A stretch of DNA of 64,000 nt. It comes from Phycisphaerae bacterium. GTDB lineage: Bacteria > Planctomycetota > Phycisphaerae > Sedimentisphaerales > Anaerobacaceae. Made by a program: the position numbers and the translations under genes. Below are positions 1 through 64,000 of this stretch, piece by piece (the stretch's first letter is position 1; each line of letters begins with the position of its first letter). The notes below the pieces were generated by a model. It was not told the DNA's origin. It saw only the letters and a program-made list of their open reading frames with translations, and ran no database searches. Location: positions 46,187 through 110,186 of the forward strand of contig JAAYBV010000065.1 of NCBI GenBank assembly GCA_012744475.1, read 5' to 3'.

Positions 1-18
1 GACACGAATGCCGCGTCG

Positions 19-231
19 ATGCTTTGGCTGATCCCGCTGGTGGTGGCGATCGCGGTCGTGTACAAGGCGACCAAAGTGCATCAGATCCGAGCCCGAGCCT
101 TCGCGAAGGAAACAGCCCTGCTGATCGGCTCGATCATGGTGTTCGTCACGGTCGCGGCGTTGATTCTCTATGGCGTGGCCTGGCTGGTCACCGAGCAGCT
201 TCCCGCCATGGCCGGCGGATCGGCCTTTTAG
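19..231 (+). CDS. Small two-TM membrane protein, hypothetical (may start upstream of window)
   Basis: 70 aa ORF with two hydrophobic stretches; frame open to position 1; stop overlaps the rnc stop (convergent). Confidence 0.6.
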   Translation: MLWLIPLVVAIAVVYKATKVHQIRARAFAKETALLIGSIMVFVTVAALILYGVAWLVTEQLPAMAGGSAF

Positions 232-938
232 CCGCCGACCTGCTCGGCCGACCGCTGCAACACACCCAGCTCCACCAGCGCGTTGTACGCCGCCTTCTGC
301 TCGGCTTCTTTCTTGTTGGCCCCCCAGGCACTGGGGAAATGACGCTGGTCGATCACCACTTCCGATTCGAAGCACTTGTTGTGATCCGGCCCTTTCTCGT
401 CGAGCAACACGTACAACGGCGCGGCGCCGAACTGCTCCTGCGAGCATTGCTGCAGGAGGCTCTTGAAATTGCCGTGGGCCTCTTCGGAATCCACCTGCTC
501 GATGAGAGTCAGGAAGTTGCGCACGATCAGGTCGCGCGCCGCGTCGAATCCGCCGTCGATGTAGACGGCCGCGATAACCGCCTCCAGCAGGCCGGCCGCC
601 AGCGATGTGGGCAGCGCCTTGTTCGAGATCATACCCTTGCCGACGGTAAGGAACTTGGGCAATCCCAGGCGTTTCGCCACGCGGGCACACGTCCCGCGGG
701 AGACGAGCATGCTCTTCATCTTCGTCAGCTCGCCCTCGGCGTAGCGGCCGTACTTGTCGAACAGTGTCTCGCAGATTACGGTCGAAAGGATGGCGTCGCC
801 GAGGAATTCCAAACGCTCGTTGCTGTCGAGACGGCTGTCAACCGCGGAAGAGTGCATGAAGGCCCTCTGGATCAGGGCTTCGTTGGAGAACTCGTACCCG
901 AGAATCTGCTCGATCTGGTGCAGAACGTCTTTGTCCAT
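228..938 (-). CDS. rnc: Ribonuclease III
   Basis: RNase III signature SNERLEFLGDAIL plus C-terminal dsRBD (EGPDHNKCF...GANKKEAEQKAA). Confidence 0.97.
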   Translation of the reverse strand: MDKDVLHQIEQILGYEFSNEALIQRAFMHSSAVDSRLDSNERLEFLGDAILSTVICETLFDKYGRYAEGELTKMKSMLVSRGTCARVAKRLGLPKFLTVGKGMISNKALPTSLAAGLLEAVIAAVYIDGGFDAARDLIVRNFLTLIEQVDSEEAHGNFKSLLQQCSQEQFGAAPLYVLLDEKGPDHNKCFESEVVIDQRHFPSAWGANKKEAEQKAAYNALVELGVLQRSAEQVGG

Positions 939-1132
939 GTGGCATCATCCCGCCGCATGGCGCATGCCGCCACGGCGGGCGCAAGTGCCCTTCTATGAGC
1001 ATCCTGCGAGCAGATGACGAATACCGTTCACGTGAACGGCCTTCGTGACCCGCTCCACAGGGCAGCAAACCTGTCGGTCTTCTGCGATGGTCGCACGCGG
1101 CGCCCTATGGCTCGGTGGTCACTGATCCGGGG

Positions 1133-1474
1133 CTACCCGACCATTTGCAGGCTGGCCAGAGCCACGAATTTATCGTCCACGATTTCAAAGATGCCGTCAA
1201 GCCCTGTGATCGTGAAAATGCCCTTCGTCGCCGGCGCCACGCTGCAGAAAACCAGCCGGTGCCCGCAGTCGCCGACGAGCTTCCGCAGCTTGAGCAGCTT
1301 GGACAGGCTGGAAGACGTGATGATGTCGACCTCGGAAAAATCGATAACCACTTCGCAGTCCCCACGATCGCGGACCGCTTCGGTAACTGTCTTGAGTTCG
1401 TCACCCAGCTCAGGCTCCTGAGGCAGATCGACGAGAATGATTTCCTCCGACCAGTTCTGAATCCCCATGTTCAA
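1133..1474 (-). CDS. STAS-domain anti-sigma factor antagonist
   Basis: 113 aa; VVIDFSEVDIITSSSLSKL phosphorylatable-Ser motif; IFTITGLD tail; AAGGAG RBS. Confidence 0.88.
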   Translation of the reverse strand: MNMGIQNWSEEIILVDLPQEPELGDELKTVTEAVRDRGDCEVVIDFSEVDIITSSSLSKLLKLRKLVGDCGHRLVFCSVAPATKGIFTITGLDGIFEIVDDKFVALASLQMVG

Positions 1475-1513
1475 TCTCCTTTAGTGTTACGGTGCCTTCG
1501 ATACTCACCCGTA

Positions 1514-1540
1514 TTATCGGCGCACAGACAGGGGGCATTA
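1514..1540 (-). promoter_or_regulatory. Sigma28 (FliA/SigD)-like promoter for the STAS gene
   Basis: Minus strand TAAT-N15-GCCGATAA versus consensus TAAA-N15-GCCGATAA. Confidence 0.5.
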
Positions 1541-1688
1541 ACGAAAAACTCAGGCATTCGGCTCGCCGGCGGCAGCACCCGATAATAGGCCCGGCGCCGT
1601 GGGGCGGCGTTCAAGGCGGGGCGATTTCCCAGGAATTTCGCAGTGCGCCGGCGAGGCCGTCTGGCCGGTGGCAGCAGCCGGGAGGCGG

Positions 1689-3218
1689 TCAGAGCTTTCG
1701 GTCCAGCTTCCGATAACTGATGGCTTCACTGATGTGTTCGGCCCGGATGTCGGGGACGCCGTCGAGATCGGCGATGGTCCGGGCCACCTTGCAGATCTTG
1801 TCGTGGGCCCGGGCGCTGAGGCCCAGCTCGACCATGGCGACCTTGAGCATCATCTCGCCGGCCTCATCGAGCCTGCAGAACGCCTCCAGTTGCTTGTGGT
1901 TCATTCGGGCGTTGGTCATGGCGCGTCCGTCGCCAAACCGTCGTGTCTGGATTTCCCGGGCGGCGATCACGCGACTTCGCAGGGCCTGCGAGTCGATCTG
2001 CCTGGCCCTGGAACGGAGCTTGCCGAAGGCCACCGCCGGAACGTCGATGTGAATGTCGATCCGGTCGACCAAAGGTCCGGAAACCTTGGCCAGATATTTG
2101 ACGATCTGGCTCGGCGTGCACTTGCAGGCCCTCAGTGTGCTGCCGAAATAGCCGCACGGGCATGGATTCATCGCCGCGACCAGCATGAACTGGGCCGGGA
2201 ACTGGATCGTCCGCTTGGCCCGCGAGACGATCACGAAGCCGTCCTCCAGCGGCTGGCGGATCATTTCGAGCACGTGCCGGGGGAACTCGACGAATTCGTC
2301 GAGAAAGAGGATTCCATAGTGGGCCAGCGACAGTTCGCCCGCGCGGGGCGAGGAACCCCCGCCGATCAGGGCTGGACCGCTCGCCGAGTGGTGCGGCGTC
2401 CGGACCGGACGCGTCGCCATCAGCGCCTGGTCCTTCCTCAGCAGACCGACCGCCGAGTAGATGCGTGTGGTCTCCAGGCTCTCGGTCAGGCTCAGCGCAG
2501 GCAGGATCGTCGCCAGACGCTGCGAGAGCATGGTCTTACCGGCGCCGGGCGGGCCGATCATCATGATGTTGTGGGCCCCTGCCGCGGCAACGGTCAAAGC
2601 CCGCTTGACGGTTTCCTGCCCTTTGACGTCGGAGAAATCGACTTCGTAGTGAGATGCGACGTCGAACAGTGCGTCGATGTCGGTGACCGTCGGCTCCAGG
2701 GGCAGTTGCTCGGACAGGAACCCGACCGCCTGGGAGAGCGAGCCGACGCCGAAGACCTCGATCTCCTGCACGACGCCGGCCTCCTGGGCGTTCTCAATGG
2801 GCACAATCATACGTCGGAAACCGTGAGCCGCCGACGTCATGGCCATGCTCAGGACCCCGTTGACCGGGCGGACCCGGCCGTCCAGGGCCAGCTCCCCCAC
2901 GACGACCGCATCTCGAATGACCGGGCCGGGAAGAACCCCCTCGCCGATGAGCATGCCCAAGGCGATGGGTAGATCGAAGGCGGGTCCGGCCTTCTTCACG
3001 TCGGCCGGAGCCAGATTCACGATCGACTGCGTCTTGGGGTACGGGTAGCCGCAGTTGACGATCGCGCTACGAACCCGCTCGGCGCTCTCCTTCACGGCCG
3101 CATCGGGAAGACCGACGATGATCGGCTTCTCCAAGCTGCGACGGGCGATGTCCACCTCCACCTCGCAGAGAACCCCCTCGATCCCTTCGAGGGTCACACT
3201 GTGCAGCCTCGCCAGCAT
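1689..3218 (-). CDS. yifB: YifB/ComM family Mg-chelatase-like AAA+ ATPase
   Basis: N-terminal Lon-like domain (IVGLPDAAVKESAERV), Walker A GPPGAGKT, LFLDEF, AAMNPCPCG, ELGLSARAHDKI. Confidence 0.95.
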   Translation of the reverse strand: MLARLHSVTLEGIEGVLCEVEVDIARRSLEKPIIVGLPDAAVKESAERVRSAIVNCGYPYPKTQSIVNLAPADVKKAGPAFDLPIALGMLIGEGVLPGPVIRDAVVVGELALDGRVRPVNGVLSMAMTSAAHGFRRMIVPIENAQEAGVVQEIEVFGVGSLSQAVGFLSEQLPLEPTVTDIDALFDVASHYEVDFSDVKGQETVKRALTVAAAGAHNIMMIGPPGAGKTMLSQRLATILPALSLTESLETTRIYSAVGLLRKDQALMATRPVRTPHHSASGPALIGGGSSPRAGELSLAHYGILFLDEFVEFPRHVLEMIRQPLEDGFVIVSRAKRTIQFPAQFMLVAAMNPCPCGYFGSTLRACKCTPSQIVKYLAKVSGPLVDRIDIHIDVPAVAFGKLRSRARQIDSQALRSRVIAAREIQTRRFGDGRAMTNARMNHKQLEAFCRLDEAGEMMLKVAMVELGLSARAHDKICKVARTIADLDGVPDIRAEHISEAISYRKLDRKL

Positions 3219-3254
3219 CGGCTTCCTTCAATCGATTCCGCACTGAAAACGTTG

Positions 3255-3283
3255 ATTTTACGCCATCCTGCCCATTTTGACAA
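3255..3283 (-). promoter_or_regulatory. Sigma70-type promoter for yifB
   Basis: Minus strand TTGTCA-N17-TAAAAT. Confidence 0.6.
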
Positions 3284-3573
3284 GGGGAATCTATTCCCCC
3301 TCTGACGGTCGAGAGAAGATGACATATCGCGAGCGCCACGCGGGCCTTGCCAGTCGGATACTAAGGGATCAAATAGGAGCCGTCCCCAACACCCGAATTG
3401 ATCCCGCCGCGCATCTTGTCTATCCTATGGGGACGGTGCCTGTGAGGAAGACATGATTGGAGACGTTTCGACAACTCCGCGAACGAGTTCGGTGCACCTA
3501 TGTCACAGCGGTCCATAAAAGAGACGGCTATCGGATGATTCCACGCAGCAACCCTACAGCAATGGAGGTTTTC

Positions 3574-4407
3574 ATGCTTCCCGTCAATCTCAAAGGAACT
3601 CGGCTTCCAGCGTTGGAACGAAATGTGCTCAAATACCGGGCACTTGAGATGGTGATGGTCCTGTTCCGAGTTGAGGAACTGAAGCGCTTTGTGCTCGATA
3701 CGATTCGCACGACAGATAGATCGCGCAAGAGATTCGACACGACGACCAAGGAGAGAATCCCGCTGAACGCCGCGAAGGTGTACAAGAAGGCATGGGCAGC
3801 GCTTGTGGCTGATGGGATCCTTACTCAGAGTGAGAGCAACGAGGTCCAAAGTCTTGTTGACTACAGGAACACTATCGCACACCGAATCCAATTGCTCACT
3901 GTCGATATCAACGGCGATCGTTCTGCGCGCGATCTCCAAAAGTTCTGGGGGGGCAAGTACGACTATGAAGCACTGAAGAAGCTCAGACACTATCACGCCA
4001 AGATAGAACGAGGGTTTCTATCCAAAGCCTATGTCTTCCTGGCGACACTCGAGGGTATTGGTTTTGAGGCAGCAGAGAAAACGTATGAAGACGAATTGCG
4101 TCGCCTGGGCCGGAAGATCGATCGGCAGCTTGCAGTGCGCAGGGGAGAGATAGAGAAGTTCAATGCTGAAATGTCTGGAGAAGATCGCGAATTCCTGGAA
4201 CATGTGGAACCTTACCATCCTGAGAATATTGCCCCGAATGGAACGCTTACCGAACGTGGAGTGGAAACATGCTATCGTCTTTTTGACCATAACAAGAGCA
4301 TCTCGGCGGTCGCGCATCTGATGAGGATCTCGTATCGTGCCGCCGCAAGACGCCATCGAGCTTGGGAGAAGGAGGGTGGGCACGCAAGGCACCGTGAAGA
4401 ACGCTGA
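3574..4407 (+). CDS. Hypothetical protein with HEPN-like RxxxxH motif and C-terminal HTH; low-GC gene
   Basis: GGAGG RBS before ATG 3574 (frame open from 3457); DYRNTIAH at 3865-3882; C-terminal KSISAVAHLMRISYRAAARR; about 50-53% GC in sampled lines. Confidence 0.65.
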   Translation: MLPVNLKGTRLPALERNVLKYRALEMVMVLFRVEELKRFVLDTIRTTDRSRKRFDTTTKERIPLNAAKVYKKAWAALVADGILTQSESNEVQSLVDYRNTIAHRIQLLTVDINGDRSARDLQKFWGGKYDYEALKKLRHYHAKIERGFLSKAYVFLATLEGIGFEAAEKTYEDELRRLGRKIDRQLAVRRGEIEKFNAEMSGEDREFLEHVEPYHPENIAPNGTLTERGVETCYRLFDHNKSISAVAHLMRISYRAAARRHRAWEKEGGHARHREER

Positions 4408-4444
4408 ACCAAGCGGGTATAGACGACCCCGCCAATGCCAGTTC

Positions 4445-5245
4445 TCAATCGACACGGCGGGCGAGGGTGCGGGAGAGGGCGGCGAGGGCGAAGAGGAGGG
4501 TGCTGGTCAGGACGATGCAGGCGCCGGTGGGGAGGTTGAGGTAGTAGGAGGCGATGAAGCCGCCGACGGCGCTGAGGACGCCGAAGAGGGTGGATGCCAC
4601 AACGACGGCGCGGTGGCCTCGGCAGATCTGATAGGCCGCAGCAGCAGGGTTCGTGATCAGGCTGAAGATCATCAGTCCCCCCACCAGCGGGAGATTGACC
4701 GCCAGGACGATTCCCGCCAGACCCAGGAACAGGGCGTAGACGAAGGTCTCGTGCACGCCGGTGGCCGACGCGATGGTCCGGCTGAACAGCAGAACCTTCA
4801 GCTCCTTGTTGAAGACCAGCGCGAAGACTGCGAACACGACCGCCGCGACAGCGATCACTACGACGCTACCGGCGCGAACAAACAGGATGCTGCCCCAGAG
4901 CAAGCCGAGAATCTCGGAGCGGCTGCCCTGCACCAAGCCGATGCCGAGGAACGTCAGGCCCAGCATCAGCGAGAACAGGATGGCCAGCGCCACGTTCGGA
5001 TCGAGCCGCGAGCGTCCCGGCCGAATGCCGGCCAGACACATCGAGGCCAGAGACGAGACCACCACCGGCCCGACCGTCGGGTCCAGGCCCACCAGATGGG
5101 CATACACCGAGCCCGCCATCGCGGTGTGCGAGATGAAGATGCCGATGAAAGCCAGGCGCAGCGCGACGAGATAGACGCCAAGCAAGCCGCAACTGGCGCC
5201 GGCAATCGCCCCCGCCACTATCACTAAGTAGAAGAATGGGTCCAT
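4445..5245 (-). CDS. Metal ABC transporter permease (ZnuB/MntB family)
   Basis: Multi-TM; AFIGIFISHTAMAG, LLGLLWGSIL, VGGLMIFSLITNPAAAA; start set at MDPFF. Confidence 0.88.
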   Translation of the reverse strand: MDPFFYLVIVAGAIAGASCGLLGVYLVALRLAFIGIFISHTAMAGSVYAHLVGLDPTVGPVVVSSLASMCLAGIRPGRSRLDPNVALAILFSLMLGLTFLGIGLVQGSRSEILGLLWGSILFVRAGSVVVIAVAAVVFAVFALVFNKELKVLLFSRTIASATGVHETFVYALFLGLAGIVLAVNLPLVGGLMIFSLITNPAAAAYQICRGHRAVVVASTLFGVLSAVGGFIASYYLNLPTGACIVLTSTLLFALAALSRTLARRVD

Positions 5246-5302
5246 ATCCGATTCCATCGCATCATATCTGGCCTGTTGGAGAGAATCCCCCCGCCGAAAC
5301 AA

Positions 5303-5430
5303 GCTTGTCACCCCGAGCGAAACGAAGTGCAGTCGAGGGGTCTGGCCATAGGCGATACACGCCGCTCGTTCGCAGCCAGATTCCTCCGCTACGGCCTGCC
5401 TTCAGCAGTCCTCCGGTCGGAATGACAAGC
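5303..5430. repeat. REP/MITE-like palindromic element
   Basis: Terminal IR GCTTGTCA(5303-5310)/TGACAAGC(5423-5430), extending imperfectly inward; inner TCTGGC/GCCAGA arms. Confidence 0.7.
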
Positions 5431-5483
5431 CTGTGGTGATGGCAGGATGCAACGCATGAATCAGTCGGCACTCGCATCACCAT

Positions 5484-6275
5484 TCAAACTCCACCGACCG
5501 TGTATCGGCGTCCGCCGATCAACACAGTCTGGAAATCGCCGGGGTAGGCCTTCCGCAGCACCTGTGGCGAGAGAACCTCATCGGCACCTCCATCGGCGAC
5601 GATGCGTCCGTCGGCCATCAGCACGATCCGCTCGCACGCCGGCGGCAGCACGCTCGTCTCGTGTGAGACCATCAACACCGTGACGTGCGTTTCACGATAG
5701 AGTTGTTCGATCATCCCGGAAATCTGCTGTTTCCAGTAGAAATCGAGATTCGCGCAGGGTTCGTCCAACATGAGCAGTTCGGGGTCCTGCGTCATCGCGC
5801 GGGCGATCAGGGCCTTCTGCTGTTGCCCACCCGAGAGACTGCGGAACGTCTGGTTCCGCCGGTCCGACAGGCCCAGTCTGTCGATCCACTCGTCGACGAT
5901 CGCGTAATCCTGTCTGCTCAGGCGACTCAACAGCGAACGGACGCTGGTCCGCCCCATCGCAATGATTTCGCGCAGCGTGAACGGCAGCTCGGCGTTGTAC
6001 TCGGTCGATTGCGGAATGTAGCCGATGCGCTGGCGGAGACCACACTTTCGCCAGGAACTCAACCGGACCAGGTCCACATCGTCGATGCGCACCTGCCCTC
6101 GGGTCGGCCCGATCAGTCCGGCACAGATCTTCAACAGAGTGGTCTTTCCGGCACCGTTGGTCCCCAGGATGCCGACGAAGGAGCCCGCCGGGATGGTGAG
6201 GCCGTCGATCTGTAAGATCGTCCGCCCCGCCCGGCGTACGTCGATGCCGGAAAGACCCACCGAACCGGCCGTCAT
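5484..6275 (-). CDS. Metal ABC transporter ATP-binding protein (ZnuC family)
   Basis: Walker A GTNGAGKT, signature LSGGQQQ, LMLDEP, H-loop VSHE. Confidence 0.92.
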   Translation of the reverse strand: MTAGSVGLSGIDVRRAGRTILQIDGLTIPAGSFVGILGTNGAGKTTLLKICAGLIGPTRGQVRIDDVDLVRLSSWRKCGLRQRIGYIPQSTEYNAELPFTLREIIAMGRTSVRSLLSRLSRQDYAIVDEWIDRLGLSDRRNQTFRSLSGGQQQKALIARAMTQDPELLMLDEPCANLDFYWKQQISGMIEQLYRETHVTVLMVSHETSVLPPACERIVLMADGRIVADGGADEVLSPQVLRKAYPGDFQTVLIGGRRYTVGGV

Positions 6276-7111
6276 GGCGTGACCGCCGCGATCAGACCTT
6301 GCACGTTGTCACGCAACAGCCGGTCGAAACCCATCGCCTTATCCGCCTGCGACGGGAAATTGCTGAACACCACGGCCTTGGCTCCCAGGCGGTCCGCCAA
6401 GGCTCCGGCCAACGCGGTTCCCTCCTGCTGATTGGCGACGACGAAACGAATCTGCTGGCCAGCCGCCTGCCTGAGGCAGTGGTCGATATTGGAGACCATC
6501 TCGATGTCGCTGCCGACAAAGGTCGCGACGACTTCCAGACCAAGCCACTCGGCGAACTTGGCCTGATGGTTCGACGCGAGCACCTTCGCGCCGGTCGCCG
6601 CCGCCGATGCGATGGATGTCCGCAACTCATCGCCTAAGGCCGCCAAATGGTGCTCGACAGCACCGAGGCGTGTTTGGAACTCAGCCGCTCGATCGGGGTA
6701 CGCGTTCGAGAGCAGCGCTTCCACCTCGCGGCAGGTCGAGAGGTAGGCATCGGGGACGCATAGTCCAGGCAGTCCCGTGACCATGTGCGTCTGGAGACCG
6801 TTGGTCTTAAGACGCGTCAGATTCGCCTCGACCTTCTGCTGAAAATCGAACAACAGCAACACGCGACAGCGGCCAAGCTCGCGGACCTGGGCGGGCGAAA
6901 TGTCGAAGTGCCCCGGGCACATCCCTGGCGGCGCCAGAGACATGACAGGTGCATCGGGCCCGCAGAGGTCTCGCACCACTGCCTCCAAATAGGAGTTCGT
7001 CACCGCGATTTGGGGCGTCTCGACCGCCGCGGAGCCCTCCCGGCACCCCCCTGCCGTCAACAGCATCGGAAGAAGAACCGCCAACAAAACCGCAAGGCCG
7101 AATGCTTTCAT
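6272..7111 (-). CDS. Metal ABC transporter substrate-binding protein (ZnuA/TroA-like), probable lipoprotein
   Basis: Signal ending TAGGC; LAPPGMCPGHFDISP resembles the DPHxY loop; operonic with ZnuB/C-like genes. Confidence 0.8.
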   Translation of the reverse strand: MKAFGLAVLLAVLLPMLLTAGGCREGSAAVETPQIAVTNSYLEAVVRDLCGPDAPVMSLAPPGMCPGHFDISPAQVRELGRCRVLLLFDFQQKVEANLTRLKTNGLQTHMVTGLPGLCVPDAYLSTCREVEALLSNAYPDRAAEFQTRLGAVEHHLAALGDELRTSIASAAATGAKVLASNHQAKFAEWLGLEVVATFVGSDIEMVSNIDHCLRQAAGQQIRFVVANQQEGTALAGALADRLGAKAVVFSNFPSQADKAMGFDRLLRDNVQGLIAAVTP

Positions 7112-7118
7112 CTGTCGT

Positions 7119-7757
7119 CTATCTCTCGAACGAACCGATCTGATTGCCGGTGCGGAGGCGCAGCCGCGTGATGACGCCCTGGCCCGTCTGCGGGCCGAAC
7201 CACGTCGCGCGAGGCACCGGGTAGTTCAGCTTCCGCATCCGCGCATCGTCGAAGTTCGGACCCTGGCTGTACAACACCCAACTGACCGGCGAGGTCTTCG
7301 GATCGCTGTAGGTCCGTCCCTCTTCCTGCTCGTTGTCGGCGAAGCCGTCGGGGACCCAGAGATACGCGCCGTCATCCACGACGTAGGTGCGGTTGTAGAT
7401 CAGGGTCCCGACGGATCGGTACTTGTAGGTGTAGCCCCGGTTGAAACGGTCCTCGATGCCCGTCGAAAGAAACGTCTCCGGCGGCGGCGCCGGCAGATAG
7501 CCCGCCTGCGTCAATTCGAGCGGAAGCTGGTAGAAATGCTCGCCCAGCATGCAGTCCACCCGCGTGGGCGGATACTTGCTGTCGTGGTCGAACGAATAGG
7601 CTTCGAGCGCCAGGCCGATGTCACGCAATTCCGCGTTGACGGTGAGCACCTTCGCCTGGAGACGGGCCCGCCCCGTCACGGGCAGCAGAATCCCCATCAG
7701 CGTCGCGGTGACGGCGACAACCACCAGCACTTCAATCAGCGTGAAAGCCCGTTTCAA
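7119..7757 (-). CDS. Prepilin-type N-terminal cleavage/methylation domain protein
   Basis: MKRA|FTLIEVLVVVAV...ILLPVTGRARLQAK; C-terminal WVLYSQGPNF; TTG start. Confidence 0.85.
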   Translation of the reverse strand: MKRAFTLIEVLVVVAVTATLMGILLPVTGRARLQAKVLTVNAELRDIGLALEAYSFDHDSKYPPTRVDCMLGEHFYQLPLELTQAGYLPAPPPETFLSTGIEDRFNRGYTYKYRSVGTLIYNRTYVVDDGAYLWVPDGFADNEQEEGRTYSDPKTSPVSWVLYSQGPNFDDARMRKLNYPVPRATWFGPQTGQGVITRLRLRTGNQIGSFER

Positions 7758-7775
7758 TGCATTCCCTTCACCAAC

Positions 7776-8711
7776 TCACTGCTCCAGTACCGGTTGTTCT
7801 TCGACGGGTTCCTCGACAACCTCGTCGGCCCGCCGATGATCCGGAGCGGCCAGAACCTCGCCGTTGCCGTCATAGTTCAACACGAGAAGGCGATAGCCAT
7901 CGACCAGCGCGGTACTCTCCTGATCGAGGATACCGATGACATCGATGACCTCGTTCAGATTGTATGAACCAGCGTAGATCCCCGTGCCACGTCCGAGCCA
8001 GACCGGCAGCGTCTTTACGCCGTCGGTGATCGTCAGTTCGCCATACGGGCCCCAGCCGTTCGGATCCGCGATGCTGACGCCTTCGATCTTGATCAGACGG
8101 GACTGATAGCGCTCACCACCGACCAGACGCGCCGGATCGAAGATGAACTGGTCTTGATCGTCCTTGAGATCGTCCAGCGTCACTACCTCTGGCTTGGGCA
8201 GTCCGACGCCCTTCTGGATAAGCTCGATCGTGAAATCGTGGTCGGGATTGTCATTGTGCTGTTCGTTGATGTTGGTCTTGCCCTTGTACGACAGGAAGTA
8301 GCCGGTGGCGCGGATACGGTCACCGACGCTGAACTGGGCGGCGTTGAGCCGTGTCAGTTCCGCCACCCACTCTTCGTTTGAGTAGCCCCCGTCCGGCGAG
8401 ATCCAGGGCAGATTGCTGTACATCTGACCCATGTAGAGCGCGGTTCCAGCAAGGTCGTCGCCCTCCCCCTGGAAGAAGAGCTGCCACTGGCCGACAATGT
8501 TGTACATCTGTACGTTGGCGTCATCCGGCGTCGGGTCCAGCATGTCGGCCGGATTGTTCAGTACGATACCTTCGAGCGTCACCGTTTGTGCAGCCGTATA
8601 CGTCGACTCCCCCGCCGCGTTGACGGCCTGGAACTCCGTGTGCGTTGCCGCCCACAGTGAACCCGCCAGAGCCAATCCGATCAGCGCGCCAACCACCCAT
8701 GCATTTCTCAT
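7776..8711 (-). CDS. Secreted hypothetical protein (beta-rich, possible OB-fold repeats, acidic tail)
   Basis: GGAGG RBS, signal peptide MRNAWVVGALIGLALAGSLWA; motifs SVGDRIRATG and VIDVIGILDQE. Confidence 0.75.
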   Translation of the reverse strand: MRNAWVVGALIGLALAGSLWAATHTEFQAVNAAGESTYTAAQTVTLEGIVLNNPADMLDPTPDDANVQMYNIVGQWQLFFQGEGDDLAGTALYMGQMYSNLPWISPDGGYSNEEWVAELTRLNAAQFSVGDRIRATGYFLSYKGKTNINEQHNDNPDHDFTIELIQKGVGLPKPEVVTLDDLKDDQDQFIFDPARLVGGERYQSRLIKIEGVSIADPNGWGPYGELTITDGVKTLPVWLGRGTGIYAGSYNLNEVIDVIGILDQESTALVDGYRLLVLNYDGNGEVLAAPDHRRADEVVEEPVEEQPVLEQ

Positions 8712-8873
8712 GTTCCGTCCTCCAACTCTCAAGCCCCGAAACGCAGCGCATACGAAACGCTTCTTCGTGTTATCGTGCATAAGAATACCGCATTCGTGCT
8801 ACCACCGGCAAGCCGAAAGTACCGATTCGGGAGATTTTTTCGGCCACCTGATCTTAACGTGGCGTTGAGGACA

Positions 8874-9611
8874 TCAAAGGCCGAGGAACTGGATGGCGAG
8901 GCCGCAGAGCAGAATGGTTGCCCCGGCCAGGGCATGGCTGTACCGCTGGATGGCCCTGAACGGAAGGGAGTTGAACCCGGCCCGCCCGAGCATCACGGCC
9001 GCCAGCATGGTCCCCAGGGTGGCGGTTCCAAAGACCGCCGTGACGACGATCAGGTCGAGCAGACCGCTGCTGGCCGCCGGATACATCAGCAACGGGATGA
9101 GAGGCTCGCATGGGCCGAAGACGAAGATCACGAACAGGACCCAGGGGGTAATGGTCTTGCCGCCGTCGAGGTCGTGGACGTGCGAATGCTCACCCAGATG
9201 CGCGTGTGAGTGCAAATGTGGCGGGACGGCGTCGGTCAGATGCGCGTGAGGCTCAGGGTGTGGATGCACATGCTGGTGCGGATGGTGGCGATACACCAGC
9301 CTGATTCCCCAGACGAGATAGGCCAGACCAAAGGCAATCAACAGCCAGGCCGCCACGTTCCCGCGGAGCGACTCGGCGCCCACCAGACCTTTGAGGGCCA
9401 GCCCGAACGCGACGCCGACGAACCCGAGGACGACAGAGCTGCCGATGTGACCGACGGCACAGATGGAGGTGATCAGCAAAGTCCTGGCGGCGGACCACTT
9501 GCGCGCCCATGCCATCATGATAAACGGAAGGTAGTGGTCCGGCCCCAGCAGCGTGTGCAAAAAGCCGATGGAGGCAGCCGTCACCACAAGGGTTCTGAGT
9601 TCCTGTGTCAA
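8874..9611 (-). CDS. His-rich nickel/cobalt transporter-like membrane protein (NiCoT/UreH/RcnA-like)
   Basis: SIGFLHTLLGPDH motif, His-rich loop HHPHQHVHPH...HLHSHAH, GPCEPLIP; TTG start. Confidence 0.8.
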   Translation of the reverse strand: MTQELRTLVVTAASIGFLHTLLGPDHYLPFIMMAWARKWSAARTLLITSICAVGHIGSSVVLGFVGVAFGLALKGLVGAESLRGNVAAWLLIAFGLAYLVWGIRLVYRHHPHQHVHPHPEPHAHLTDAVPPHLHSHAHLGEHSHVHDLDGGKTITPWVLFVIFVFGPCEPLIPLLMYPAASSGLLDLIVVTAVFGTATLGTMLAAVMLGRAGFNSLPFRAIQRYSHALAGATILLCGLAIQFLGL

Positions 9612-9675
9612 AGTAGTTGTTCCCGTCCTTCTGCGGGACCGAATGACCGATGGCTGAGGGCACCCGATTCAGCGG

Positions 9676-9704
9676 TTGACAACCGACCCTGCACGCCATA
9701 TTAA
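9676..9704 (+). promoter_or_regulatory. Sigma70-type promoter for the cupin gene
   Basis: TTGACA-N17-TATTAA. Confidence 0.6.
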
Positions 9705-9749
9705 CGTCGAGGAAAACCGGTTCAAGCAATTCTTTCATAAGGAGAGCTA

Positions 9750-10085
9750 ATGGCATCATCACAAAAAGCCCTCACTATCAACCTGGACAACAAACCCGAG
9801 TACCAGAGGCTGCTCGAAGGCGAGCCACAGACGTGCGGGATGCGATCGGGACGCGTCTACCTCGAAGCAGGGAAATCCTGCGGCCAGCACAGCACCAAGG
9901 ACCACGAGGAACTCCTGGTCTTCCTGGCGGGCCAGGGCGTGGTCCACATCGGCGGAGGCGAGGACCTCCGGGTAGGACTGGGAAAGGTCGCCTACATTCC
10001 CCCAAGGACCTTGCACGACGTCGAGAACACGGGTGCCAAGCCGCTCGCGTACATCTACTGCGTCGCCCCCGCACGCATCGAGTGA
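9750..10085 (+). CDS. Cupin domain protein
   Basis: HST..HEELLVFLAGQG and YIPPRTLHDVEN cupin motifs; AGGAG RBS. Confidence 0.88.
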   Translation: MASSQKALTINLDNKPEYQRLLEGEPQTCGMRSGRVYLEAGKSCGQHSTKDHEELLVFLAGQGVVHIGGGEDLRVGLGKVAYIPPRTLHDVENTGAKPLAYIYCVAPARIE

Positions 10086-10131
10086 TTCCGTGCCAAGCCG
10101 GCCCGACAAGGCGGATTCTCGGAATCGGCGC

Positions 10132-10159
10132 TTGCCAATTCGCGCCGGCGTGGTATAAT
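10132..10159 (+). promoter_or_regulatory. Sigma70-type promoter with extended -10
   Basis: TTGCCA-N16-TATAAT with TG at 10151-10152. Confidence 0.65.
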
Positions 10160-10164
10160 GGAGA

Positions 10165-10303
10165 ATGTAGGTATACGCTCTTTTCTTCTATATCTTGGTT
10201 TTGTTTCTGGGACGGCTGTATAGATCATACCTTTGCTCTATATTCGGTAATGCACAAGCCGTCTCCAAAGAGCCGAAGTCTCACCGCTTCGGTTCTTTTT
10301 TTT
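10165..10303 (+). ncRNA. Candidate small RNA of about 140 nt, unknown family
   Basis: Between a strong promoter and an intrinsic terminator; internal stem GACGGCT/AGCCGTC and TATAG/CTATA; no credible ORF in the transcript. Confidence 0.4.
10269..10303 (+). terminator. Intrinsic terminator
   Basis: AGAGCCGAAG-loop-CTTCGGTTCT followed by T8. Confidence 0.8.
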
Positions 10304-10589
10304 GGCCCGGCCCAGAGTGATTGCGCCGGCTGATCCCGAAAGAACCCCGAAGACCCGAGAAGCGGCTGCGTTGGACCTCAGCCCGGCAAATCGTCTCCCC
10401 CCAGAATAAAATCGCGACCGCGAGCGTCTGTTGTCTTGATCGCTATCCAGATTGACGGTTCGTTGCGTCCAGGGAAGACCGCGATGCGCCACACGACGAC
10501 AGGTCCGGTCCCACCAGAGGAGCTGTGCCGGCCGCAGTGCTGCAATTGGGGCCCGGGGCTTCCAATCGAAGAGGCGAATCTACGCTCGG

Positions 10590-10618
10590 TTGACCGGACG
10601 CCGACCGATGGGTATACT
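10590..10618 (+). promoter_or_regulatory. Sigma70-type promoter
   Basis: TTGACC-N17-TATACT upstream of ATG 10668. Confidence 0.6.
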
Positions 10619-10667
10619 GAAGCGGGTTGGCTGTAATACGGTTCCTTGCTCTGTTGGAGAAAAGCTC

Positions 10668-11651
10668 ATGGACCCTGAAAAAGACAGCCACGTGCAGCAA
10701 TTCAAATGGCACATCGTTGTCGTCGGCATCACCTTGGCCGCAGTCATCGCTCTGGCGCTGTTCACTCGGCTCTTCGAGAACACCGAGACGTTGCGCAATC
10801 TTGTGTTTCTGCTGGGCTCGCTGATCTTCCTCGGGGCGCTTCTGGCGATGCTGGCGCGCGTCTCCGGGATCGTCGAGACGCTTCGCGACAACAGCGCCAA
10901 GATGGCGGAAGCCGCCAAGGCTCTGGAGGACATCCGCAGCGATCTGATCCGGATCAATCACAGCACCCGCGTCAGCGACACGGTCAAAGCGATCGCGTTC
11001 CGCGAAGAAGACCGGCAGTCGTTGCGTGAAGCCGTCTTCGAAAAGCTCAAACAGCGGGACTTCGACGGCGCCTACGAGATCATCGACGAGATCGGCATCC
11101 ACTCGGGCTACCGGACGCTGGCGGTCGAGTTGCGTCAGCAGGTGGACGGCTACCGCAATGCCACCGAGGACGAGCGAATCGACCAGGCCATCGAGCACAT
11201 CAAGACGCATTTCCGCAACGCCCAGTGGGCCCGGGCCAGCATCCAGATCGAGGCGCTGATCAAAGAGTATCCTTCGTCGGAGAAGGCCAAGGCCATGCGC
11301 CAGCAGTTGCTCGACCACAAGGAGGAGCGGAAGCGGATTCTCATGGCCGCCTGGGACGACGCCGTCCAGCAAGGGGAAACAGACCGCAGTTTGGAGATCC
11401 TTCGCGAGCTGGACATGTACCTGACGCCGAACGAAGGACTGGCGTTGCAGGAGGCGGCCAAGGACGTCTTCAAGACCAAACTGCACAACTTGGGCGTGCA
11501 GTTCGCGATGGCGATTTCCAACAAGGAATGGGACGAGGCGCTGGAGGTCGGTCAGCAGATCATTCGCGACTTCCCGAACAGCCGCATGTCCACCGAGATC
11601 AAGGAGAAGCTCGACGTCCTTCGCCAGAACGTCGAGGTGCAGCACGCGTGA
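10668..11651 (+). CDS. Membrane-anchored helical (coiled-coil/TPR-like) hypothetical protein
   Basis: GGAGA RBS; two N-terminal TM segments then helical repeats (e.g. WDEALEVGQQIIRDFPNS). Confidence 0.75.
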   Translation: MDPEKDSHVQQFKWHIVVVGITLAAVIALALFTRLFENTETLRNLVFLLGSLIFLGALLAMLARVSGIVETLRDNSAKMAEAAKALEDIRSDLIRINHSTRVSDTVKAIAFREEDRQSLREAVFEKLKQRDFDGAYEIIDEIGIHSGYRTLAVELRQQVDGYRNATEDERIDQAIEHIKTHFRNAQWARASIQIEALIKEYPSSEKAKAMRQQLLDHKEERKRILMAAWDDAVQQGETDRSLEILRELDMYLTPNEGLALQEAAKDVFKTKLHNLGVQFAMAISNKEWDEALEVGQQIIRDFPNSRMSTEIKEKLDVLRQNVEVQHA

Positions 11652-11660
11652 AGGCCGCTC

Positions 11661-12206
11661 CTACTGGAAGTCGAAGAGTGACTGCGTTTTGATCATCGTC
11701 ACCTGATCGGGGTAGGCGGCGAACGTGTGAATGTGCAACTCGCTCCGCCGCGCCTCGAAATCCACGTAGCAGAACGGCTGCAATCCATCGAGCTCCAACT
11801 CCGGGAACTTGACGAAAACCCCGCGATTGCGGGCAAACCGCTCCAGATCGGTGTAGCTCTGCCGGTACAGATTGGGGCTCATCTTCTCGACCTGGAAATC
11901 GGTCATGTAGCTTACCCCGCGACTGAGCGTGCACTTGTGCGTGCGCGGGCCGCGGAACTGGAACCGCTCCACCAGACCCCGATGCGGAAGCAACTGCCCC
12001 GGCGTGCTGACCACCTCGCTGAGACAGACGTCGCCCGAAAAGACGCTCACCACGTGCGTACAGCCGGTCACCCAGATCTGGGCTTCGTATTTCTCCGTCT
12101 TGAGCTGCCGGCAGGCGTATAACTGAAAGAGTTCCGGGTGGAGAGGCCTCTGAAACAGGCTGAACGTCAGTTGGTCAACCGCAACGTTGGTTTGTGGCGA
12201 TTCCAT
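11661..12206 (-). CDS. DUF2617-like hypothetical protein
   Basis: LFQRPLHPELF and C-terminal HTFAAYPDQVTMIKTQSLF; start 12206 or 12233. Confidence 0.65.
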   Translation of the reverse strand: MESPQTNVAVDQLTFSLFQRPLHPELFQLYACRQLKTEKYEAQIWVTGCTHVVSVFSGDVCLSEVVSTPGQLLPHRGLVERFQFRGPRTHKCTLSRGVSYMTDFQVEKMSPNLYRQSYTDLERFARNRGVFVKFPELELDGLQPFCYVDFEARRSELHIHTFAAYPDQVTMIKTQSLFDFQ

Positions 12207-12411
12207 TACGAAAAACCCCAAAAACACGGCCATCTATTTCCGGGTATTATAACAGAATCGAAAAGGCCGTTCAAGCGCAATATCAGTACTGGCAGGCCGT
12301 TAGCGGCCCCTTATGGGACGATGATCTCGCAAGCCCATGGCAGAGCGAGACTAATAAACATAGTGATTTTTCCGGCCGCCGGTTCAAAAAAAAGCGGGAC
12401 TCCTCGGGGGG

Positions 12412-13326
12412 TCAACGGTCGAAGAAAAACGCGTTGATCAGTGTAGCGATGATATCGTAGAAAGCGTGTGTGCCGGCTGTGATCCCGAATCCTCGCAGGG
12501 CGAAAAGAGCGGCGAAGTAGACCCCTGCCATCGTCCGAAAACTGAATTCCGTCCAGTTGAACGCCGCACTGCGACCGAACTGCCCGTCCAGAAAGATGAT
12601 GTGGTGATGGGCGCTGAACAGGGCCGCGGAGATCAACACGCTGGAGACGATCGCGTTGGAATGACTCAGGCCGATCAGGTCCTGAAAAAACACCATCAGC
12701 AGGCAGATGAGAATCAGGCGAAAGACCAGCTCCTCGTAGATTCCCGCTCCGACGCCGGTGACGATGTTGGCCATCAGCGAGCGCGAGGCCGCCGCGGAAC
12801 CGGCCACCAGTCGCACGACCGGAGCAGCCGCGGCGCCGGCGGGTTCTTCCGCGACGCAAGCGGCCGCGACAGGCGCGTTGCTGTCCGGCCCCGGAGCCGG
12901 GGGCGCCGCCACAGGCCGATTGAAGAACAGGCTCAGGACAATCAGTGGAATCGCCAGCAGCACGCATTCGACAACCATCGGAATGTAATCGCCCGCGCGA
13001 AAGTACCAGGCCTTGCGCGACGCCAATTGTAGACCGATAAGAATGAGGATGACAACCAAGGGCGGGGCGATCCACGCGATCCGGCTGCTGGTGCCCAGAT
13101 ACTGAAGCAGTTGCTGGAGCCAGACGAAGGCCACCACGCGGACCTGGGAGCGGTTCAGCACGTCAGTGTTGATCAAGATCGTGCCAATCTCATAGAAGAC
13201 GATGAACGGCAACAGGAACACGATCGCGTACACCGGCCGGCTGGTGCGCTCCAGATAGGAGTTGCTCGCATAGTTGAGCAACTGACTCGTCGAGTAGTCC
13301 TGCTTGTTCTTTTTTCGGCCGGCCAT
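12412..13326 (-). CDS. CPBP family intramembrane glutamic endopeptidase (CAAX protease-like)
   Basis: GAGIYEELVFR, LFSAHH, GFGITAGTHAFYD motifs; multi-TM. Confidence 0.88.
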   Translation of the reverse strand: MAGRKKNKQDYSTSQLLNYASNSYLERTSRPVYAIVFLLPFIVFYEIGTILINTDVLNRSQVRVVAFVWLQQLLQYLGTSSRIAWIAPPLVVILILIGLQLASRKAWYFRAGDYIPMVVECVLLAIPLIVLSLFFNRPVAAPPAPGPDSNAPVAAACVAEEPAGAAAAPVVRLVAGSAAASRSLMANIVTGVGAGIYEELVFRLILICLLMVFFQDLIGLSHSNAIVSSVLISAALFSAHHHIIFLDGQFGRSAAFNWTEFSFRTMAGVYFAALFALRGFGITAGTHAFYDIIATLINAFFFDR

Positions 13327-13529
13327 CCGTGACACGCCGCATATCCGGTACTCTCTCGGCCTCCGGCCCGGCGTCCGATCGCGAGCCTCCGAGCGATGAG
13401 ATTTGGGCAGTGTACTCCAAGGCCGATCGGATTACAATAGCGTGGGCCGTCACTTTATATGACCTGACGCGCGGCGGTAGAAGACGATCGGACGAGATGC
13501 CATCATGGGCCAGTGGAGAACCTCACCGA

Positions 13530-14204
13530 ATGGCGACGACACGACAGCAGTTGATGGAAATCTACGAACACCTCTTCCGTGCGTTCGGGCCGCAGGACTG
13601 GTGGCCGGGCGAGACGCGCTTCGAGATCATCGTCGGCGCGATCTTGACGCAGAACACGAACTGGGCCAACGTCGCGAAGGCGATCGCCAATCTCAAAGGA
13701 GCCAAGTGCCTGGAGCCGGACACGCTGCACGCGATGGACACGGCCGAACTGGAGCGACTGATCCGTCCGGCCGGCTATTTCCGCCTCAAGGCCAAGCGAC
13801 TGCGCAACTTCACCCAATGGCTTCTCGACAACTACCAGGGAAGACTTGACGCCATCGACGCCATCGAGACGCGCCGGCTGCGAGAAGAACTGCTGGGCAT
13901 CTCGGGCATCGGCCCAGAGACCGCCGACTCGGTACTGCTGTACGCACTGGACCGGCCGGTCTTCGTGGTGGACACATACACCGCTCGCGTCGCCGTCCGC
14001 CACGGCCTCATCGAGCCGGACATCGACTACACCCAGTTGCAGTACCTCTTCGAATCCAACCTCGAGCCGGATGTGCGACTGTTCAACGAGTTCCACGCCC
14101 TGGTCGTCCGCGTCGGCAAGGACTTCTGCAAGCCCACGCCCCGGTGCGAAGCCTGCCCTCTCAACGACTTGCCCCACACCGTCGAGAACTCGTGCGATCC
14201 ATAG
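13530..14204 (+). CDS. Endonuclease III-domain (HhH-GPD) DNA glycosylase-like protein
   Basis: WWPGET, AILTQNT, LLGISGIGPETAD HhH, FVVDTY, C-terminal Cys cluster. Confidence 0.88.
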   Translation: MATTRQQLMEIYEHLFRAFGPQDWWPGETRFEIIVGAILTQNTNWANVAKAIANLKGAKCLEPDTLHAMDTAELERLIRPAGYFRLKAKRLRNFTQWLLDNYQGRLDAIDAIETRRLREELLGISGIGPETADSVLLYALDRPVFVVDTYTARVAVRHGLIEPDIDYTQLQYLFESNLEPDVRLFNEFHALVVRVGKDFCKPTPRCEACPLNDLPHTVENSCDP

Positions 14205-14331
14205 GTCACACAGGGCCCGTGCCGAACGTCTACGAGGCTCGGCGTTCTTTTCTTGAACGGAGGGACCGTCGGTGCTATAGTCGCATCCGTTCGTTGACAC
14301 CAGAGACCCAATCGTTCTGTTGTTCGGAGGC

Positions 14332-15771
14332 ATGGCCATGTGTGAACACTGCACGCGACGGGAGTTCTTGGGAACGGGAGTGGCGGGTGGATTATTGCTG
14401 GCCGGCGCGACATGGACGCACGCCTGGGCTTCGCAGGCGTCGGCGCCGCAGCCGCGAGGCAAGTCGCGAATCTGCGTGGTCTTCAGCGGCGAACCGGCGC
14501 CGGGGGACCGCGACTGGGGGGCCGACAACAGGCAGGTGGAGGCGGCCAAGGCCCGCCTGGCCAAGGCCGAGAAGGATCTGGGCAACGTCGAGCTGGTCAT
14601 CGGCGAGTCCAGGAGCGCCGAGCAGACGGCCGCCCTGCTGGCAAAGGCGGGTCCCGGCGTTCCCGTCCTGGCGATCAACACACGGAACTTCGCCCTGACC
14701 GCCGTCGTGAAACCGATTCTGGACGGGGCGCATCCGATGCTCGTCTTCTCGCTGCCCGCCAGCGGCCACGACTGGATGTATGCTCCGCGCTGGCACCGCC
14801 AGGGCCATCGCGTCAGCCTACTGGCCAGCAGCGACTACGATGAACTCGAACGGGCCCTGCGGCTGCTGCGAATCGTGCCCATGATGAAGCAGACCCGCAT
14901 CCTGCTCTTCCCGCCCGCTCGCGGCACCGCGGCCGCGCAGTCTCCCGACGAGGTCAAGAAGCGGCTGGGCGCCGACGTGGTCGCGGTGGAAGAGAAGCTC
15001 TTCGACGAGATGACGGCTTCCGTGGACGACCGCGCCGCCAAAGAGGAGGCCCGCTGGTGGACGCAGAACGCCAAGGAGATCGTCGAACCCAACGAGGAGG
15101 ATATCCTCAAGGCCGCCCGCATCAGCATCGCCCTCCAGAACCTCATGGAGCAGCAACGGGCCCAGGGGCTGGCCGTCGGCACCTGCATGGGCTGGCTGGC
15201 CAAGGGGTTCCCCTGCCTGGGCTTCGCCCGTCTGCGCGACAAGGGGATTCCCGCCGCATGTGAGGGCGACATGGACTCGGTGCTGACGATGATCCTGTTC
15301 CAGTACATGATCGGCAAGCCGGGCTTCCAGGGCAACGCGACGTTCGACACCGCCCGCAACGCGCTGTGGACTGCGCATTGCACCGCGCCGCTGAAGATGG
15401 ACGGACCCGACGGCAAGAATGCTCCGTACCTGCTGCGTGGCCATTCCGAGGTCGCCGGCAGCGGCTGCGTCCCCGAGGTGCAGTACCGCCTGGGCGAGAC
15501 CATTACCCGCACGAAACTGGTCAATCTGGACACGCTGCTGATCTCGACGGGCAAGATCATCGAGGTCCCCAAGCGCGCGGTTCACGGCTGCCGCACACAG
15601 ATCGTCACCGAAGTGCGCGACGCTGGGAAGATGGCCGCCAACTGGAGCAGCGTTCTGGAGACCGAGGACGCCATGACACTGCTGCACCGCGTGGTGTTCT
15701 ACGGCGACCACATGACCGACGCCCGCCACCTCGCGCCGCTGATGGGCATGAAAATCGTCGAAGAAGGCTGA
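14332..15771 (+). CDS. Tat-signal protein of the L-fucose/L-arabinose isomerase-like family
   Basis: TRREFLG twin-arginine signal; PAACEGD, TAHC and LHRVVFYG motifs. Confidence 0.7.
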   Translation: MAMCEHCTRREFLGTGVAGGLLLAGATWTHAWASQASAPQPRGKSRICVVFSGEPAPGDRDWGADNRQVEAAKARLAKAEKDLGNVELVIGESRSAEQTAALLAKAGPGVPVLAINTRNFALTAVVKPILDGAHPMLVFSLPASGHDWMYAPRWHRQGHRVSLLASSDYDELERALRLLRIVPMMKQTRILLFPPARGTAAAQSPDEVKKRLGADVVAVEEKLFDEMTASVDDRAAKEEARWWTQNAKEIVEPNEEDILKAARISIALQNLMEQQRAQGLAVGTCMGWLAKGFPCLGFARLRDKGIPAACEGDMDSVLTMILFQYMIGKPGFQGNATFDTARNALWTAHCTAPLKMDGPDGKNAPYLLRGHSEVAGSGCVPEVQYRLGETITRTKLVNLDTLLISTGKIIEVPKRAVHGCRTQIVTEVRDAGKMAANWSSVLETEDAMTLLHRVVFYGDHMTDARHLAPLMGMKIVEEG

Positions 15772-15774
15772 CAA

Positions 15775-15800
15775 GTTCGTAGTGACGCCGTCAGGCGTTG
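15775..15800 (+). repeat. GTAG-type REP-like hairpin, left copy
   Basis: GTTCGTAGTG then GACGCC-GTCA-GGCGTT hairpin. Confidence 0.6.
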
Positions 15801-15887
15801 CGTTCTCCATGAGAGATGTGTGCCCTCACGGACACATCGCCAATGGGGGTGTGCCAGCAGGGATTGGACATATGATGGAGTTTTGCC

Positions 15888-16265
15888 TCAGTTCTCGCGA
15901 CGGCGGATAGGCAGTAGCCTCACCCTCTCCGTGGATGGGTCGAGACAGATCAAGGCGCCCGCCTCCAGATGCCTGCGACACCGGTGCAGCAGCGCGATCA
16001 TGGTCTCGCCCAGCGACGCAGGGTCGACGTCCTGCATGCGAACCTGAATGACGCTGGGAGTCTCTGCGCCAGTGGCCGCCAGCATCGCTCCAAAATCCAG
16101 ATCGTGAGTGAAGACCACGTAGCCGTGGGCTCTCGCATAGTCCATGACGGTTGCGTCGGTGGCGCACGGGTCGCCTACGCGAGACCAGTCGACTGACTCG
16201 AACCCGGCTTCGGACAGCAAACCGGCCCAGTCGGGCGAGAGGTTCATGTCGATCAAAAGCTTCAT
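15888..16265 (-). CDS. DUF5615 family PIN-like toxin
   Basis: MKLLIDMNLSP, VVFTHDLDFG motifs; coupled to a DUF433 gene. Confidence 0.85.
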   Translation of the reverse strand: MKLLIDMNLSPDWAGLLSEAGFESVDWSRVGDPCATDATVMDYARAHGYVVFTHDLDFGAMLAATGAETPSVIQVRMQDVDPASLGETMIALLHRCRRHLEAGALICLDPSTERVRLLPIRRREN

Positions 16266-16498
16266 GCGGGCAGTGATCCAAGAGGAAGATCGACCTCTTC
16301 GACCCGCCAGGCCGCATAGGCCAGCGATTCATCGATGTCCTGTGGTTCGAGGTAGGGATACATCTCGACGATGCGCTCCCGCGAGTGGCCGGACGCAAGC
16401 ATCCCGAGGATCATGCCCACGGTTACGCGCATCCCGCGAATGCAAGGCTTGCCGCCCATAACGTTTGGATCGAATGTGATTCGGGTCAGCTTCATCAT
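16262..16498 (-). CDS. DUF433 family antitoxin
   Basis: RITFDPNVMGGKPCIRGMRVTV, YPYLEPQDIDESLAYAA. Confidence 0.9.
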   Translation of the reverse strand: MMKLTRITFDPNVMGGKPCIRGMRVTVGMILGMLASGHSRERIVEMYPYLEPQDIDESLAYAAWRVEEVDLPLGSLPA

Positions 16499-16505
16499 GC
16501 AGCCT

Positions 16506-16534
16506 ATTGTATCCGATTACCCCGCTGACAGCAA
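16506..16534 (-). promoter_or_regulatory. Sigma70-type promoter of the TA operon (probably leaderless transcript)
   Basis: Minus strand TTGCTG-N17-TACAAT, ATG 7 nt downstream, no SD. Confidence 0.55.
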
Positions 16535-16546
16535 GCCAACTTGCTC

Positions 16547-16571
16547 GTTCGTAGTGGCGTCGTGAGACGCT
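16547..16571 (+). repeat. GTAG-type REP-like hairpin, right copy
   Basis: GTTCGTAGTG then GGCGTC-GTGA-GACGCT hairpin; same orientation as 15775 copy. Confidence 0.6.
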
Positions 16572-16639
16572 ATGTGCAGGTTCGCAGTGCCTCGTCCAGA
16601 CGTATGTATGCCCTTACGGGCACACTACAAGCGCGTTCC

Positions 16640-18034
16640 CTACCGGACCAGGGGGCGTCTGTGGGCGATGCGAGACAGGACCAGGATGAACGCGAGCCAG
16701 CAGAGGGCCGCCAACGTTGCGGCAGCGGGGGCATTGACCAGTGGTCTGAGGTCGTGGGACAATAGCTCGGCGGCCAGAACCACAGCGTACATCAGGGCTA
16801 TCAGCAGAATCATGGACAGGATCGGTCGGCGGTAGAACACCAGGTGGATCATCGCCGCGATGGGCAGCAGAACCCAGGGCCCGTAGAAGACCCGGGCGCT
16901 GATGACGCGATAGGTGAGCCGCTGGCCGTAGATGTGAAGCTCGGGCAGCAAATGCGACAGCGGGACTGACAGCACCGCCACGAGGGCCATGAACACCGTC
17001 ACCAGAATCGCGCCGGTCGCCGCGACCGCCAGCGTCGCAGTGAACCGCTCGCGCCGGCCGCCGGCGGTAAGCATGCTGGAATACAGGGCGCCGTGGGACA
17101 GACCCATCGCCCCGGCCACAATCGGCAGCGCGGCGAACAGAATCACCATCAGATGCCCGCTGAGGTAGCCGAGGAAGACCGTCATCACGACCACCAGGAA
17201 CAAGGCATTCCTCCATTGCGAGAGCACCAGGGCAAATGAACTGTAGACCGCCCCCCACATGCAGCGCGCCACGCTCAAGGGACGGCACTTCACTATACAG
17301 CCGAGGAACAGCTTCTCCACCCACGGACGCGGGTGGTCTTTGAGCCGCGTCCAGGGCGCGGCGCTGCGATAATGAGGCGAACGCCGTAGCTTGTCGCGGT
17401 CGAACACCTCGGCAAAACCGATCCACGGACACAGGCAGTTGCGCCGGGCCAGGTCCGCTCGCGTCAGATACAGCCACATCGCCAGAGCCGCCAGGACTCC
17501 GGCCGCCATGACCGCCACCGGGTGTGCGACCACGATCCGTTCGAGGCGGACGTGCAGGCCAAGCCGCTGGCCGAAGAAAAAAATGACGACCAGGAAACCT
17601 ATCAGTGCCATCGGCTGCCGGGCGAAGAACCCCCACCACGCTCCGGCCAAGTAGAGCACCAGACCGGCCGCAAACGCCGAACCCAACACCAGCAATCGCC
17701 ACACCAGCGGCAGGCCCGGATAGAACAGAAACAGCATCGCCCCGAGGGCGTTTGTCGCGATCCCAATCGTCACGATGAACCGCGCGACGGTCCGCCTGTG
17801 TTGCGGCAGACAGAACGCCATCGGCTTGGTCAGAATCTCCGTCTGGAGCACCGCCGCCATCATGCCGACCATGAACGCCAGCAGAATCAGGCCGATGAAC
17901 GTGCCCTTCCCGGCCCTCGGATCGTCCAACGCCACCTTCAGACTGGCACAGACGTAGAACGCGAACATCAAATACGCCAGCCAAAGCCCCCGCCGCTGGT
18001 ACAACTGCCGCAGATTCATCGTCAGAATACTCAT
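16640..18034 (-). CDS. ABC transporter permease-like membrane protein (Ytr-type operon)
   Basis: AGGAGG RBS; many TM segments; paralog of the upstream permease (LLTAGGRRERF vs LLLPGGRRERF). Confidence 0.75.
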   Translation of the reverse strand: MSILTMNLRQLYQRRGLWLAYLMFAFYVCASLKVALDDPRAGKGTFIGLILLAFMVGMMAAVLQTEILTKPMAFCLPQHRRTVARFIVTIGIATNALGAMLFLFYPGLPLVWRLLVLGSAFAAGLVLYLAGAWWGFFARQPMALIGFLVVIFFFGQRLGLHVRLERIVVAHPVAVMAAGVLAALAMWLYLTRADLARRNCLCPWIGFAEVFDRDKLRRSPHYRSAAPWTRLKDHPRPWVEKLFLGCIVKCRPLSVARCMWGAVYSSFALVLSQWRNALFLVVVMTVFLGYLSGHLMVILFAALPIVAGAMGLSHGALYSSMLTAGGRRERFTATLAVAATGAILVTVFMALVAVLSVPLSHLLPELHIYGQRLTYRVISARVFYGPWVLLPIAAMIHLVFYRRPILSMILLIALMYAVVLAAELLSHDLRPLVNAPAAATLAALCWLAFILVLSRIAHRRPLVR

Positions 18035-19449
18035 GGCTGTCCTCCTGCGTGCGTCTTCTGCTCTATCAGGCAGCCTCGCTTGCAGACGTTTCTCAAGCCC
18101 AGCAGGAAGACCGCCCAGCCGCACAGGGCGATGGCCGCGAAGAGCAGCAGACGCGCTTGAGCGGGCCACTCGTATAGGCCGAGAAGCATGCGGAAGGTCA
18201 TCAACCCGAGGAATCCAGACTCGGCAACCAAAGCTCTGTTTTCAGTTCGGAGCCATCCGTAACGGCGCAGTTGCAGGGCGCCCATCCACGGGACGAGCAC
18301 GCAGGCCAGCCAGACGTTGCGCAGCCGAAGACCAAGACCGCCGGCGTCGGCACCAAACACTACGACAATGATCTCCGACAGACCCACCATGCCGATGGCC
18401 AGTGCGATGAGAAGCAGAGACGTGGCGAGGACGGTGATCAGTGTCGCACTGAACCGCTCGCGCCGACCGCCGGGCAGCAGCAGATTGGAGATGGCAGGCA
18501 AACCCACCTGCGCCGCCAGAAGCCCTGTGGAAAGGAACGCGATCTCGACTCCCATTTGAAAGGGTGCCGCCAGCACCGCTGACAACACAAGAACCACCAC
18601 CAGGGTCCATTTCCAACAGCATAAGAACGCACCGAACGTCCGATAGAGGCTGGCCCAGGTGTACCGGCCGATCCCAAGAAACGGATGCCGCTCGGCCCTT
18701 GCCAGAAGCAGCTCGTCGGTCCATGACGGCACCGTCGTCTTGACATCGGTCTGGGAGCGCTTGTCCATAGCGTCCTGGATGATCGAACGGTGTCCGCGCG
18801 CGACGTACTGCATGTTACCCAGCCGCAGCCAGAAGAAGACGAAGACCACCATGGCGATCACGCCGGCAATCACTCTGGACGCCGTCACGTGCGTATCGAT
18901 ACTGAGCCACATGGCCACCGCCACGATGCCCAGTGGGAAGGAAGCCAGCGCCAGAAACCCCCATTGCAGCTTCGAGAGAACCAGACGAGAAGCACGCACG
19001 CCCACACACGTTGCCACCCCTACGACAAATGCGCTGCCGAATCGCAGGCAGATGTCGAGAAGTTCGGGACTCGCCCCTCGCCTGAAGTACGCCGCATTCC
19101 AGAGCAGCGGCGCTTCGAGGAGAGCCGCAAACACGCCCCAAGGCAGCGCTCCCAGGAGAATCAGCCCGCGAAGAGATTGCCCGTACCGCGGCAAGCAGAA
19201 CGATAGAGGCTTGGCTGTCATTACCCGCTCAAGGAAGACAGCATGAAGCGTGCCTGAACCCACGAATGAAAACAGGAGAAAATCGAACCAAGGGAAGTCA
19301 TGGAGACTTGTCACCTCCGTGTCAAGATCGACCGGATTCGATGCATCCCTCATGGCCATACTTAGAGCAAAGGAAATGGTGACGGCCGCTGGCCCGATGA
19401 ACCGATACCGCCAAACCGCCACCTTCCAATTGGTCCAGATGATGTTCAT
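18031..19449 (-). CDS. ABC transporter permease-like membrane protein (Ytr-type operon)
   Basis: GGGAG RBS, start MNIIW; multi-TM; ATGA overlap with the next gene. Confidence 0.75.
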   Translation of the reverse strand: MNIIWTNWKVAVWRYRFIGPAAVTISFALSMAMRDASNPVDLDTEVTSLHDFPWFDFLLFSFVGSGTLHAVFLERVMTAKPLSFCLPRYGQSLRGLILLGALPWGVFAALLEAPLLWNAAYFRRGASPELLDICLRFGSAFVVGVATCVGVRASRLVLSKLQWGFLALASFPLGIVAVAMWLSIDTHVTASRVIAGVIAMVVFVFFWLRLGNMQYVARGHRSIIQDAMDKRSQTDVKTTVPSWTDELLLARAERHPFLGIGRYTWASLYRTFGAFLCCWKWTLVVVLVLSAVLAAPFQMGVEIAFLSTGLLAAQVGLPAISNLLLPGGRRERFSATLITVLATSLLLIALAIGMVGLSEIIVVVFGADAGGLGLRLRNVWLACVLVPWMGALQLRRYGWLRTENRALVAESGFLGLMTFRMLLGLYEWPAQARLLLFAAIALCGWAVFLLGLRNVCKRGCLIEQKTHAGGQP

Positions 19450-19466
19450 AGTCTCCCTCTGCGATG

Positions 19467-20354
19467 TCAGGCGACGACGAGGCGGTAGATGTCTTCGAGG
19501 GGCAGGGGCTGGACGTCGGCCTGGCAGTGGATGCGGGCGGCGGCCGCTTCGATCAGGTCCGGCGACAGGTCGCGTACGATCAGGGTCGCTTCGGACTGAT
19601 TGCGGCGGCATTCGAGGATGTTGGCGAAGTCCAGCGGCTCGGGCAAGGGACCCGCCAGCGAGGTCAGACGCACGCGGCTGTACTTTTCGCGCAGCTCGTC
19701 GAAGCTCGCATCGGCGACGATCCGGCCGGCCTTCATGATGACGGCGTGGTCGATCACCTTCTCGACGTCGCTGAGGATGTGCGAGGAGATCACGATCGTG
19801 CGCTTCTGGTCCTGGATCAGTTGCAGCAGCAGGTCGAGGAACTGCGCGCGGGCCAGCGGGTCGAGCGCCGCGGCCGGCTCATCGAGGATCAGCAACTCCG
19901 GCTCGAAGCAGATCGCGATCAGGATCGCCAGGCGCTGCCTCTGGCCGGGCGAGAGCGAGCCGACGCGGGCCTTGAGCGAAATCTCGTACTCGCCGACGAG
20001 CCGCTGCTCCAGCTCCTTGTTCCAGTTCGGGTAATAGACGCTGACGTAGCGGATCAGTTGGGCAGCGGTCATCCAGTCGATCAGCTCGCCTTCCTGGTGG
20101 ACGTAGCCGATGCGTGCCAGTTCCGCCGGACCGAGCCGGCTCGCGTCGCAGCCCAGGGTGGTGCACCAGCCGCCGTCGGGCAGGTACAGCCCGATGATGT
20201 GGCGCAGCAGCGTGCTCTTGCCCGCCCCGTTGGCGCCGAGCAGGCCGATGATCCGACCGCACTCGATGTCGAGGTCGACGCCGTCGAGGGCCTGGGTGCG
20301 GCCGAACCGCTTGCTCAGGCCGCGAATCTTCACCATGATCGTCTCGTCACTCAT
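19467..20354 (-). CDS. ABC transporter ATP-binding protein (YtrB-like)
   Basis: Walker A GANGAGKS, LSPGQRQ, LILDEP, SSH. Confidence 0.92.
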   Translation of the reverse strand: MSDETIMVKIRGLSKRFGRTQALDGVDLDIECGRIIGLLGANGAGKSTLLRHIIGLYLPDGGWCTTLGCDASRLGPAELARIGYVHQEGELIDWMTAAQLIRYVSVYYPNWNKELEQRLVGEYEISLKARVGSLSPGQRQRLAILIAICFEPELLILDEPAAALDPLARAQFLDLLLQLIQDQKRTIVISSHILSDVEKVIDHAVIMKAGRIVADASFDELREKYSRVRLTSLAGPLPEPLDFANILECRRNQSEATLIVRDLSPDLIEAAAARIHCQADVQPLPLEDIYRLVVA

Positions 20355-20751
20355 GCTCTTGCCTCCGCATCGTGGAACCGTATCGTTCGAAGAGCCGTTC
20401 GATCGACTCGTGAACTTCGCTCTCGGGGATGTCCAACTGCACCGCCGTGGCGACCGCCCTGGCGAGGACCTGTTCGAGCATCTCGCCCTTGGAGCGGGAT
20501 TTCTGATCCCGGCGGATGCGGGCGACGAACAGGCCCACGCCGCGACGACGCTCCAGCAGGCCCTCGATCTCCAGCAGGCTGTACGCTTTGCTGATCGTCA
20601 TGGGATTGACGTTGAGCTGGCCTGCCAGCTCGCGGACACTGGCGAGCTGCTCGCCTTCGCCCAGGTGCCCGGCAAGAATCTGCCGGCGGATCTGCTCCAT
20701 CACCTGCCGGTAGATGGGCTGGCCGCTATGATGGTCGATCTGCAACAGCAT
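20347..20751 (-). CDS. GntR family transcriptional regulator, YtrA subfamily
   Basis: PIYRQV...LASVRELAGQLNVNPMTISKAY...RRGVGLFV; short C-terminus; precedes ABC ATPase. Confidence 0.92.
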   Translation of the reverse strand: MLLQIDHHSGQPIYRQVMEQIRRQILAGHLGEGEQLASVRELAGQLNVNPMTISKAYSLLEIEGLLERRRGVGLFVARIRRDQKSRSKGEMLEQVLARAVATAVQLDIPESEVHESIERLFERYGSTMRRQEHE

Positions 20752-20779
20752 ACCGCCTCAACGCTCCTGTGTTCCGCAC

Positions 20780-20803
20780 ACTGTATTACTGCACTAATAC
20801 AGT
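20780..20803. promoter_or_regulatory. YtrA-type operator palindrome
   Basis: ACTGTATTA-ctgcac-TAATACAGT directly upstream of the GntR gene. Confidence 0.75.
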
Positions 20804-20985
20804 ATACGACGTTGCATGAGCCTTGTCATTACAGAAAATCTCCATTTTTCTGAAAAATCGTCTTGGGACGTGCTGCCGGGCGTTTGCTTGACAGGGCCGA
20901 CGGGCAGCCGGACAATAGCCCGCGGTATGGGGCGAATCATCATTCGCCCCTGCGGACACGTTCCAAACAGCGAAAGGATCGAATC

Positions 20986-23304
20986 ATGCGGCGAAGGGGC
21001 ATTTCTCTGGCAGTTGTTCTCATGGCGTCGGTGACTGTGGCCGGTGCGGCCTCGCAGGATTATCTCAACGAACAATATGGCGAGCTGCTGCCCGGCTCGA
21101 CGCTGGTAGGGGCGAATGATGATTCGCCCGTACTGTGGTGGGCGTCGTCGGGTTGGAAGATCGGCCGCGATCGGGCTTTGCCCGCCGCGACCGGCGAAGC
21201 GATCCTCATTGCCGCCGCGAAGAATGAGGCCGAGGCGGCACAGCTCGTCGTGCGACCGAGCAGAACCCTGAAGGGTCTGCGGATCGCCGTCGGACCGCTG
21301 GCCGGGCCGAACGGGGCCTCGATCGCGGCCGGGAGTATCGAGGTGCTCGAAGTCCGCTACGTCAACGTCACGATACCGACGGACAAGACCGCCGTCGCGG
21401 GATACTGGCCCGACCCGCTGCCGCCGCTGACCGGCCCGATCGATCTGGAGGCCGGCAAGAATCAACCCTTCTGGGTGCGCGTGAAGGTCCCGGCCGACGC
21501 CCGCGCCGGACTCTATTCAGGCGCGCTGAACCTGACGGCCGACGGCTACACAGCCCGCGTCCGGCTGCGCGTCGAGGTGTACGACTTCACCCTGCCCGAG
21601 AAGATGACCTGCTCGACCGCCTTCGGCTTCAGTCCGGGCGAAGTCTTTCGCTACCACAAGTTGACCACGGAGGCCCAGAGGCGCGAGGTGCTCGACAAGT
21701 ATTGGGCCACCTTCAGCGACCACCATATCTCGCCATACGACCCGGCGCCGCTCGATCCGGTCCGCGTGACGTGGCCTGACATCCGGCCTCCCGAGCGCAA
21801 ATGGCAAGGCGGGCAGGAGGTGACGAACGAGAAGCACGGCGGCACGCGCTGCCTGCTGATCTTCGACGACCGCGCCGACCTGAACGTCGACGCCTCTTAC
21901 GGCCCGCTCGTGCCGATCCCCGCGGGCGGCCTGCGCTTTTCGTTCTGGTACCGCACCGCGGTCCCGAACCAGGTCTTCATGGTGACATTGAACCATCACG
22001 ACGCGGACGGCCAATGGATCTGGGGCGGCAACAACGACATCGGCGTCGACGGCAACGGGCAGTGGCAGCAGTTCGATCGCGTCATCACCAAGTTCCCGTC
22101 GGGCGCCAAGAGCGTCCGTCTGATCCTGCGGGCCGCGCCCTGGACCGACGAGGGCGACCGCACCGGCCTGGTGTGGTTCGACGACATCTCCCTTCGCGAC
22201 GCGACGACGGGCGCCGAACTGATCGAGGGCGGCGACTTCGAGCCGCCGGCGCTGCCCGAGGTGAGCGCCGACAAGTTGCGCGTGGCGTTCGATTTCTCTG
22301 CCTGGGACCGCGCGATGGAGAAGGCCATCGACCGCCTGCACTTCAGCTCGTTCCGGCTGGGCATCCCCGGTATGGGTGGCGGGACGTTCCACTCGCGGAG
22401 CGAGCCGGAACTGCTCGGCTTCGGTGAACAAACGTCCCACTACCAGGCCCTCTTCAAGGACTATTGCACGCAGATGGAGCGGCACCTTCGCGCCAAGGGC
22501 TGGCTCGACGAGGCGTTCGTCTACTGGTTCGACGAGCCCGACCCGAAGGACTACGCGTTCGTCATGAACGGCTTCGCCAAGCTCAAGGCCAATGCCCCGG
22601 ACATCCGCCGCATGCTGACCGAACAGGTCGAGCCGGCCTTGATCGGCGGACCCAACATCTGGTGCCCGGTCTCCGAGCAGTATGAGCACGAGTCCGCCGA
22701 GCAGCGGCGTGCGCAAGGCGAGCAGTTCTGGTGGTATGTCTGTACCGGCCCGAAGGCCCCCTACTGCACGCTGTTCATCGACCATCCCGGCACGGAGCTG
22801 CGCATCTGGCTCTGGCAGACCTGGCAACGCAAGATTGTGGGCACCCTCGTCTGGGAGACGAACTACTGGACCAGTTCGGCTGCCTATCCGAATGAGCCGC
22901 AGAACCCCTATGAGGACCCGATGGGCTGGACGAGCGGCTACAGCACGCCTGCGGGCGCCAAGCGGCCCTGGGGCAACGGCGATGGGCGATTCATCTACCC
23001 GCCAGTGGCGGCGGCCGACGCCAACCCCAGCGCCCCGGTCCTCGAAGGCCCGGTCGACAGCATCCGATGGGAGATGCTCCGCGACGGGATCGAGGACTAC
23101 GAGTACCTTGCGGTGCTGAGCCGCCTGATCGAGGCCAAACGCAGCCGGCTGTCGGCATCCCAGCGAGCGAGCTACGCCGCCCTGCTGGAGGTCCCGGCCG
23201 AGATCACGAAGAGCATGACTACCTTCACGACGGACCCGGCCCCGATCGAACAACATCGCACCCGCGTCGCCCGCGCCATTGCCGAACTGAGCAAGCTCCA
23301 GTAG
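20986..23304 (+). CDS. Secreted DUF4091/GH123-like glycoside hydrolase with inserted CBM-like domain
   Basis: Signal peptide; AAKNEAEAAQL N-domain; FDEP, WWYVC, GDGRFIYP, SIRWEMLRDGIEDYEY motifs. Confidence 0.75.
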   Translation: MRRRGISLAVVLMASVTVAGAASQDYLNEQYGELLPGSTLVGANDDSPVLWWASSGWKIGRDRALPAATGEAILIAAAKNEAEAAQLVVRPSRTLKGLRIAVGPLAGPNGASIAAGSIEVLEVRYVNVTIPTDKTAVAGYWPDPLPPLTGPIDLEAGKNQPFWVRVKVPADARAGLYSGALNLTADGYTARVRLRVEVYDFTLPEKMTCSTAFGFSPGEVFRYHKLTTEAQRREVLDKYWATFSDHHISPYDPAPLDPVRVTWPDIRPPERKWQGGQEVTNEKHGGTRCLLIFDDRADLNVDASYGPLVPIPAGGLRFSFWYRTAVPNQVFMVTLNHHDADGQWIWGGNNDIGVDGNGQWQQFDRVITKFPSGAKSVRLILRAAPWTDEGDRTGLVWFDDISLRDATTGAELIEGGDFEPPALPEVSADKLRVAFDFSAWDRAMEKAIDRLHFSSFRLGIPGMGGGTFHSRSEPELLGFGEQTSHYQALFKDYCTQMERHLRAKGWLDEAFVYWFDEPDPKDYAFVMNGFAKLKANAPDIRRMLTEQVEPALIGGPNIWCPVSEQYEHESAEQRRAQGEQFWWYVCTGPKAPYCTLFIDHPGTELRIWLWQTWQRKIVGTLVWETNYWTSSAAYPNEPQNPYEDPMGWTSGYSTPAGAKRPWGNGDGRFIYPPVAAADANPSAPVLEGPVDSIRWEMLRDGIEDYEYLAVLSRLIEAKRSRLSASQRASYAALLEVPAEITKSMTTFTTDPAPIEQHRTRVARAIAELSKLQ

Positions 23305-23317
23305 TCAGAGAAGAGCT

Positions 23318-24682
23318 TCATCGCGAGAGTCGTTCCCAGTCTTCGCGGCGGGTGCCCTGGTAGGTGGTCAGTGTGTACTCGAATCGCCTCTGCGAGCCGG
23401 CCGGCAGCAGGAGCGTGAACTCGACGGTATCGACGTCCACCTTCTCGTATTCATCCACGTCGCCGGTCCGAGCCAGCGTCCAGTATGTCGTGTCGAAGTT
23501 CCGGCGGATCTCCACCTTGACGGGAATCCTCCGCGTATTCTTGACCGTCACCGCGAACGTGCGCACCTCGTCCCAGCCGGCGACGTTGCCGTTGCGGTCG
23601 AACCGGTAGTTGTCCGTGCGGTACTCCATCGCCTTGGGCTCGACCACCACGTCCTCGACCGCGCCGAGATTCAGCTCGACCTCATCACCCACGGGAATGT
23701 ACTTGAACGACGATTGCCCCTCGTACGACAAGTGTTTGGCGTCGTCGACGCCGCGATAGACCTTCAGCGTGCCGTCGGGAATCGGCGTCTGGCCCAGTTT
23801 GTGCTCGGCGTCGTTCGCGAAACTCAGGAAGCGAACGGCCTTCGGTCCATACCTGTCTTCCTCATACTTGTAGAGGCTCACCACAGGAACCGCGTCGACG
23901 TCGAAACTCAGCAGCCTCTTCGACCAGCCGTTGGGAATCGTCTCGGTCCCTTCGATCGTGTAGAGGAAGTACTCGCTGAGCCCTTCCTTGATAACTTCCT
24001 TGGCGGAGGTTGGGGCCGAGTCCGCCATGACGGCGCCGAGGTAGCGTACCACGGATTTCTCCATCTCCTGTTTGAGACCCAGGTCCATCTCGAGCCTCTC
24101 CTCGACAACCGGCCCGGCCGGCCGGCCATAGGGATACTGCCGGCGGGCCAGTTCCGCGATCTCGTCGAGCAAATGGACCTTGCCCACGATCACACGGACT
24201 TGGGCGTTCTCGTAGTCCTCGCCGCTGTTGTTGGTCACGCGGACGTAGCCTTGGAGCCGCATCGTCTTCTCGTCGGCCGACAGCGTGCCCATGTAGAATG
24301 CCCGCCAGGACAGACCGCTGGTAAGGTACGAAATCTCGACGGGGACCTTGCCACTGACCTCGCTGGCGACGTTCCATAGGCCGAGGCCCGTCACGCGGGG
24401 CGGATACACCAGCTCCGCGATGTCGATGGCATCGGCGTTCGCCTTGGGCTGCATCTCCAGGCTGGTCGGATCGATCAGTGTGTCGGCCCACGAGAATTGC
24501 AGCGCGTTGGCACCTTCCTTGAGCGTCAGCGCCCGGCTCTCGCGGGCGAGCGTCAGGTCGGCCGAGTTGTAGATCGTCAACTGCACCGCATCCCGCGGAG
24601 GCAACGTCACCAGGTCCACCTCGGCCCACGCCACGGCCGTCATCAACAGAGCAGCGACCAACGTATATCGATGTCTCGTCAT
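23318..24682 (-). CDS. Secreted DUF4139-like protein (paralog A)
   Basis: Signal peptide; VQLTIYNSADL, YLTSGLSWRAFY, VTNNSGEDY motifs. Confidence 0.78.
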   Translation of the reverse strand: MTRHRYTLVAALLMTAVAWAEVDLVTLPPRDAVQLTIYNSADLTLARESRALTLKEGANALQFSWADTLIDPTSLEMQPKANADAIDIAELVYPPRVTGLGLWNVASEVSGKVPVEISYLTSGLSWRAFYMGTLSADEKTMRLQGYVRVTNNSGEDYENAQVRVIVGKVHLLDEIAELARRQYPYGRPAGPVVEERLEMDLGLKQEMEKSVVRYLGAVMADSAPTSAKEVIKEGLSEYFLYTIEGTETIPNGWSKRLLSFDVDAVPVVSLYKYEEDRYGPKAVRFLSFANDAEHKLGQTPIPDGTLKVYRGVDDAKHLSYEGQSSFKYIPVGDEVELNLGAVEDVVVEPKAMEYRTDNYRFDRNGNVAGWDEVRTFAVTVKNTRRIPVKVEIRRNFDTTYWTLARTGDVDEYEKVDVDTVEFTLLLPAGSQRRFEYTLTTYQGTRREDWERLSR

Positions 24683-24702
24683 CAGAGCCTGTTCTCCCAC
24701 TC

Positions 24703-24757
24703 GTAGGGTGTGCATCGCACACCGTCTCCGGTACATGGTGGGCATTGCCCACCCTAC
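24703..24757. repeat. REPIN-like doublet of GTAG-family REP sequences
   Basis: GTAG-GGTGTGCATCGCACACC ... GGTGGGCATTGCCCACC-CTAC in inverted orientation. Confidence 0.75.
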
Positions 24758-24771
24758 CCCGTTCAAGGATG

Positions 24772-26124
24772 TTATCGCGAGCGGCGCTGCCAGTCTTCGG
24801 TGCGGACGCCCTGGTACATGGTCGTGGTATACTCGAACGTCTTCTGCGAGCGTGCGGCCAGTTCGATGGTGAACTTGACCGTGTCGAGGTCCACTTTCTC
24901 ATAGCCGTCGCTCGATCCGCTGCGGGCGATGTCCCAGTACGGCGAATCGAAGTTCCGCCGGATCTCGACCTTCACCGGAACATCCCGCGTGTTGCGGACC
25001 TCGACCTTCCACGTCTCGATATCATCCCAGCCGGCGACGTTGCGGTTGCGGTCGAACCGATAGTTGTCGGTCTTGACCTCCATCCGCTTCGGCTCGACTA
25101 CGACGTCCGCGACCGCGCCGAGGTTCAGCTCGGCCTCATCGCCCACCGGGATGTACTTGAACGACGACTGGCCTTCGTACGACAGGTGTTTGGCGTCATC
25201 CACGCCTCGATAGACCTTCAGCGTGCCGTCGGGGATCGGCGTCTCGCCCAGTTTGTGCTCGGTGTCGTTCTTGAAGCTCAGGAAACGCATCACCTGGTCG
25301 CCGTATCGCTCGGCCTCGTACTTGTACAGGTTCACGACGGGCACGCCTCCGACATCGAAGCTCTGGAGCCTCTTGGAGAAGCCGTTGGGGATCGTCTCAG
25401 TGCCCTCGATCGTGTAAAGGAAGTACTCGCTGAGCCCTTCCTTGACGATCTCCTTGGGCGCGGCCATCTCGGCCATCGCCATGACTTCGCGCCCGCGCGC
25501 CGCTTTACGCAGCATCGCGGCAGCAGGGGCCGCCGGCAACTGGGGCATCGGTCCGACGACTCCCGGCCGGCCGTAGGGGTACTCGCGCCGGGCCAGCTCG
25601 GCGATCTCATCGAGCAGGTGGACCTTGCCTACGATCACGCGGACCTGGGCGTTTTCGTAGTCTTCGCCGCTGTTGTTGGTCACGCGGACGTAGCCTTGCA
25701 GCCGCATCGTCTTCTCGTCGGCCGACAGCGTGCCCATGTAGAACGCCCGCCAGGTCAGTCCGCTGGTCAGGTACGTGATCTCGACGGGGACCTTGCCGCT
25801 GACTTCGCTGGCGATGTTCCACAGACCCACGTTGCGCACGCGAGGTGGATAGACCAACTCGGCAATGTCGATGGCGTCGGCGTTTGCCTTGGGCAGCATC
25901 TCCAGGCTCGTCGGATCGATCAGTGTGTTCTCCCACGAGAATTGCAGCGCGTTGGCGCCTTCTTTGAGCGTCAGCGACCGGCTCTCGCGGGCGAGCGTCA
26001 TGTCGGCCGAGTTGTAGATCGTCAGTTGCACGGTGTCGCGCGTCGGCAGCGTGGTCAGGTCGACCTTGGCCTGCAAGGCGCCGTTGATCGCGAATATCAG
26101 CAAGAATGTCGTAACACGTTTCAT
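24772..26124 (-). CDS. Secreted DUF4139-like protein (paralog B)
   Basis: AAGGAG RBS; signal peptide; same motifs as paralog A. Confidence 0.8.
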   Translation of the reverse strand: MKRVTTFLLIFAINGALQAKVDLTTLPTRDTVQLTIYNSADMTLARESRSLTLKEGANALQFSWENTLIDPTSLEMLPKANADAIDIAELVYPPRVRNVGLWNIASEVSGKVPVEITYLTSGLTWRAFYMGTLSADEKTMRLQGYVRVTNNSGEDYENAQVRVIVGKVHLLDEIAELARREYPYGRPGVVGPMPQLPAAPAAAMLRKAARGREVMAMAEMAAPKEIVKEGLSEYFLYTIEGTETIPNGFSKRLQSFDVGGVPVVNLYKYEAERYGDQVMRFLSFKNDTEHKLGETPIPDGTLKVYRGVDDAKHLSYEGQSSFKYIPVGDEAELNLGAVADVVVEPKRMEVKTDNYRFDRNRNVAGWDDIETWKVEVRNTRDVPVKVEIRRNFDSPYWDIARSGSSDGYEKVDLDTVKFTIELAARSQKTFEYTTTMYQGVRTEDWQRRSR

Positions 26125-26165
26125 CAGAGTGCTCCTTTAGTTCTCCAAAGGACATGGCGGAATCG

Positions 26166-27314
26166 TCAGTTGCGGATGTTGCGCCGGTGGTAGTGCATGG
26201 TCAGCTCCTTGACCGCCGGTCCGGCGTCCGTCCGCGCGGGAAGTTCGATCTCAAACTCCAGCGTGCCCGCGTCCTTCTTTACGTACTTCAGATTGCACTC
26301 TTCCATGTCCCACTGCCCTTCGATGTGCTGGATCATCGTCAGCATCGCGGGGCTGTCCTTGAAGTTCTCAATCTTCGCGGTGATGATCTCATCGGTGTCG
26401 TACAGCACGACGCGATCCGAGTCGTTCTTGCGCAGGTTGATCTGGGCATCGCGCATTTTCCGCTGCGTGACCACGATGTCGCGGCTGTCTCCGATGTACA
26501 GCTCCATCTTCTCGCCCACGGGCACCAGCGGCGCGTTGTCTTCGCCCAGGAAGATCGTGCTGCCGTGGCCGTCGTCCTGAAAGAGGCGCGCCTTTCCCCC
26601 CCACATCGCGAACTGGCCCAGGCCGCTGGCGGCGTCGTTGAGGATGCGGTAGCTGACCGGGACGCCGACGTTCTGGTTCTCCAGTTGCTCCGGGTCCCAG
26701 GGCAACCTGGCGGCGTCGAAGGTCCAGATCTTGCGGATCGGGACGGTCGGGCTTTTCAGGAACAACACCTGCTTGGTCTCTTCGTGGTCGATGCCCTGCT
26801 CGAAGGCTTCGCCGTAATCGAGCAGGATGCGGGCCTTGTCAAAATCCTCGCCCGAGAAGTTGCGCAGCACAACATAACTCTTCAGATCGACCTTCGTCTC
26901 GGCCTTGTCCGCAACGGCCTTGTAGGTGATCAGGCGGTCGATGTTGCTCAGCAGGTAACTGATCCGCACCGTCTCGGCGTAGTCGCCCCCGCTGCTGATC
27001 TCCCAGACCAGGGCCGCCTCGCCCGGCGGGTAGCTGACGCTCAGCAGGTTCACGCCGTCGGGATGGTCGAGAATCTCCAGGCGGATCGAATCCTCGTCGA
27101 TCTGCACACCCTTCCAGGAGAAGTCCACGCTGTTATGTCCCTTCTGCAATGTCAGGACGCGCTCCTCTTCAATCAACGTGGCGTTGGGGTTGTCCAGGCG
27201 AATGATGGTGGCCGCTCGTTCGGGCAGCGCCACCAGCTTGATCCGCGCCTGGGTCATCGAGCCGGCCAGCAGCAAGGCGATCGTCGCCGACAGAATCAGT
27301 CTTTTCGCATTCAT
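26166..27314 (-). CDS. Secreted DUF4139-like protein (divergent, shorter paralog C)
   Basis: GGAG RBS; signal peptide; TLIEEERVLTLQKG, VVLRNFSGEDF, PLVPVGEKMELYIG. Confidence 0.72.
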   Translation of the reverse strand: MNAKRLILSATIALLLAGSMTQARIKLVALPERAATIIRLDNPNATLIEEERVLTLQKGHNSVDFSWKGVQIDEDSIRLEILDHPDGVNLLSVSYPPGEAALVWEISSGGDYAETVRISYLLSNIDRLITYKAVADKAETKVDLKSYVVLRNFSGEDFDKARILLDYGEAFEQGIDHEETKQVLFLKSPTVPIRKIWTFDAARLPWDPEQLENQNVGVPVSYRILNDAASGLGQFAMWGGKARLFQDDGHGSTIFLGEDNAPLVPVGEKMELYIGDSRDIVVTQRKMRDAQINLRKNDSDRVVLYDTDEIITAKIENFKDSPAMLTMIQHIEGQWDMEECNLKYVKKDAGTLEFEIELPARTDAGPAVKELTMHYHRRNIRN

Positions 27315-27334
27315 GTTTCGATCTCCCAAAGAAA

Positions 27335-29263
27335 TCAACGTTGTGCGCTTTGCTCTTTCTGAATCAACACCTGTTCTCTCGCGCCGTGATACGTCGTCAC
27401 GGTGTACGTCAACATCTCTCTACTTCGCGGCCCGACCTTGAGTTTGAATCGGGCGTGGGTCACGTCATGTTTCTCATACGTCGCCGTCGGATTCTCCGTC
27501 TTCAATTCCCATCGCGGCGTGTCGAAGCCGCGCGTGATCTCGATGTCCACCGGCAGCGTCCGCGCGTTGGCGATCTCGATCTTCCAGGAGCGGACCTCGT
27601 CCCAGCCGGCCACGTTGCCCTTGCTGTCGAACGTATGGTTCTCGGTTCGCAACTCCAGTAGCACCGGCTCGACCTTGACCAGCCGGGCCGGACCGAGATT
27701 CAGCTCGACTTCCTCACCCACCGGGATGTACTTCGTCTCCGTGCCGCCGATGTAAGCGAGGTGCTTTTCCGCATCGGTCTGCGCATAGATTCTCACCGAC
27801 CCGTCCGGCAGCGGCGTCTCGCCCAGCTTGTGCTCGGTGTCATTGGCGAACGAGACGAATCGAATTGGGTCGGTCCCCCACCGCTCTTCGTCGTATTTGT
27901 ACAGGCTGGTTACGGGAACATCGTCGGCCTCAAACGACAGCAGACGCTTGCCCCACTCGTTCGGAATCGTCTCGGTCCCCCCAATTGTATAGAGGAAGTA
28001 CTCGCTGAGCCCTTCTTTGACGATCTCCTTGCGATCCAACTCATCAAGGACCTGGCCCTTCCATTCGTATGAGAGTATGCGATTAGACGCCTCTTCATTC
28101 CGAAGCTCGGCGTCGTCCAGACCCAAGCCGCCGACCATTCCTCTGGATCGCGGGTCGTCGTAGGCATACTGCCTCTGGGCGAGATCGCGGATCTGGTCGA
28201 GCAGGTGGACTTTGCCGACGAGCAGGCGGGTTTGGGCGTCGTCGTAGTCTTCGCCGCTGGCATTGTCGACGCGGACGTAGGCTTCCAGCCGCATCGAGCG
28301 CTCGTCGAGCGAGAGCGTGCCCATGTAGAAGGCCCGCCAGGCCAGGCCGCTCGTCATGTACGTCAATTCGAACGGGACCTGGCCCTCGACCTCCGACCGA
28401 ATCAGCCAGCGGCCCAGTTCCCGCAATCGCGGCGGGAAGACAAGCTGCTGGACCTGCACATGGTCTTTGTGCTCGGTCGGTTCAAGGCTCAGGCTGGTCG
28501 GATCGATCAGCGTATTGGCCCACATGAACTGGAGCCAGTTCCAGCCTTTCTTCAGCGTCAGGTGGCGTTGTTCGCGGACCAGCGTCAGGTCGGCGCCGTT
28601 GTAGATCGTCAGTTGGACGTTCTCTCGACGCGGCAGCACAACCAGCTCGATCGCGCTGGCCGGCGCGAACGGAGGCTTCTCATCAATCTCTGTGCGTGCC
28701 AGCGTCAATCCCGCACCGGCGTCGGTCGGGATAGGGGATGATTTCGAGACAGCGCCATCCCCAAGCTTCGCTTGAGGCTGCCACCCAGCCGTTGGTGCTG
28801 CGGCGTCGCTGCGCAGCGATCTGTCCGCAGCAACGAGCTTTTCCGGTTCGGCTGCGGCCGGTACGTCGAGAGTGCGTTGACTGAGGTTTTCCTGAGAGAA
28901 CGACTTCTCGGTCACAGGCTGCGGCGCCTTGCGGCCCGGCCCGAACGTTGAAACGACCAGCAACGCGACGCCCACGATGACCACCGCCGCAACGGCGCCA
29001 AGCCACGGCCGCGCCCACAGCCGCAAGATCGCCGGACGCTTCGCCCCGGTCGCGGCCTCGATGGTGCTCGCAATCAGCGCAGGCGAGGCCCCCATCTCTT
29101 CGCGAAGCAGGTCCAGCGTGGAGAATTTGGCCTTCAAGCCATCGAGCTTGGCTCGGCAAGCCTCACAGCCGTCCAGATGCGCGCGAATCTCGTGCATCTG
29201 GGCCTCCGAGGCCAGCTCGAACGCGTAGTCGATGAGTTGTTGTTCCGTGCAATGTCCATTCAT
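27335..29263 (-). CDS. Zinc-finger anti-sigma factor fused via a TM helix to a DUF4139-like extracytoplasmic domain
   Basis: HLDGCEAC (HxxxCxxC) at 29156-29179; TM PWLGAVAAVVIVGVALLVV; C-terminal ~440 aa homologous to paralogs A/B. Confidence 0.8.
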   Translation of the reverse strand: MNGHCTEQQLIDYAFELASEAQMHEIRAHLDGCEACRAKLDGLKAKFSTLDLLREEMGASPALIASTIEAATGAKRPAILRLWARPWLGAVAAVVIVGVALLVVSTFGPGRKAPQPVTEKSFSQENLSQRTLDVPAAAEPEKLVAADRSLRSDAAAPTAGWQPQAKLGDGAVSKSSPIPTDAGAGLTLARTEIDEKPPFAPASAIELVVLPRRENVQLTIYNGADLTLVREQRHLTLKKGWNWLQFMWANTLIDPTSLSLEPTEHKDHVQVQQLVFPPRLRELGRWLIRSEVEGQVPFELTYMTSGLAWRAFYMGTLSLDERSMRLEAYVRVDNASGEDYDDAQTRLLVGKVHLLDQIRDLAQRQYAYDDPRSRGMVGGLGLDDAELRNEEASNRILSYEWKGQVLDELDRKEIVKEGLSEYFLYTIGGTETIPNEWGKRLLSFEADDVPVTSLYKYDEERWGTDPIRFVSFANDTEHKLGETPLPDGSVRIYAQTDAEKHLAYIGGTETKYIPVGEEVELNLGPARLVKVEPVLLELRTENHTFDSKGNVAGWDEVRSWKIEIANARTLPVDIEITRGFDTPRWELKTENPTATYEKHDVTHARFKLKVGPRSREMLTYTVTTYHGAREQVLIQKEQSAQR

Positions 29264-29853
29264 TTCGTCACACTAATCGACTCGGGCAGCCTGCGTGCCA
29301 ACGTCGCAAGGGCCCGGGACATCTGGGTCTTGACCGTGCCGAGCGAGCAGCCCATCACGTCGGCCACCTCGCGGTAGCTGAGCTGCTGATAGTAGGCCAG
29401 CACGAGGGCGGCCCGCTGCTTGACGGGAAGGCTCGCGACGGCCTCTCTGACCTGTTGTTTGCGTTCTTCTCGGACCAGCTCGTCGGCCGGGTCAGGTGCG
29501 TCTTCGGACGCAAGGGTCTCCGCCAGCGACGAGCCACTGTCCTGTCCGCAGTCAGCCTCCTGATCCAACGAGAGCATCGCCGAGCGTTTGCGACGTCGCA
29601 GGTGGTCGATCGTCGCCCGCGTGGCAATGGTAAAAAGCCAGCTCTTGAAGACCGGGCCGCGATACGTGTGGGCCTTTTCGTGGACCTTCTTGAAGGTCTC
29701 CTGAAAAAGGTCTTCGGCCTGGTCTCGGTTTGCGGTCATATGAACTAAGTACCTCAGCAGGCCGTCGGCATACCGCTCGACAAGCTCGCGAAACGCCGCC
29801 CTGTCTCCACGCAAATGGGCGGCCATGAGGCTCTCGTCTGTCACTGGTGTCAA
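29260..29853 (-). CDS. ECF RNA polymerase sigma factor
   Basis: AEDLFQETF, FKSWLFTIA (region 2); LSYREVADVMGCSLGTVKTQMSRA (region 4); start uncertain (TTG 29853 after GGAG). Confidence 0.93.
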   Translation of the reverse strand: MTPVTDESLMAAHLRGDRAAFRELVERYADGLLRYLVHMTANRDQAEDLFQETFKKVHEKAHTYRGPVFKSWLFTIATRATIDHLRRRKRSAMLSLDQEADCGQDSGSSLAETLASEDAPDPADELVREERKQQVREAVASLPVKQRAALVLAYYQQLSYREVADVMGCSLGTVKTQMSRALATLARRLPESISVTK

Positions 29854-29941
29854 GGCTACGACTCCAACTACCTCCTCCAGACGATTATCGTAGCCCATCG
29901 GTTGACAGGGTATGAAGCAAATTCCGCGCAGAAAGTGCAAT

Positions 29942-29977
29942 GGGTCCTATAGGTCCTCTGCGTCCTATGGGTCCCAT
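29942..29977. repeat. Degenerate 9-bp tandem repeat x4
   Basis: GGGTCCTAT/AGGTCCTCT/GCGTCCTAT/GGGTCCCAT. Confidence 0.6.
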
Positions 29978-29986
29978 GCAGCTCAC

Positions 29987-31573
29987 TCAGGGCGTGTCGA
30001 GCGCCCAGACGACCGCGTTGCGAAGCAGCTTGCGGAATTGCGGATTCCGGAAGTCGTCGGGGTGACCGAGCGAGGTGTAGAAGATGCGTGACTGCTTGTA
30101 GCGGTTGGTCCAGGCGACCGGCTCGGGCTCCTGGCCCGGGATGACGCCGACGAGAAGCGGCGTTGCGGTCTGCGCCAGCGGACTGGTCCTGTAGAGCGAT
30201 CCGTTGCTGACCAGCGGCAACCTGACATCGGCAAGGATGGGATGGTTCCCCACGCCGGCAGCGCGAGTCACCGTGCAGACGGGGCCGGCGCCGTAGTGAT
30301 TGTGGTAGTTGCCCCCAAGCACATCGGCGTCGAACGCGGGCCAGTCGGCGTGGCCGGCCGGGCCGCTGCCGCGCGAATCGAAGGCGTGGCTGGCGGTCCG
30401 CAGACCGATCAACGGGCCGCCTCGATCGAGATAGTCGCGCAGGTGCTTCATCTGCTCGACGGGAAAGGCTCTTCGACGCGCGTAGACAATCGCAAGGTCG
30501 GCCTGGGCAAGGATTTCCATGCCCGAGATCTCGTGCCGGTCGGGGCCGCTCTTTTCGGTGCTGCCCTGGATGATCTGGCAGGCGAGATCGTGTTCGAGCT
30601 CCAGTTCACGGGCGAACCCGGGCAAGGTCTCGGCGGCCAAGTATTCGTCTTCGGCCGAGAGGAAAACCACCAGGGGCCGCTGGTCTTCTACGAATCGAAA
30701 CGGCGGCCGGCCCGTGAGGTCCGTCGAGGCGATCGTCGGACAGACGTACCGCTCGACGTGGCCCACCACGAGATCGACTCCCGTGAAATGATTCACCTCG
30801 GGCGGCATGGCCGAATTGTACATCGCATCGGTCAGGTCGCGCATCAGCACGACGTTCTTGCCGAACCGCGAGAGGTTGCGCAGCCCGAAGGGTCGGCCCA
30901 GGATGCACATGTTGGTGTGCACGCCCATCAGGACAACGTTCTTGACCTTCCGCTGTTCGAGCAGGTTCCAGATTTCGACGCCCGAGTCGCTGATGGCGTC
31001 TCTGTTCCTGATCTCGATCGCATCGATCTGCCTGGTCCAGGGCAGCGACGATGGGCACTTCGGTTCGCAGTCGCACCCGCCGTCGGAATGATCTATCGGA
31101 TAGCCCGCCTGCTCCTCGGCCTTGTCCTTCCAGTTGCACCATTTGGCGATACCGTCCGGCAGATTGGCCGCCCTCGGCGCGTCCCTGGCGATCCTGCGTC
31201 CCGGATGGTTCCGGTAGAAGTCCATCGTGTCACTCGGGGCGTGGATGACCAGAACGCCCTTCTGTCTGGCGATGGACACGACACGGTTCATCACCGGCGC
31301 CAGCTCGGCGACACGCCGCGATGCACCTTGGCACCAGTGGCGGTCCCACATGTCGCAGACGATGATCGCGGTCTCGGCAGGATTCCACTGTGCCGTCTGG
31401 CATTCAAAGCGATATCCGTCGGGCGTATCGGGTAGCGCGACACGCTTGCGGAGATGCACCTGAAGTATCGCGTCCTTTGCCTGTGCCGCTGCCCGGCCGC
31501 AGAACAGTTGGCCGGCAATGAGAATCCAGAGAAACAGCATGCTGGCCGAGGCTTTGAGCTTGAGCGGCTTCAT
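29987..31573 (-). CDS. Secreted isochorismatase/nicotinamidase-like plus ThuA-like domain protein
   Basis: IIVCDMWD, GVHTNMCILGRP; C-terminal EPVAWT...IFYTSLGHP. Confidence 0.78.
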   Translation of the reverse strand: MKPLKLKASASMLFLWILIAGQLFCGRAAAQAKDAILQVHLRKRVALPDTPDGYRFECQTAQWNPAETAIIVCDMWDRHWCQGASRRVAELAPVMNRVVSIARQKGVLVIHAPSDTMDFYRNHPGRRIARDAPRAANLPDGIAKWCNWKDKAEEQAGYPIDHSDGGCDCEPKCPSSLPWTRQIDAIEIRNRDAISDSGVEIWNLLEQRKVKNVVLMGVHTNMCILGRPFGLRNLSRFGKNVVLMRDLTDAMYNSAMPPEVNHFTGVDLVVGHVERYVCPTIASTDLTGRPPFRFVEDQRPLVVFLSAEDEYLAAETLPGFARELELEHDLACQIIQGSTEKSGPDRHEISGMEILAQADLAIVYARRRAFPVEQMKHLRDYLDRGGPLIGLRTASHAFDSRGSGPAGHADWPAFDADVLGGNYHNHYGAGPVCTVTRAAGVGNHPILADVRLPLVSNGSLYRTSPLAQTATPLLVGVIPGQEPEPVAWTNRYKQSRIFYTSLGHPDDFRNPQFRKLLRNAVVWALDTP

Positions 31574-31613
31574 AAAAGGCACTCCCGTGGTCCTGTCGTC
31601 ATAGTGGAGGAGT

Positions 31614-32387
31614 CTATATCAGGGCGGTCCAGCCGCCATCGACGTAGAAGATCTGGCCCGTGATGAAGTCGCCGGCTTTCGAGGCGAGCAGGATCGCCAC
31701 GCCGACGAGGTCCTCCGGCGTACCCCATCGGCCCAGAGGCGTCTTGGCCAGCACCCACCGATCAAATTCGGGGTCCTTCCGGAGAGGGACCGTCAGCTCG
31801 GTGGCGATGTAGCCGGGACCGATGGCGTTGACGTTGATCCCGTAGGGAGCCCATTCGACCGCCAGCGTCTTCGTCAGGCCCAGCAGACCCATCTTGCTGC
31901 ACGTGTAGGGCGCGATCGTCGGGCGGGCCGCATGGCAGGCCAACGAACCGATGTTGATGATGCCTCCGGGCTTGCCTGCGCTGCGGCAATGCCGGCAAAA
32001 GGCCTGCGACAGCACCAGCGCAGACGTCAGGTTCACATCCATCACCCGACGGAAGTCCTCCAGCGAGAGGTCCTCGGTCGGCTTGCGGACGGTCGTGCCC
32101 GCGCAATTGACGAGGATATCTACCCCACCGGCAGCCTCGACGGCGTCGGAGAACAGATGCTCCACGCCGTTGGTCTTGCTGAGATCGAAGGCAAGTGTCC
32201 ACGCATGGCGGCCTATCCCGGCCTCGATTTCCCGGGCAGCGATCTGGAGCTGATCGGCACTGCGCGCCACCAGTATCACGTCGGCACCATGCTCAGCCAG
32301 AGCTCGCGCTATCGCCAAGCCAATCCCGCGTCCGGCGCCTGTGATCAGCGCTGTCTTGCCCGTCAGATCGAATCGTTGGCTCTCCAT
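31614..32387 (-). CDS. SDR oxidoreductase (gluconate 5-dehydrogenase/KduD-like)
   Basis: TGAGRGIG, NCAG, YTCSK (YxxxK), NAIGPGY. Confidence 0.88.
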   Translation of the reverse strand: MESQRFDLTGKTALITGAGRGIGLAIARALAEHGADVILVARSADQLQIAAREIEAGIGRHAWTLAFDLSKTNGVEHLFSDAVEAAGGVDILVNCAGTTVRKPTEDLSLEDFRRVMDVNLTSALVLSQAFCRHCRSAGKPGGIINIGSLACHAARPTIAPYTCSKMGLLGLTKTLAVEWAPYGINVNAIGPGYIATELTVPLRKDPEFDRWVLAKTPLGRWGTPEDLVGVAILLASKAGDFITGQIFYVDGGWTALI

Positions 32388-32475
32388 GCGCGATAGTAGA
32401 CCAGAACTCGTCGCCGCTGACAAGCGGTCGACTTCAGCGGCTTTTCAGGAGGTCCGGCAGGAAGGAGATTTCCGC

Positions 32476-32504
32476 TTTACACGGTTGAACCGTCCAGGTA
32501 GCAT
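32476..32504 (+). promoter_or_regulatory. Sigma70-type promoter of the oxidoreductase operon with a palindrome in the spacer
   Basis: TTTACA-N17-TAGCAT; ACGGTT-G-AACCGT at 32481-32493. Confidence 0.55.
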
Positions 32505-32581
32505 GGGGTAAACTCAGGCGGGGTTTTGACCACGAGATAGGCCCCTCGACACACGGGCATGTGGATAGAAGGACAGACGGC

Positions 32582-32860
32582 ATGGCAGGCAAGATCGTCA
32601 TCGACACCGAACGTTGCAAGGGTTGCGGGTTGTGTGTGGTGGTCTGCCCCAAGAAGAGTATCGTGATCTCCAAGGAGTCGAACAAGAACGGCTATTTCCC
32701 GGCGCAGAAGACGGACGGCGACTGCATCGGCTGCGCCCAGTGCGCGATCATCTGCCCTGAGGGGATCATCCAGGTCTGCCGGGACCAGATGGAGCGAATC
32801 CGGATCGTGGCCGCGCCCGAGAAGCACAGCGCGTCACATCTGATCGAGGAGAAAGCGTGA
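32582..32860 (+). CDS. 2-oxoacid:ferredoxin oxidoreductase delta subunit (2x[4Fe-4S])
   Basis: CKGCGLCVVVCP and CIGCAQCAIICP. Confidence 0.9.
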   Translation: MAGKIVIDTERCKGCGLCVVVCPKKSIVISKESNKNGYFPAQKTDGDCIGCAQCAIICPEGIIQVCRDQMERIRIVAAPEKHSASHLIEEKA

Positions 32861-33924
32861 GTGAGCGGATTCTGATGTGCGGCAACGAGGCGCTGGCCGA
32901 GGCGGCCATCGTTGCCGGGTGCGACGCCTATTTCGGCTACCCGATCACGCCGCAGAACGAGATCACCGCCTACATGTCCGAACGGATGCCCCAGGAGGGC
33001 CGCGTCTTCGTACAAAGCGAGAGCGAGCTGGCGGCAATCAACATGGTCTTCGGCGCCGCCGCAACCGGCAAACGGGCGATGACCAGCTCCTCCAGCCCGG
33101 GCATCAGCCTGATGCAGGAAGGGATCAGCTATCTCGCCGGGGCGGAGCTGCCCGCGGTCGTGGTCAACGTCATGCGAGGCGGGCCCGGCCTGGGAAACAT
33201 CGCCCCTTCGCAGGGGGATTACTTCCAGGCCACGCGGGGGGGCGGCCACGGCGACTACTGCACGATCGTGCTGGGCCCGGCGAGCGTGCAGGAGCTGGCC
33301 GATTGCATGCCTCTGGCCTTCGACCTGGCCGATCAGTATCGCATGACCGTGATGGTGCTGGCCGACGGGATCCTGGGCCAGATGATGGAGCCGGTAACGC
33401 TCGATCCGAAACCCCGGCGCGAATTGCCGCCCAAACCGTGGGCGTTGACCGGCATGAAGGACAGAAAACAGAACATCGTGCGATCCTTGTACCTGGCCGA
33501 CGGGGCGCTGGAGGAGCTGAACAACCGGTTCATGGCCAAGTATCGGCAGATCCAGGACAACGAGGTTCTTTGCGAGCAGTACCGGATCGAGGACGCCGAG
33601 ATCATCATCGTCGCCTACGGCATCGTCGCGCGGATCGCCCGGGCGGCGGTAGATCAGGCTCGCGAAGAAGGGATCCGCGCCGGAATGATCCGTCCGATCA
33701 CGCTGTGGCCCTTTCCCTCCGAACAGATCGGCAGCGCCGCGGACACGTTCCGGATGTTCCTGGCGGTCGAGATGAGTTGCGGACAGATGGTCGAGGACGT
33801 CCGCTTGGCGGTGGCGGGCAAGTGTCCCGTCCTGCTGCACGGACGACCCGGCGGCGGCGTACCGACCGCCGAAGAAGTCCTGGAGAAGATTCGACAACTG
33901 ACGATTCCAGCCGGCGCGGCATAG
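32857..33924 (+). CDS. vorB: 2-oxoacid:ferredoxin oxidoreductase alpha subunit (VorB-like)
   Basis: FGYPITPQNE, QSESELAA, TSSSSPG, RGGPGLG; GTG start. Confidence 0.9.
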   Translation: MSERILMCGNEALAEAAIVAGCDAYFGYPITPQNEITAYMSERMPQEGRVFVQSESELAAINMVFGAAATGKRAMTSSSSPGISLMQEGISYLAGAELPAVVVNVMRGGPGLGNIAPSQGDYFQATRGGGHGDYCTIVLGPASVQELADCMPLAFDLADQYRMTVMVLADGILGQMMEPVTLDPKPRRELPPKPWALTGMKDRKQNIVRSLYLADGALEELNNRFMAKYRQIQDNEVLCEQYRIEDAEIIIVAYGIVARIARAAVDQAREEGIRAGMIRPITLWPFPSEQIGSAADTFRMFLAVEMSCGQMVEDVRLAVAGKCPVLLHGRPGGGVPTAEEVLEKIRQLTIPAGAA

Positions 33925-33988
33925 CTTGCCTGCTTCCCGATGTTCATCGGGATTCGACTGCTTGCACGACGCCGCAAGGCAGAGAGAC

Positions 33989-34726
33989 ATGAACACCGTG
34001 TTCCAGCGAACATCTGTTTTGAAGAATTGCTCGACACACTACTGTCCCGGCTGCGGCCATGGGATCGCGCATCGGCTCCTGGCCGAGGTCGTCGACGAGC
34101 TCAACATCCAGGACCGCACGATCGGAATCGCGCCGGTGGGCTGCGCGGTGCTGGCGTACAACTACCTCGACGTGGATATGATCGAGGTGGCCCACGGTCG
34201 GGCGCCTGCCGTCGCGACGGGAATGAAGCGGACCAATCCCGACAAGATTATCTTCTCGTATCAGGGCGACGGCGACCTGGCCGCCATCGGCACAGCGGAG
34301 ATCATCCACGCGGCCCATCGCGCCGAGCGCATCACCGTGATCTTCATCAACAACGCGGTCTTCGGCATGACGGGCGGGCAGATGGCGCCGACCACCATGC
34401 TCGGCCAGATCACCGCCACCACGCAGCAGGGTCGCAATCCGAGCAACGGCCAGGGCTATCCGCTTCAGGTCTCCGAGATCCTGGCCCTTCTGCCCGGCAC
34501 GGTCTACGTCGAGCGATGCGCCCTGAGCGGCGTGCCCGGCATCAAACGCACCAAGGCGGCCATGAAGCACGCCTTCGGGCTCCAGATGGACGATGCGCCG
34601 GGTCTGTCGCTCGTGGAGATCCTCTCGCCGTGCCCGACGTACTGGCGCATGTCACCGGCGAAGGCCATGAAGTGGATCGAAGAGGAGATGTGCAAGGCCT
34701 TTCCGATCGCGCGGTTGAAGGGTTGA
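33989..34726 (+). CDS. 2-oxoacid:ferredoxin oxidoreductase beta subunit (TPP-binding)
   Basis: HYCPGCGHG, HGRAPAVATG, QGDGD, YGMTGGQ-like FGMTGGQ, SPCP. Confidence 0.9.
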   Translation: MNTVFQRTSVLKNCSTHYCPGCGHGIAHRLLAEVVDELNIQDRTIGIAPVGCAVLAYNYLDVDMIEVAHGRAPAVATGMKRTNPDKIIFSYQGDGDLAAIGTAEIIHAAHRAERITVIFINNAVFGMTGGQMAPTTMLGQITATTQQGRNPSNGQGYPLQVSEILALLPGTVYVERCALSGVPGIKRTKAAMKHAFGLQMDDAPGLSLVEILSPCPTYWRMSPAKAMKWIEEEMCKAFPIARLKG

Positions 34727-34728
34727 CG

Positions 34729-35295
34729 ATGGCATCGACGAATGGATTGTACGAAGAGATCGTCATCGCCGGCTTCGGCGGTCAGGGGATCATCCTGGCG
34801 GGCAAGCTGCTGGCCCAGGCGGCGATGAAGGCCGGCCTGGAAGTGACCTACATGCCCTCCTACGGCGCCGAAGTTCGCGGCGGGACCGCCAACTGCATGG
34901 TGATCCTGTCGAACAGGCCCATCGCCTGTCCCATCGTCAGCGCGCCAACGGCCCTGGTCATCTGCAACAAGGCGTCGCTGAGCAAGTTCGCGCCGCGACT
35001 GCGACCTGGAGGGCAACTGATCTTCAACAGCTCGCTGATCGAAGAGGTTCATTCCGTCCCGGACGGCGTGCAGGTCATCGGCGTGCCGGCCGAGGAGATC
35101 GCCATCCAGGCGGGCAGCCCCAAAAGCACCAATATGGTCATGCTCGGCGCCTACCTGGGCGTTCGAGGCCCGTTGACGGCCCAGCAGGCCGCCGCGGCGC
35201 TGGCCGACGTGCTGGCCGAGCGGCATCACAAGACGATCCCCGCCAACAGCGAAGCCCTGCGGCGAGGGGCCGAGTTCGCCGCCTCTCACGTGTAA
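34729..35295 (+). CDS. 2-oxoacid:ferredoxin oxidoreductase gamma subunit
   Basis: IAGFGGQG, PSYGAEVRGGTA, NMVMLGA. Confidence 0.9.
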   Translation: MASTNGLYEEIVIAGFGGQGIILAGKLLAQAAMKAGLEVTYMPSYGAEVRGGTANCMVILSNRPIACPIVSAPTALVICNKASLSKFAPRLRPGGQLIFNSSLIEEVHSVPDGVQVIGVPAEEIAIQAGSPKSTNMVMLGAYLGVRGPLTAQQAAAALADVLAERHHKTIPANSEALRRGAEFAASHV

Positions 35296-35456
35296 CGTCC
35301 AGACAGGAGACGATTCGGCCGGCCAGCCGCCGGAGATCGCGCATCGTCCCTGCGCGAGAGGCCAGGCGCACGCCGGGTCAGAAACCAGTTGACACGCGCG
35401 GAAAACGCGAAACAATGACCACAGGATTCCCAGTTGCACAATGGTGAGGAGACAGC

Positions 35457-38336
35457 ATGATCGGCAAGCACGGCAAATCAATCGACTGGAACACAATCGC
35501 CATCATCCTGACACTGTACGCGGCGGTCGCCCTTTTCCAGACGGACACGACGGACGCCCGGGAGGCACGGTCGCTGGCCGGAACGTGGCGGTTCCGTGCA
35601 GATTTCGACAACGAAGGCCTGACCGAGCGATGCTTTGAGCAGGTGCCCTCGCAGAAGATCGATCTGCCCGGGTCAATGCGGGAGAACGGCTACGGCAACG
35701 AAGTGACCGTCGAGACGGCGTGGACCGGCCAGATCGTGGACCAGTCCTGGTTCACAGCCGAAAAGTATGAGCCTTACCGCCAGCCGGGCAACATCAAAGT
35801 GCCCTTCTGGCTGACTCCAGTCAAACACTATGTTGGACCCGCCTGGTACCAGAAGGAAATCCACATCCCCGGCAAGTGGAACGCCAAACGGATCGTGCTG
35901 TTCCTCGAACGATGTCACTGGGAGACTCAGGTCTGGGTCGACGGCCAGTCGGTCGGCTCGAACAACGGCCTCAGCGTGCCCCACGAATATGATCTCGGCG
36001 TGCTCGGCAAGGGCCGGCACACCCTGACGATCTGCGTGGACAACACGGTCAAGATCGGCGTCGGTGTCAACGCGCACAGCGTCTCCGACCACACGCAGAC
36101 CAACTGGAACGGCATCATCGGCGACATCGAACTGCGAGCGTATGACGATGTTCAAATTGCCGACGTGCAGGTCTATCCGGACATCGAGCACCGGGACGCC
36201 AAGGTTCGCGTCACCATCGCCAGCCATAGCGGCCAGAGGAGCGCGGGGACGCTGACGCTTCAGGCAACGAGCTTCAATTCGGGCCGAAGGCACAAGGTGG
36301 CCGAGAGGTCCGAGCTGTTTGCGATGGAGGACGCGAATCAGATCGTGGAGGTCGATTATGCGATGGGCGACGACGTGCGGCCGTGGGACGAGTTCTCGCC
36401 GAACCTGTATCGCCTGAGGGTGTCGATCCAGGGGAAGGATTTCGCAGACGAACGGACAGTCGTCTTCGGCATGCGGGAATTCGCCGCGCAGGGGACGCAG
36501 TTCACGCTCAACGGGCGCAAGACCTTCCTTCGCGGCACGCTCGAATGCTGCATCTTCCCGCTGACCGGCTATCCGCCGACGGACGTAGGAGCATGGCGCA
36601 AGGTCCTCGCCGCCGCCAAGGCCCATGGCCTCAACCATCTGCGTTTTCATTCGTGGTGTCCGCCGGAAGCAGCGTTCCTCGCGGCCGATGAGATGGGTGT
36701 GATGTACCACATCGAGTGCGCCGCCTGGACCAACAGCGGACCGACGATCGGGGATGGCGCACCCATTGACGAGTGGATCTACGCCGAGTCGGACCGCATC
36801 CTGAAGACCTACGGCAATCATCCGTCGTTCTGCATGCTCGCCTATGGCAACGAACCGGCGGGCGACCGCCAGAAGGAATACCTCGGAAAGCTCGTGGAGC
36901 ATTGGAAGGGCAAGGACCCGCGGCGCGTCTACACCAGCGGCGCGGGCTGGCCGATCATCCCACAGAACGACTACCATTCAACGCCCGGCCCCCGAGGCCA
37001 CCAGTGGGGCGCCGGCCTGGCGAGCCGCTTCAACGCCGAGGACCTGACCACCGACCTCGACTACGCCGATTTCGTCAAGGACTACCCGGTCCCCATCATT
37101 TCTCACGAAATTGGACAGTGGTGCGTCTATCCCAACTTCGACGAGATCAAGAAGTACAAGGGCGTGCTGAGGGCGAAGAACTTCGAGATCTTCCGCGATT
37201 CGCTCGACGCACACGGCATGCTTGACCAGGCCCGCGACTTTCTGATCGCGTCGGGCAAACTCCAGACCATCCTGTACAAGGAGGAGATCGAGGCCGCTCT
37301 GCGAACGCCCGGCTTCGGCGGATTCCAGTTGCTCGACCTGCACGATTTCCCCGGACAGGGCACGGCGCTGGTCGGCGTGCTCGATCCGTTCTGGGAGTGC
37401 AAGGGCTATGTCAAACCTGAGGAATACCGTCGCTTCTGCAGCGAGACCGTGCCATTGCTGAGGATGCCCAAGTGCGTATGGACCAGCCACGAAACGTTCG
37501 AGGGGCAGGTCCAGATCGCCCACTTCGGACCAGCGCCGATCAAGGACGCGGTTGTGCGTTGGCAGGTGCGGTGTGCAGACGGGCGCCCCATGGTTTCGGG
37601 CCGGTTTCCTGTCCAGGATATTCTCCTCGGCAACGACAATCGCGTCGGCGCGATCGAGCTCGATCTGTCGCAGGCTCAGGCGCCGGCGAAGCTGGTCATC
37701 GCGGTGGACATCGAGGGAACCGGCTACGGCAACTCGTGGGACATATGGGTCTACCCCGGCCGCGTCGATCCACCGGCCGCCCGGAACGTCCTGATCGTGG
37801 AGCACTTGGACGTCAATGCCTTGCGTGCCCTGCGGGAAGGGCGAAACGTGCTGCTGATGCCGAATCCGGAAAACGTCGCGAGCGATGTGCCCGCAGGATT
37901 CACGACGATCTTCTGGAACACGCAATGGACCAACGGCCAGCCCCCGCATACGCTGGGCGTTCTTTGCGATCCAGAACACCCGGCGCTGTCAGGCTTTCCG
38001 ACGGAATTCCACAGCAACTGGCAATGGCAGGACCTCATCCGGAACTCGAAGGCGATGGTGCTCGACGCGTTCAGCGCAGAGCTGGAGCCGATCGTCCAGG
38101 TGATCGACGACTGGAATCGCAACCGCAAGCTGGGCCTGGTCTTTGAAGGAGCCGTCGGAGACGGCAAGCTGCTGGTCTGCAGCATCGACTTGCGGACCGA
38201 TCTCGAGAAACGTCCGGCGGCTCGCCAAATGTTACGCAGCCTGCTGAGCTACATGGACAGTGCGGCCTTCCAGCCGGAATTGACGCTCCAGGTCGAGACG
38301 CTCGACGGGCTGCTCAAGAAGCAGTCCTGGCAGTAG
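35457..38336 (+). CDS. Secreted glycoside hydrolase family 2 protein
   Basis: Sugar-binding N-domain (LFLERCHWET), RFHSWCPP, YGNEP acid/base, SHEIG nucleophile. Confidence 0.85.
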   Translation: MIGKHGKSIDWNTIAIILTLYAAVALFQTDTTDAREARSLAGTWRFRADFDNEGLTERCFEQVPSQKIDLPGSMRENGYGNEVTVETAWTGQIVDQSWFTAEKYEPYRQPGNIKVPFWLTPVKHYVGPAWYQKEIHIPGKWNAKRIVLFLERCHWETQVWVDGQSVGSNNGLSVPHEYDLGVLGKGRHTLTICVDNTVKIGVGVNAHSVSDHTQTNWNGIIGDIELRAYDDVQIADVQVYPDIEHRDAKVRVTIASHSGQRSAGTLTLQATSFNSGRRHKVAERSELFAMEDANQIVEVDYAMGDDVRPWDEFSPNLYRLRVSIQGKDFADERTVVFGMREFAAQGTQFTLNGRKTFLRGTLECCIFPLTGYPPTDVGAWRKVLAAAKAHGLNHLRFHSWCPPEAAFLAADEMGVMYHIECAAWTNSGPTIGDGAPIDEWIYAESDRILKTYGNHPSFCMLAYGNEPAGDRQKEYLGKLVEHWKGKDPRRVYTSGAGWPIIPQNDYHSTPGPRGHQWGAGLASRFNAEDLTTDLDYADFVKDYPVPIISHEIGQWCVYPNFDEIKKYKGVLRAKNFEIFRDSLDAHGMLDQARDFLIASGKLQTILYKEEIEAALRTPGFGGFQLLDLHDFPGQGTALVGVLDPFWECKGYVKPEEYRRFCSETVPLLRMPKCVWTSHETFEGQVQIAHFGPAPIKDAVVRWQVRCADGRPMVSGRFPVQDILLGNDNRVGAIELDLSQAQAPAKLVIAVDIEGTGYGNSWDIWVYPGRVDPPAARNVLIVEHLDVNALRALREGRNVLLMPNPENVASDVPAGFTTIFWNTQWTNGQPPHTLGVLCDPEHPALSGFPTEFHSNWQWQDLIRNSKAMVLDAFSAELEPIVQVIDDWNRNRKLGLVFEGAVGDGKLLVCSIDLRTDLEKRPAARQMLRSLLSYMDSAAFQPELTLQVETLDGLLKKQSWQ

Positions 38337-38464
38337 AAACCCGGCCGACAACCGAAGCTGATCGTGGAACCTGACTTTCTCAGGGGCAAAGGGCAGACAA
38401 GACGCCGGCTTGGCAGTAGAATAGGGCCTTCACTGAAAATGGACCGACAAACAGGACAGGGAAC

Positions 38465-39736
38465 ATGACGAAACAATCTGGAACCAGAAAGTCACGTGCG
38501 ATATGCAGCTTCTGCGGACGGGCGGGCAGCCAGACCGACACCCTCATCGAAGGCCCGGACAATGTGTTCATCTGCCCCGAATGCGTGGAGCTGTGCCACA
38601 ACATCATCAAGCAGAACCGCCGCCAGGGGACCGTCCCGCGACGGAGGACGAAAGAAACGCCCAAGCCCAGAGAGATCAAAGAGTATCTCGACCAGTACGT
38701 GATCGGCCAGGACAACGCCAAGAGATACCTGTCGGTGGCCGTCCACAATCACTACAAGCGGCTCCTGCACAGCGACATCGGCGACAGCGACGTCGAGATC
38801 GACAAATCCAACGTCCTGCTGATCGGCCCGACCGGCTGCGGCAAGACGCTGCTGGCCCGGACGTTGGCCAAGAAGCTCGAAGTACCCTTCGCGATCTGCG
38901 ACGCCACGACCGTTACGGAAGCCGGATATGTCGGCGAGGACGTCGAGAACTTCCTGCTCAGGCTGCTCCAGGCGGCGGACTTCGATATCGAGGAGGCCCA
39001 GCGCGGCATCGTCTACATCGACGAAATCGACAAGATCGGCAAGACCTATCAGAACGTCTCGATCACGCGCGACGTCTCGGGCGAGGGGGTCCAGCAGGCC
39101 CTTCTGAAGATGCTCGAAGGAACCACCGCGAACATTCCGCCCCAGGGCGGCCGCAAACATCCCGAGCAGTCGTACATCCAGATGGACACGACGGAGATCC
39201 TCTTCATCTGCGGCGGGACCTTCGTCGGCCTGGAAAACATCATCAAGAAACGGCTCGGCCGCAAGATGATTGGCTTCGGCTCCGAGCTGTCGGGCAAGTC
39301 CGATGAAAAGGCCGATCTGAGCAGCGTGCTACAGCAGGTGATCCCCGAGGACGTCATCGAGTTCGGGATGATCCCGGAGATGGTCGGACGTCTGCCGGTG
39401 ATCGCGACGCTGGACGCCCTCGACGAGGAGGCCCTCATCGATATCCTCACCCGGCCCAAGAACGCCCTGGTTCGGCAGTACAAGCGGTTCTTCGAGATGG
39501 AGGACGCCGAGCTGGAGTTCACCGAAGACGGCCTCCAGGCCCTGGCCCAAAAGGCCCTCAAACGCGACACCGGCGCCCGAGCCTTGCGGTCGATTGCCGA
39601 GGAGATGATGGTGGACCTGATGTATCAACTGCCCGAGGAGCCCAAGCCGGCCCGATACGTGATCACGCGGGACATCGTCGAAGGCAAGGCCCCCCTCGTG
39701 GCGGCAAAGCAGCAGGTCCGCAAGGAATCCGCCTGA
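38465..39736 (+). CDS. clpX: ATP-dependent Clp protease ATP-binding subunit ClpX
   Basis: C4 zinc finger, [25 protein letters not shown] loop. Confidence 0.97.
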
Positions 39737-39777
39737 CGCAGGACTGGCCTGCTTCTCAGGCCGAACGATGCATTCCG

Positions 39778-39809
39778 AGAGATGGCAGCAATGCCATCTC
39801 TTTGCTTTT
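39778..39809. terminator. Hairpin terminator between convergent clpX and L,D-transpeptidase genes
   Basis: Perfect stem AGAGATGGCA-GCAA-TGCCATCTCT followed by a T-rich tract. Confidence 0.7.
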
Positions 39810-39841
39810 GCATGCGGACGGCGGCTCGCTGGACGAACGGG

Positions 39842-40993
39842 CTAATCCAGAACCTCGACCTTGGAGTAGAGCGGGAAGAGCATGTTGTAGACGAGGATCG
39901 CCTCTCCGTTGAACATGCGGATGCATCCCCGGGAGCCGGCAGTGCCGATCTGCTCCGGCTCCTTGGTGCCGTGGATGGCGAATCCGGTGCGTCCCTTGGC
40001 CTCGCCGTCGATGCCGTCCAGGGCGATCCACCGCGAACCTAACGGATAGTCGGGATCGGTGGACTTGTATACCCGTTGCGTGTCCGGATCAGTCCAGGTC
40101 GGCGCGATGAGCTTGCCGCCCTCCTGTACGCGCCACAGGCCGGTGGGCGTTTCGTAGCCGGTCCGGCCCAGGCCCACCTTGAAGCTGCGAACGTACATGT
40201 CCTGCAAGTACAGATCGAGAGTGAACGTGGAACGATACACCTTGGCGTGAAACGGTCCCTTGATGACCTTGATCGTCTTGCCTGCCTGAAGACTCTGCGG
40301 GCGGGAGATGTTGTTGATCTGCATCAGCATCTCGTAGGGAACCTTGTTCCGCCGTCCGATGACCTCCAGAAGATCGCCGGGTTGGACCGTATAGCTGTCA
40401 CAAAGGGGGTCGCCGGCAAAAGCGGCCGGACCGAACAGCCACTCCTTCGAGAGCTTCGCCATCTCGTCTTTCACCGCCAGACGCTGGTTCGGCGGCATCG
40501 GCAGGGAAAGCGCCTCGTTGAGCTTGTTCCGGGCGGCAATAACCTGCCTTGGATGGGAATTCAGCATCGACATCGCTTCCGCTACCACAGCCGTTACCTT
40601 CTCGTCGGCCGGGGGTGCGGCAGGCATCGGCAGATCGGTCGCAACCGGTTCAGGCTGAACGACCTCCTGGGGCGCCGATTCTTGCCTCTGGGGCTCGGCA
40701 GGCGCGGACTCCGGCGTGTTGGCGGCAGGCGCCGGCGTGGGCGCCGGACGCGCCGCAGCCGCAGAAGCCCCACCAGCGCCGACAGCCGCCAGCGTTGGAG
40801 CCGAGCGAGCCGGCTCCGACGTCGCACCGGCAGGGTTCGTCACCTCTCCTGCGCCCGTCTCCTGGGGAGCCGATGAGTTGCCTCGAAACATCAGGAATAC
40901 CACAATCGCGAACACCGCCACCGCCGCGATGAGGTAGAGGGTGTTGTTTCTTTGTCCGCGCTTCCGCCTTGGACTGGAGAACCAGCGAGCCAT
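39842..40993 (-). CDS. LysM-domain L,D-transpeptidase (YkuD family), membrane anchored
   Basis: N-terminal TM, Pro/Ala linker, LysM YTVQPGDLL, AIHGT...GSRGCIRM; AAGGAG RBS. Confidence 0.88.
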   Translation of the reverse strand: MARWFSSPRRKRGQRNNTLYLIAAVAVFAIVVFLMFRGNSSAPQETGAGEVTNPAGATSEPARSAPTLAAVGAGGASAAAARPAPTPAPAANTPESAPAEPQRQESAPQEVVQPEPVATDLPMPAAPPADEKVTAVVAEAMSMLNSHPRQVIAARNKLNEALSLPMPPNQRLAVKDEMAKLSKEWLFGPAAFAGDPLCDSYTVQPGDLLEVIGRRNKVPYEMLMQINNISRPQSLQAGKTIKVIKGPFHAKVYRSTFTLDLYLQDMYVRSFKVGLGRTGYETPTGLWRVQEGGKLIAPTWTDPDTQRVYKSTDPDYPLGSRWIALDGIDGEAKGRTGFAIHGTKEPEQIGTAGSRGCIRMFNGEAILVYNMLFPLYSKVEVLD

Positions 40994-40994
40994 C

Positions 40995-41576
40995 CTAAGC
41001 TCCTTTCTGTTGGTCGCAACCAATTATTCCCTCGTCCGTCACCAGGAAATCGACGGGCTCGTCGGTCTCGGTAACGGGAATGGAATCCACCACCTGTTCG
41101 ATAAAGGCAAAGCCGCAACGTGCGGCAGTCAGTTTCTCGTTGGCAAAGAACCGGTCGTAGAATGCCGCCCCGCGCCCCAGGCGATTGCCCCGGCGGTCAT
41201 AGCCCAGCGCCGGCGAAACCACCAGGTCGATCTGGTCAAAAGGAATCGGCACACCGTCCACAGGGTTTCGCAAACCCAATGCCCCCGTCGAGAACCCGGT
41301 CTCCAGCGAGCAGATGCCCACCGGAATCATGTGCCGCTGTTGCCAGGAAATCTTGGGCACCGCCACCGTCTTTCCAAGCTGCCAGGCATGGAGTATCGCC
41401 TCGGAGGTATCCACCTCGTGGGGCAGCGACAGAAACATCATGATGGTCGAGGCCTGCTGAAATCGCTCCGTGGCGATCAGGTTTCGACAGGCCCTCCTGC
41501 TCTTGTCCTGACGCTGTTGATCCGGTATGGCGAGCAGGCGGTTCTGCAACTGGCGGCGCAGCTCAACCTTGTCCAT
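40995..41576 (-). CDS. ygfA: 5-formyltetrahydrofolate cyclo-ligase
   Basis: MDKVELRRQL, DLVVSPALGYDRRGNRLGRGAAFYDR. Confidence 0.92.
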   Translation of the reverse strand: MDKVELRRQLQNRLLAIPDQQRQDKSRRACRNLIATERFQQASTIMMFLSLPHEVDTSEAILHAWQLGKTVAVPKISWQQRHMIPVGICSLETGFSTGALGLRNPVDGVPIPFDQIDLVVSPALGYDRRGNRLGRGAAFYDRFFANEKLTAARCGFAFIEQVVDSIPVTETDEPVDFLVTDEGIIGCDQQKGA

Positions 41577-42969
41577 CCCTCGGCCCCTGATCCTCGTGCG
41601 ATTCTGCACGCTCGACCGTTCTGCTACTATCTATCAACCTTCGCAATTCCTGTAAACAACGGCCTATCGTTTTTTCGTATCCCGCGTTCTTCGGTGCGTA
41701 GTACTGTTTGGGCAAGCCGGAAAGGTACTGCTGCACCACGAAACCGTCGGGATAGTCGTGCGGGTACTTGTATTCTGCTCCAATGCCGGCCTTCTTCGCC
41801 GCCGCGTAGTGCGAATCCTTCAGGTGGCGTGGCACCGGCCGCGTCGGCTCGGTCTTCACGTCGCTCATCGCCTGCCAGATCGCCGAGGCGCCGGCGTTCG
41901 ACTTCGGCGCGCAGGCGATGTAAATGGCTGCCTGGGCCAGGACCAACTGGGCCTCCGGCAGGCCGACAAACTCGGAAATCTGCACCGCCGCACCGGCCAG
42001 AACCGTCGCCATGGGGTCGGCGTTTCCCACGTCCTCGGCCGCACAAACCGCGATTCGTCGAGCGATGAAACGCACATCCTCGCCCCCGGCCAGCATGCGC
42101 GCCAGCCAGTAAACCGTCGCGTCCGGATCCGAGCCACGCATGCTCTTCTGGAAGGCGCTGGCCAGGTCGTAATGCGTATCCCCTGTGTCGTCGTAGAGGA
42201 TGGCCTTCTCCTGGATCGACTCTCTCGCCACTTCCAGGTCGAATCTTATCGGCCCGCCCTCGGCGCCGGCCGCCTGCGAGCGGACGCCGACTTCCAAAGC
42301 GGTGAGAGCCTTCCGCCCGTCGCCGTCGGCCATCTGGGCCAGAAAACGCAACGCCGCCGGGTCCGCCTCGATCGCCAGCGCGCCCAGACCCCGCTCGACA
42401 TCGCACAGAGCCCACTGAAGCAACTGAACGACATCCTCGACGGACAACGGTTCGAAACGAAACACGGTGCTGCGCGAAATCAGCGGCCCGTTGACCGAGA
42501 AGTACGGGTTCTCCGTGGTCGCGCCGATCAGCACGATTACGCCCGATTCGACGTCATCGAGCAGCACGTCCTGCTGGGCGCGATTGAAGCGGTGAATTTC
42601 GTCGACGAAAAGAACCGTTCGACCGGCGCCCGTGGCCAGCCGATCCCGGGCCTCCGCCAGCACGTCGCGGATGTCTTTGACCGTTGCGGCCGGGGCGCTC
42701 AGATAGCGAAACCTGGCGCGCGTGTGGCGCGCGATCACCGCCGCCAGAGACGTCTTGCCCACGCCGGGTGGTCCGTGAAAGATCAGACTGCTGAGTCGGT
42801 CGGCCGCCAGCATGCGCGTCAGGAGTTTGCCCGGCGCAAGAAAATGCCTCTGGCCGACGAACTCCGAGAGGATTCTCGGACGCATCCGCGCCGCCAACGG
42901 CGCGGCGGAATTCACGTTGGCCTTTTCGGAAGAGGCGAACAGGTTTTTATCGGCACTGTCATTACGCAT
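41563..42969 (-). CDS. rarA: Replication-associated recombination protein A (RarA/MgsA)
   Basis: PLAARMRP, GPPGVGKT, LFVDEIHRFNRAQQD, SAFQKSMRGSDPD, YKYPHDY. Confidence 0.96.
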   Translation of the reverse strand: MRNDSADKNLFASSEKANVNSAAPLAARMRPRILSEFVGQRHFLAPGKLLTRMLAADRLSSLIFHGPPGVGKTSLAAVIARHTRARFRYLSAPAATVKDIRDVLAEARDRLATGAGRTVLFVDEIHRFNRAQQDVLLDDVESGVIVLIGATTENPYFSVNGPLISRSTVFRFEPLSVEDVVQLLQWALCDVERGLGALAIEADPAALRFLAQMADGDGRKALTALEVGVRSQAAGAEGGPIRFDLEVARESIQEKAILYDDTGDTHYDLASAFQKSMRGSDPDATVYWLARMLAGGEDVRFIARRIAVCAAEDVGNADPMATVLAGAAVQISEFVGLPEAQLVLAQAAIYIACAPKSNAGASAIWQAMSDVKTEPTRPVPRHLKDSHYAAAKKAGIGAEYKYPHDYPDGFVVQQYLSGLPKQYYAPKNAGYEKTIGRCLQELRRLIDSSRTVERAESHEDQGPRDGQG

Positions 42970-42976
42970 CGTCGTC

Positions 42977-43005
42977 ATTATACGAAGAGCCAATGCGAAT
43001 GTCGA
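42977..43005 (-). promoter_or_regulatory. Sigma70-type promoter of rarA (probably leaderless)
   Basis: Minus strand TCGACA-N17-TATAAT-N7-ATG. Confidence 0.6.
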
Positions 43006-43440
43006 ACAGATTCCTCTTCCGGTCTGTCAACCGCGCAAGATTCGCGTTCTCCTCGCGGGGGAGCTGGGGGACATGCACAGACTCTCGAAACTGTGACCGT
43101 CGCTGTTTCACAAACTGCGCGTCACTCCTTGCGTGGTCCGGTACGCGCTTCAGCTCCGCTGGCGATCGTAAAGCAATGTCACGGAGTCCGTCGCAGGAGG
43201 AAGACGGCGTCATTCAAAACAGGAATTTCAAGAGCACTTTTCTTAGGTATCCAAAGCATCCATGCTTCCCATGTAACCACACAACCCTCTCGCAAGAACC
43301 GCCAAGACTTCACGCCGCCGGGACACGTCCGCTCGGCGAGGGAAAGAAACCCGGCCCGACAAGACCATAAGCTGTTTCGATCTCGAATTTTGCTGCAATC
43401 CTGCACGTCACAACCTGCGACACAACGTCAGGAAAAGGGG

Positions 43441-43468
43441 TTGACTCCACGCACGAATCTGTGACAAT
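43441..43468 (+). promoter_or_regulatory. Sigma70-type promoter upstream of the outer-membrane protein gene
   Basis: TTGACT-N16-GACAAT with extended TG. Confidence 0.5.
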
Positions 43469-43724
43469 GGAAAGCGCATCGACGACTTCGTGCGGCAAAA
43501 AAAGTCGGGGGGCGATGGTTTTTTTTATTTGATTTTCAGCGATCTGCCGATAAACTTCTACGGGTACCGACGGATACGGTACGGAGTCTGTAGGCAGGAG
43601 ATGTGTTGAGATGAGAGTGAGAGACAGGCCAATGAACACCGGGCTTGATTGTTCTTTTTGTCGTGTGGTTGTAGTTGGCTGACCAGAAAGCCAGTGTGAG
43701 TGCAGTTTTTGAAAGGGAAGTATC

Positions 43725-44258
43725 ATGAAGCGTTGGTTGATTCTGTTTGTGGTAGGTTGTTTGGCTCTCGCAGGTGCGGCAAATGCCGCCGTGCAGCAAG
43801 GGGACACGGAACTCGATGCGCTCGGCGCCTGGATGACCCAGAACGGGGAAGATGACTATCCCGATACCGACGTCCTGTTCCTGTCGGTGGGCGTCGGCTA
43901 CTTCGTGACGGACAATGTTCAGGTTCAAGGCGCGGCGTTGGGCGCGTGGACTGAGTTCGCCAACGAAGACACGGACATCTGGGCGATCGGTGGCCGCGTC
44001 AAGTACCACTTCATGCCGACGAATCAGTGGGTGCCGTACGTCGGCGCTCAGGTCATGTGGGCGAATGCTGACAGTGACGCTTACGACGAAGACGTCGACG
44101 GCGTTCTGTGGGGTCCGGTGGCAGGTCTGCGGTATGAGTTGAACGCCTACAATGATTTCTTCGTCGAGTATCAGTACCACATGTGGAGTGGTGACATCAA
44201 CGACTACATGGACGATGGGCATGCCTTTTTCGTCGGTCTGATCCATCAGTTCAAGTAG
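43725..44258 (+). CDS. Outer membrane beta-barrel protein (OmpA/OmpW-like, about 8 strands)
   Basis: Signal peptide; alternating aromatic beta strands (GVGYFVTDN, VKYHFMP, GLRYEL); ends IHQFK. Confidence 0.8.
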   Translation: MKRWLILFVVGCLALAGAANAAVQQGDTELDALGAWMTQNGEDDYPDTDVLFLSVGVGYFVTDNVQVQGAALGAWTEFANEDTDIWAIGGRVKYHFMPTNQWVPYVGAQVMWANADSDAYDEDVDGVLWGPVAGLRYELNAYNDFFVEYQYHMWSGDINDYMDDGHAFFVGLIHQFK

Positions 44259-44310
44259 GATCGGAGGACGGAGAACCGAACTATCGGCATCTCTCGAATT
44301 CTGAATGCAG

Positions 44311-44344
44311 AGCTGCGAGTCCCTGAGACTCGCAGCTTTTTTTT
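44311..44344 (+). terminator. Intrinsic terminator
   Basis: AGCTGCGAGTC-CCTGA-GACTCGCAGCT followed by a T-run. Confidence 0.85.
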
Positions 44345-44402
44345 GCGCACGGGACGATACGTCACAGGACCGGAACACTCTGCGAGGCATCGCAACAACG
44401 GC

Positions 44403-44431
44403 TTGACGACGGAAGCAGCGCGTTGTAGACT
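44403..44431 (+). promoter_or_regulatory. Sigma70-type promoter
   Basis: TTGACG-N17-TAGACT. Confidence 0.55.
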
Positions 44432-44546
44432 GCCCATGCAGCCGTCGAACGTCATGGGTCGGCCGTACATGCGGCTTCGAGGAAGTGCGATCCAACGCTC
44501 GCTGTGCAGATGAACGGACGCTTCTCTTACGGGAAAGGACTCGCCG

Positions 44547-45422
44547 ATGAAGACGGACCTGGACATTCTGTGCGTCGTCCTGTGTCTCATCGCCTGGCCG
44601 GGATCGGCCGCGCGCAGCGCTGCGCCGCTGGGCCCGCCGATTGCCACCTTGGAGGAAGGCCAGTGGACCGTCGGCCTTGAGTACGGCTACGCGGAAACTG
44701 ATCTGAGAGCCCACGGCACATGTCTGACCATGCCCGAAGGCGAAGACGCAGTCTACAGTGCGGAGCGTATCGATATCGGCGGGCTGACGACCCGCATGGT
44801 CTTCGGCAACCTCGCCTACGGCGTCGTGGATACCTGGGATCTCTTCCTCCGAGTCGGCACAACCGATGCGCAGGACCACGTGAACGTGCGCACCGCTCCT
44901 TTCAGCGGCAGCGCACGGCGATTCCATTACGACGGCGGTTACGGTCTGGCCTGCGGGCTCGGCACCCGCGCGACCTTCTGTCACTGGGGTCCCTGGCAAT
45001 TCGGCGGAACCATGCAGGTGACCTGGCTGGACCCGGGCGAGAGCGACCTCGTCTGGTCCGACCCCGAAGCGCCCGCTTCCACGGCGGTTGGCTCCATGGA
45101 CATCGACCTCTGGCAGGCGCAGATAGCCCTGGCGGCCACCTATCAGATCGACACCTTTCGCTTCTGGGCAGGGCCCTTCCTGCAATTCGTGCAGGGAGAC
45201 TTCGATCGTCGAGGAGAGACCTTCACGGACGGACTGAGCACGGGGCATGTCACGTGCTCCAGTGACATCGCGGAGACTTCCCAGGTGGGTATTCACTTTG
45301 GAATGATCTGGGAGGCGTCCAATCGAACGAGCTGTTGGGTGGAAGGTCAGTACACGAGTGACTCGTGGGTGTTCGGCCTCGGCGCCGCCATTCGGCCGGA
45401 GCAGTTCCTGCCCGGCCGGTGA
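44547..45422 (+). CDS. Probable outer membrane beta-barrel protein, hypothetical
   Basis: Signal peptide; amphipathic strands (WTVGLEYGY, WDLFLRVG, CWVEGQY, WVFGLGAAI). Confidence 0.65.
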   Translation: MKTDLDILCVVLCLIAWPGSAARSAAPLGPPIATLEEGQWTVGLEYGYAETDLRAHGTCLTMPEGEDAVYSAERIDIGGLTTRMVFGNLAYGVVDTWDLFLRVGTTDAQDHVNVRTAPFSGSARRFHYDGGYGLACGLGTRATFCHWGPWQFGGTMQVTWLDPGESDLVWSDPEAPASTAVGSMDIDLWQAQIALAATYQIDTFRFWAGPFLQFVQGDFDRRGETFTDGLSTGHVTCSSDIAETSQVGIHFGMIWEASNRTSCWVEGQYTSDSWVFGLGAAIRPEQFLPGR

Positions 45423-45440
45423 TACATCGCTCGCGGAGTC

Positions 45441-46433
45441 TCAGGCCTTCCGATCGGCCATGAAATGGGCCGTCGCAATCAGAGCGTCTTTTCCATCACC
45501 CTCCGGTACGGCGACCAGAGCCTTGATCGCCCTGTCCACGTAGTGACGGGCTTGCGCGCACGCGTACTCCAGACTGCCGTGAAGATCGAACATCCTTCTC
45601 AACGCATCCCGGGACCGGGAAGGGTCGTCCAGCAAGGCGTGTACGCCGGCCCGTTCCGATGCGCCGACCGCACCGAGCAGGTGAATGGTCGCCAGAGTCG
45701 GTTTGCTCTTGGTGACATCGCGCTGCGCGGTCTTGCCGGTTTCGAGTTCGTCACCCGTGATATCCAGCAGGTCGTCTTCGATCTGGAAGGCGATTCCCGC
45801 GTTCAGGCCGTACTTCGCCAGCGCGTCGGTCTGCTCGTCGGAGGCATGCGACAGCAGCGCGCCGATCCGGCAGCACCCGCTGAAGAAGGCGGCGCTCTTG
45901 TCCGTGATGATGCTGATGTACTCCGATTCGGTCAGTTCCCAGTTCCGCCTCTGGGCCACCTGCCGCAACTCTCCTTCGCAGACGCGAACGGCGGTTTCCG
46001 CCACAACCCTGGCTAGGGCCGGATCGAGATCGACCGTCATGTGGAAGACGCGGCTCAGCACGAAGTCCCCCAGCAGAACCGCCGATTCGTTGCCCCAGAG
46101 GGAGTTCACCGTGGGCGCCCCCCGTCGGGTCAGGCCGTCGTCCACCACGTCGTCATGGAGGAGCGTCGCATCGTGGACCATCTGCATCATGGCGGAGACA
46201 TCGACATGTTTCTTCCCGATCGGCCCAAAACACCGGCCCGCCAGCAGCACCAGGGCCGGCCGGATCATCTTGCCGCTCCGCGCGATGAAGTGTTCGAGCA
46301 GCGGCGCGATCTCCTCGGACCATTCGGGCCCTGAGAGCGACCGGTGAATCAGCTCCGCCACCTGCCTCAGATCGGCGTCCACCAATCGAAATGACGGGAT
46401 GTCCTGCCAGGGCATGTTTTCAGTTGCATTCAT
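45441..46433 (-). CDS. Polyprenyl diphosphate synthase
   Basis: GKMIRP, LLHDDVVD (FARM), RRG, QIEDDLLD (SARM). Confidence 0.92.
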   Translation of the reverse strand: MNATENMPWQDIPSFRLVDADLRQVAELIHRSLSGPEWSEEIAPLLEHFIARSGKMIRPALVLLAGRCFGPIGKKHVDVSAMMQMVHDATLLHDDVVDDGLTRRGAPTVNSLWGNESAVLLGDFVLSRVFHMTVDLDPALARVVAETAVRVCEGELRQVAQRRNWELTESEYISIITDKSAAFFSGCCRIGALLSHASDEQTDALAKYGLNAGIAFQIEDDLLDITGDELETGKTAQRDVTKSKPTLATIHLLGAVGASERAGVHALLDDPSRSRDALRRMFDLHGSLEYACAQARHYVDRAIKALVAVPEGDGKDALIATAHFMADRKA

Positions 46434-46480
46434 GTCGATCGGTGATTCCCACAGGCGGCATGCACGTCAGGGACGGCCAG

Positions 46481-47347
46481 CTACTGCCCTTTTCCGCGCG
46501 CGTAGTTGTCAAAGGTCTCTCGCAGGCGCCGCGTGGTCGGTCCCGGCTTGCCGTCCCCGATCCGACGCCCGTCGATCTCCACGATCCCGATGACTTCCGC
46601 CGCCGTGCCGGTGAGGAACAGCTCGTCGCACACATACAGATCGTATCGAGTCAGGTTCTTCTCCACGACCTCAATCCCCAACTGCCGGGCCAGACGGATC
46701 ACGACTCCACGCGTGATCCCCCCCAGCCCGCCGGACTCGACCGGCGGAGTCAGAACCGTGCCGTTCTGGACGATGAAGACGTTGTCGCCGGTTGCCTCGG
46801 CGACGTAGCCTTCGTGATTGTACATGATCGCTTCGGGCACACCCCGGTCCAGGGCCTCGATCTTGGCCATGATGTTGTTCAGGTAGTTGAGGCTCTTGAC
46901 CTGTGCGGGAAAGGCCAAAGGATGCGTGCGAATCGTCGTGGCGCTGACGACCTTCATGCCCTTTTCGTACAGTTCCTCGGGATAGAGCTGAATCGTGTCG
47001 GCGATGATGATGATATTGCTGTTCTTGCAGACGAAAGGGTTCAATCCCAGCGTGCCGACGCCCCGCGTCACGACGAGACGCACGTACCCGTCGCGGATGC
47101 CGTTGGCCTTGACGGTGGTTTCGACGGCGTTGGAGAGCTCTTCCCGGCTCATCACAATGGGCAGGCGAATCACGTGGGCGGAATCGAACAGCCTCTTGAT
47201 GTGGGCGGCCAACTCGAAGACCTTCTCGTGGTATACGCGGATGCCCTCGAAGACCCCGTCGCCGTAGAGCAGACCATGGTCGAAGACAGAAACTCTGGCC
47301 TCGGCTTCATCGACCAAACCGGTGTTCATCCAAATCTTCAACGCCAT
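46481..47347 (-). CDS. ilvE: Branched-chain amino acid aminotransferase
   Basis: DHGLLYGDGVFEG, VKSLNYLNN (PLP Lys), AEATGDNVF, FLTGTAAE. Confidence 0.93.
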   Translation of the reverse strand: MALKIWMNTGLVDEAEARVSVFDHGLLYGDGVFEGIRVYHEKVFELAAHIKRLFDSAHVIRLPIVMSREELSNAVETTVKANGIRDGYVRLVVTRGVGTLGLNPFVCKNSNIIIIADTIQLYPEELYEKGMKVVSATTIRTHPLAFPAQVKSLNYLNNIMAKIEALDRGVPEAIMYNHEGYVAEATGDNVFIVQNGTVLTPPVESGGLGGITRGVVIRLARQLGIEVVEKNLTRYDLYVCDELFLTGTAAEVIGIVEIDGRRIGDGKPGPTTRRLRETFDNYARGKGQ

Positions 47348-47489
47348 ACGCCAACCTTATGCCTCCAAGTTCACCGCCGTCCGACCCGACCGCGCCGGCC
47401 GTGCACACACCGCTCTGCATCCTCTTACCCTGCCTGGGAACGAGCCGACAACTGCAACGGAGATTCTCACCCCCCGGCTCACCGACGGG

Positions 47490-48188
47490 TCAGGTCTTCA
47501 CTTTGCCGTCGGCCAGAGTGATGACGCGCTGAGCCCTGCGAGCGACCCGCTCATCATGGGTGACCATCACGATGGTCTGCCCGGCCTGGTGGAGCCGCTC
47601 CAGAACCTTCAGGATACCATTTCCCGTCGTTGAGTCAAGGTTCCCGGTCGGCTCGTCGGCCAGCAGCAACCGGGGCTCGTTCATCAGCGCCCGGCCGATC
47701 GCCACCCGCTGCCGCTCTCCACCGGAGAGCTGGTAGGGCTTGTGACGGGCACGGTCCTGCAAACCCAGTTGCTCCAGCAATTTCAGGGCCCGCTCGCGGG
47801 CCGCCTTACGGGTCGCCAGCCAGCCAACGATCCCACGCGAGACCATCGTCGGCAGAAACACGTTCTCCAGTACATCTAATTCGTCCAACAGGTGGTAGAA
47901 CTGAAAGACGAATCCGACCATTTCGTTGCGGAACCGGTTCAGCTCCCAGGACCGCATCCGGTTCAGATCCTGCCCGTCAAAACTGACCGTTCCTTCGTTG
48001 GGTCGATCCAGGCCGCCCAACAGGTGCAGCAGCGTGCTCTTGCCACTTCCGGAGGCGCCGATCACCGCGACGAACTGCCCCTGCTCGACCGCCAAGTCCA
48101 CGCCTTTCAGGACGCTGACACGGGTGGCGCCCATCCGATAGGACTTGTGCAGGCGTTCCGCTTTCAATATTACAGGTCGTTCACCCAT
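47490..48188 (-). CDS. lolD: LolD-like ABC transporter ATP-binding protein
   Basis: GASGSGKS, VGFVFQFYHLL, LSGGERQRVAIGRAL, ADEPTGNLD. Confidence 0.85.
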   Translation of the reverse strand: MGERPVILKAERLHKSYRMGATRVSVLKGVDLAVEQGQFVAVIGASGSGKSTLLHLLGGLDRPNEGTVSFDGQDLNRMRSWELNRFRNEMVGFVFQFYHLLDELDVLENVFLPTMVSRGIVGWLATRKAARERALKLLEQLGLQDRARHKPYQLSGGERQRVAIGRALMNEPRLLLADEPTGNLDSTTGNGILKVLERLHQAGQTIVMVTHDERVARRAQRVITLADGKVKT

Positions 48189-48346
48189 ACAGGTTTCCAC
48201 TGACGCCCGGCAAGCCCGATCCCATCCGAGGACACAGTCGACACCGCGGCAACCGCGACCGCCGGCGGGCCGCCCTTCTATAGCGGATTTCTCCCACCGC
48301 CACAAGGAAAACCGGAAATCCCGCCCCGGTCTGGAGTTATCTGCCC

Positions 48347-49690
48347 TTATGACCGACTGCCGTGGAGGGTCTCGACCGGCCGCAGACGCGCCGCCCCCCA
48401 GGCAGGAACCAGCGCACCGATCAGGCACGCCACTATTGCACAGAACGCGATCACCGCCAGCACGTGGAATTCCACCTCGTGCGGGATTTCGCCGATCGCA
48501 TAGATGGTCCGGTCCCAGAGTTGAAAACCGAACCGGCTGTAGAGCCAGTCCTCGATGCGGTTGATGTAGGCCAGGAACAGCCACCCGGCTGCAATGCCCG
48601 CAACGGAGCCCAGCAGGCCTACGACAAAGGCGAATCCCGAGAACAGCCCCATGACGCTGGCGCTGGAGGCGCCGACGCTCTTGAGCACCCCGATGTCCTT
48701 GGTCTTGTGGCTGACGATCACATAAAAGACGACGAAAACGATGAAGACCGTCGTGATCCCGACAAGGCTGAACATGACGCTCATCAGCGTTTCTTCCTTC
48801 TCCATGGGCGCGATATAGGCCCGGCGGTGTTCTTTCCAGCTCTCGACCGTGACCGTGTCAAGAAGACGGCCGTCGGGAGCATCGGCCCGGGCCTGGCGGA
48901 ACTGACTCCACAACCGTCGCACCTGCTCACAACCTCCGTACAGCTCGGCGCCGGCGCGGAACCGAATATGGACCGCGGTGATCCTCTTGCGCTCACCGGC
49001 CATGCAGAGCGATTGCGCCTGATCCAATGGGATGTAGACTGTGGAATCGTCCACGCGGGCAATGCCGCTGTGCGAGTTGTCGCTGTAGTAGAACTGCTGA
49101 CTGCTGACGACGGTGGTTCCGGCCATGGCGGGCGCGCCGCGGGCGTTGAGCGGAAAGCACGTCAGCGAGAAGGCCGCCCGCTGCGGCGTCGCATCGAAAG
49201 TGTACTCGCTGCGGGCGTCTCGCCACAGGGCCAAGTCGATCCCCAGCACGCATCCCAAAGCGTTCGGCTCGTAGACGGGCACGAAGGCTTTGGCCGGGTC
49301 GGCGGCGCGGTAGTACAGCGTCTGGGCGAAATTCGTGACCCGACTGTGCCGGACCGGATCGATGCCGAGGAGTTCCACGTAGCGGTCGCCGCCGTATTGC
49401 GGACGGAGCAATGCGTAGTTCTTGACCACGGGTGAGACAGCTTCCACGCAGGCCGTCGCTTCGAGGGCCTGCATCAGTTCCTCGTAATAGGGAAACCCGA
49501 CGAGCGACTTGGTCCCGACGACGCAATCGCCGACGAAGTCATGGTTCTTCTGTTTGAACTCCTCGACCAGGCCGTTCATCACCGTCATGACCACAACGAC
49601 GATGAACACGCACAGCGCGACAGTCAGCACCGCGAAATGCGTGATCCGCCGTCTGACCAAATACCGGATTATCAGCTTCAGTTTGTACAT
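48347..49690 (-). CDS. LolC/E-like (FtsX/MacB-fold) permease
   Basis: VVVMTVMNG TM1, large periplasmic domain, KTKDIGVLKSVGAS, GALVPAWGAARLRP. Confidence 0.85.
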   Translation of the reverse strand: MYKLKLIIRYLVRRRITHFAVLTVALCVFIVVVVMTVMNGLVEEFKQKNHDFVGDCVVGTKSLVGFPYYEELMQALEATACVEAVSPVVKNYALLRPQYGGDRYVELLGIDPVRHSRVTNFAQTLYYRAADPAKAFVPVYEPNALGCVLGIDLALWRDARSEYTFDATPQRAAFSLTCFPLNARGAPAMAGTTVVSSQQFYYSDNSHSGIARVDDSTVYIPLDQAQSLCMAGERKRITAVHIRFRAGAELYGGCEQVRRLWSQFRQARADAPDGRLLDTVTVESWKEHRRAYIAPMEKEETLMSVMFSLVGITTVFIVFVVFYVIVSHKTKDIGVLKSVGASSASVMGLFSGFAFVVGLLGSVAGIAAGWLFLAYINRIEDWLYSRFGFQLWDRTIYAIGEIPHEVEFHVLAVIAFCAIVACLIGALVPAWGAARLRPVETLHGSRS

Positions 49691-49707
49691 TCACGCAGAC
49701 AGTCGTA

Positions 49708-51054
49708 TCAGTCGTATTGCAGCACTTCCACCGGTCGCGTTCTCGCCGCGACGATGGCCGGCGTCAGGGCCCCGACCGCCGCGGCCGCGATCGCCAACGC
49801 GACGATCGGCAGAGCCGACGCCCAATCCACCTCGTTTGGAATCCGGGTGAACATGTACACACTGCTGCTCCACAGCTTCAGGCCGAACACGACGCGGATT
49901 CCGCCTTCGATGGCGTTGATGTTCTTCGTGATCGCGTAGCCGCCGGCGGCGCCAATGGCGGCGCCCACGACGCCCACCGTGATGCCAAACCCCAGAAAGA
50001 TCCAGGCCACCGAGACGCTGGCGGCGCCGCAGCTCTTGAGGATGGCGATGTCGCGCTGCTTGAGCCGCACGATCATATAGAAGATGCAGAAGACCAGCAC
50101 GACCACCGTGAAGCTGACCACGCCGAAGATCAGCAACAGCACGCCCATCTGCTTGCGAATCTCATCGACGTACTGGCGCTGCATTTCGCGTGCGGTGACA
50201 ATCTCCGTCGCGACCCTCCGCTGGTACTCGCCCCAGCCCAGTTGCCTCTCGGCGAACACGTCCCACAGCCCTCGAATCTGCGCGACTGCCAGCACCGGAT
50301 CGGTCCCGGGCTTGAGCTTGATGTTGATCGTCGTGGCCGGAGAGTCTTTGTCGGGATAGAGCACCTTCTGAAGGGTCTCGATCGGAACGTAAACGAATCC
50401 GGTGTCGAGGTTGTGAACCCCGGTGAAGACGATGTCGGCGATGTGAAACGGCACAAGCTTCCGCCTGGGTGTCTGGTCGGCGTCAGAGGCTTCGGCGGGC
50501 GCTCCCGTGGTGATGACCACCCGCTGACCCATCATCTGTTCGAGGACCGCAGTCTGATCGTACTCGTCGGTGTTCGGGTCGGCTTCGGCGACCACGCCGA
50601 TGCCGACGAATCCCCCATCGGCATCCGGCAAACCGGGGACAGCAAAGGAAGGATCGTCCGGCAATTGGCTCTGGCGCAGCAGCACATCCGTGAAGCCCGT
50701 GACCCGGGCCCGAGGGCCGGCTTCGATCCCCCACAGGCTGACGGGCCGCACGTCGCCGAGCCGAACATTCAGCAGCCCCTGGGTGGACAGCGTGCCCGTC
50801 GCTGCCTCCACGATATCCGTCTGTTCGAGCCGCTCGATGAGGGAGGGATACTTCTCGATGGGCCGGCCCGGCGGCCCCGCAAGGACCACGTCGCCGAGCA
50901 TTTCAACGGCGCTGCGCTCGAGGGCGTTGATAAAGCCGGTGAACAGGCTGGCGACGACGATCAGCAGCGCAACGGACAGCGCCACGGCCGCAATACTCAG
51001 AAGGACGATCCGCCGCTTGCGAAGGTACTTCAGCCACAAGAATAGTTTCAGCAT
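49708..51054 (-). CDS. LolC/E-like (FtsX/MacB-fold) permease
   Basis: LIVVASLFTGF TM1, KQRDIAILKSCGA, PAIVAARTRPVEVL. Confidence 0.85.
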   Translation of the reverse strand: MLKLFLWLKYLRKRRIVLLSIAAVALSVALLIVVASLFTGFINALERSAVEMLGDVVLAGPPGRPIEKYPSLIERLEQTDIVEAATGTLSTQGLLNVRLGDVRPVSLWGIEAGPRARVTGFTDVLLRQSQLPDDPSFAVPGLPDADGGFVGIGVVAEADPNTDEYDQTAVLEQMMGQRVVITTGAPAEASDADQTPRRKLVPFHIADIVFTGVHNLDTGFVYVPIETLQKVLYPDKDSPATTINIKLKPGTDPVLAVAQIRGLWDVFAERQLGWGEYQRRVATEIVTAREMQRQYVDEIRKQMGVLLLIFGVVSFTVVVLVFCIFYMIVRLKQRDIAILKSCGAASVSVAWIFLGFGITVGVVGAAIGAAGGYAITKNINAIEGGIRVVFGLKLWSSSVYMFTRIPNEVDWASALPIVALAIAAAAVGALTPAIVAARTRPVEVLQYD

Positions 51055-51129
51055 CGAAGAACCAGGATCTCATGCCGCCGGCGCCATGACCTCGCGTCCG
51101 CTCGCGGCCCGGGAGGCCCCATGGACGAA

Positions 51130-52602
51130 CTACGAGCCCGCCGTCGGCGCGTCCACCGGCTTCAGGAGCGGGAACAGGATCACGTCGCGAATCGTCGTCG
51201 CACCGGTCAGAATCATCACCAGCCGGTCGATCCCGATTCCGAGCCCGCCGGCCGGAGGCATGCCGTACTTCAGCGCCTTGATGAAATCGGTGTCCATGGT
51301 GGCCATCGTATCCTCCTGGCCCTTGAGCTGCACCAGGAAGTTCTCGTATTGCTGAGCCGGATCGTTCAGCTCCGTGTATGCGTTGGCCAGTTCCATGCCC
51401 GCAATGAACAGCTCGAAACGCTCGGCGTATCTCGGATCGGTCTTGCTGCGCTTCGTGAGCGGGCAGAGGACCGCTGGGTAGTCCAGGACGAACGTCGGAT
51501 CGATCAGCACATCTTCCACCGTCGCCTCGAACACCTCGTTGACCACCACCGCATCGTCCATCGCCGACTCATCGAGTTCCAACGAACGGGCCTTTGCCCG
51601 AAGCGCCGCGACGTCGTCGATATCGCAGCCGCTGTGCTCCTTGAGCAGATCGGCATACCGGGCCCGCCGCCAGGGCCGCGCCAGACTGACGTCAAGATCG
51701 CCGAACTTGACGGTCGTGTCACTACAGTGGGCGGCCACGCAGGACGCGATCAACTCTTCGGTCAGGTCCATCATGACGTGGTAGTCGCCATACGCCTGGT
51801 AGACCTCGATCATGGTGAATTCGGGATTGTGCCGGCGGCTGAGCCCTTCGTTGCGGAAGCTGCGGTTGATCTCGAAGACCCGTTCCATGCCGCCGACGAG
51901 AAGACGCTTGAGGAACAGCTCGGGCGAAATCCTCAGGTACAGGTCGAGATCGAGGCTGTTGTGATGCGTGATGAACGGCTTGGCCGCCGCACCGCCGGCA
52001 ATGGCCTGCATCATGGGGGTTTCCACTTCGAGGAAACCCCGGGCATCGAGAAACTGGCGGATCGTGGCGATGATGGCGCTTCGTTTCCTGAACCGCTCCA
52101 TGACGTCCGGATTGGCCCAGAGGTCCACGTAGCGCTGACGGTATCGCTGGTCGATATCGGCCAGTCCGTGGAACTTCTCCGGCGGCTGCGACAGGCACTT
52201 GCTCAGGAACGTCAGCCCGTTCTCTTCGACCCAGATCGTGATCTCGCCGGTCCGGGTCCTGCCGAGCTGGCCGGCGGCGCCGATGATGTCGCCTAAGTCG
52301 AGAAGCTTGGCCAGAGGCCACTGGTCGTTCAGGAGATTCTTGCTGAGCCCGACCTGCATGGTGCCGCTGCGATCGCGCAGGGTGATGAAAATCAGTTTGC
52401 CGATATCACGAAACAGGACGATGCGGCCGGCGCACCGCGCCCGCTGGCCTTCCTGCCCATCCTGGAATCGGGCCTTGATCGATTCGGCCGGCTCGGGCTG
52501 CTCGTAACGCGACCCGTAGGGGTCGATCCCCAACGCCGCGAGCTTCTCGATCTTCTCCTGTCTCTGCTGCTCGAACTTGTCTGTCTCAGTCTGACTCGTC
52601 AA
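51130..52602 (-). CDS. lysS: Lysyl-tRNA synthetase (class II)
   Basis: RYRQRYVDL, GFLEVETP, FRNEGLSRRHNPEF, YGMPPAGGLGIGIDR. Confidence 0.97.
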   Translation of the reverse strand: MTSQTETDKFEQQRQEKIEKLAALGIDPYGSRYEQPEPAESIKARFQDGQEGQRARCAGRIVLFRDIGKLIFITLRDRSGTMQVGLSKNLLNDQWPLAKLLDLGDIIGAAGQLGRTRTGEITIWVEENGLTFLSKCLSQPPEKFHGLADIDQRYRQRYVDLWANPDVMERFRKRSAIIATIRQFLDARGFLEVETPMMQAIAGGAAAKPFITHHNSLDLDLYLRISPELFLKRLLVGGMERVFEINRSFRNEGLSRRHNPEFTMIEVYQAYGDYHVMMDLTEELIASCVAAHCSDTTVKFGDLDVSLARPWRRARYADLLKEHSGCDIDDVAALRAKARSLELDESAMDDAVVVNEVFEATVEDVLIDPTFVLDYPAVLCPLTKRSKTDPRYAERFELFIAGMELANAYTELNDPAQQYENFLVQLKGQEDTMATMDTDFIKALKYGMPPAGGLGIGIDRLVMILTGATTIRDVILFPLLKPVDAPTAGS

Positions 52603-52631
52603 CGTCCTGCCTTCCGCAATCGCTTCCCCTG

Positions 52632-55067
52632 TCAGTTCATCACCGGCGCATCGGCCTCGATCAGCTTGGCCTGGACGACCAGCAGGGCCACCGCCAACTG
52701 CGGATCGGATTCCAGCGTCTCGGCCAGCGTGCGCTTCTTGTATGAACCGCCGTGCTCATCGCGGGCCGCCTGAACGAGAACGTCATTGTCTCTCTGTGCG
52801 CTGAGCATCTTGTTCTGCTCGCTGCTGTTGAGCTTCACTTCCACGTCGGGACCGACCCCCCAGTCCTTTGCCCCTTCCTTCTCCACCGCGTCTCGGCTCT
52901 TGACGCGCTGTCCGGAGGGCAGGTGGTAGTAGGCCATCGTATACTTCAGTTGGGCGCCGCCGCCGGGATAGTGCGTGATCCCCTGGACGCTCCCCTTGCC
53001 ATGGGTGCGGTCGCCCACGAGAACCGCCCGTTCGTGCTTGGGGTCGGCCAAGGCGCCGGCCACAATTTCCGAGGCGCTGGCGGAGTCGGAGTTGATCAGA
53101 ATCACCAGCGGATAGTCCGGGTGTGTCCCACGGCGATGGGCATACTCATAGCTGGGGATCATGCCGATCTTCGGCTGCGTGCGAACGATCAGTCCTTCTC
53201 GGATGAACTTGTCGACGATGTTGACGGCGCTGTCCAGCAGCCCGCCGGTGTTGAATCGCAAGTCCACGATCAGGCCCCGGAGCCCCTGCGATTCCAATTC
53301 GCGCAGAACGGTTTCAAAATCGCCGCTCGTCTCGCTGGAGAAACTGGTGATCCGCACATAGCCGATGCGACTGGCCTCGTCGACCATGTACAGCCACGTT
53401 CCAGCCTCGGTCCTCTGCCAACCTCGAATCGTCGGGACGATGATCCGATCTCGCGTGATCGTGATCTCCTCGGCCTTCTCCTCTCGCGGCCGCTTGACCG
53501 CCAGAACAACGCTCGTCCCCTTGGGACCGGTGATCTTCTTGACGGCGCAGATCAGACTCATGTCCTTGGTCGGAACTCCGTCAACCGCCTCGATCACGTC
53601 GCCGGCATCCAGGCCCGCACGATAGGCGGGCGTGTCCGGCAGCAGACTGGCGACGGTCAGCAGGCCTCGCGGCTTGGAGATCTCAATCCCGATGCCCGAG
53701 AACTCGTTCATCATCATCTTCTCGAAGTCCTGGACCTGTCGGGGCCAGACCATCACGGTGTACGGATCGAGCACCTTCAGTGACGCTTCGGCAAAATGGG
53801 CGATCAGCGGCTGACGGGGCAGTTGTACCGTGGCGTCGTTCAGAGACAGGACCTTGTCCAGGACCCCCAGGAACTCATCCTTGCCGAAGCTCTGCGTGCG
53901 AACCTCAATCTCATCCCGCAGACCGGCAAGAGCCACCGACCAGGCGGTCACCTTTTCCGGCACAGGGGCCGGGAAAGGACTGCTGCCCCCGGGGTTGGGA
54001 TCCTGCACACCGGCAATCATCAGAACCTGGGCCAACTGATCGCAACGGTCAATCGCCTTGGTCGCCATTTCGAAGTAGTCGATGCTATTGACGTAGTGCA
54101 GGCTGAGCGCATCCATGGCCCGCTCGAACATCCGCTTCTCCACCCCTTCAAAACGCTCTTTTCGGGTTTCACAGGGGCTATCCTGAAAGGAACCGGCGAT
54201 GCTGGCCTTGTCCACCAGTTCGTCGGCGTGATCGGAATACCCGGTGTTGTCCGGGTCGATGGCCGACAGCCAGTAGAAGTAGCCCGTATACGCCTCGAGC
54301 CACTTGCCCTGGGCCTCCAGGATCACGCTGCGATCGGCACTGATCTGAAGGACCTTCTGCACAAACGGATCGGCCAGAAGCGCCACCTTCTGCTGGTCAT
54401 TGGCGTACTCCGTCGCCTTGACGAGGACCACCAGAACATCCGTCACGTCGTTGGGCTCATTCGGCTCAGCGCTGCCGGACTCGGCATCCGGGTCGGCGTC
54501 TTCCCTCGCCTTGACCGGAGGATCGACCTTCGACAAATCCACCACCGCCCGGAGCTTGTCGAGCTCCTTCAGTTGCTCGGCGTAGGCTTCGGCGCGGTCT
54601 GCTTGTCGGCGCTGAGCGATCTGCTCATGCTGCTGGATGATCCGCTCCAACTGCTCCGCCCGTTCACCCTGCGAGGCCTTCGCCGCCCGCGCCAGGTCCG
54701 CCGCCGCACTGAAATGGCCCTGGTAAATCAGCCGGCACGCCTCGATCAGCGGGTCGACCAGCACCGGCTGTTCTGTTGGGGCTGTGGTCTGGCCGCCAAC
54801 CGTCGCCGTCGCGCTCGCAGCGGAGGCGCTCGACCGGCCTGCCTGAGCAGAGCAACTATAGCCTCCGAACCAGGTGGACAGAACTACGGTCCACGTGCAC
54901 GAAAGCAGGATCAGATAGGAAATCTTCGCCTTCCAGCTCTTGTGCCGGCCCTGTCCGGAATCAGACAGCGGCCTTCTTGGATCTTGGGTAGGCAATGAAC
55001 CGCTCCTTTCAGCTATTGAAGGCCCCGGCCGCATAGATCGACGGGTTACATGAACGTCAGCGATCAC
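52632..55067 (-). CDS. S41 family C-terminal processing peptidase with PDZ domain and long N-terminal extension
   Basis: FSGIGIEI PDZ, DLRFNTGG, DSASASE (Ser), THGKGSVQ (Lys); start uncertain. Confidence 0.88.
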   Translation of the reverse strand: MIADVHVTRRSMRPGPSIAERSGSLPTQDPRRPLSDSGQGRHKSWKAKISYLILLSCTWTVVLSTWFGGYSCSAQAGRSSASAASATATVGGQTTAPTEQPVLVDPLIEACRLIYQGHFSAAADLARAAKASQGERAEQLERIIQQHEQIAQRRQADRAEAYAEQLKELDKLRAVVDLSKVDPPVKAREDADPDAESGSAEPNEPNDVTDVLVVLVKATEYANDQQKVALLADPFVQKVLQISADRSVILEAQGKWLEAYTGYFYWLSAIDPDNTGYSDHADELVDKASIAGSFQDSPCETRKERFEGVEKRMFERAMDALSLHYVNSIDYFEMATKAIDRCDQLAQVLMIAGVQDPNPGGSSPFPAPVPEKVTAWSVALAGLRDEIEVRTQSFGKDEFLGVLDKVLSLNDATVQLPRQPLIAHFAEASLKVLDPYTVMVWPRQVQDFEKMMMNEFSGIGIEISKPRGLLTVASLLPDTPAYRAGLDAGDVIEAVDGVPTKDMSLICAVKKITGPKGTSVVLAVKRPREEKAEEITITRDRIIVPTIRGWQRTEAGTWLYMVDEASRIGYVRITSFSSETSGDFETVLRELESQGLRGLIVDLRFNTGGLLDSAVNIVDKFIREGLIVRTQPKIGMIPSYEYAHRRGTHPDYPLVILINSDSASASEIVAGALADPKHERAVLVGDRTHGKGSVQGITHYPGGGAQLKYTMAYYHLPSGQRVKSRDAVEKEGAKDWGVGPDVEVKLNSSEQNKMLSAQRDNDVLVQAARDEHGGSYKKRTLAETLESDPQLAVALLVVQAKLIEADAPVMN

Positions 55068-55121
55068 AGGCCGCCAGACCTGTGATCGCTGAGCAAGTGC
55101 ATATTCTGCCGCCTTCTGCGT

Positions 55122-56066
55122 CTACAGACATTCCTGCGCTTTTCCGGCGCAGCCGAGGACATGCAGTTTGTGACGAACCATCTCTCGAATGGCATCGCGG
55201 CCCGGCCCCAGGTACTTGCGCGGGTCGAACTCCGCGGGTTTCTCCGCGAAAACCTGGCGAATCTTGGCCGTCAGGGCCATCCGCAAATCGGTGTCGATAT
55301 TAACCTTGCACATGGCCATCTTGGAGGCTTTCGTCACCATCTCCTCCGGCACCCCCATGGCGTCGGGCATCTTGCCGCCATACTTGTTGATCAGATCCTT
55401 GAACTCCTTCAGCACGCTGCTGGAACCGTGCATCACCAGCGGAAAGCCGGGAAGCCTGCGCCCGATCTCTTCTATTACGTCGAACGCCAGGACTGGTGCG
55501 GTCTTGAACTTGTAAGCGCCGTGGCTGGTTCCGCAGGCGATGGCCAGTGAGTCACAGCCGCTTCGCTCGACGAATTCCACTGCCTGGTCCGGATCGGCGA
55601 TGTGCTTGCTGACGTCATCGACGCCGACAACATCTTCCTCAATCCCCCCAAGCTGCCCAAGTTCCGCCTCGACAACAACGCCGCGAGGATGGGCGTATTC
55701 GACCACCTTCTTGGTGATCGCTATGTTCTCTTCGAAAGGCAGGTGCGAGCCATCGATCATCACCGAGGTGAAGCCGTCATCCACAAACTCCTTGCACGTC
55801 TCAAAAGTATCGCCGTGGTCGAGGTTTATGGCAACGGGGATGCCCGGGTTCTCTTTGACCACGACATCAATGATGGCCTTGAGGTAGCTGTTTTTGGCGT
55901 ATTCCCTGGCGCCTCTGGAGATCTGGAGAATCAGCGGCGCCTTCTCCTCGGCGATCGCCTGAACGATCCCCTGCGTGATCTCCATGTTGTTGACGTTGAA
56001 CGCGCCGATGGCATAGCCATTCTTATAGGCCATCTCAAACATCTTCCTAGTGTTGACTAGCGGCAT
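55122..56066 (-). CDS. fba: Fructose-bisphosphate aldolase class II
   Basis: GAFNVNNME, NLDHG, VMIDGS, GTSHGAYKF, VMHGSS, KVNIDTD. Confidence 0.95.
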   Translation of the reverse strand: MPLVNTRKMFEMAYKNGYAIGAFNVNNMEITQGIVQAIAEEKAPLILQISRGAREYAKNSYLKAIIDVVVKENPGIPVAINLDHGDTFETCKEFVDDGFTSVMIDGSHLPFEENIAITKKVVEYAHPRGVVVEAELGQLGGIEEDVVGVDDVSKHIADPDQAVEFVERSGCDSLAIACGTSHGAYKFKTAPVLAFDVIEEIGRRLPGFPLVMHGSSSVLKEFKDLINKYGGKMPDAMGVPEEMVTKASKMAMCKVNIDTDLRMALTAKIRQVFAEKPAEFDPRKYLGPGRDAIREMVRHKLHVLGCAGKAQECL

Positions 56067-56195
56067 AGTCTGCTCCTAATAAAGTGTCCAGCCCAATCCA
56101 AAGTCATCCCGATTCAGTCTCTGGCGATCTCGACAAGGGTCCGCAAGGCCCGCGATCCCCATTGAATCGCTCGGGTTTGCCTTCGGGCGTCGAGC

Positions 56196-59132
56196 TCAAT
56201 ACGGCTCCGAAGCTCCCAATTCCATGTACCGGCGCAAACCAAAGGCCAGCTCCGGCACTCCCTGGGGCCAGAGGCTGATTACGAAGCTCTGTTCGTCGAG
56301 CGACTCATCAGCACTGAGCGTCATCGCCAGATTCATCCGATGATATCTGCGAATCAACGTTATATCACTTCGGATGCCCTCGCCATAGTCAAAATCGTAT
56401 TGCTGCGAGAAAACTGCGGTGTATCTCGGGTCGATGACATACGTGGCAGCAAATGTGACCGCGTTGGAGCCCTTCTCCTCTCCACGGACGACCCGGCGGA
56501 GATAACGGCTGCCAATATAGTAACTTAGGTTGGGCCAGCAAAGGCGCGAGAACCCCACGTCGATCTGTCCGAACACCCCGCTCTGCATGTCATAGTGCAT
56601 GTCCGCAAGGATGGAGGTCGTGTCCGTAAGCCTCAGGGCCGCATCAGCTCCGATGTAGTTGCGGCGAGGACCGAACAAGCCCGTCGCGCGTCGGTCGTGG
56701 GGCAGCAGCACGCTTCCCAAGGGGTTCACCAAAGGGATATAGGGCTGATTCCAGAGTATCTGATCGGGACCGGTATTGGGGTCCGCCGAATCCCGCACCC
56801 ACACGAAGTCCAGGTTCAGCTTGAGCCAATCGACCGTTCGCTGGCCCTCCGATCCCGCAGGACCGCGCTTGGTCTGCCATCGCTGGTAGATGCCTACATC
56901 TAGGACGTCCCGCTGCTCGGCGACCTCGTCGTCGTGGGTGTAGGCCACCGCGGTGATCTGAGGACTGATCACGTGCCGCAGTTGGTTCAGGTCCCACAGC
57001 CGCGATTGCACACCCGGATAGACCCGCCAGTACGGCTGCATCGCCATCCTCACGCCGCCCTCGCCAATCCAGACGGTGTCCTGCGGCTCGGCCGGCGAAT
57101 CGTCGAGGGCCGACTGGAATCCCCCTCCGTCCTCGTAGCCGAACGTACCGGCCACGAACGGCACAATCCGCGACCTGCCCACCGTCAGCGGCAGATCGAC
57201 TTCGTTGCGGGTCATGGTGTACATGAAGAACTCCTCTGAACCCCTCGAAGCCTCCTCCTCGTTGTAGAGATAGCGATACCGACTGACCTGGTTGTCGCTG
57301 TAGAACGTCAGACGATCCTGGAGGAAGGATTGGCCTGTCCAGTGAAACTGCCCCGTAGGGATCTCTTCGACCTTGTCGAGGAAGTCGTTCATCCTCGCCT
57401 TGCCCAAAAGAGAGAGGCCCCAGTTGTTCTCAATCCGTTTGAGGTGTAGCACGGTTTCCTGCTCTTTGCCGACGTTGAACTCGCTGCGATAGTATTGTTC
57501 AAGAAAGTTCCTGTCGGACAGATAGCTGGTCTCGGCGGTCAGTTGCCAGCCAAAGGGCAGAAAATGGCGATGCTGCCATCGCAGGCGGCCACGCGTGTCC
57601 TTGGACACCTCGACTTCCTTCTGGGACCGGCTGAGTCGATCCGTGCCATCGTCGTCGATCACGTACCCCAGGAGACTGCCGAAGTAGGTCTCGCGCTCAT
57701 ACTCGATGTCGACGCCGCCTCCGACGCCGCGTTTGCCATAGTAGTCCACCGACAGCGTGCTGTCGGTCCCCTGCGGCTCGCGAAGTCCGAGGATACGGCT
57801 GAGGAACCACTGCGTTTCGATCGAGGGCCCGTATGTCCTGCTGCTTCCGACTCGGGCAGACCGAATCGGGATGTCCGGCCTCTGGAGGTTGGGCCGGAGC
57901 GACGGAAGGCCGAACACGGTGGCGTTGTAGTACTTGAACCGAACGCCGTCCATCTGGACATCAAAGCCGGCGTCGGTCGATTCGCCGCCGTCCAAGACGG
58001 CTTGGGAAGAGGTGTCGGTGACGTGGACCTTCTCGGCGGTCACGGACAACTGGGGTGTATGGAACTCGCTCGTCGTCAGGGTCACACCGTGGGCTTCGAA
58101 CTCATTGGCGGCCACCTGTCTCAGCCGGCCGGCGCGGATGTAGATGGGGATGTTCCGTCTGGAATCGAAAGCCCGCATGACCGCGTCGTCGATCAGCCCG
58201 CGTTCGTTGCGGAAATCGTAGTACAGCTCACTGGCACGGATGGTCCGCTGGCCCTGCCGGAGATGGACGTCACCGCTGACGTAGATCTCACCGACGCCTC
58301 GCCGCTGTCCCGGCGACAAATCAGTCCCGGGCCGATTCGCGTCGGCGGCATGCCGCCAGAGAACGAGGTTGTCCGCCTCCAACTCGTATACCGTCGCGTC
58401 GGCCCCCTGCGCCGCTTGTTGCCACCACGCATAGAGCCGCCCCATGATAGTGGTCACCTCCACCCCATCCTCCCGTGTGATCTCGACGGTCAGAGGGACA
58501 TCGGTCATCGGCGACCAACTGAGCGTCTGCCCGACTTCGGGTTTGGCGGCACGAGGGCCGGCGGATGCGGTCCGTTTGGCAGACGGCATCGAGCCAGGCT
58601 CTGCGGAGTCGAAGGCCTCAATAGCCTGCCGGTACAGCAGAAGCCCCTGCGGGCTTCCGATTTCGCTCTTGTCGGCGGTGACGAAAACCTCACCTTCGAG
58701 GGCGAACACCAGCACGACCGCCCTGCCCTCCTCGACCGCCGCAACTTCCAGACCGGCATCTGTCAGTGCGGCCGTCTGCGTTCGCGAAATCGAGCCTTCC
58801 AGGTAGATCTGGACCCGATACCGGGTAGTCGCAGCCTCGGCAGCCTCAGCACCGATCGGTTCGATCCGCGCTACACCACGGTCGGCGGCGACGTGCACAC
58901 CCGCAACCGTTGTATCGAACCCTTCGCGGCAAATCAGAAGATGCTGTCCGGCTTCATTCTTCTGACCCAGCACATCCTTGCTGGTGATGTGAAGGTCCTG
59001 AACGATCCATCGCCGATCGGACGACGGGAGAACGGCATTGGACGACTCACTCAAAAGGGTCGCCTGACTGCCCAAGGCAACGAGCGGCAGCGTCCAGAAC
59101 AGTATGCTGGCGATCAGCAACGGATATCGCAT
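56196..59132 (-). CDS. lptD: LptD-like LPS assembly outer membrane protein
   Basis: Signal peptide, OstA-like N-region (QRTIRASELYYDF), large barrel with SYLSDRNFLEQY motif. Confidence 0.7.
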   Translation of the reverse strand: MRYPLLIASILFWTLPLVALGSQATLLSESSNAVLPSSDRRWIVQDLHITSKDVLGQKNEAGQHLLICREGFDTTVAGVHVAADRGVARIEPIGAEAAEAATTRYRVQIYLEGSISRTQTAALTDAGLEVAAVEEGRAVVLVFALEGEVFVTADKSEIGSPQGLLLYRQAIEAFDSAEPGSMPSAKRTASAGPRAAKPEVGQTLSWSPMTDVPLTVEITREDGVEVTTIMGRLYAWWQQAAQGADATVYELEADNLVLWRHAADANRPGTDLSPGQRRGVGEIYVSGDVHLRQGQRTIRASELYYDFRNERGLIDDAVMRAFDSRRNIPIYIRAGRLRQVAANEFEAHGVTLTTSEFHTPQLSVTAEKVHVTDTSSQAVLDGGESTDAGFDVQMDGVRFKYYNATVFGLPSLRPNLQRPDIPIRSARVGSSRTYGPSIETQWFLSRILGLREPQGTDSTLSVDYYGKRGVGGGVDIEYERETYFGSLLGYVIDDDGTDRLSRSQKEVEVSKDTRGRLRWQHRHFLPFGWQLTAETSYLSDRNFLEQYYRSEFNVGKEQETVLHLKRIENNWGLSLLGKARMNDFLDKVEEIPTGQFHWTGQSFLQDRLTFYSDNQVSRYRYLYNEEEASRGSEEFFMYTMTRNEVDLPLTVGRSRIVPFVAGTFGYEDGGGFQSALDDSPAEPQDTVWIGEGGVRMAMQPYWRVYPGVQSRLWDLNQLRHVISPQITAVAYTHDDEVAEQRDVLDVGIYQRWQTKRGPAGSEGQRTVDWLKLNLDFVWVRDSADPNTGPDQILWNQPYIPLVNPLGSVLLPHDRRATGLFGPRRNYIGADAALRLTDTTSILADMHYDMQSGVFGQIDVGFSRLCWPNLSYYIGSRYLRRVVRGEEKGSNAVTFAATYVIDPRYTAVFSQQYDFDYGEGIRSDITLIRRYHRMNLAMTLSADESLDEQSFVISLWPQGVPELAFGLRRYMELGASEPY

Positions 59133-59331
59133 CCTGCGACGGTCTCACAAACAACAACCTGGGCATCCTGCCCGACTTATGTTTGGACGAGATTATAGTC
59201 GGCCACCGCGGCAAAGCCAGCAAAAACCCCACTTGCATCGAAGACCGCTTGATCCGGCTGACAGACGGCGATAGAAAAGGCCGCTGGAACACGACAGACC
59301 TTACGGAAACGCCTGGACACGGATAACGGAT

Positions 59332-59622
59332 ATGGCTCGACAGGACTATACGCCGCATCAGCAGAACATCATCTCTCAGTACTACCGTAACCTCGACACG
59401 ATCATGCTCGCCAAGCTCCAGGATCTGGTCACCGAGCTGTATCTGGCCGACAGCGAAACCAAGCGAGACCGCCTCTGGAAACGAGTCCAGCAGGCCATCG
59501 CCAAGCTGGGCGTCCCGGGGCCGCTCGCGGAGCACATCCTGGCGACCCGAAACGTCGAGGTCCTGGCGGCCAATCTTCAGGACTGGCTCAAGAAGGGCAA
59601 CGCCGGCGCCGCCAAACGATAG
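59332..59622 (+). CDS. Small helical hypothetical protein
   Basis: 96 aa ORF with host-like codon usage; IISQYYRNLDTIMLAKLQDLVTELYLA. Confidence 0.7.
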   Translation: MARQDYTPHQQNIISQYYRNLDTIMLAKLQDLVTELYLADSETKRDRLWKRVQQAIAKLGVPGPLAEHILATRNVEVLAANLQDWLKKGNAGAAKR

Positions 59623-59820
59623 CACCGTCCTTCCTCGTTGCCGACGTTGCCCGCAGCTCGGCCTTCCCCTGAGGCTGCCGATGCGGTATACTACAGTCAT
59701 CCCCCGTGGAAAGGCGCTGGGACGGGTTCGGGACTTGAGATTCTGGACCGCAGATTGCGGAGTGGCGCCTGGGGATGAACCCGCAATCGGCAATCGGCGA
59801 TTCACCAGACGGAGAACGAT

Positions 59821-60957
59821 ATGACCGAAGAGTACTCGCCTGCCGCCAAGGTTTACCCCACCGAGAACCTGGGCAAGTACAGCATCCTGGACATGCTCAA
59901 GTACTTCGAGGAGCACGGCGCCATGCGGGTCTCCGACCTGCACATCAAGGTCAACGCGCCGCCGGCCTATCGCATCGACGGCAACCTCGTCAAGCTCAAG
60001 GGTCCCAACGTGACGCCGGAACTGGCCAAGCAGCTCATCTTCCCGCTCCTCCGCCAGCAGAACATCACCAAGCTCCAGACCCAGCACAGCGTGGACTGTT
60101 CCTACCGGCTCGGCTCGCTTCAGTTCCGGATCAACGTCTTCCGCGAGAACGACGGGATCGCCGCCGCCATCCGGGCCTTGTCGCTCGATGTGCCCCCCGT
60201 CGAGCAGATCGGCTTTCCCAACGACGTCTGGCACGACATCATCAATCTCAAGCAGGGACTGGTCCTGCTGACCGGGATCACCGGCGCGGGCAAGTCCACC
60301 ACGATCGCCTCGCTGATCGGACGCATCAGCGACAAGAATGCCTATCGCATCTTCTCCGTGGAAGACCCGATCGAGTACATCTTCCAGCAGAAATACTCGA
60401 TCGTCTCGCAGCGCGAGGTCGGCCGCGACGTGCGATCTTTCCAGGACGGTCTTAAAGAGATGATGCGGGAAGACCCCGACGTCATCTTCGTGGGCGAGAT
60501 GCGCGACGCCGAGACCATCGCGATGACCCTGATGGCCGCCGAGACGGGGCACCTGGTCTTCTCCACGCTGCACACGCGCGACGTCACCGGCTCGGTGACG
60601 CGCATCCTCGACTACTTCCCGGAGGGCCGGCAGTCGGAGGTCCGCAACCAGCTCTCGCTCGGCCTGGCCTACATCATCTGCCAGAAGCTCGTGCCGCGCA
60701 AGAACGGCCAGGGACGCGTCGTCGCGATGGAGATTCTCAACAACAACTACGCCTGCGCCAACCTGATCCGGACGGGCAAGATCGAGCAGCTCTACTCGCA
60801 GCTCCAGACCAAGACGCGCGACCGCCAGGATGAGAAGATGATCACGATGGAGAAGCACCTGTCCATGCTGGTCAAGGATGAAGTCATCGACTTGCTCGAA
60901 GCCCAGAAATGGGCCAACGACCTGAAAGCCTTCGTAGACTGCATGCAGCGAGGGTAA
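59821..60957 (+). CDS. pilT: PilT/PilU family type IV pilus retraction ATPase
   Basis: SDLHI, GITGAGKS, VEDPIEY, QREVG, REDPDVIFVGEMRD, STLHT. Confidence 0.88.
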   Translation: MTEEYSPAAKVYPTENLGKYSILDMLKYFEEHGAMRVSDLHIKVNAPPAYRIDGNLVKLKGPNVTPELAKQLIFPLLRQQNITKLQTQHSVDCSYRLGSLQFRINVFRENDGIAAAIRALSLDVPPVEQIGFPNDVWHDIINLKQGLVLLTGITGAGKSTTIASLIGRISDKNAYRIFSVEDPIEYIFQQKYSIVSQREVGRDVRSFQDGLKEMMREDPDVIFVGEMRDAETIAMTLMAAETGHLVFSTLHTRDVTGSVTRILDYFPEGRQSEVRNQLSLGLAYIICQKLVPRKNGQGRVVAMEILNNNYACANLIRTGKIEQLYSQLQTKTRDRQDEKMITMEKHLSMLVKDEVIDLLEAQKWANDLKAFVDCMQRG

Positions 60958-61008
60958 TCACTGCGGCTCGCTTGCGTCGGACGGGCAGCCGCCTGGGTTC
61001 GTGTGAGA

Positions 61009-61905
61009 ATGACCATCGAGTTCAACTGTCCGAAGTGCGGCGCGCTGATCGCGTTCGACAGCAAACACGCCGGCCGACGCGCGCGATGCCTGACGTGCGG
61101 CCAGAAGCTCATCATCCCGTCGGAGAGTTTCAAGAAACCCGAAAAGGTCGCGCCCGAACCCGAGCGACCGGCCGAACCGGTCCCCGGATTCTATCGCGCC
61201 GTCTTCGTCGACAACTCCAAGCTGTTCGTAGATCCCAAGAATGCGACAACACTGGTCTTTGTCGTCGCGGTGGTCTGTTTCCGGTTCTTCCTCGCCCGAG
61301 GCGCCTGCTGTCTGAACCATGTGACGACGATCGTCACGTGGGGATGGCTGTTCGGATTCTACCTCAACGTGATCTACCAGACCGCCTTCGATGATGATGT
61401 ACTGCCCGAGATCTATATCGGCACGCTCGGCACATCCGTCTGGTACGCCGCCTATCCGCTGCTGATTTTCGGTCTGACGCTGGCCTTCGTCGAGCTGCCC
61501 TTCTTCATCGCGCTGTGGCTGGTCCAGGATTGGGGAGTCACCATGAGCAATTTCTTCTCCTCCGTCGGTCCCGTGTATCTGCTCCTGCAATTCTGCTTCT
61601 TGCTGGGCCTGTTCCTGTTTCCCTCCGCCATCCTGACCACCGCCGTGGGCAAGGACATCGCGCTGTTGCGCCCGGATTATCTGCTCGCCCCGGTGATGCA
61701 CGCCTTCGCGCCACACGTGACGTGCGTCGTGCTGCTGGCCGCCGCGTGCTTCCTCCAGACGCAGGCCGGGCAATACACCGGCGCACACCCGATCGCCACC
61801 GCCCTGTACCTGGCCCTGAACCTACTGGTCCAGGTCGTCGCAATCTTCGCTATGCGCGCCATCGGCCTGCTCTACCGCCATTACGCCTGCTGCTTCAAGT
61901 GGTAG
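61009..61905 (+). CDS. Zinc-ribbon plus multi-TM hypothetical membrane protein
   Basis: CPKCG...CLTCG N-terminus followed by about 6 hydrophobic segments. Confidence 0.7.
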   Translation: MTIEFNCPKCGALIAFDSKHAGRRARCLTCGQKLIIPSESFKKPEKVAPEPERPAEPVPGFYRAVFVDNSKLFVDPKNATTLVFVVAVVCFRFFLARGACCLNHVTTIVTWGWLFGFYLNVIYQTAFDDDVLPEIYIGTLGTSVWYAAYPLLIFGLTLAFVELPFFIALWLVQDWGVTMSNFFSSVGPVYLLLQFCFLLGLFLFPSAILTTAVGKDIALLRPDYLLAPVMHAFAPHVTCVVLLAAACFLQTQAGQYTGAHPIATALYLALNLLVQVVAIFAMRAIGLLYRHYACCFKW

Positions 61906-61923
61906 CCCCGGCCCACTGGCGCC

Positions 61924-62517
61924 TCAGTGCGAGCCGTGCAGGACACTCGCAAGCAACTGCTGGAGCAGTTCCATGGGCAGGCCCATGACGTTGGTGAAGC
62001 TGCCCTCGATGCGCGCGACGAACTCGTCGCCGGTTTCCTGGATGCCGTAGGCGCCCGCCTTGCCCTCCCACGTGCGGCCGGCGATATGGCCGGCGATCTG
62101 CTCGTCGCTGAGCTTGCGCGGATAGACCGTGGTGACATCCGAGCGGACGATCTCGAGGCCATCGGCCAGCCGGACCAGAGCCAGCCCGGTGATGACCTCG
62201 TGGGGCCGGCTGAAGAGCTTCCGGGTGATACGTTCGGCGTCCCGTTCGTCGACGGGCTTGCCGATGATCTCGCCTTCGCAATTGACGATCGTGTCGGCCC
62301 CAAGAACAAGGTGGTCGGGATACTTCGGCGCAACGTACCGGGCCTTGGCCAAGGCCAGAAGCTCGGCATACCGGGTGGAGCTGTACCCGTCGGGGGAAAA
62401 CGTCTCCTCATCGATCTCGGAAGGGACGACGTCGAAGACGTAGCCGGCCTGCGTGAGAAGATCCTTGCGGCGCGGGGAAGCCGAGGCCAGGACTATCCTT
62501 GTCGTCGAGTCATCCAT
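61924..62517 (-). CDS. maf: Maf family nucleoside triphosphate pyrophosphatase
   Basis: VLASASPRRKDLL, LGADTIV, KAGAYGIQ, NVMGLP. Confidence 0.95.
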   Translation of the reverse strand: MDDSTTRIVLASASPRRKDLLTQAGYVFDVVPSEIDEETFSPDGYSSTRYAELLALAKARYVAPKYPDHLVLGADTIVNCEGEIIGKPVDERDAERITRKLFSRPHEVITGLALVRLADGLEIVRSDVTTVYPRKLSDEQIAGHIAGRTWEGKAGAYGIQETGDEFVARIEGSFTNVMGLPMELLQQLLASVLHGSH

Positions 62518-62543
62518 GCCGCCGCCATCCTGTTCAAAGCGTG

Positions 62544-63650
62544 CTACTGCGTGACCTTGGATGCGTCTGCCTCATCGGCCCGGACAAACGCCATGCCTCC
62601 GACAATCCGACGGCAGAAGAGCGAGTACTCCTGCTCCAGACGGTCGAAGTCGCTGCCGACGTAGCGTTCGAAGAGCTGCGGCCCGACGATTCGGTTCCAC
62701 TGGATCGTCCGGGACAGATTGCGATCCTCAGCGGTCCGGCTCGCTTCCTGGTCCAGGGGCCACTCTCCGAGCAAGCCATCCCACAGAAGCCGATGATAGC
62801 GGGTCGCCCGCTTGCCGCGATCCGCCTCCCGCAGAAAGCGCACCAGCGCGTACGACTGGCTGTAGAACGCCAGGACCGTCTCGTTCTCGTCCGTCGCGAG
62901 AACCTCGCCCGGGCTGGTCGCGATCAACTCCTTCAGAAGCATCTGCTTGCCGTTGACCAGGGTCTCACTGAGGGTCCCGAGCCTCTGATAGTTTCGAGCC
63001 GCGTCAAAAGAGTACATTCCGTTCTCGTACGCACAAGTCTCGAAGAGCATGGCGATGCCTTCGTCCAGCCAGCTCGGCAGGCGGTACTTGAAATGGCGGC
63101 TGTTGAACTGATGCCATCCTTCGTGCCCGATCGCCGAAAGCGTTCTCTTGCGACCGATATCATACACGACACAGGCCCCGTTGAGATAGTAGGCGCCGGT
63201 CTTGATCTTGCAGAAGACCGTGGCCTGGTTGCCCGCGAAGGCATGCGTGAACCTCTCCCATTCGTCCCGTTGGGCGAACAGGTAGATATCGAACTTCGCG
63301 ACCGTCTCAATCGGCTGCGGCAACTGATCGTTGTAGCCCCAATAGGCCGATTCGACGTAACCGGGAAGGGTGCGAAGCAGCAACGGCTCCAGGAGTGTGG
63401 TGAGGATGCAGTAGTGATCGGTGGTCAGCTTCAGGCCGGGGCCATAGGGATTGTCCCAGAGTTCCACCGACTGGAGGGCCGGGAGGTTCTCGCTCCGCAG
63501 ACGCTCCATCGCCATGATGTGCGTGTCCTTGGCGCGCGCCTCGTCCACGGGCGCCACATGCGCACGCTTGGACGACGAGCACCCGGCCAAGCAGGCGATC
63601 ACCAAGAGGGGAACCATGGTGAGCTTCCGAGCCATACCTTCCTCCTCCAT
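62544..63650 (-). CDS. Lipoprotein with HExxH metallopeptidase-like (DUF1570-like) domain
   Basis: LAGC lipobox; GHEGWHQF; SWLDEGIAMLFE; FYSQSYALVRFL. Confidence 0.72.
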   Translation of the reverse strand: MEEEGMARKLTMVPLLVIACLAGCSSSKRAHVAPVDEARAKDTHIMAMERLRSENLPALQSVELWDNPYGPGLKLTTDHYCILTTLLEPLLLRTLPGYVESAYWGYNDQLPQPIETVAKFDIYLFAQRDEWERFTHAFAGNQATVFCKIKTGAYYLNGACVVYDIGRKRTLSAIGHEGWHQFNSRHFKYRLPSWLDEGIAMLFETCAYENGMYSFDAARNYQRLGTLSETLVNGKQMLLKELIATSPGEVLATDENETVLAFYSQSYALVRFLREADRGKRATRYHRLLWDGLLGEWPLDQEASRTAEDRNLSRTIQWNRIVGPQLFERYVGSDFDRLEQEYSLFCRRIVGGMAFVRADEADASKVTQ

Positions 63651-63888
63651 GTCAGAGTACTTCTATCACCCCAGAAGAAACGACCTCCGTCCAGCCGACC
63701 GCGATGAATCGCGTCACAGGATTCGGCGGCAGGCCGGTCCCGGAGGCCACCGGTTCAACACCACAATCTATCAAAGTATACCAAATCCACCACCATCTTC
63801 CGACCAAAATGAAGCCGGCAAGCCCAGGAAAGACCCATAAGAACACGGATCAGGACCCAGTCAACGACGATCTGCACGCCGCATGCTC

Positions 63889-64000
63889 TCACAGATCCCG
63901 GAATGCGGCCCCAAACACCTCGGCGGTGAAGAGGAAGACCTGGGTCTTCGGGTCCTTCCAGGCATCGGGCGACAGCCCGGCCTTGTGGGAGCAGCAGTAC
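63889..64000 (-). CDS. AMMECR1-domain (AmmeMemoRadiSam protein A-like) C-terminus, truncated by window edge
   Basis: Manual translation YCCSHKAGLSPDAWKDPKTQVFLFTAEVFGAAFRDL*. Confidence 0.75.
   Translation of the reverse strand, partial: YCCSHKAGLSPDAWKDPKTQVFLFTAEVFGAAFRDL

Follow-up and report, generated by a model that had tools for sequence, protein, structure and literature searches.

The window analysed here is a 64,000-nt stretch of Phycisphaerae DNA. Between a cupin gene and the gene for a membrane/TPR protein, it contains a short interval in which the GC content falls to 38% (trough at 10150-10249) against a background of about 62%. Does this interval hold a gene of its own, and what might the product of such a gene do? 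A first-pass annotation had read it as a candidate stand-alone, trans-acting small RNA (sRNA) of roughly 40% GC, with which the trough agrees. All the features it listed were recovered at the positions given. Positions 10132-10303 contain a near-consensus sigma-70 promoter, an RNA of about 138 nt with 42% GC (genome about 63%; 62.6%) and an intrinsic terminator.

Promoter and boundaries of the sRNA gene

A consensus scan located a -35 hexamer TTGCCA (10132-10137) on the plus strand, followed after a spacer of 16 nt by an extended -10 element, TGgTATAAT (10151-10159). This promoter, which the first-pass annotation had already described as TTGCCA-N16-TATAAT with an extended -10, matches the consensus at 11 of 12 positions and carries the TG extension. 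Promoter-like sites of this kind numbered two in the 3 kb scanned against 0.7 expected from shuffled sequences, and the sRNA promoter is one of the two. The sRNA itself occupies 10165-10303 of the plus strand as a full-length covariance-model match of 157.5 bits, with its start placed at 10164-10167 and its 3′ end inside the U run of the terminator.

The promoter is retained with the RNA. Across 105 distinct homologues, the best -35/-10 pair scored at least 9/12 in 103 with a spacer of 16-18 nt, the commonest -35 forms were TTGCAA (64) and TTGCCA (13), and TATAAT was exact in 88. The 20 nt upstream of the promoter are 72% A+T in these homologues, and the model start falls 5-10 nt 3′ of the -10 box in 77 of the 105. 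Judged from its sequence, the promoter is probably strong and of the housekeeping type, and it looks constitutive.

At the other end lies an intrinsic terminator (10267-10303, plus strand), a 13-bp hairpin (10267-10298) that follows an A tract and whose 3′ arm runs into the U8 (T8 at 10296-10303). A T8 terminator had been annotated here. The run is U7-8 across the family. Directly beyond it, the minus strand contains another terminator-like hairpin (10345-10360), near which no end of a minus-strand gene was noticed.

Homologues and distribution

The sRNA is single-copy in its own 5.75-Mb genome, which is 99.6% complete. BLAST recovered it from 11 of the 12 genomes of the genus (77-98% identity) and from three other genera (72-75%). 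Within the genus, pairwise identity was 0.45 in the 5′ flank and 0.43 in the 3′ flank; it was 0.81 in the -35 block, 0.54 in the spacer and 0.93 in the -10 block, and then 0.93 in the block holding the pyrimidine tract and UUGGUUU, 0.84 in the stem and loop and 0.87 in the terminator. The block covering the gap from the -10 box to the start site and the first 12 nt or so of the RNA, a variable 5′ leader (10165-10176, plus strand), reached 0.60 in the genus and 50% over 14 sequences. Hexamers and RNA are thus kept while flanks and spacer drift, which is the pattern expected of a promoter followed by an RNA gene. Absence from relatives had been named beforehand as an outcome that would speak against the annotation; instead, 105 homologues were found, and within the genus the contrast between the seed block (93%) and the flanks (43-45%) points to selection on the RNA itself.

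Two covariance models were built, from 14 and 40 sequences, and both were calibrated. With the first, full-length matches were obtained in 60 of the 151 sampled genomes of the order, one per carrying genome except for two in G041. The latter (C50:7327-7451 and C69:11480-11604; 66 and 64 bits) represent the sole duplication seen. The second model added two families of the order, f7 (9/14 genomes) and f8 (3/3), and gave no match in 131 genomes sampled from other orders of the class. Complete genomes in one contig are among the carriers in f7 and f8. A single match in the phylum sample (G343, 31.7 bits) was marginal, lacked the motif and the architecture, and was rejected.

When public genomes were scanned with a degenerate pattern, 80 loci were obtained, of which the second model accepted 64 as family members (62 full-length and two cut at a contig end); the other 16 were chance hits in other phyla. 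The metagenome-assembled genomes holding these members are labelled Sedimentisphaerales, Phycisphaerae, Planctomycetota or ‘uncultured Pirellulales’, apart from three odd or unlabelled bins. One full-length copy (115 bits) is on JAIVYN010000161.1, recorded as ‘Candidatus Aegiribacteria sp.’; mis-binning of this contig or an erroneous label is the probable cause. The 105 distinct full-length homologues are 125-146 nt long and have 29-47% GC regardless of genome composition. With orders taken from record names, the family appears to be confined to the Sedimentisphaerales (Phycisphaerae, Planctomycetota), whose members are anaerobes.

Secondary structure and conserved motifs

The 139-nt transcript has a minimum free energy of -40.4 kcal/mol (z = -4.5 against 200 dinucleotide shuffles). 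In the predicted fold, the pyrimidine-rich 5′ part is largely unpaired, as the first-pass annotation had proposed, while a stem GGGACGG(CU)/(AG)CCGUCUC and the terminator are formed. The 5′ part contains the near-invariant tract UCUUUUCUUCU (10179-10189, plus strand), a putative seed that is predicted to be accessible: its mean predicted unpaired probability is 0.74, compared with 0.42 for the remaining RNA. The 10-nt UCUUUUCUUC is exact in 89 of the 105 distinct homologues and near-exact in most others, and the tract reads CUCUUUUUCUUCUU in families f7 and f8. That the most conserved part is also the most accessible is a hallmark of the seeds of base-pairing sRNAs. After a short variable spacer follows a second conserved single-stranded block, UUGGUUU (10195-10201, plus strand). 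In the family alignment of 40 sequences, its TTGG shows conservation of at least 90%. This block is absent from the more distant families f7 and f8.

The long-range stem, P1, pairs GGGACGG (10209-10215) with CCGUCUC (10259-10265), both on the plus strand, and the CAAAG on its 3′ side provides the A tract of the terminator stem. All seven P1 pairs are formed in 62/62 full-length sequences of an independent set, and two of them alternate among AU, GU and GC, that is, with compensatory AU<->GC changes. The terminator showed compensatory double changes at 11 of its 13 pairs among 64 homologues. The covariation score was 0.427, compared with 0.219 for shuffles (0 of 500 reached 0.427) and at most 0.11 with slid partners; the set comprised 64 sequences outside model building, whose alignment was nevertheless fitted to the model. 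MAFFT and RNAalifold gave the same helices on 14 sequences. Covariation had been suggested as a check on the annotated fold, and P1 and the terminator passed it. Of the two stems that had been drawn, GACGGCT/AGCCGTC is therefore retained, whereas TATAG/CTATA is confined to the source genus and finds no support elsewhere.

P1 encloses an A/U-rich region of about 40 nt (10216-10258, plus strand), within which AUA (10227-10229), UUUG (10232-10235) and UAUAU (10239-10243) are each at least 90% conserved. RNAalifold on 84 sequences found no conserved inner helix or pseudoknot in this loop. A second pairing site and a protein-binding site are candidate roles for it.

Comparison with RNA families and coding potential

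The first-pass annotation had recognised no Rfam family, and a search of the whole window against Rfam 15 likewise gave no match at the gathering threshold. Among 14 diverse homologous loci, matches at E<=0.01 were to neighbouring tRNAs only. The best hit in the sRNA at E<=10 was STnc240 (RF02074), with 33.4 bits against a gathering threshold of 55; it aligns only to the terminator (10242-10304), and membership was rejected. What the two RNAs share is a terminator: a GC-rich hairpin and the U run after it. A divergent 6S RNA (RF00013) was also rejected, as a true 6S RNA lies at G000:C13:46286-46470 (63 bits). Like 6S RNA, the sRNA is small, mostly one copy per genome, widely conserved and driven by a strong housekeeping-type promoter; it differs in having no closing stem with central bubble, in its single-stranded 5′ end and in a 3′ end formed by a terminator. 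The possibility of a divergent SRP RNA (RF00169) was discarded because the SRP RNA of the genome is encoded elsewhere and scores above threshold. A literature search found no description of this sRNA and no regulatory RNA reported for the Sedimentisphaerales lineage. It thus appears to be the founding member of an undescribed RNA family.

We also considered whether the locus encodes a very small protein or gives rise to a dual-function RNA. A 41-codon frame with a TTG start is open at 10195-10320, but it traverses the terminator, homologues carry indels of 1, 5 and 6 nt inside it, and no start in the region has a preceding Shine-Dalgarno (SD) sequence. No reading frame is conserved among the homologues, whose longest closed ORFs range from 0 to 28 amino acids and have no peptide in common. 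We give a coding function next to no credence.

Neighbouring genes and RNA libraries

Is the RNA instead a part of a neighbouring transcription unit? Such a cis-linked element could derive from the cupin mRNA, as its processed or read-through 3′ UTR, or could serve the downstream gene as an attenuator or a leader of the terminator type. The gene upstream of the RNA and outside it encodes a cupin of 111 amino acids (PF07883; 9750-10085, plus strand), and no terminator was predicted between its stop (10085) and the RNA. Such a cupin gene is the RNA's most frequent neighbour: of 103 loci, 56 have one immediately upstream in the same orientation, at a gap of 80-391 nt, and the other 47 have different upstream neighbours. 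The cupin linkage is common, not obligatory. The cupins are 53-94% identical across genera, and in several genera the cupin gene is preceded by one for a DsbD_2-like membrane protein (8874-9611 of the window, minus strand).

On the other side, the window encodes a membrane/TPR protein of 327 amino acids that weakly matches YfiO. The gene in this place changes with the lineage, being a TPR protein in the genus itself and DUF1559 pilin-like proteins, QueA or an ECF sigma factor elsewhere (at least four unrelated families), and at the loci examined it starts about 150-650 nt after the end of the RNA. Because the downstream genes differ between lineages, the sRNA is not the leader of one gene, in line with the first-pass annotation, which had thought a leader unlikely. 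A riboswitch or an attenuator would be expected to have a constant downstream gene or pathway, and the families found there are unrelated. A link to the adjacent nickel cluster was tried and rejected: a NikR-type box GTGTTAC-N12-15-GTAACAC (three mismatches at most) was present in only 3 of 110 loci, and none lies near window position 10100.

The sRNA stretch was found in 20 public sequencing runs. Six of these (X15-X20) are metatranscriptomes and belong to five studies; the others sequenced DNA of wastewater, activated sludge and anaerobic digesters. Contigs of four RNA runs (X15, X16, X18 and X19) were placed on window positions 9500-11200; they give no strand, ends or abundance, and uncovered parts of this 1.7-kb stretch do not amount to silence. 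In X16, a single 173-nt contig covers 10170-10342 and neither neighbouring gene is covered; two 79-nt contigs lie just beyond, at 10313-10391. In X18, a 177-nt contig covers 10176-10352, there is a gap over the promoter, and separate contigs represent the cupin (9772-10110) and the downstream gene (10602-11099). The X16 and X18 contigs, which start 3-12 nt past the deduced start and do not include the promoter, hint at a separate transcript. In X15 and X19, on the other hand, contigs bridge the cupin and the sRNA, and every contig that reaches the terminator continues 40-85 nt past it, which would suit a cis-linked element. For the downstream gene, the RNA contigs of two runs start at 10447 and 10452, which places them about 140 nt before a promoter-like site at 10590-10618, and that of a third run starts at 10602. 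That gene had been assigned a separate promoter at 10590; the pattern exists (10/12), but in view of the starts at 10447-10452 it may not be the sole promoter.

The bridging contigs and the frequent cupin thus stand against a near-consensus promoter kept in 103 of the 105 homologues, the variety of upstream genes, downstream genes that are unrelated, distant and, in the window, equipped with a promoter-like site of their own, and the contigs of X16 and X18 that are separate from the cupin. We consider a cis-linked element very unlikely. The stand-alone sRNA with its own promoter and terminator that had been proposed is well supported by its conservation in 105 homologues, the covarying stems, the varied downstream genes, the lack of a conserved ORF and the separate contigs in two studies.

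The pyrimidine tract and its possible targets

The 16S rRNA of the genome ends with ...CACCUCCUUUCUA. When CUCUUUUCU of the sRNA was compared with the 16S 3′ tail CUCCUUUCU, 8 of 9 positions were identical, and both sequences can pair with ribosome-binding sites (RBSs) of the GAAAGGAG type. The tract can pair with extended GAAAGGAG(C) RBSs, which are frequent in the genome, with one G-U pair, and its perfect partner would be AGAAGAAAAGAG. The difference from the 16S tail is a C-to-U change, by which the central G-C of the SD duplex becomes G-U, so that the perfect partner at this core is AGAAAAGAG and not AGGAGG. The likeness extends over a short tract only and does not indicate homology.

Exact complements of the 12-nt core were no commoner in the genome of origin than those of a reversed control. 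Besides the antisense of the gene itself, the only perfect 12-mer was at C118:67305, upstream of no gene on that strand, and it was dismissed as a target. This sole other perfect copy of the 12-nt block (G000:C118:67290-67330), whose minus strand reads CUCUUUUCUUCU and then UUUGUUUC, lies about 200 nt upstream of an amidohydrolase-like gene starting near 67092. This copy could be accidental or could serve as another site for a factor that recognises the tract.

A search of 4,089 start regions with RNAduplex gave 514 hits at -18 kcal/mol or below, compared with 240-422 for reversed or shuffled seeds, with a tail that was barely heavier. By a run-length score of at least 9, the start regions of 122 genes matched the real tract, 140 the reversed tract and 115-130 the tract-preserving shuffles. 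Real, reversed and shuffled tracts all favour start regions over gene interiors, by a factor of 6-10 in pairing frequency; this enrichment is partly circular because SD likeness was used in calling the starts. These scans show the generic RBS affinity of any uninterrupted pyrimidine tract. No specific or conserved mRNA target was found by the scans of the genome of origin and the comparison of tsf. The 5′ UTR of tsf (EF-Ts) provided the best perfect-match candidate near a start, GAAAAGAGC, located 20-28 nt upstream of the AUG; this site is retained by the four closest species but has decayed in all others, and it was rejected. The first-pass annotation had envisaged a trans-acting sRNA with a U/C-rich seed for purine-rich RBSs. 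The seed is borne out in so far as the tract is invariant, predicted to be accessible and similar to an anti-SD sequence; its targets are not, as the scans are generic and the tsf site is unconserved.

The downstream neighbour was rejected as a family-wide target as well: scores of at least 9 occurred in 25 of 93 loci on the downstream plus strand, 18 on the upstream plus strand and 7 on the minus strand, and these represent ordinary RBSs. In the window, the downstream gene starts with an ATG at 10668; its RBS, GGAGAAAAG (10656-10664), stands 3 nt in front of this codon and is able to make nine pairs, including one G-U, with CUUUUCUUC of the sRNA. At this place, GGAGAAAAG or GGAGAGAAG is also found in other genomes of the genus. 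Going by its sequence, this site could be a local target or merely a typical RBS.

A repeat with at least seven identical copies (G000:C5:43951, C20:7582, C29, C77:16941, C103 and C112:64448 among them) contains, about 85 nt before an ATG (MSYNHLT...), the sequence GATATAGAAGA, which is perfectly complementary to 11 nt of the sRNA (10184-10194). The part of this match that falls in the spacer is unconserved outside the genus. Some copies are situated at contig ends, and therefore the repeat is probably an insertion sequence.

Proposed function of the sRNA

A search with the Hfq family PF17209, which did detect Hfq in control genomes, found none in this genome (99.6% complete); hence the sRNA does not belong to the Hfq-dependent type. 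Two properties expected of a trans-acting sRNA are present. It has an independent transcription unit, with a predicted promoter and terminator conserved in 103/105 homologues and contigs starting after the promoter in two studies, and its UCUUUUCUUC is a conserved and accessible seed. Our leading interpretation, to which we give an even chance, is an independently transcribed gene for a non-coding regulatory RNA that acts in trans, independently of Hfq, by occluding RBSs. A strong housekeeping-type promoter would produce an RNA of about 138 nt ended by the intrinsic terminator. The single-stranded 5′ arm would present UCUUUUCUUCU, followed in most lineages by UUGGUUU, ahead of the 7-bp stem closing the A/U-rich loop and, last, the terminator hairpin. 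The accessible tract may pair in trans, without Hfq, with purine-rich RBSs or the first codons of mRNAs, and this pairing would block 30S binding, a step proposed because the tract nearly copies the anti-SD tail of the 16S rRNA. Of this picture, the gene with its boundaries, structure and conservation and its occurrence in RNA libraries are shown, whereas trans action, RBS pairing and repression are inferred. The stem-loop and the terminator would confer stability and possibly a handle for a protein.

An invariant tract of 11 nt and a conserved loop of about 40 nt exceed what a seed needs, and a protein partner may therefore be involved. In its full form, this leads to a different function, in which the tract and the A/U-rich loop bind an RNA-binding protein and titrate it (as a sponge, a decoy or an RNP scaffold), with no mRNA pairing. 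Ribosomal protein S1 and the cold-shock-domain proteins are candidate partners; the genome encodes CsrA and six cold-shock-domain proteins but no Hfq, and cold-shock-domain proteins prefer U/C-rich single strands, as CspB of Bacillus subtilis does. A protein-binding RNA would account for conservation of at least 90% in UCUUUUCUUCU, UUGGUUU, AUA, UUUG and UAUAU, including a loop that no helix explains, and it fits both the constitutive-looking promoter and the failure of a specific mRNA target to emerge. However, each motif occurs singly, whereas the known sponges CsrB and RsmZ have many repeats; the RNA has no GGA motifs for CsrA; and no partner gene is linked to it except the cupin, which has no known RNA-binding role. 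We hold this for possible but doubtful.

A more far-reaching interpretation is an order-specific global governor of translation initiation. The RNA, constitutively made, would act as an anti-SD decoy that competes with the 30S subunit at extended GAAAGGAG-type RBSs, or would titrate a translation factor that binds pyrimidine tracts, such as S1 or a cold-shock protein. As a decoy, it would affect many mRNAs, with a preference for A-rich RBS variants (for example AGAAAAGAG) that are poor binding sites for the ribosome. We regard such a global role as unlikely.

Among known systems, the RBS-occluding sRNA of our leading interpretation most resembles RsaE/RoxS (RF01820) and the streptococcal CiaR-dependent csRNAs, Hfq-independent RNAs of Gram-positive bacteria with anti-SD-like pyrimidine seeds. 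It shares with them a length of about 90-150 nt, a promoter of its own for the housekeeping sigma factor, an intrinsic terminator, an unpaired SD-complementary pyrimidine motif and conservation at the level of order to phylum. It belongs to a different phylum, matches them in neither sequence nor structure (nor anything in Rfam at threshold), and adds the A/U-rich loop closed by a 7-bp stem. Its seed is U-rich and forms one long tract in the 5′ tail, whereas their motifs are C-rich and lie in loops.

Regulatory RNAs of Planctomycetota have, to our knowledge, hardly been described. The present one defines an RNA family of 105 distinct members with clear boundaries, a covariation-supported stem and a near-invariant, predicted accessible motif, which is ready for Rfam. 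The metatranscriptomes in which it occurs come from anaerobic digesters and bioreactors, where these polysaccharide degraders live. The sRNA offers a first handle on post-transcriptional control in an Hfq-less lineage of the PVC group, and the mimicry of the anti-SD sequence, if true, would be relevant to the tuning of translation initiation in bacteria whose RBSs are long and purine-rich.
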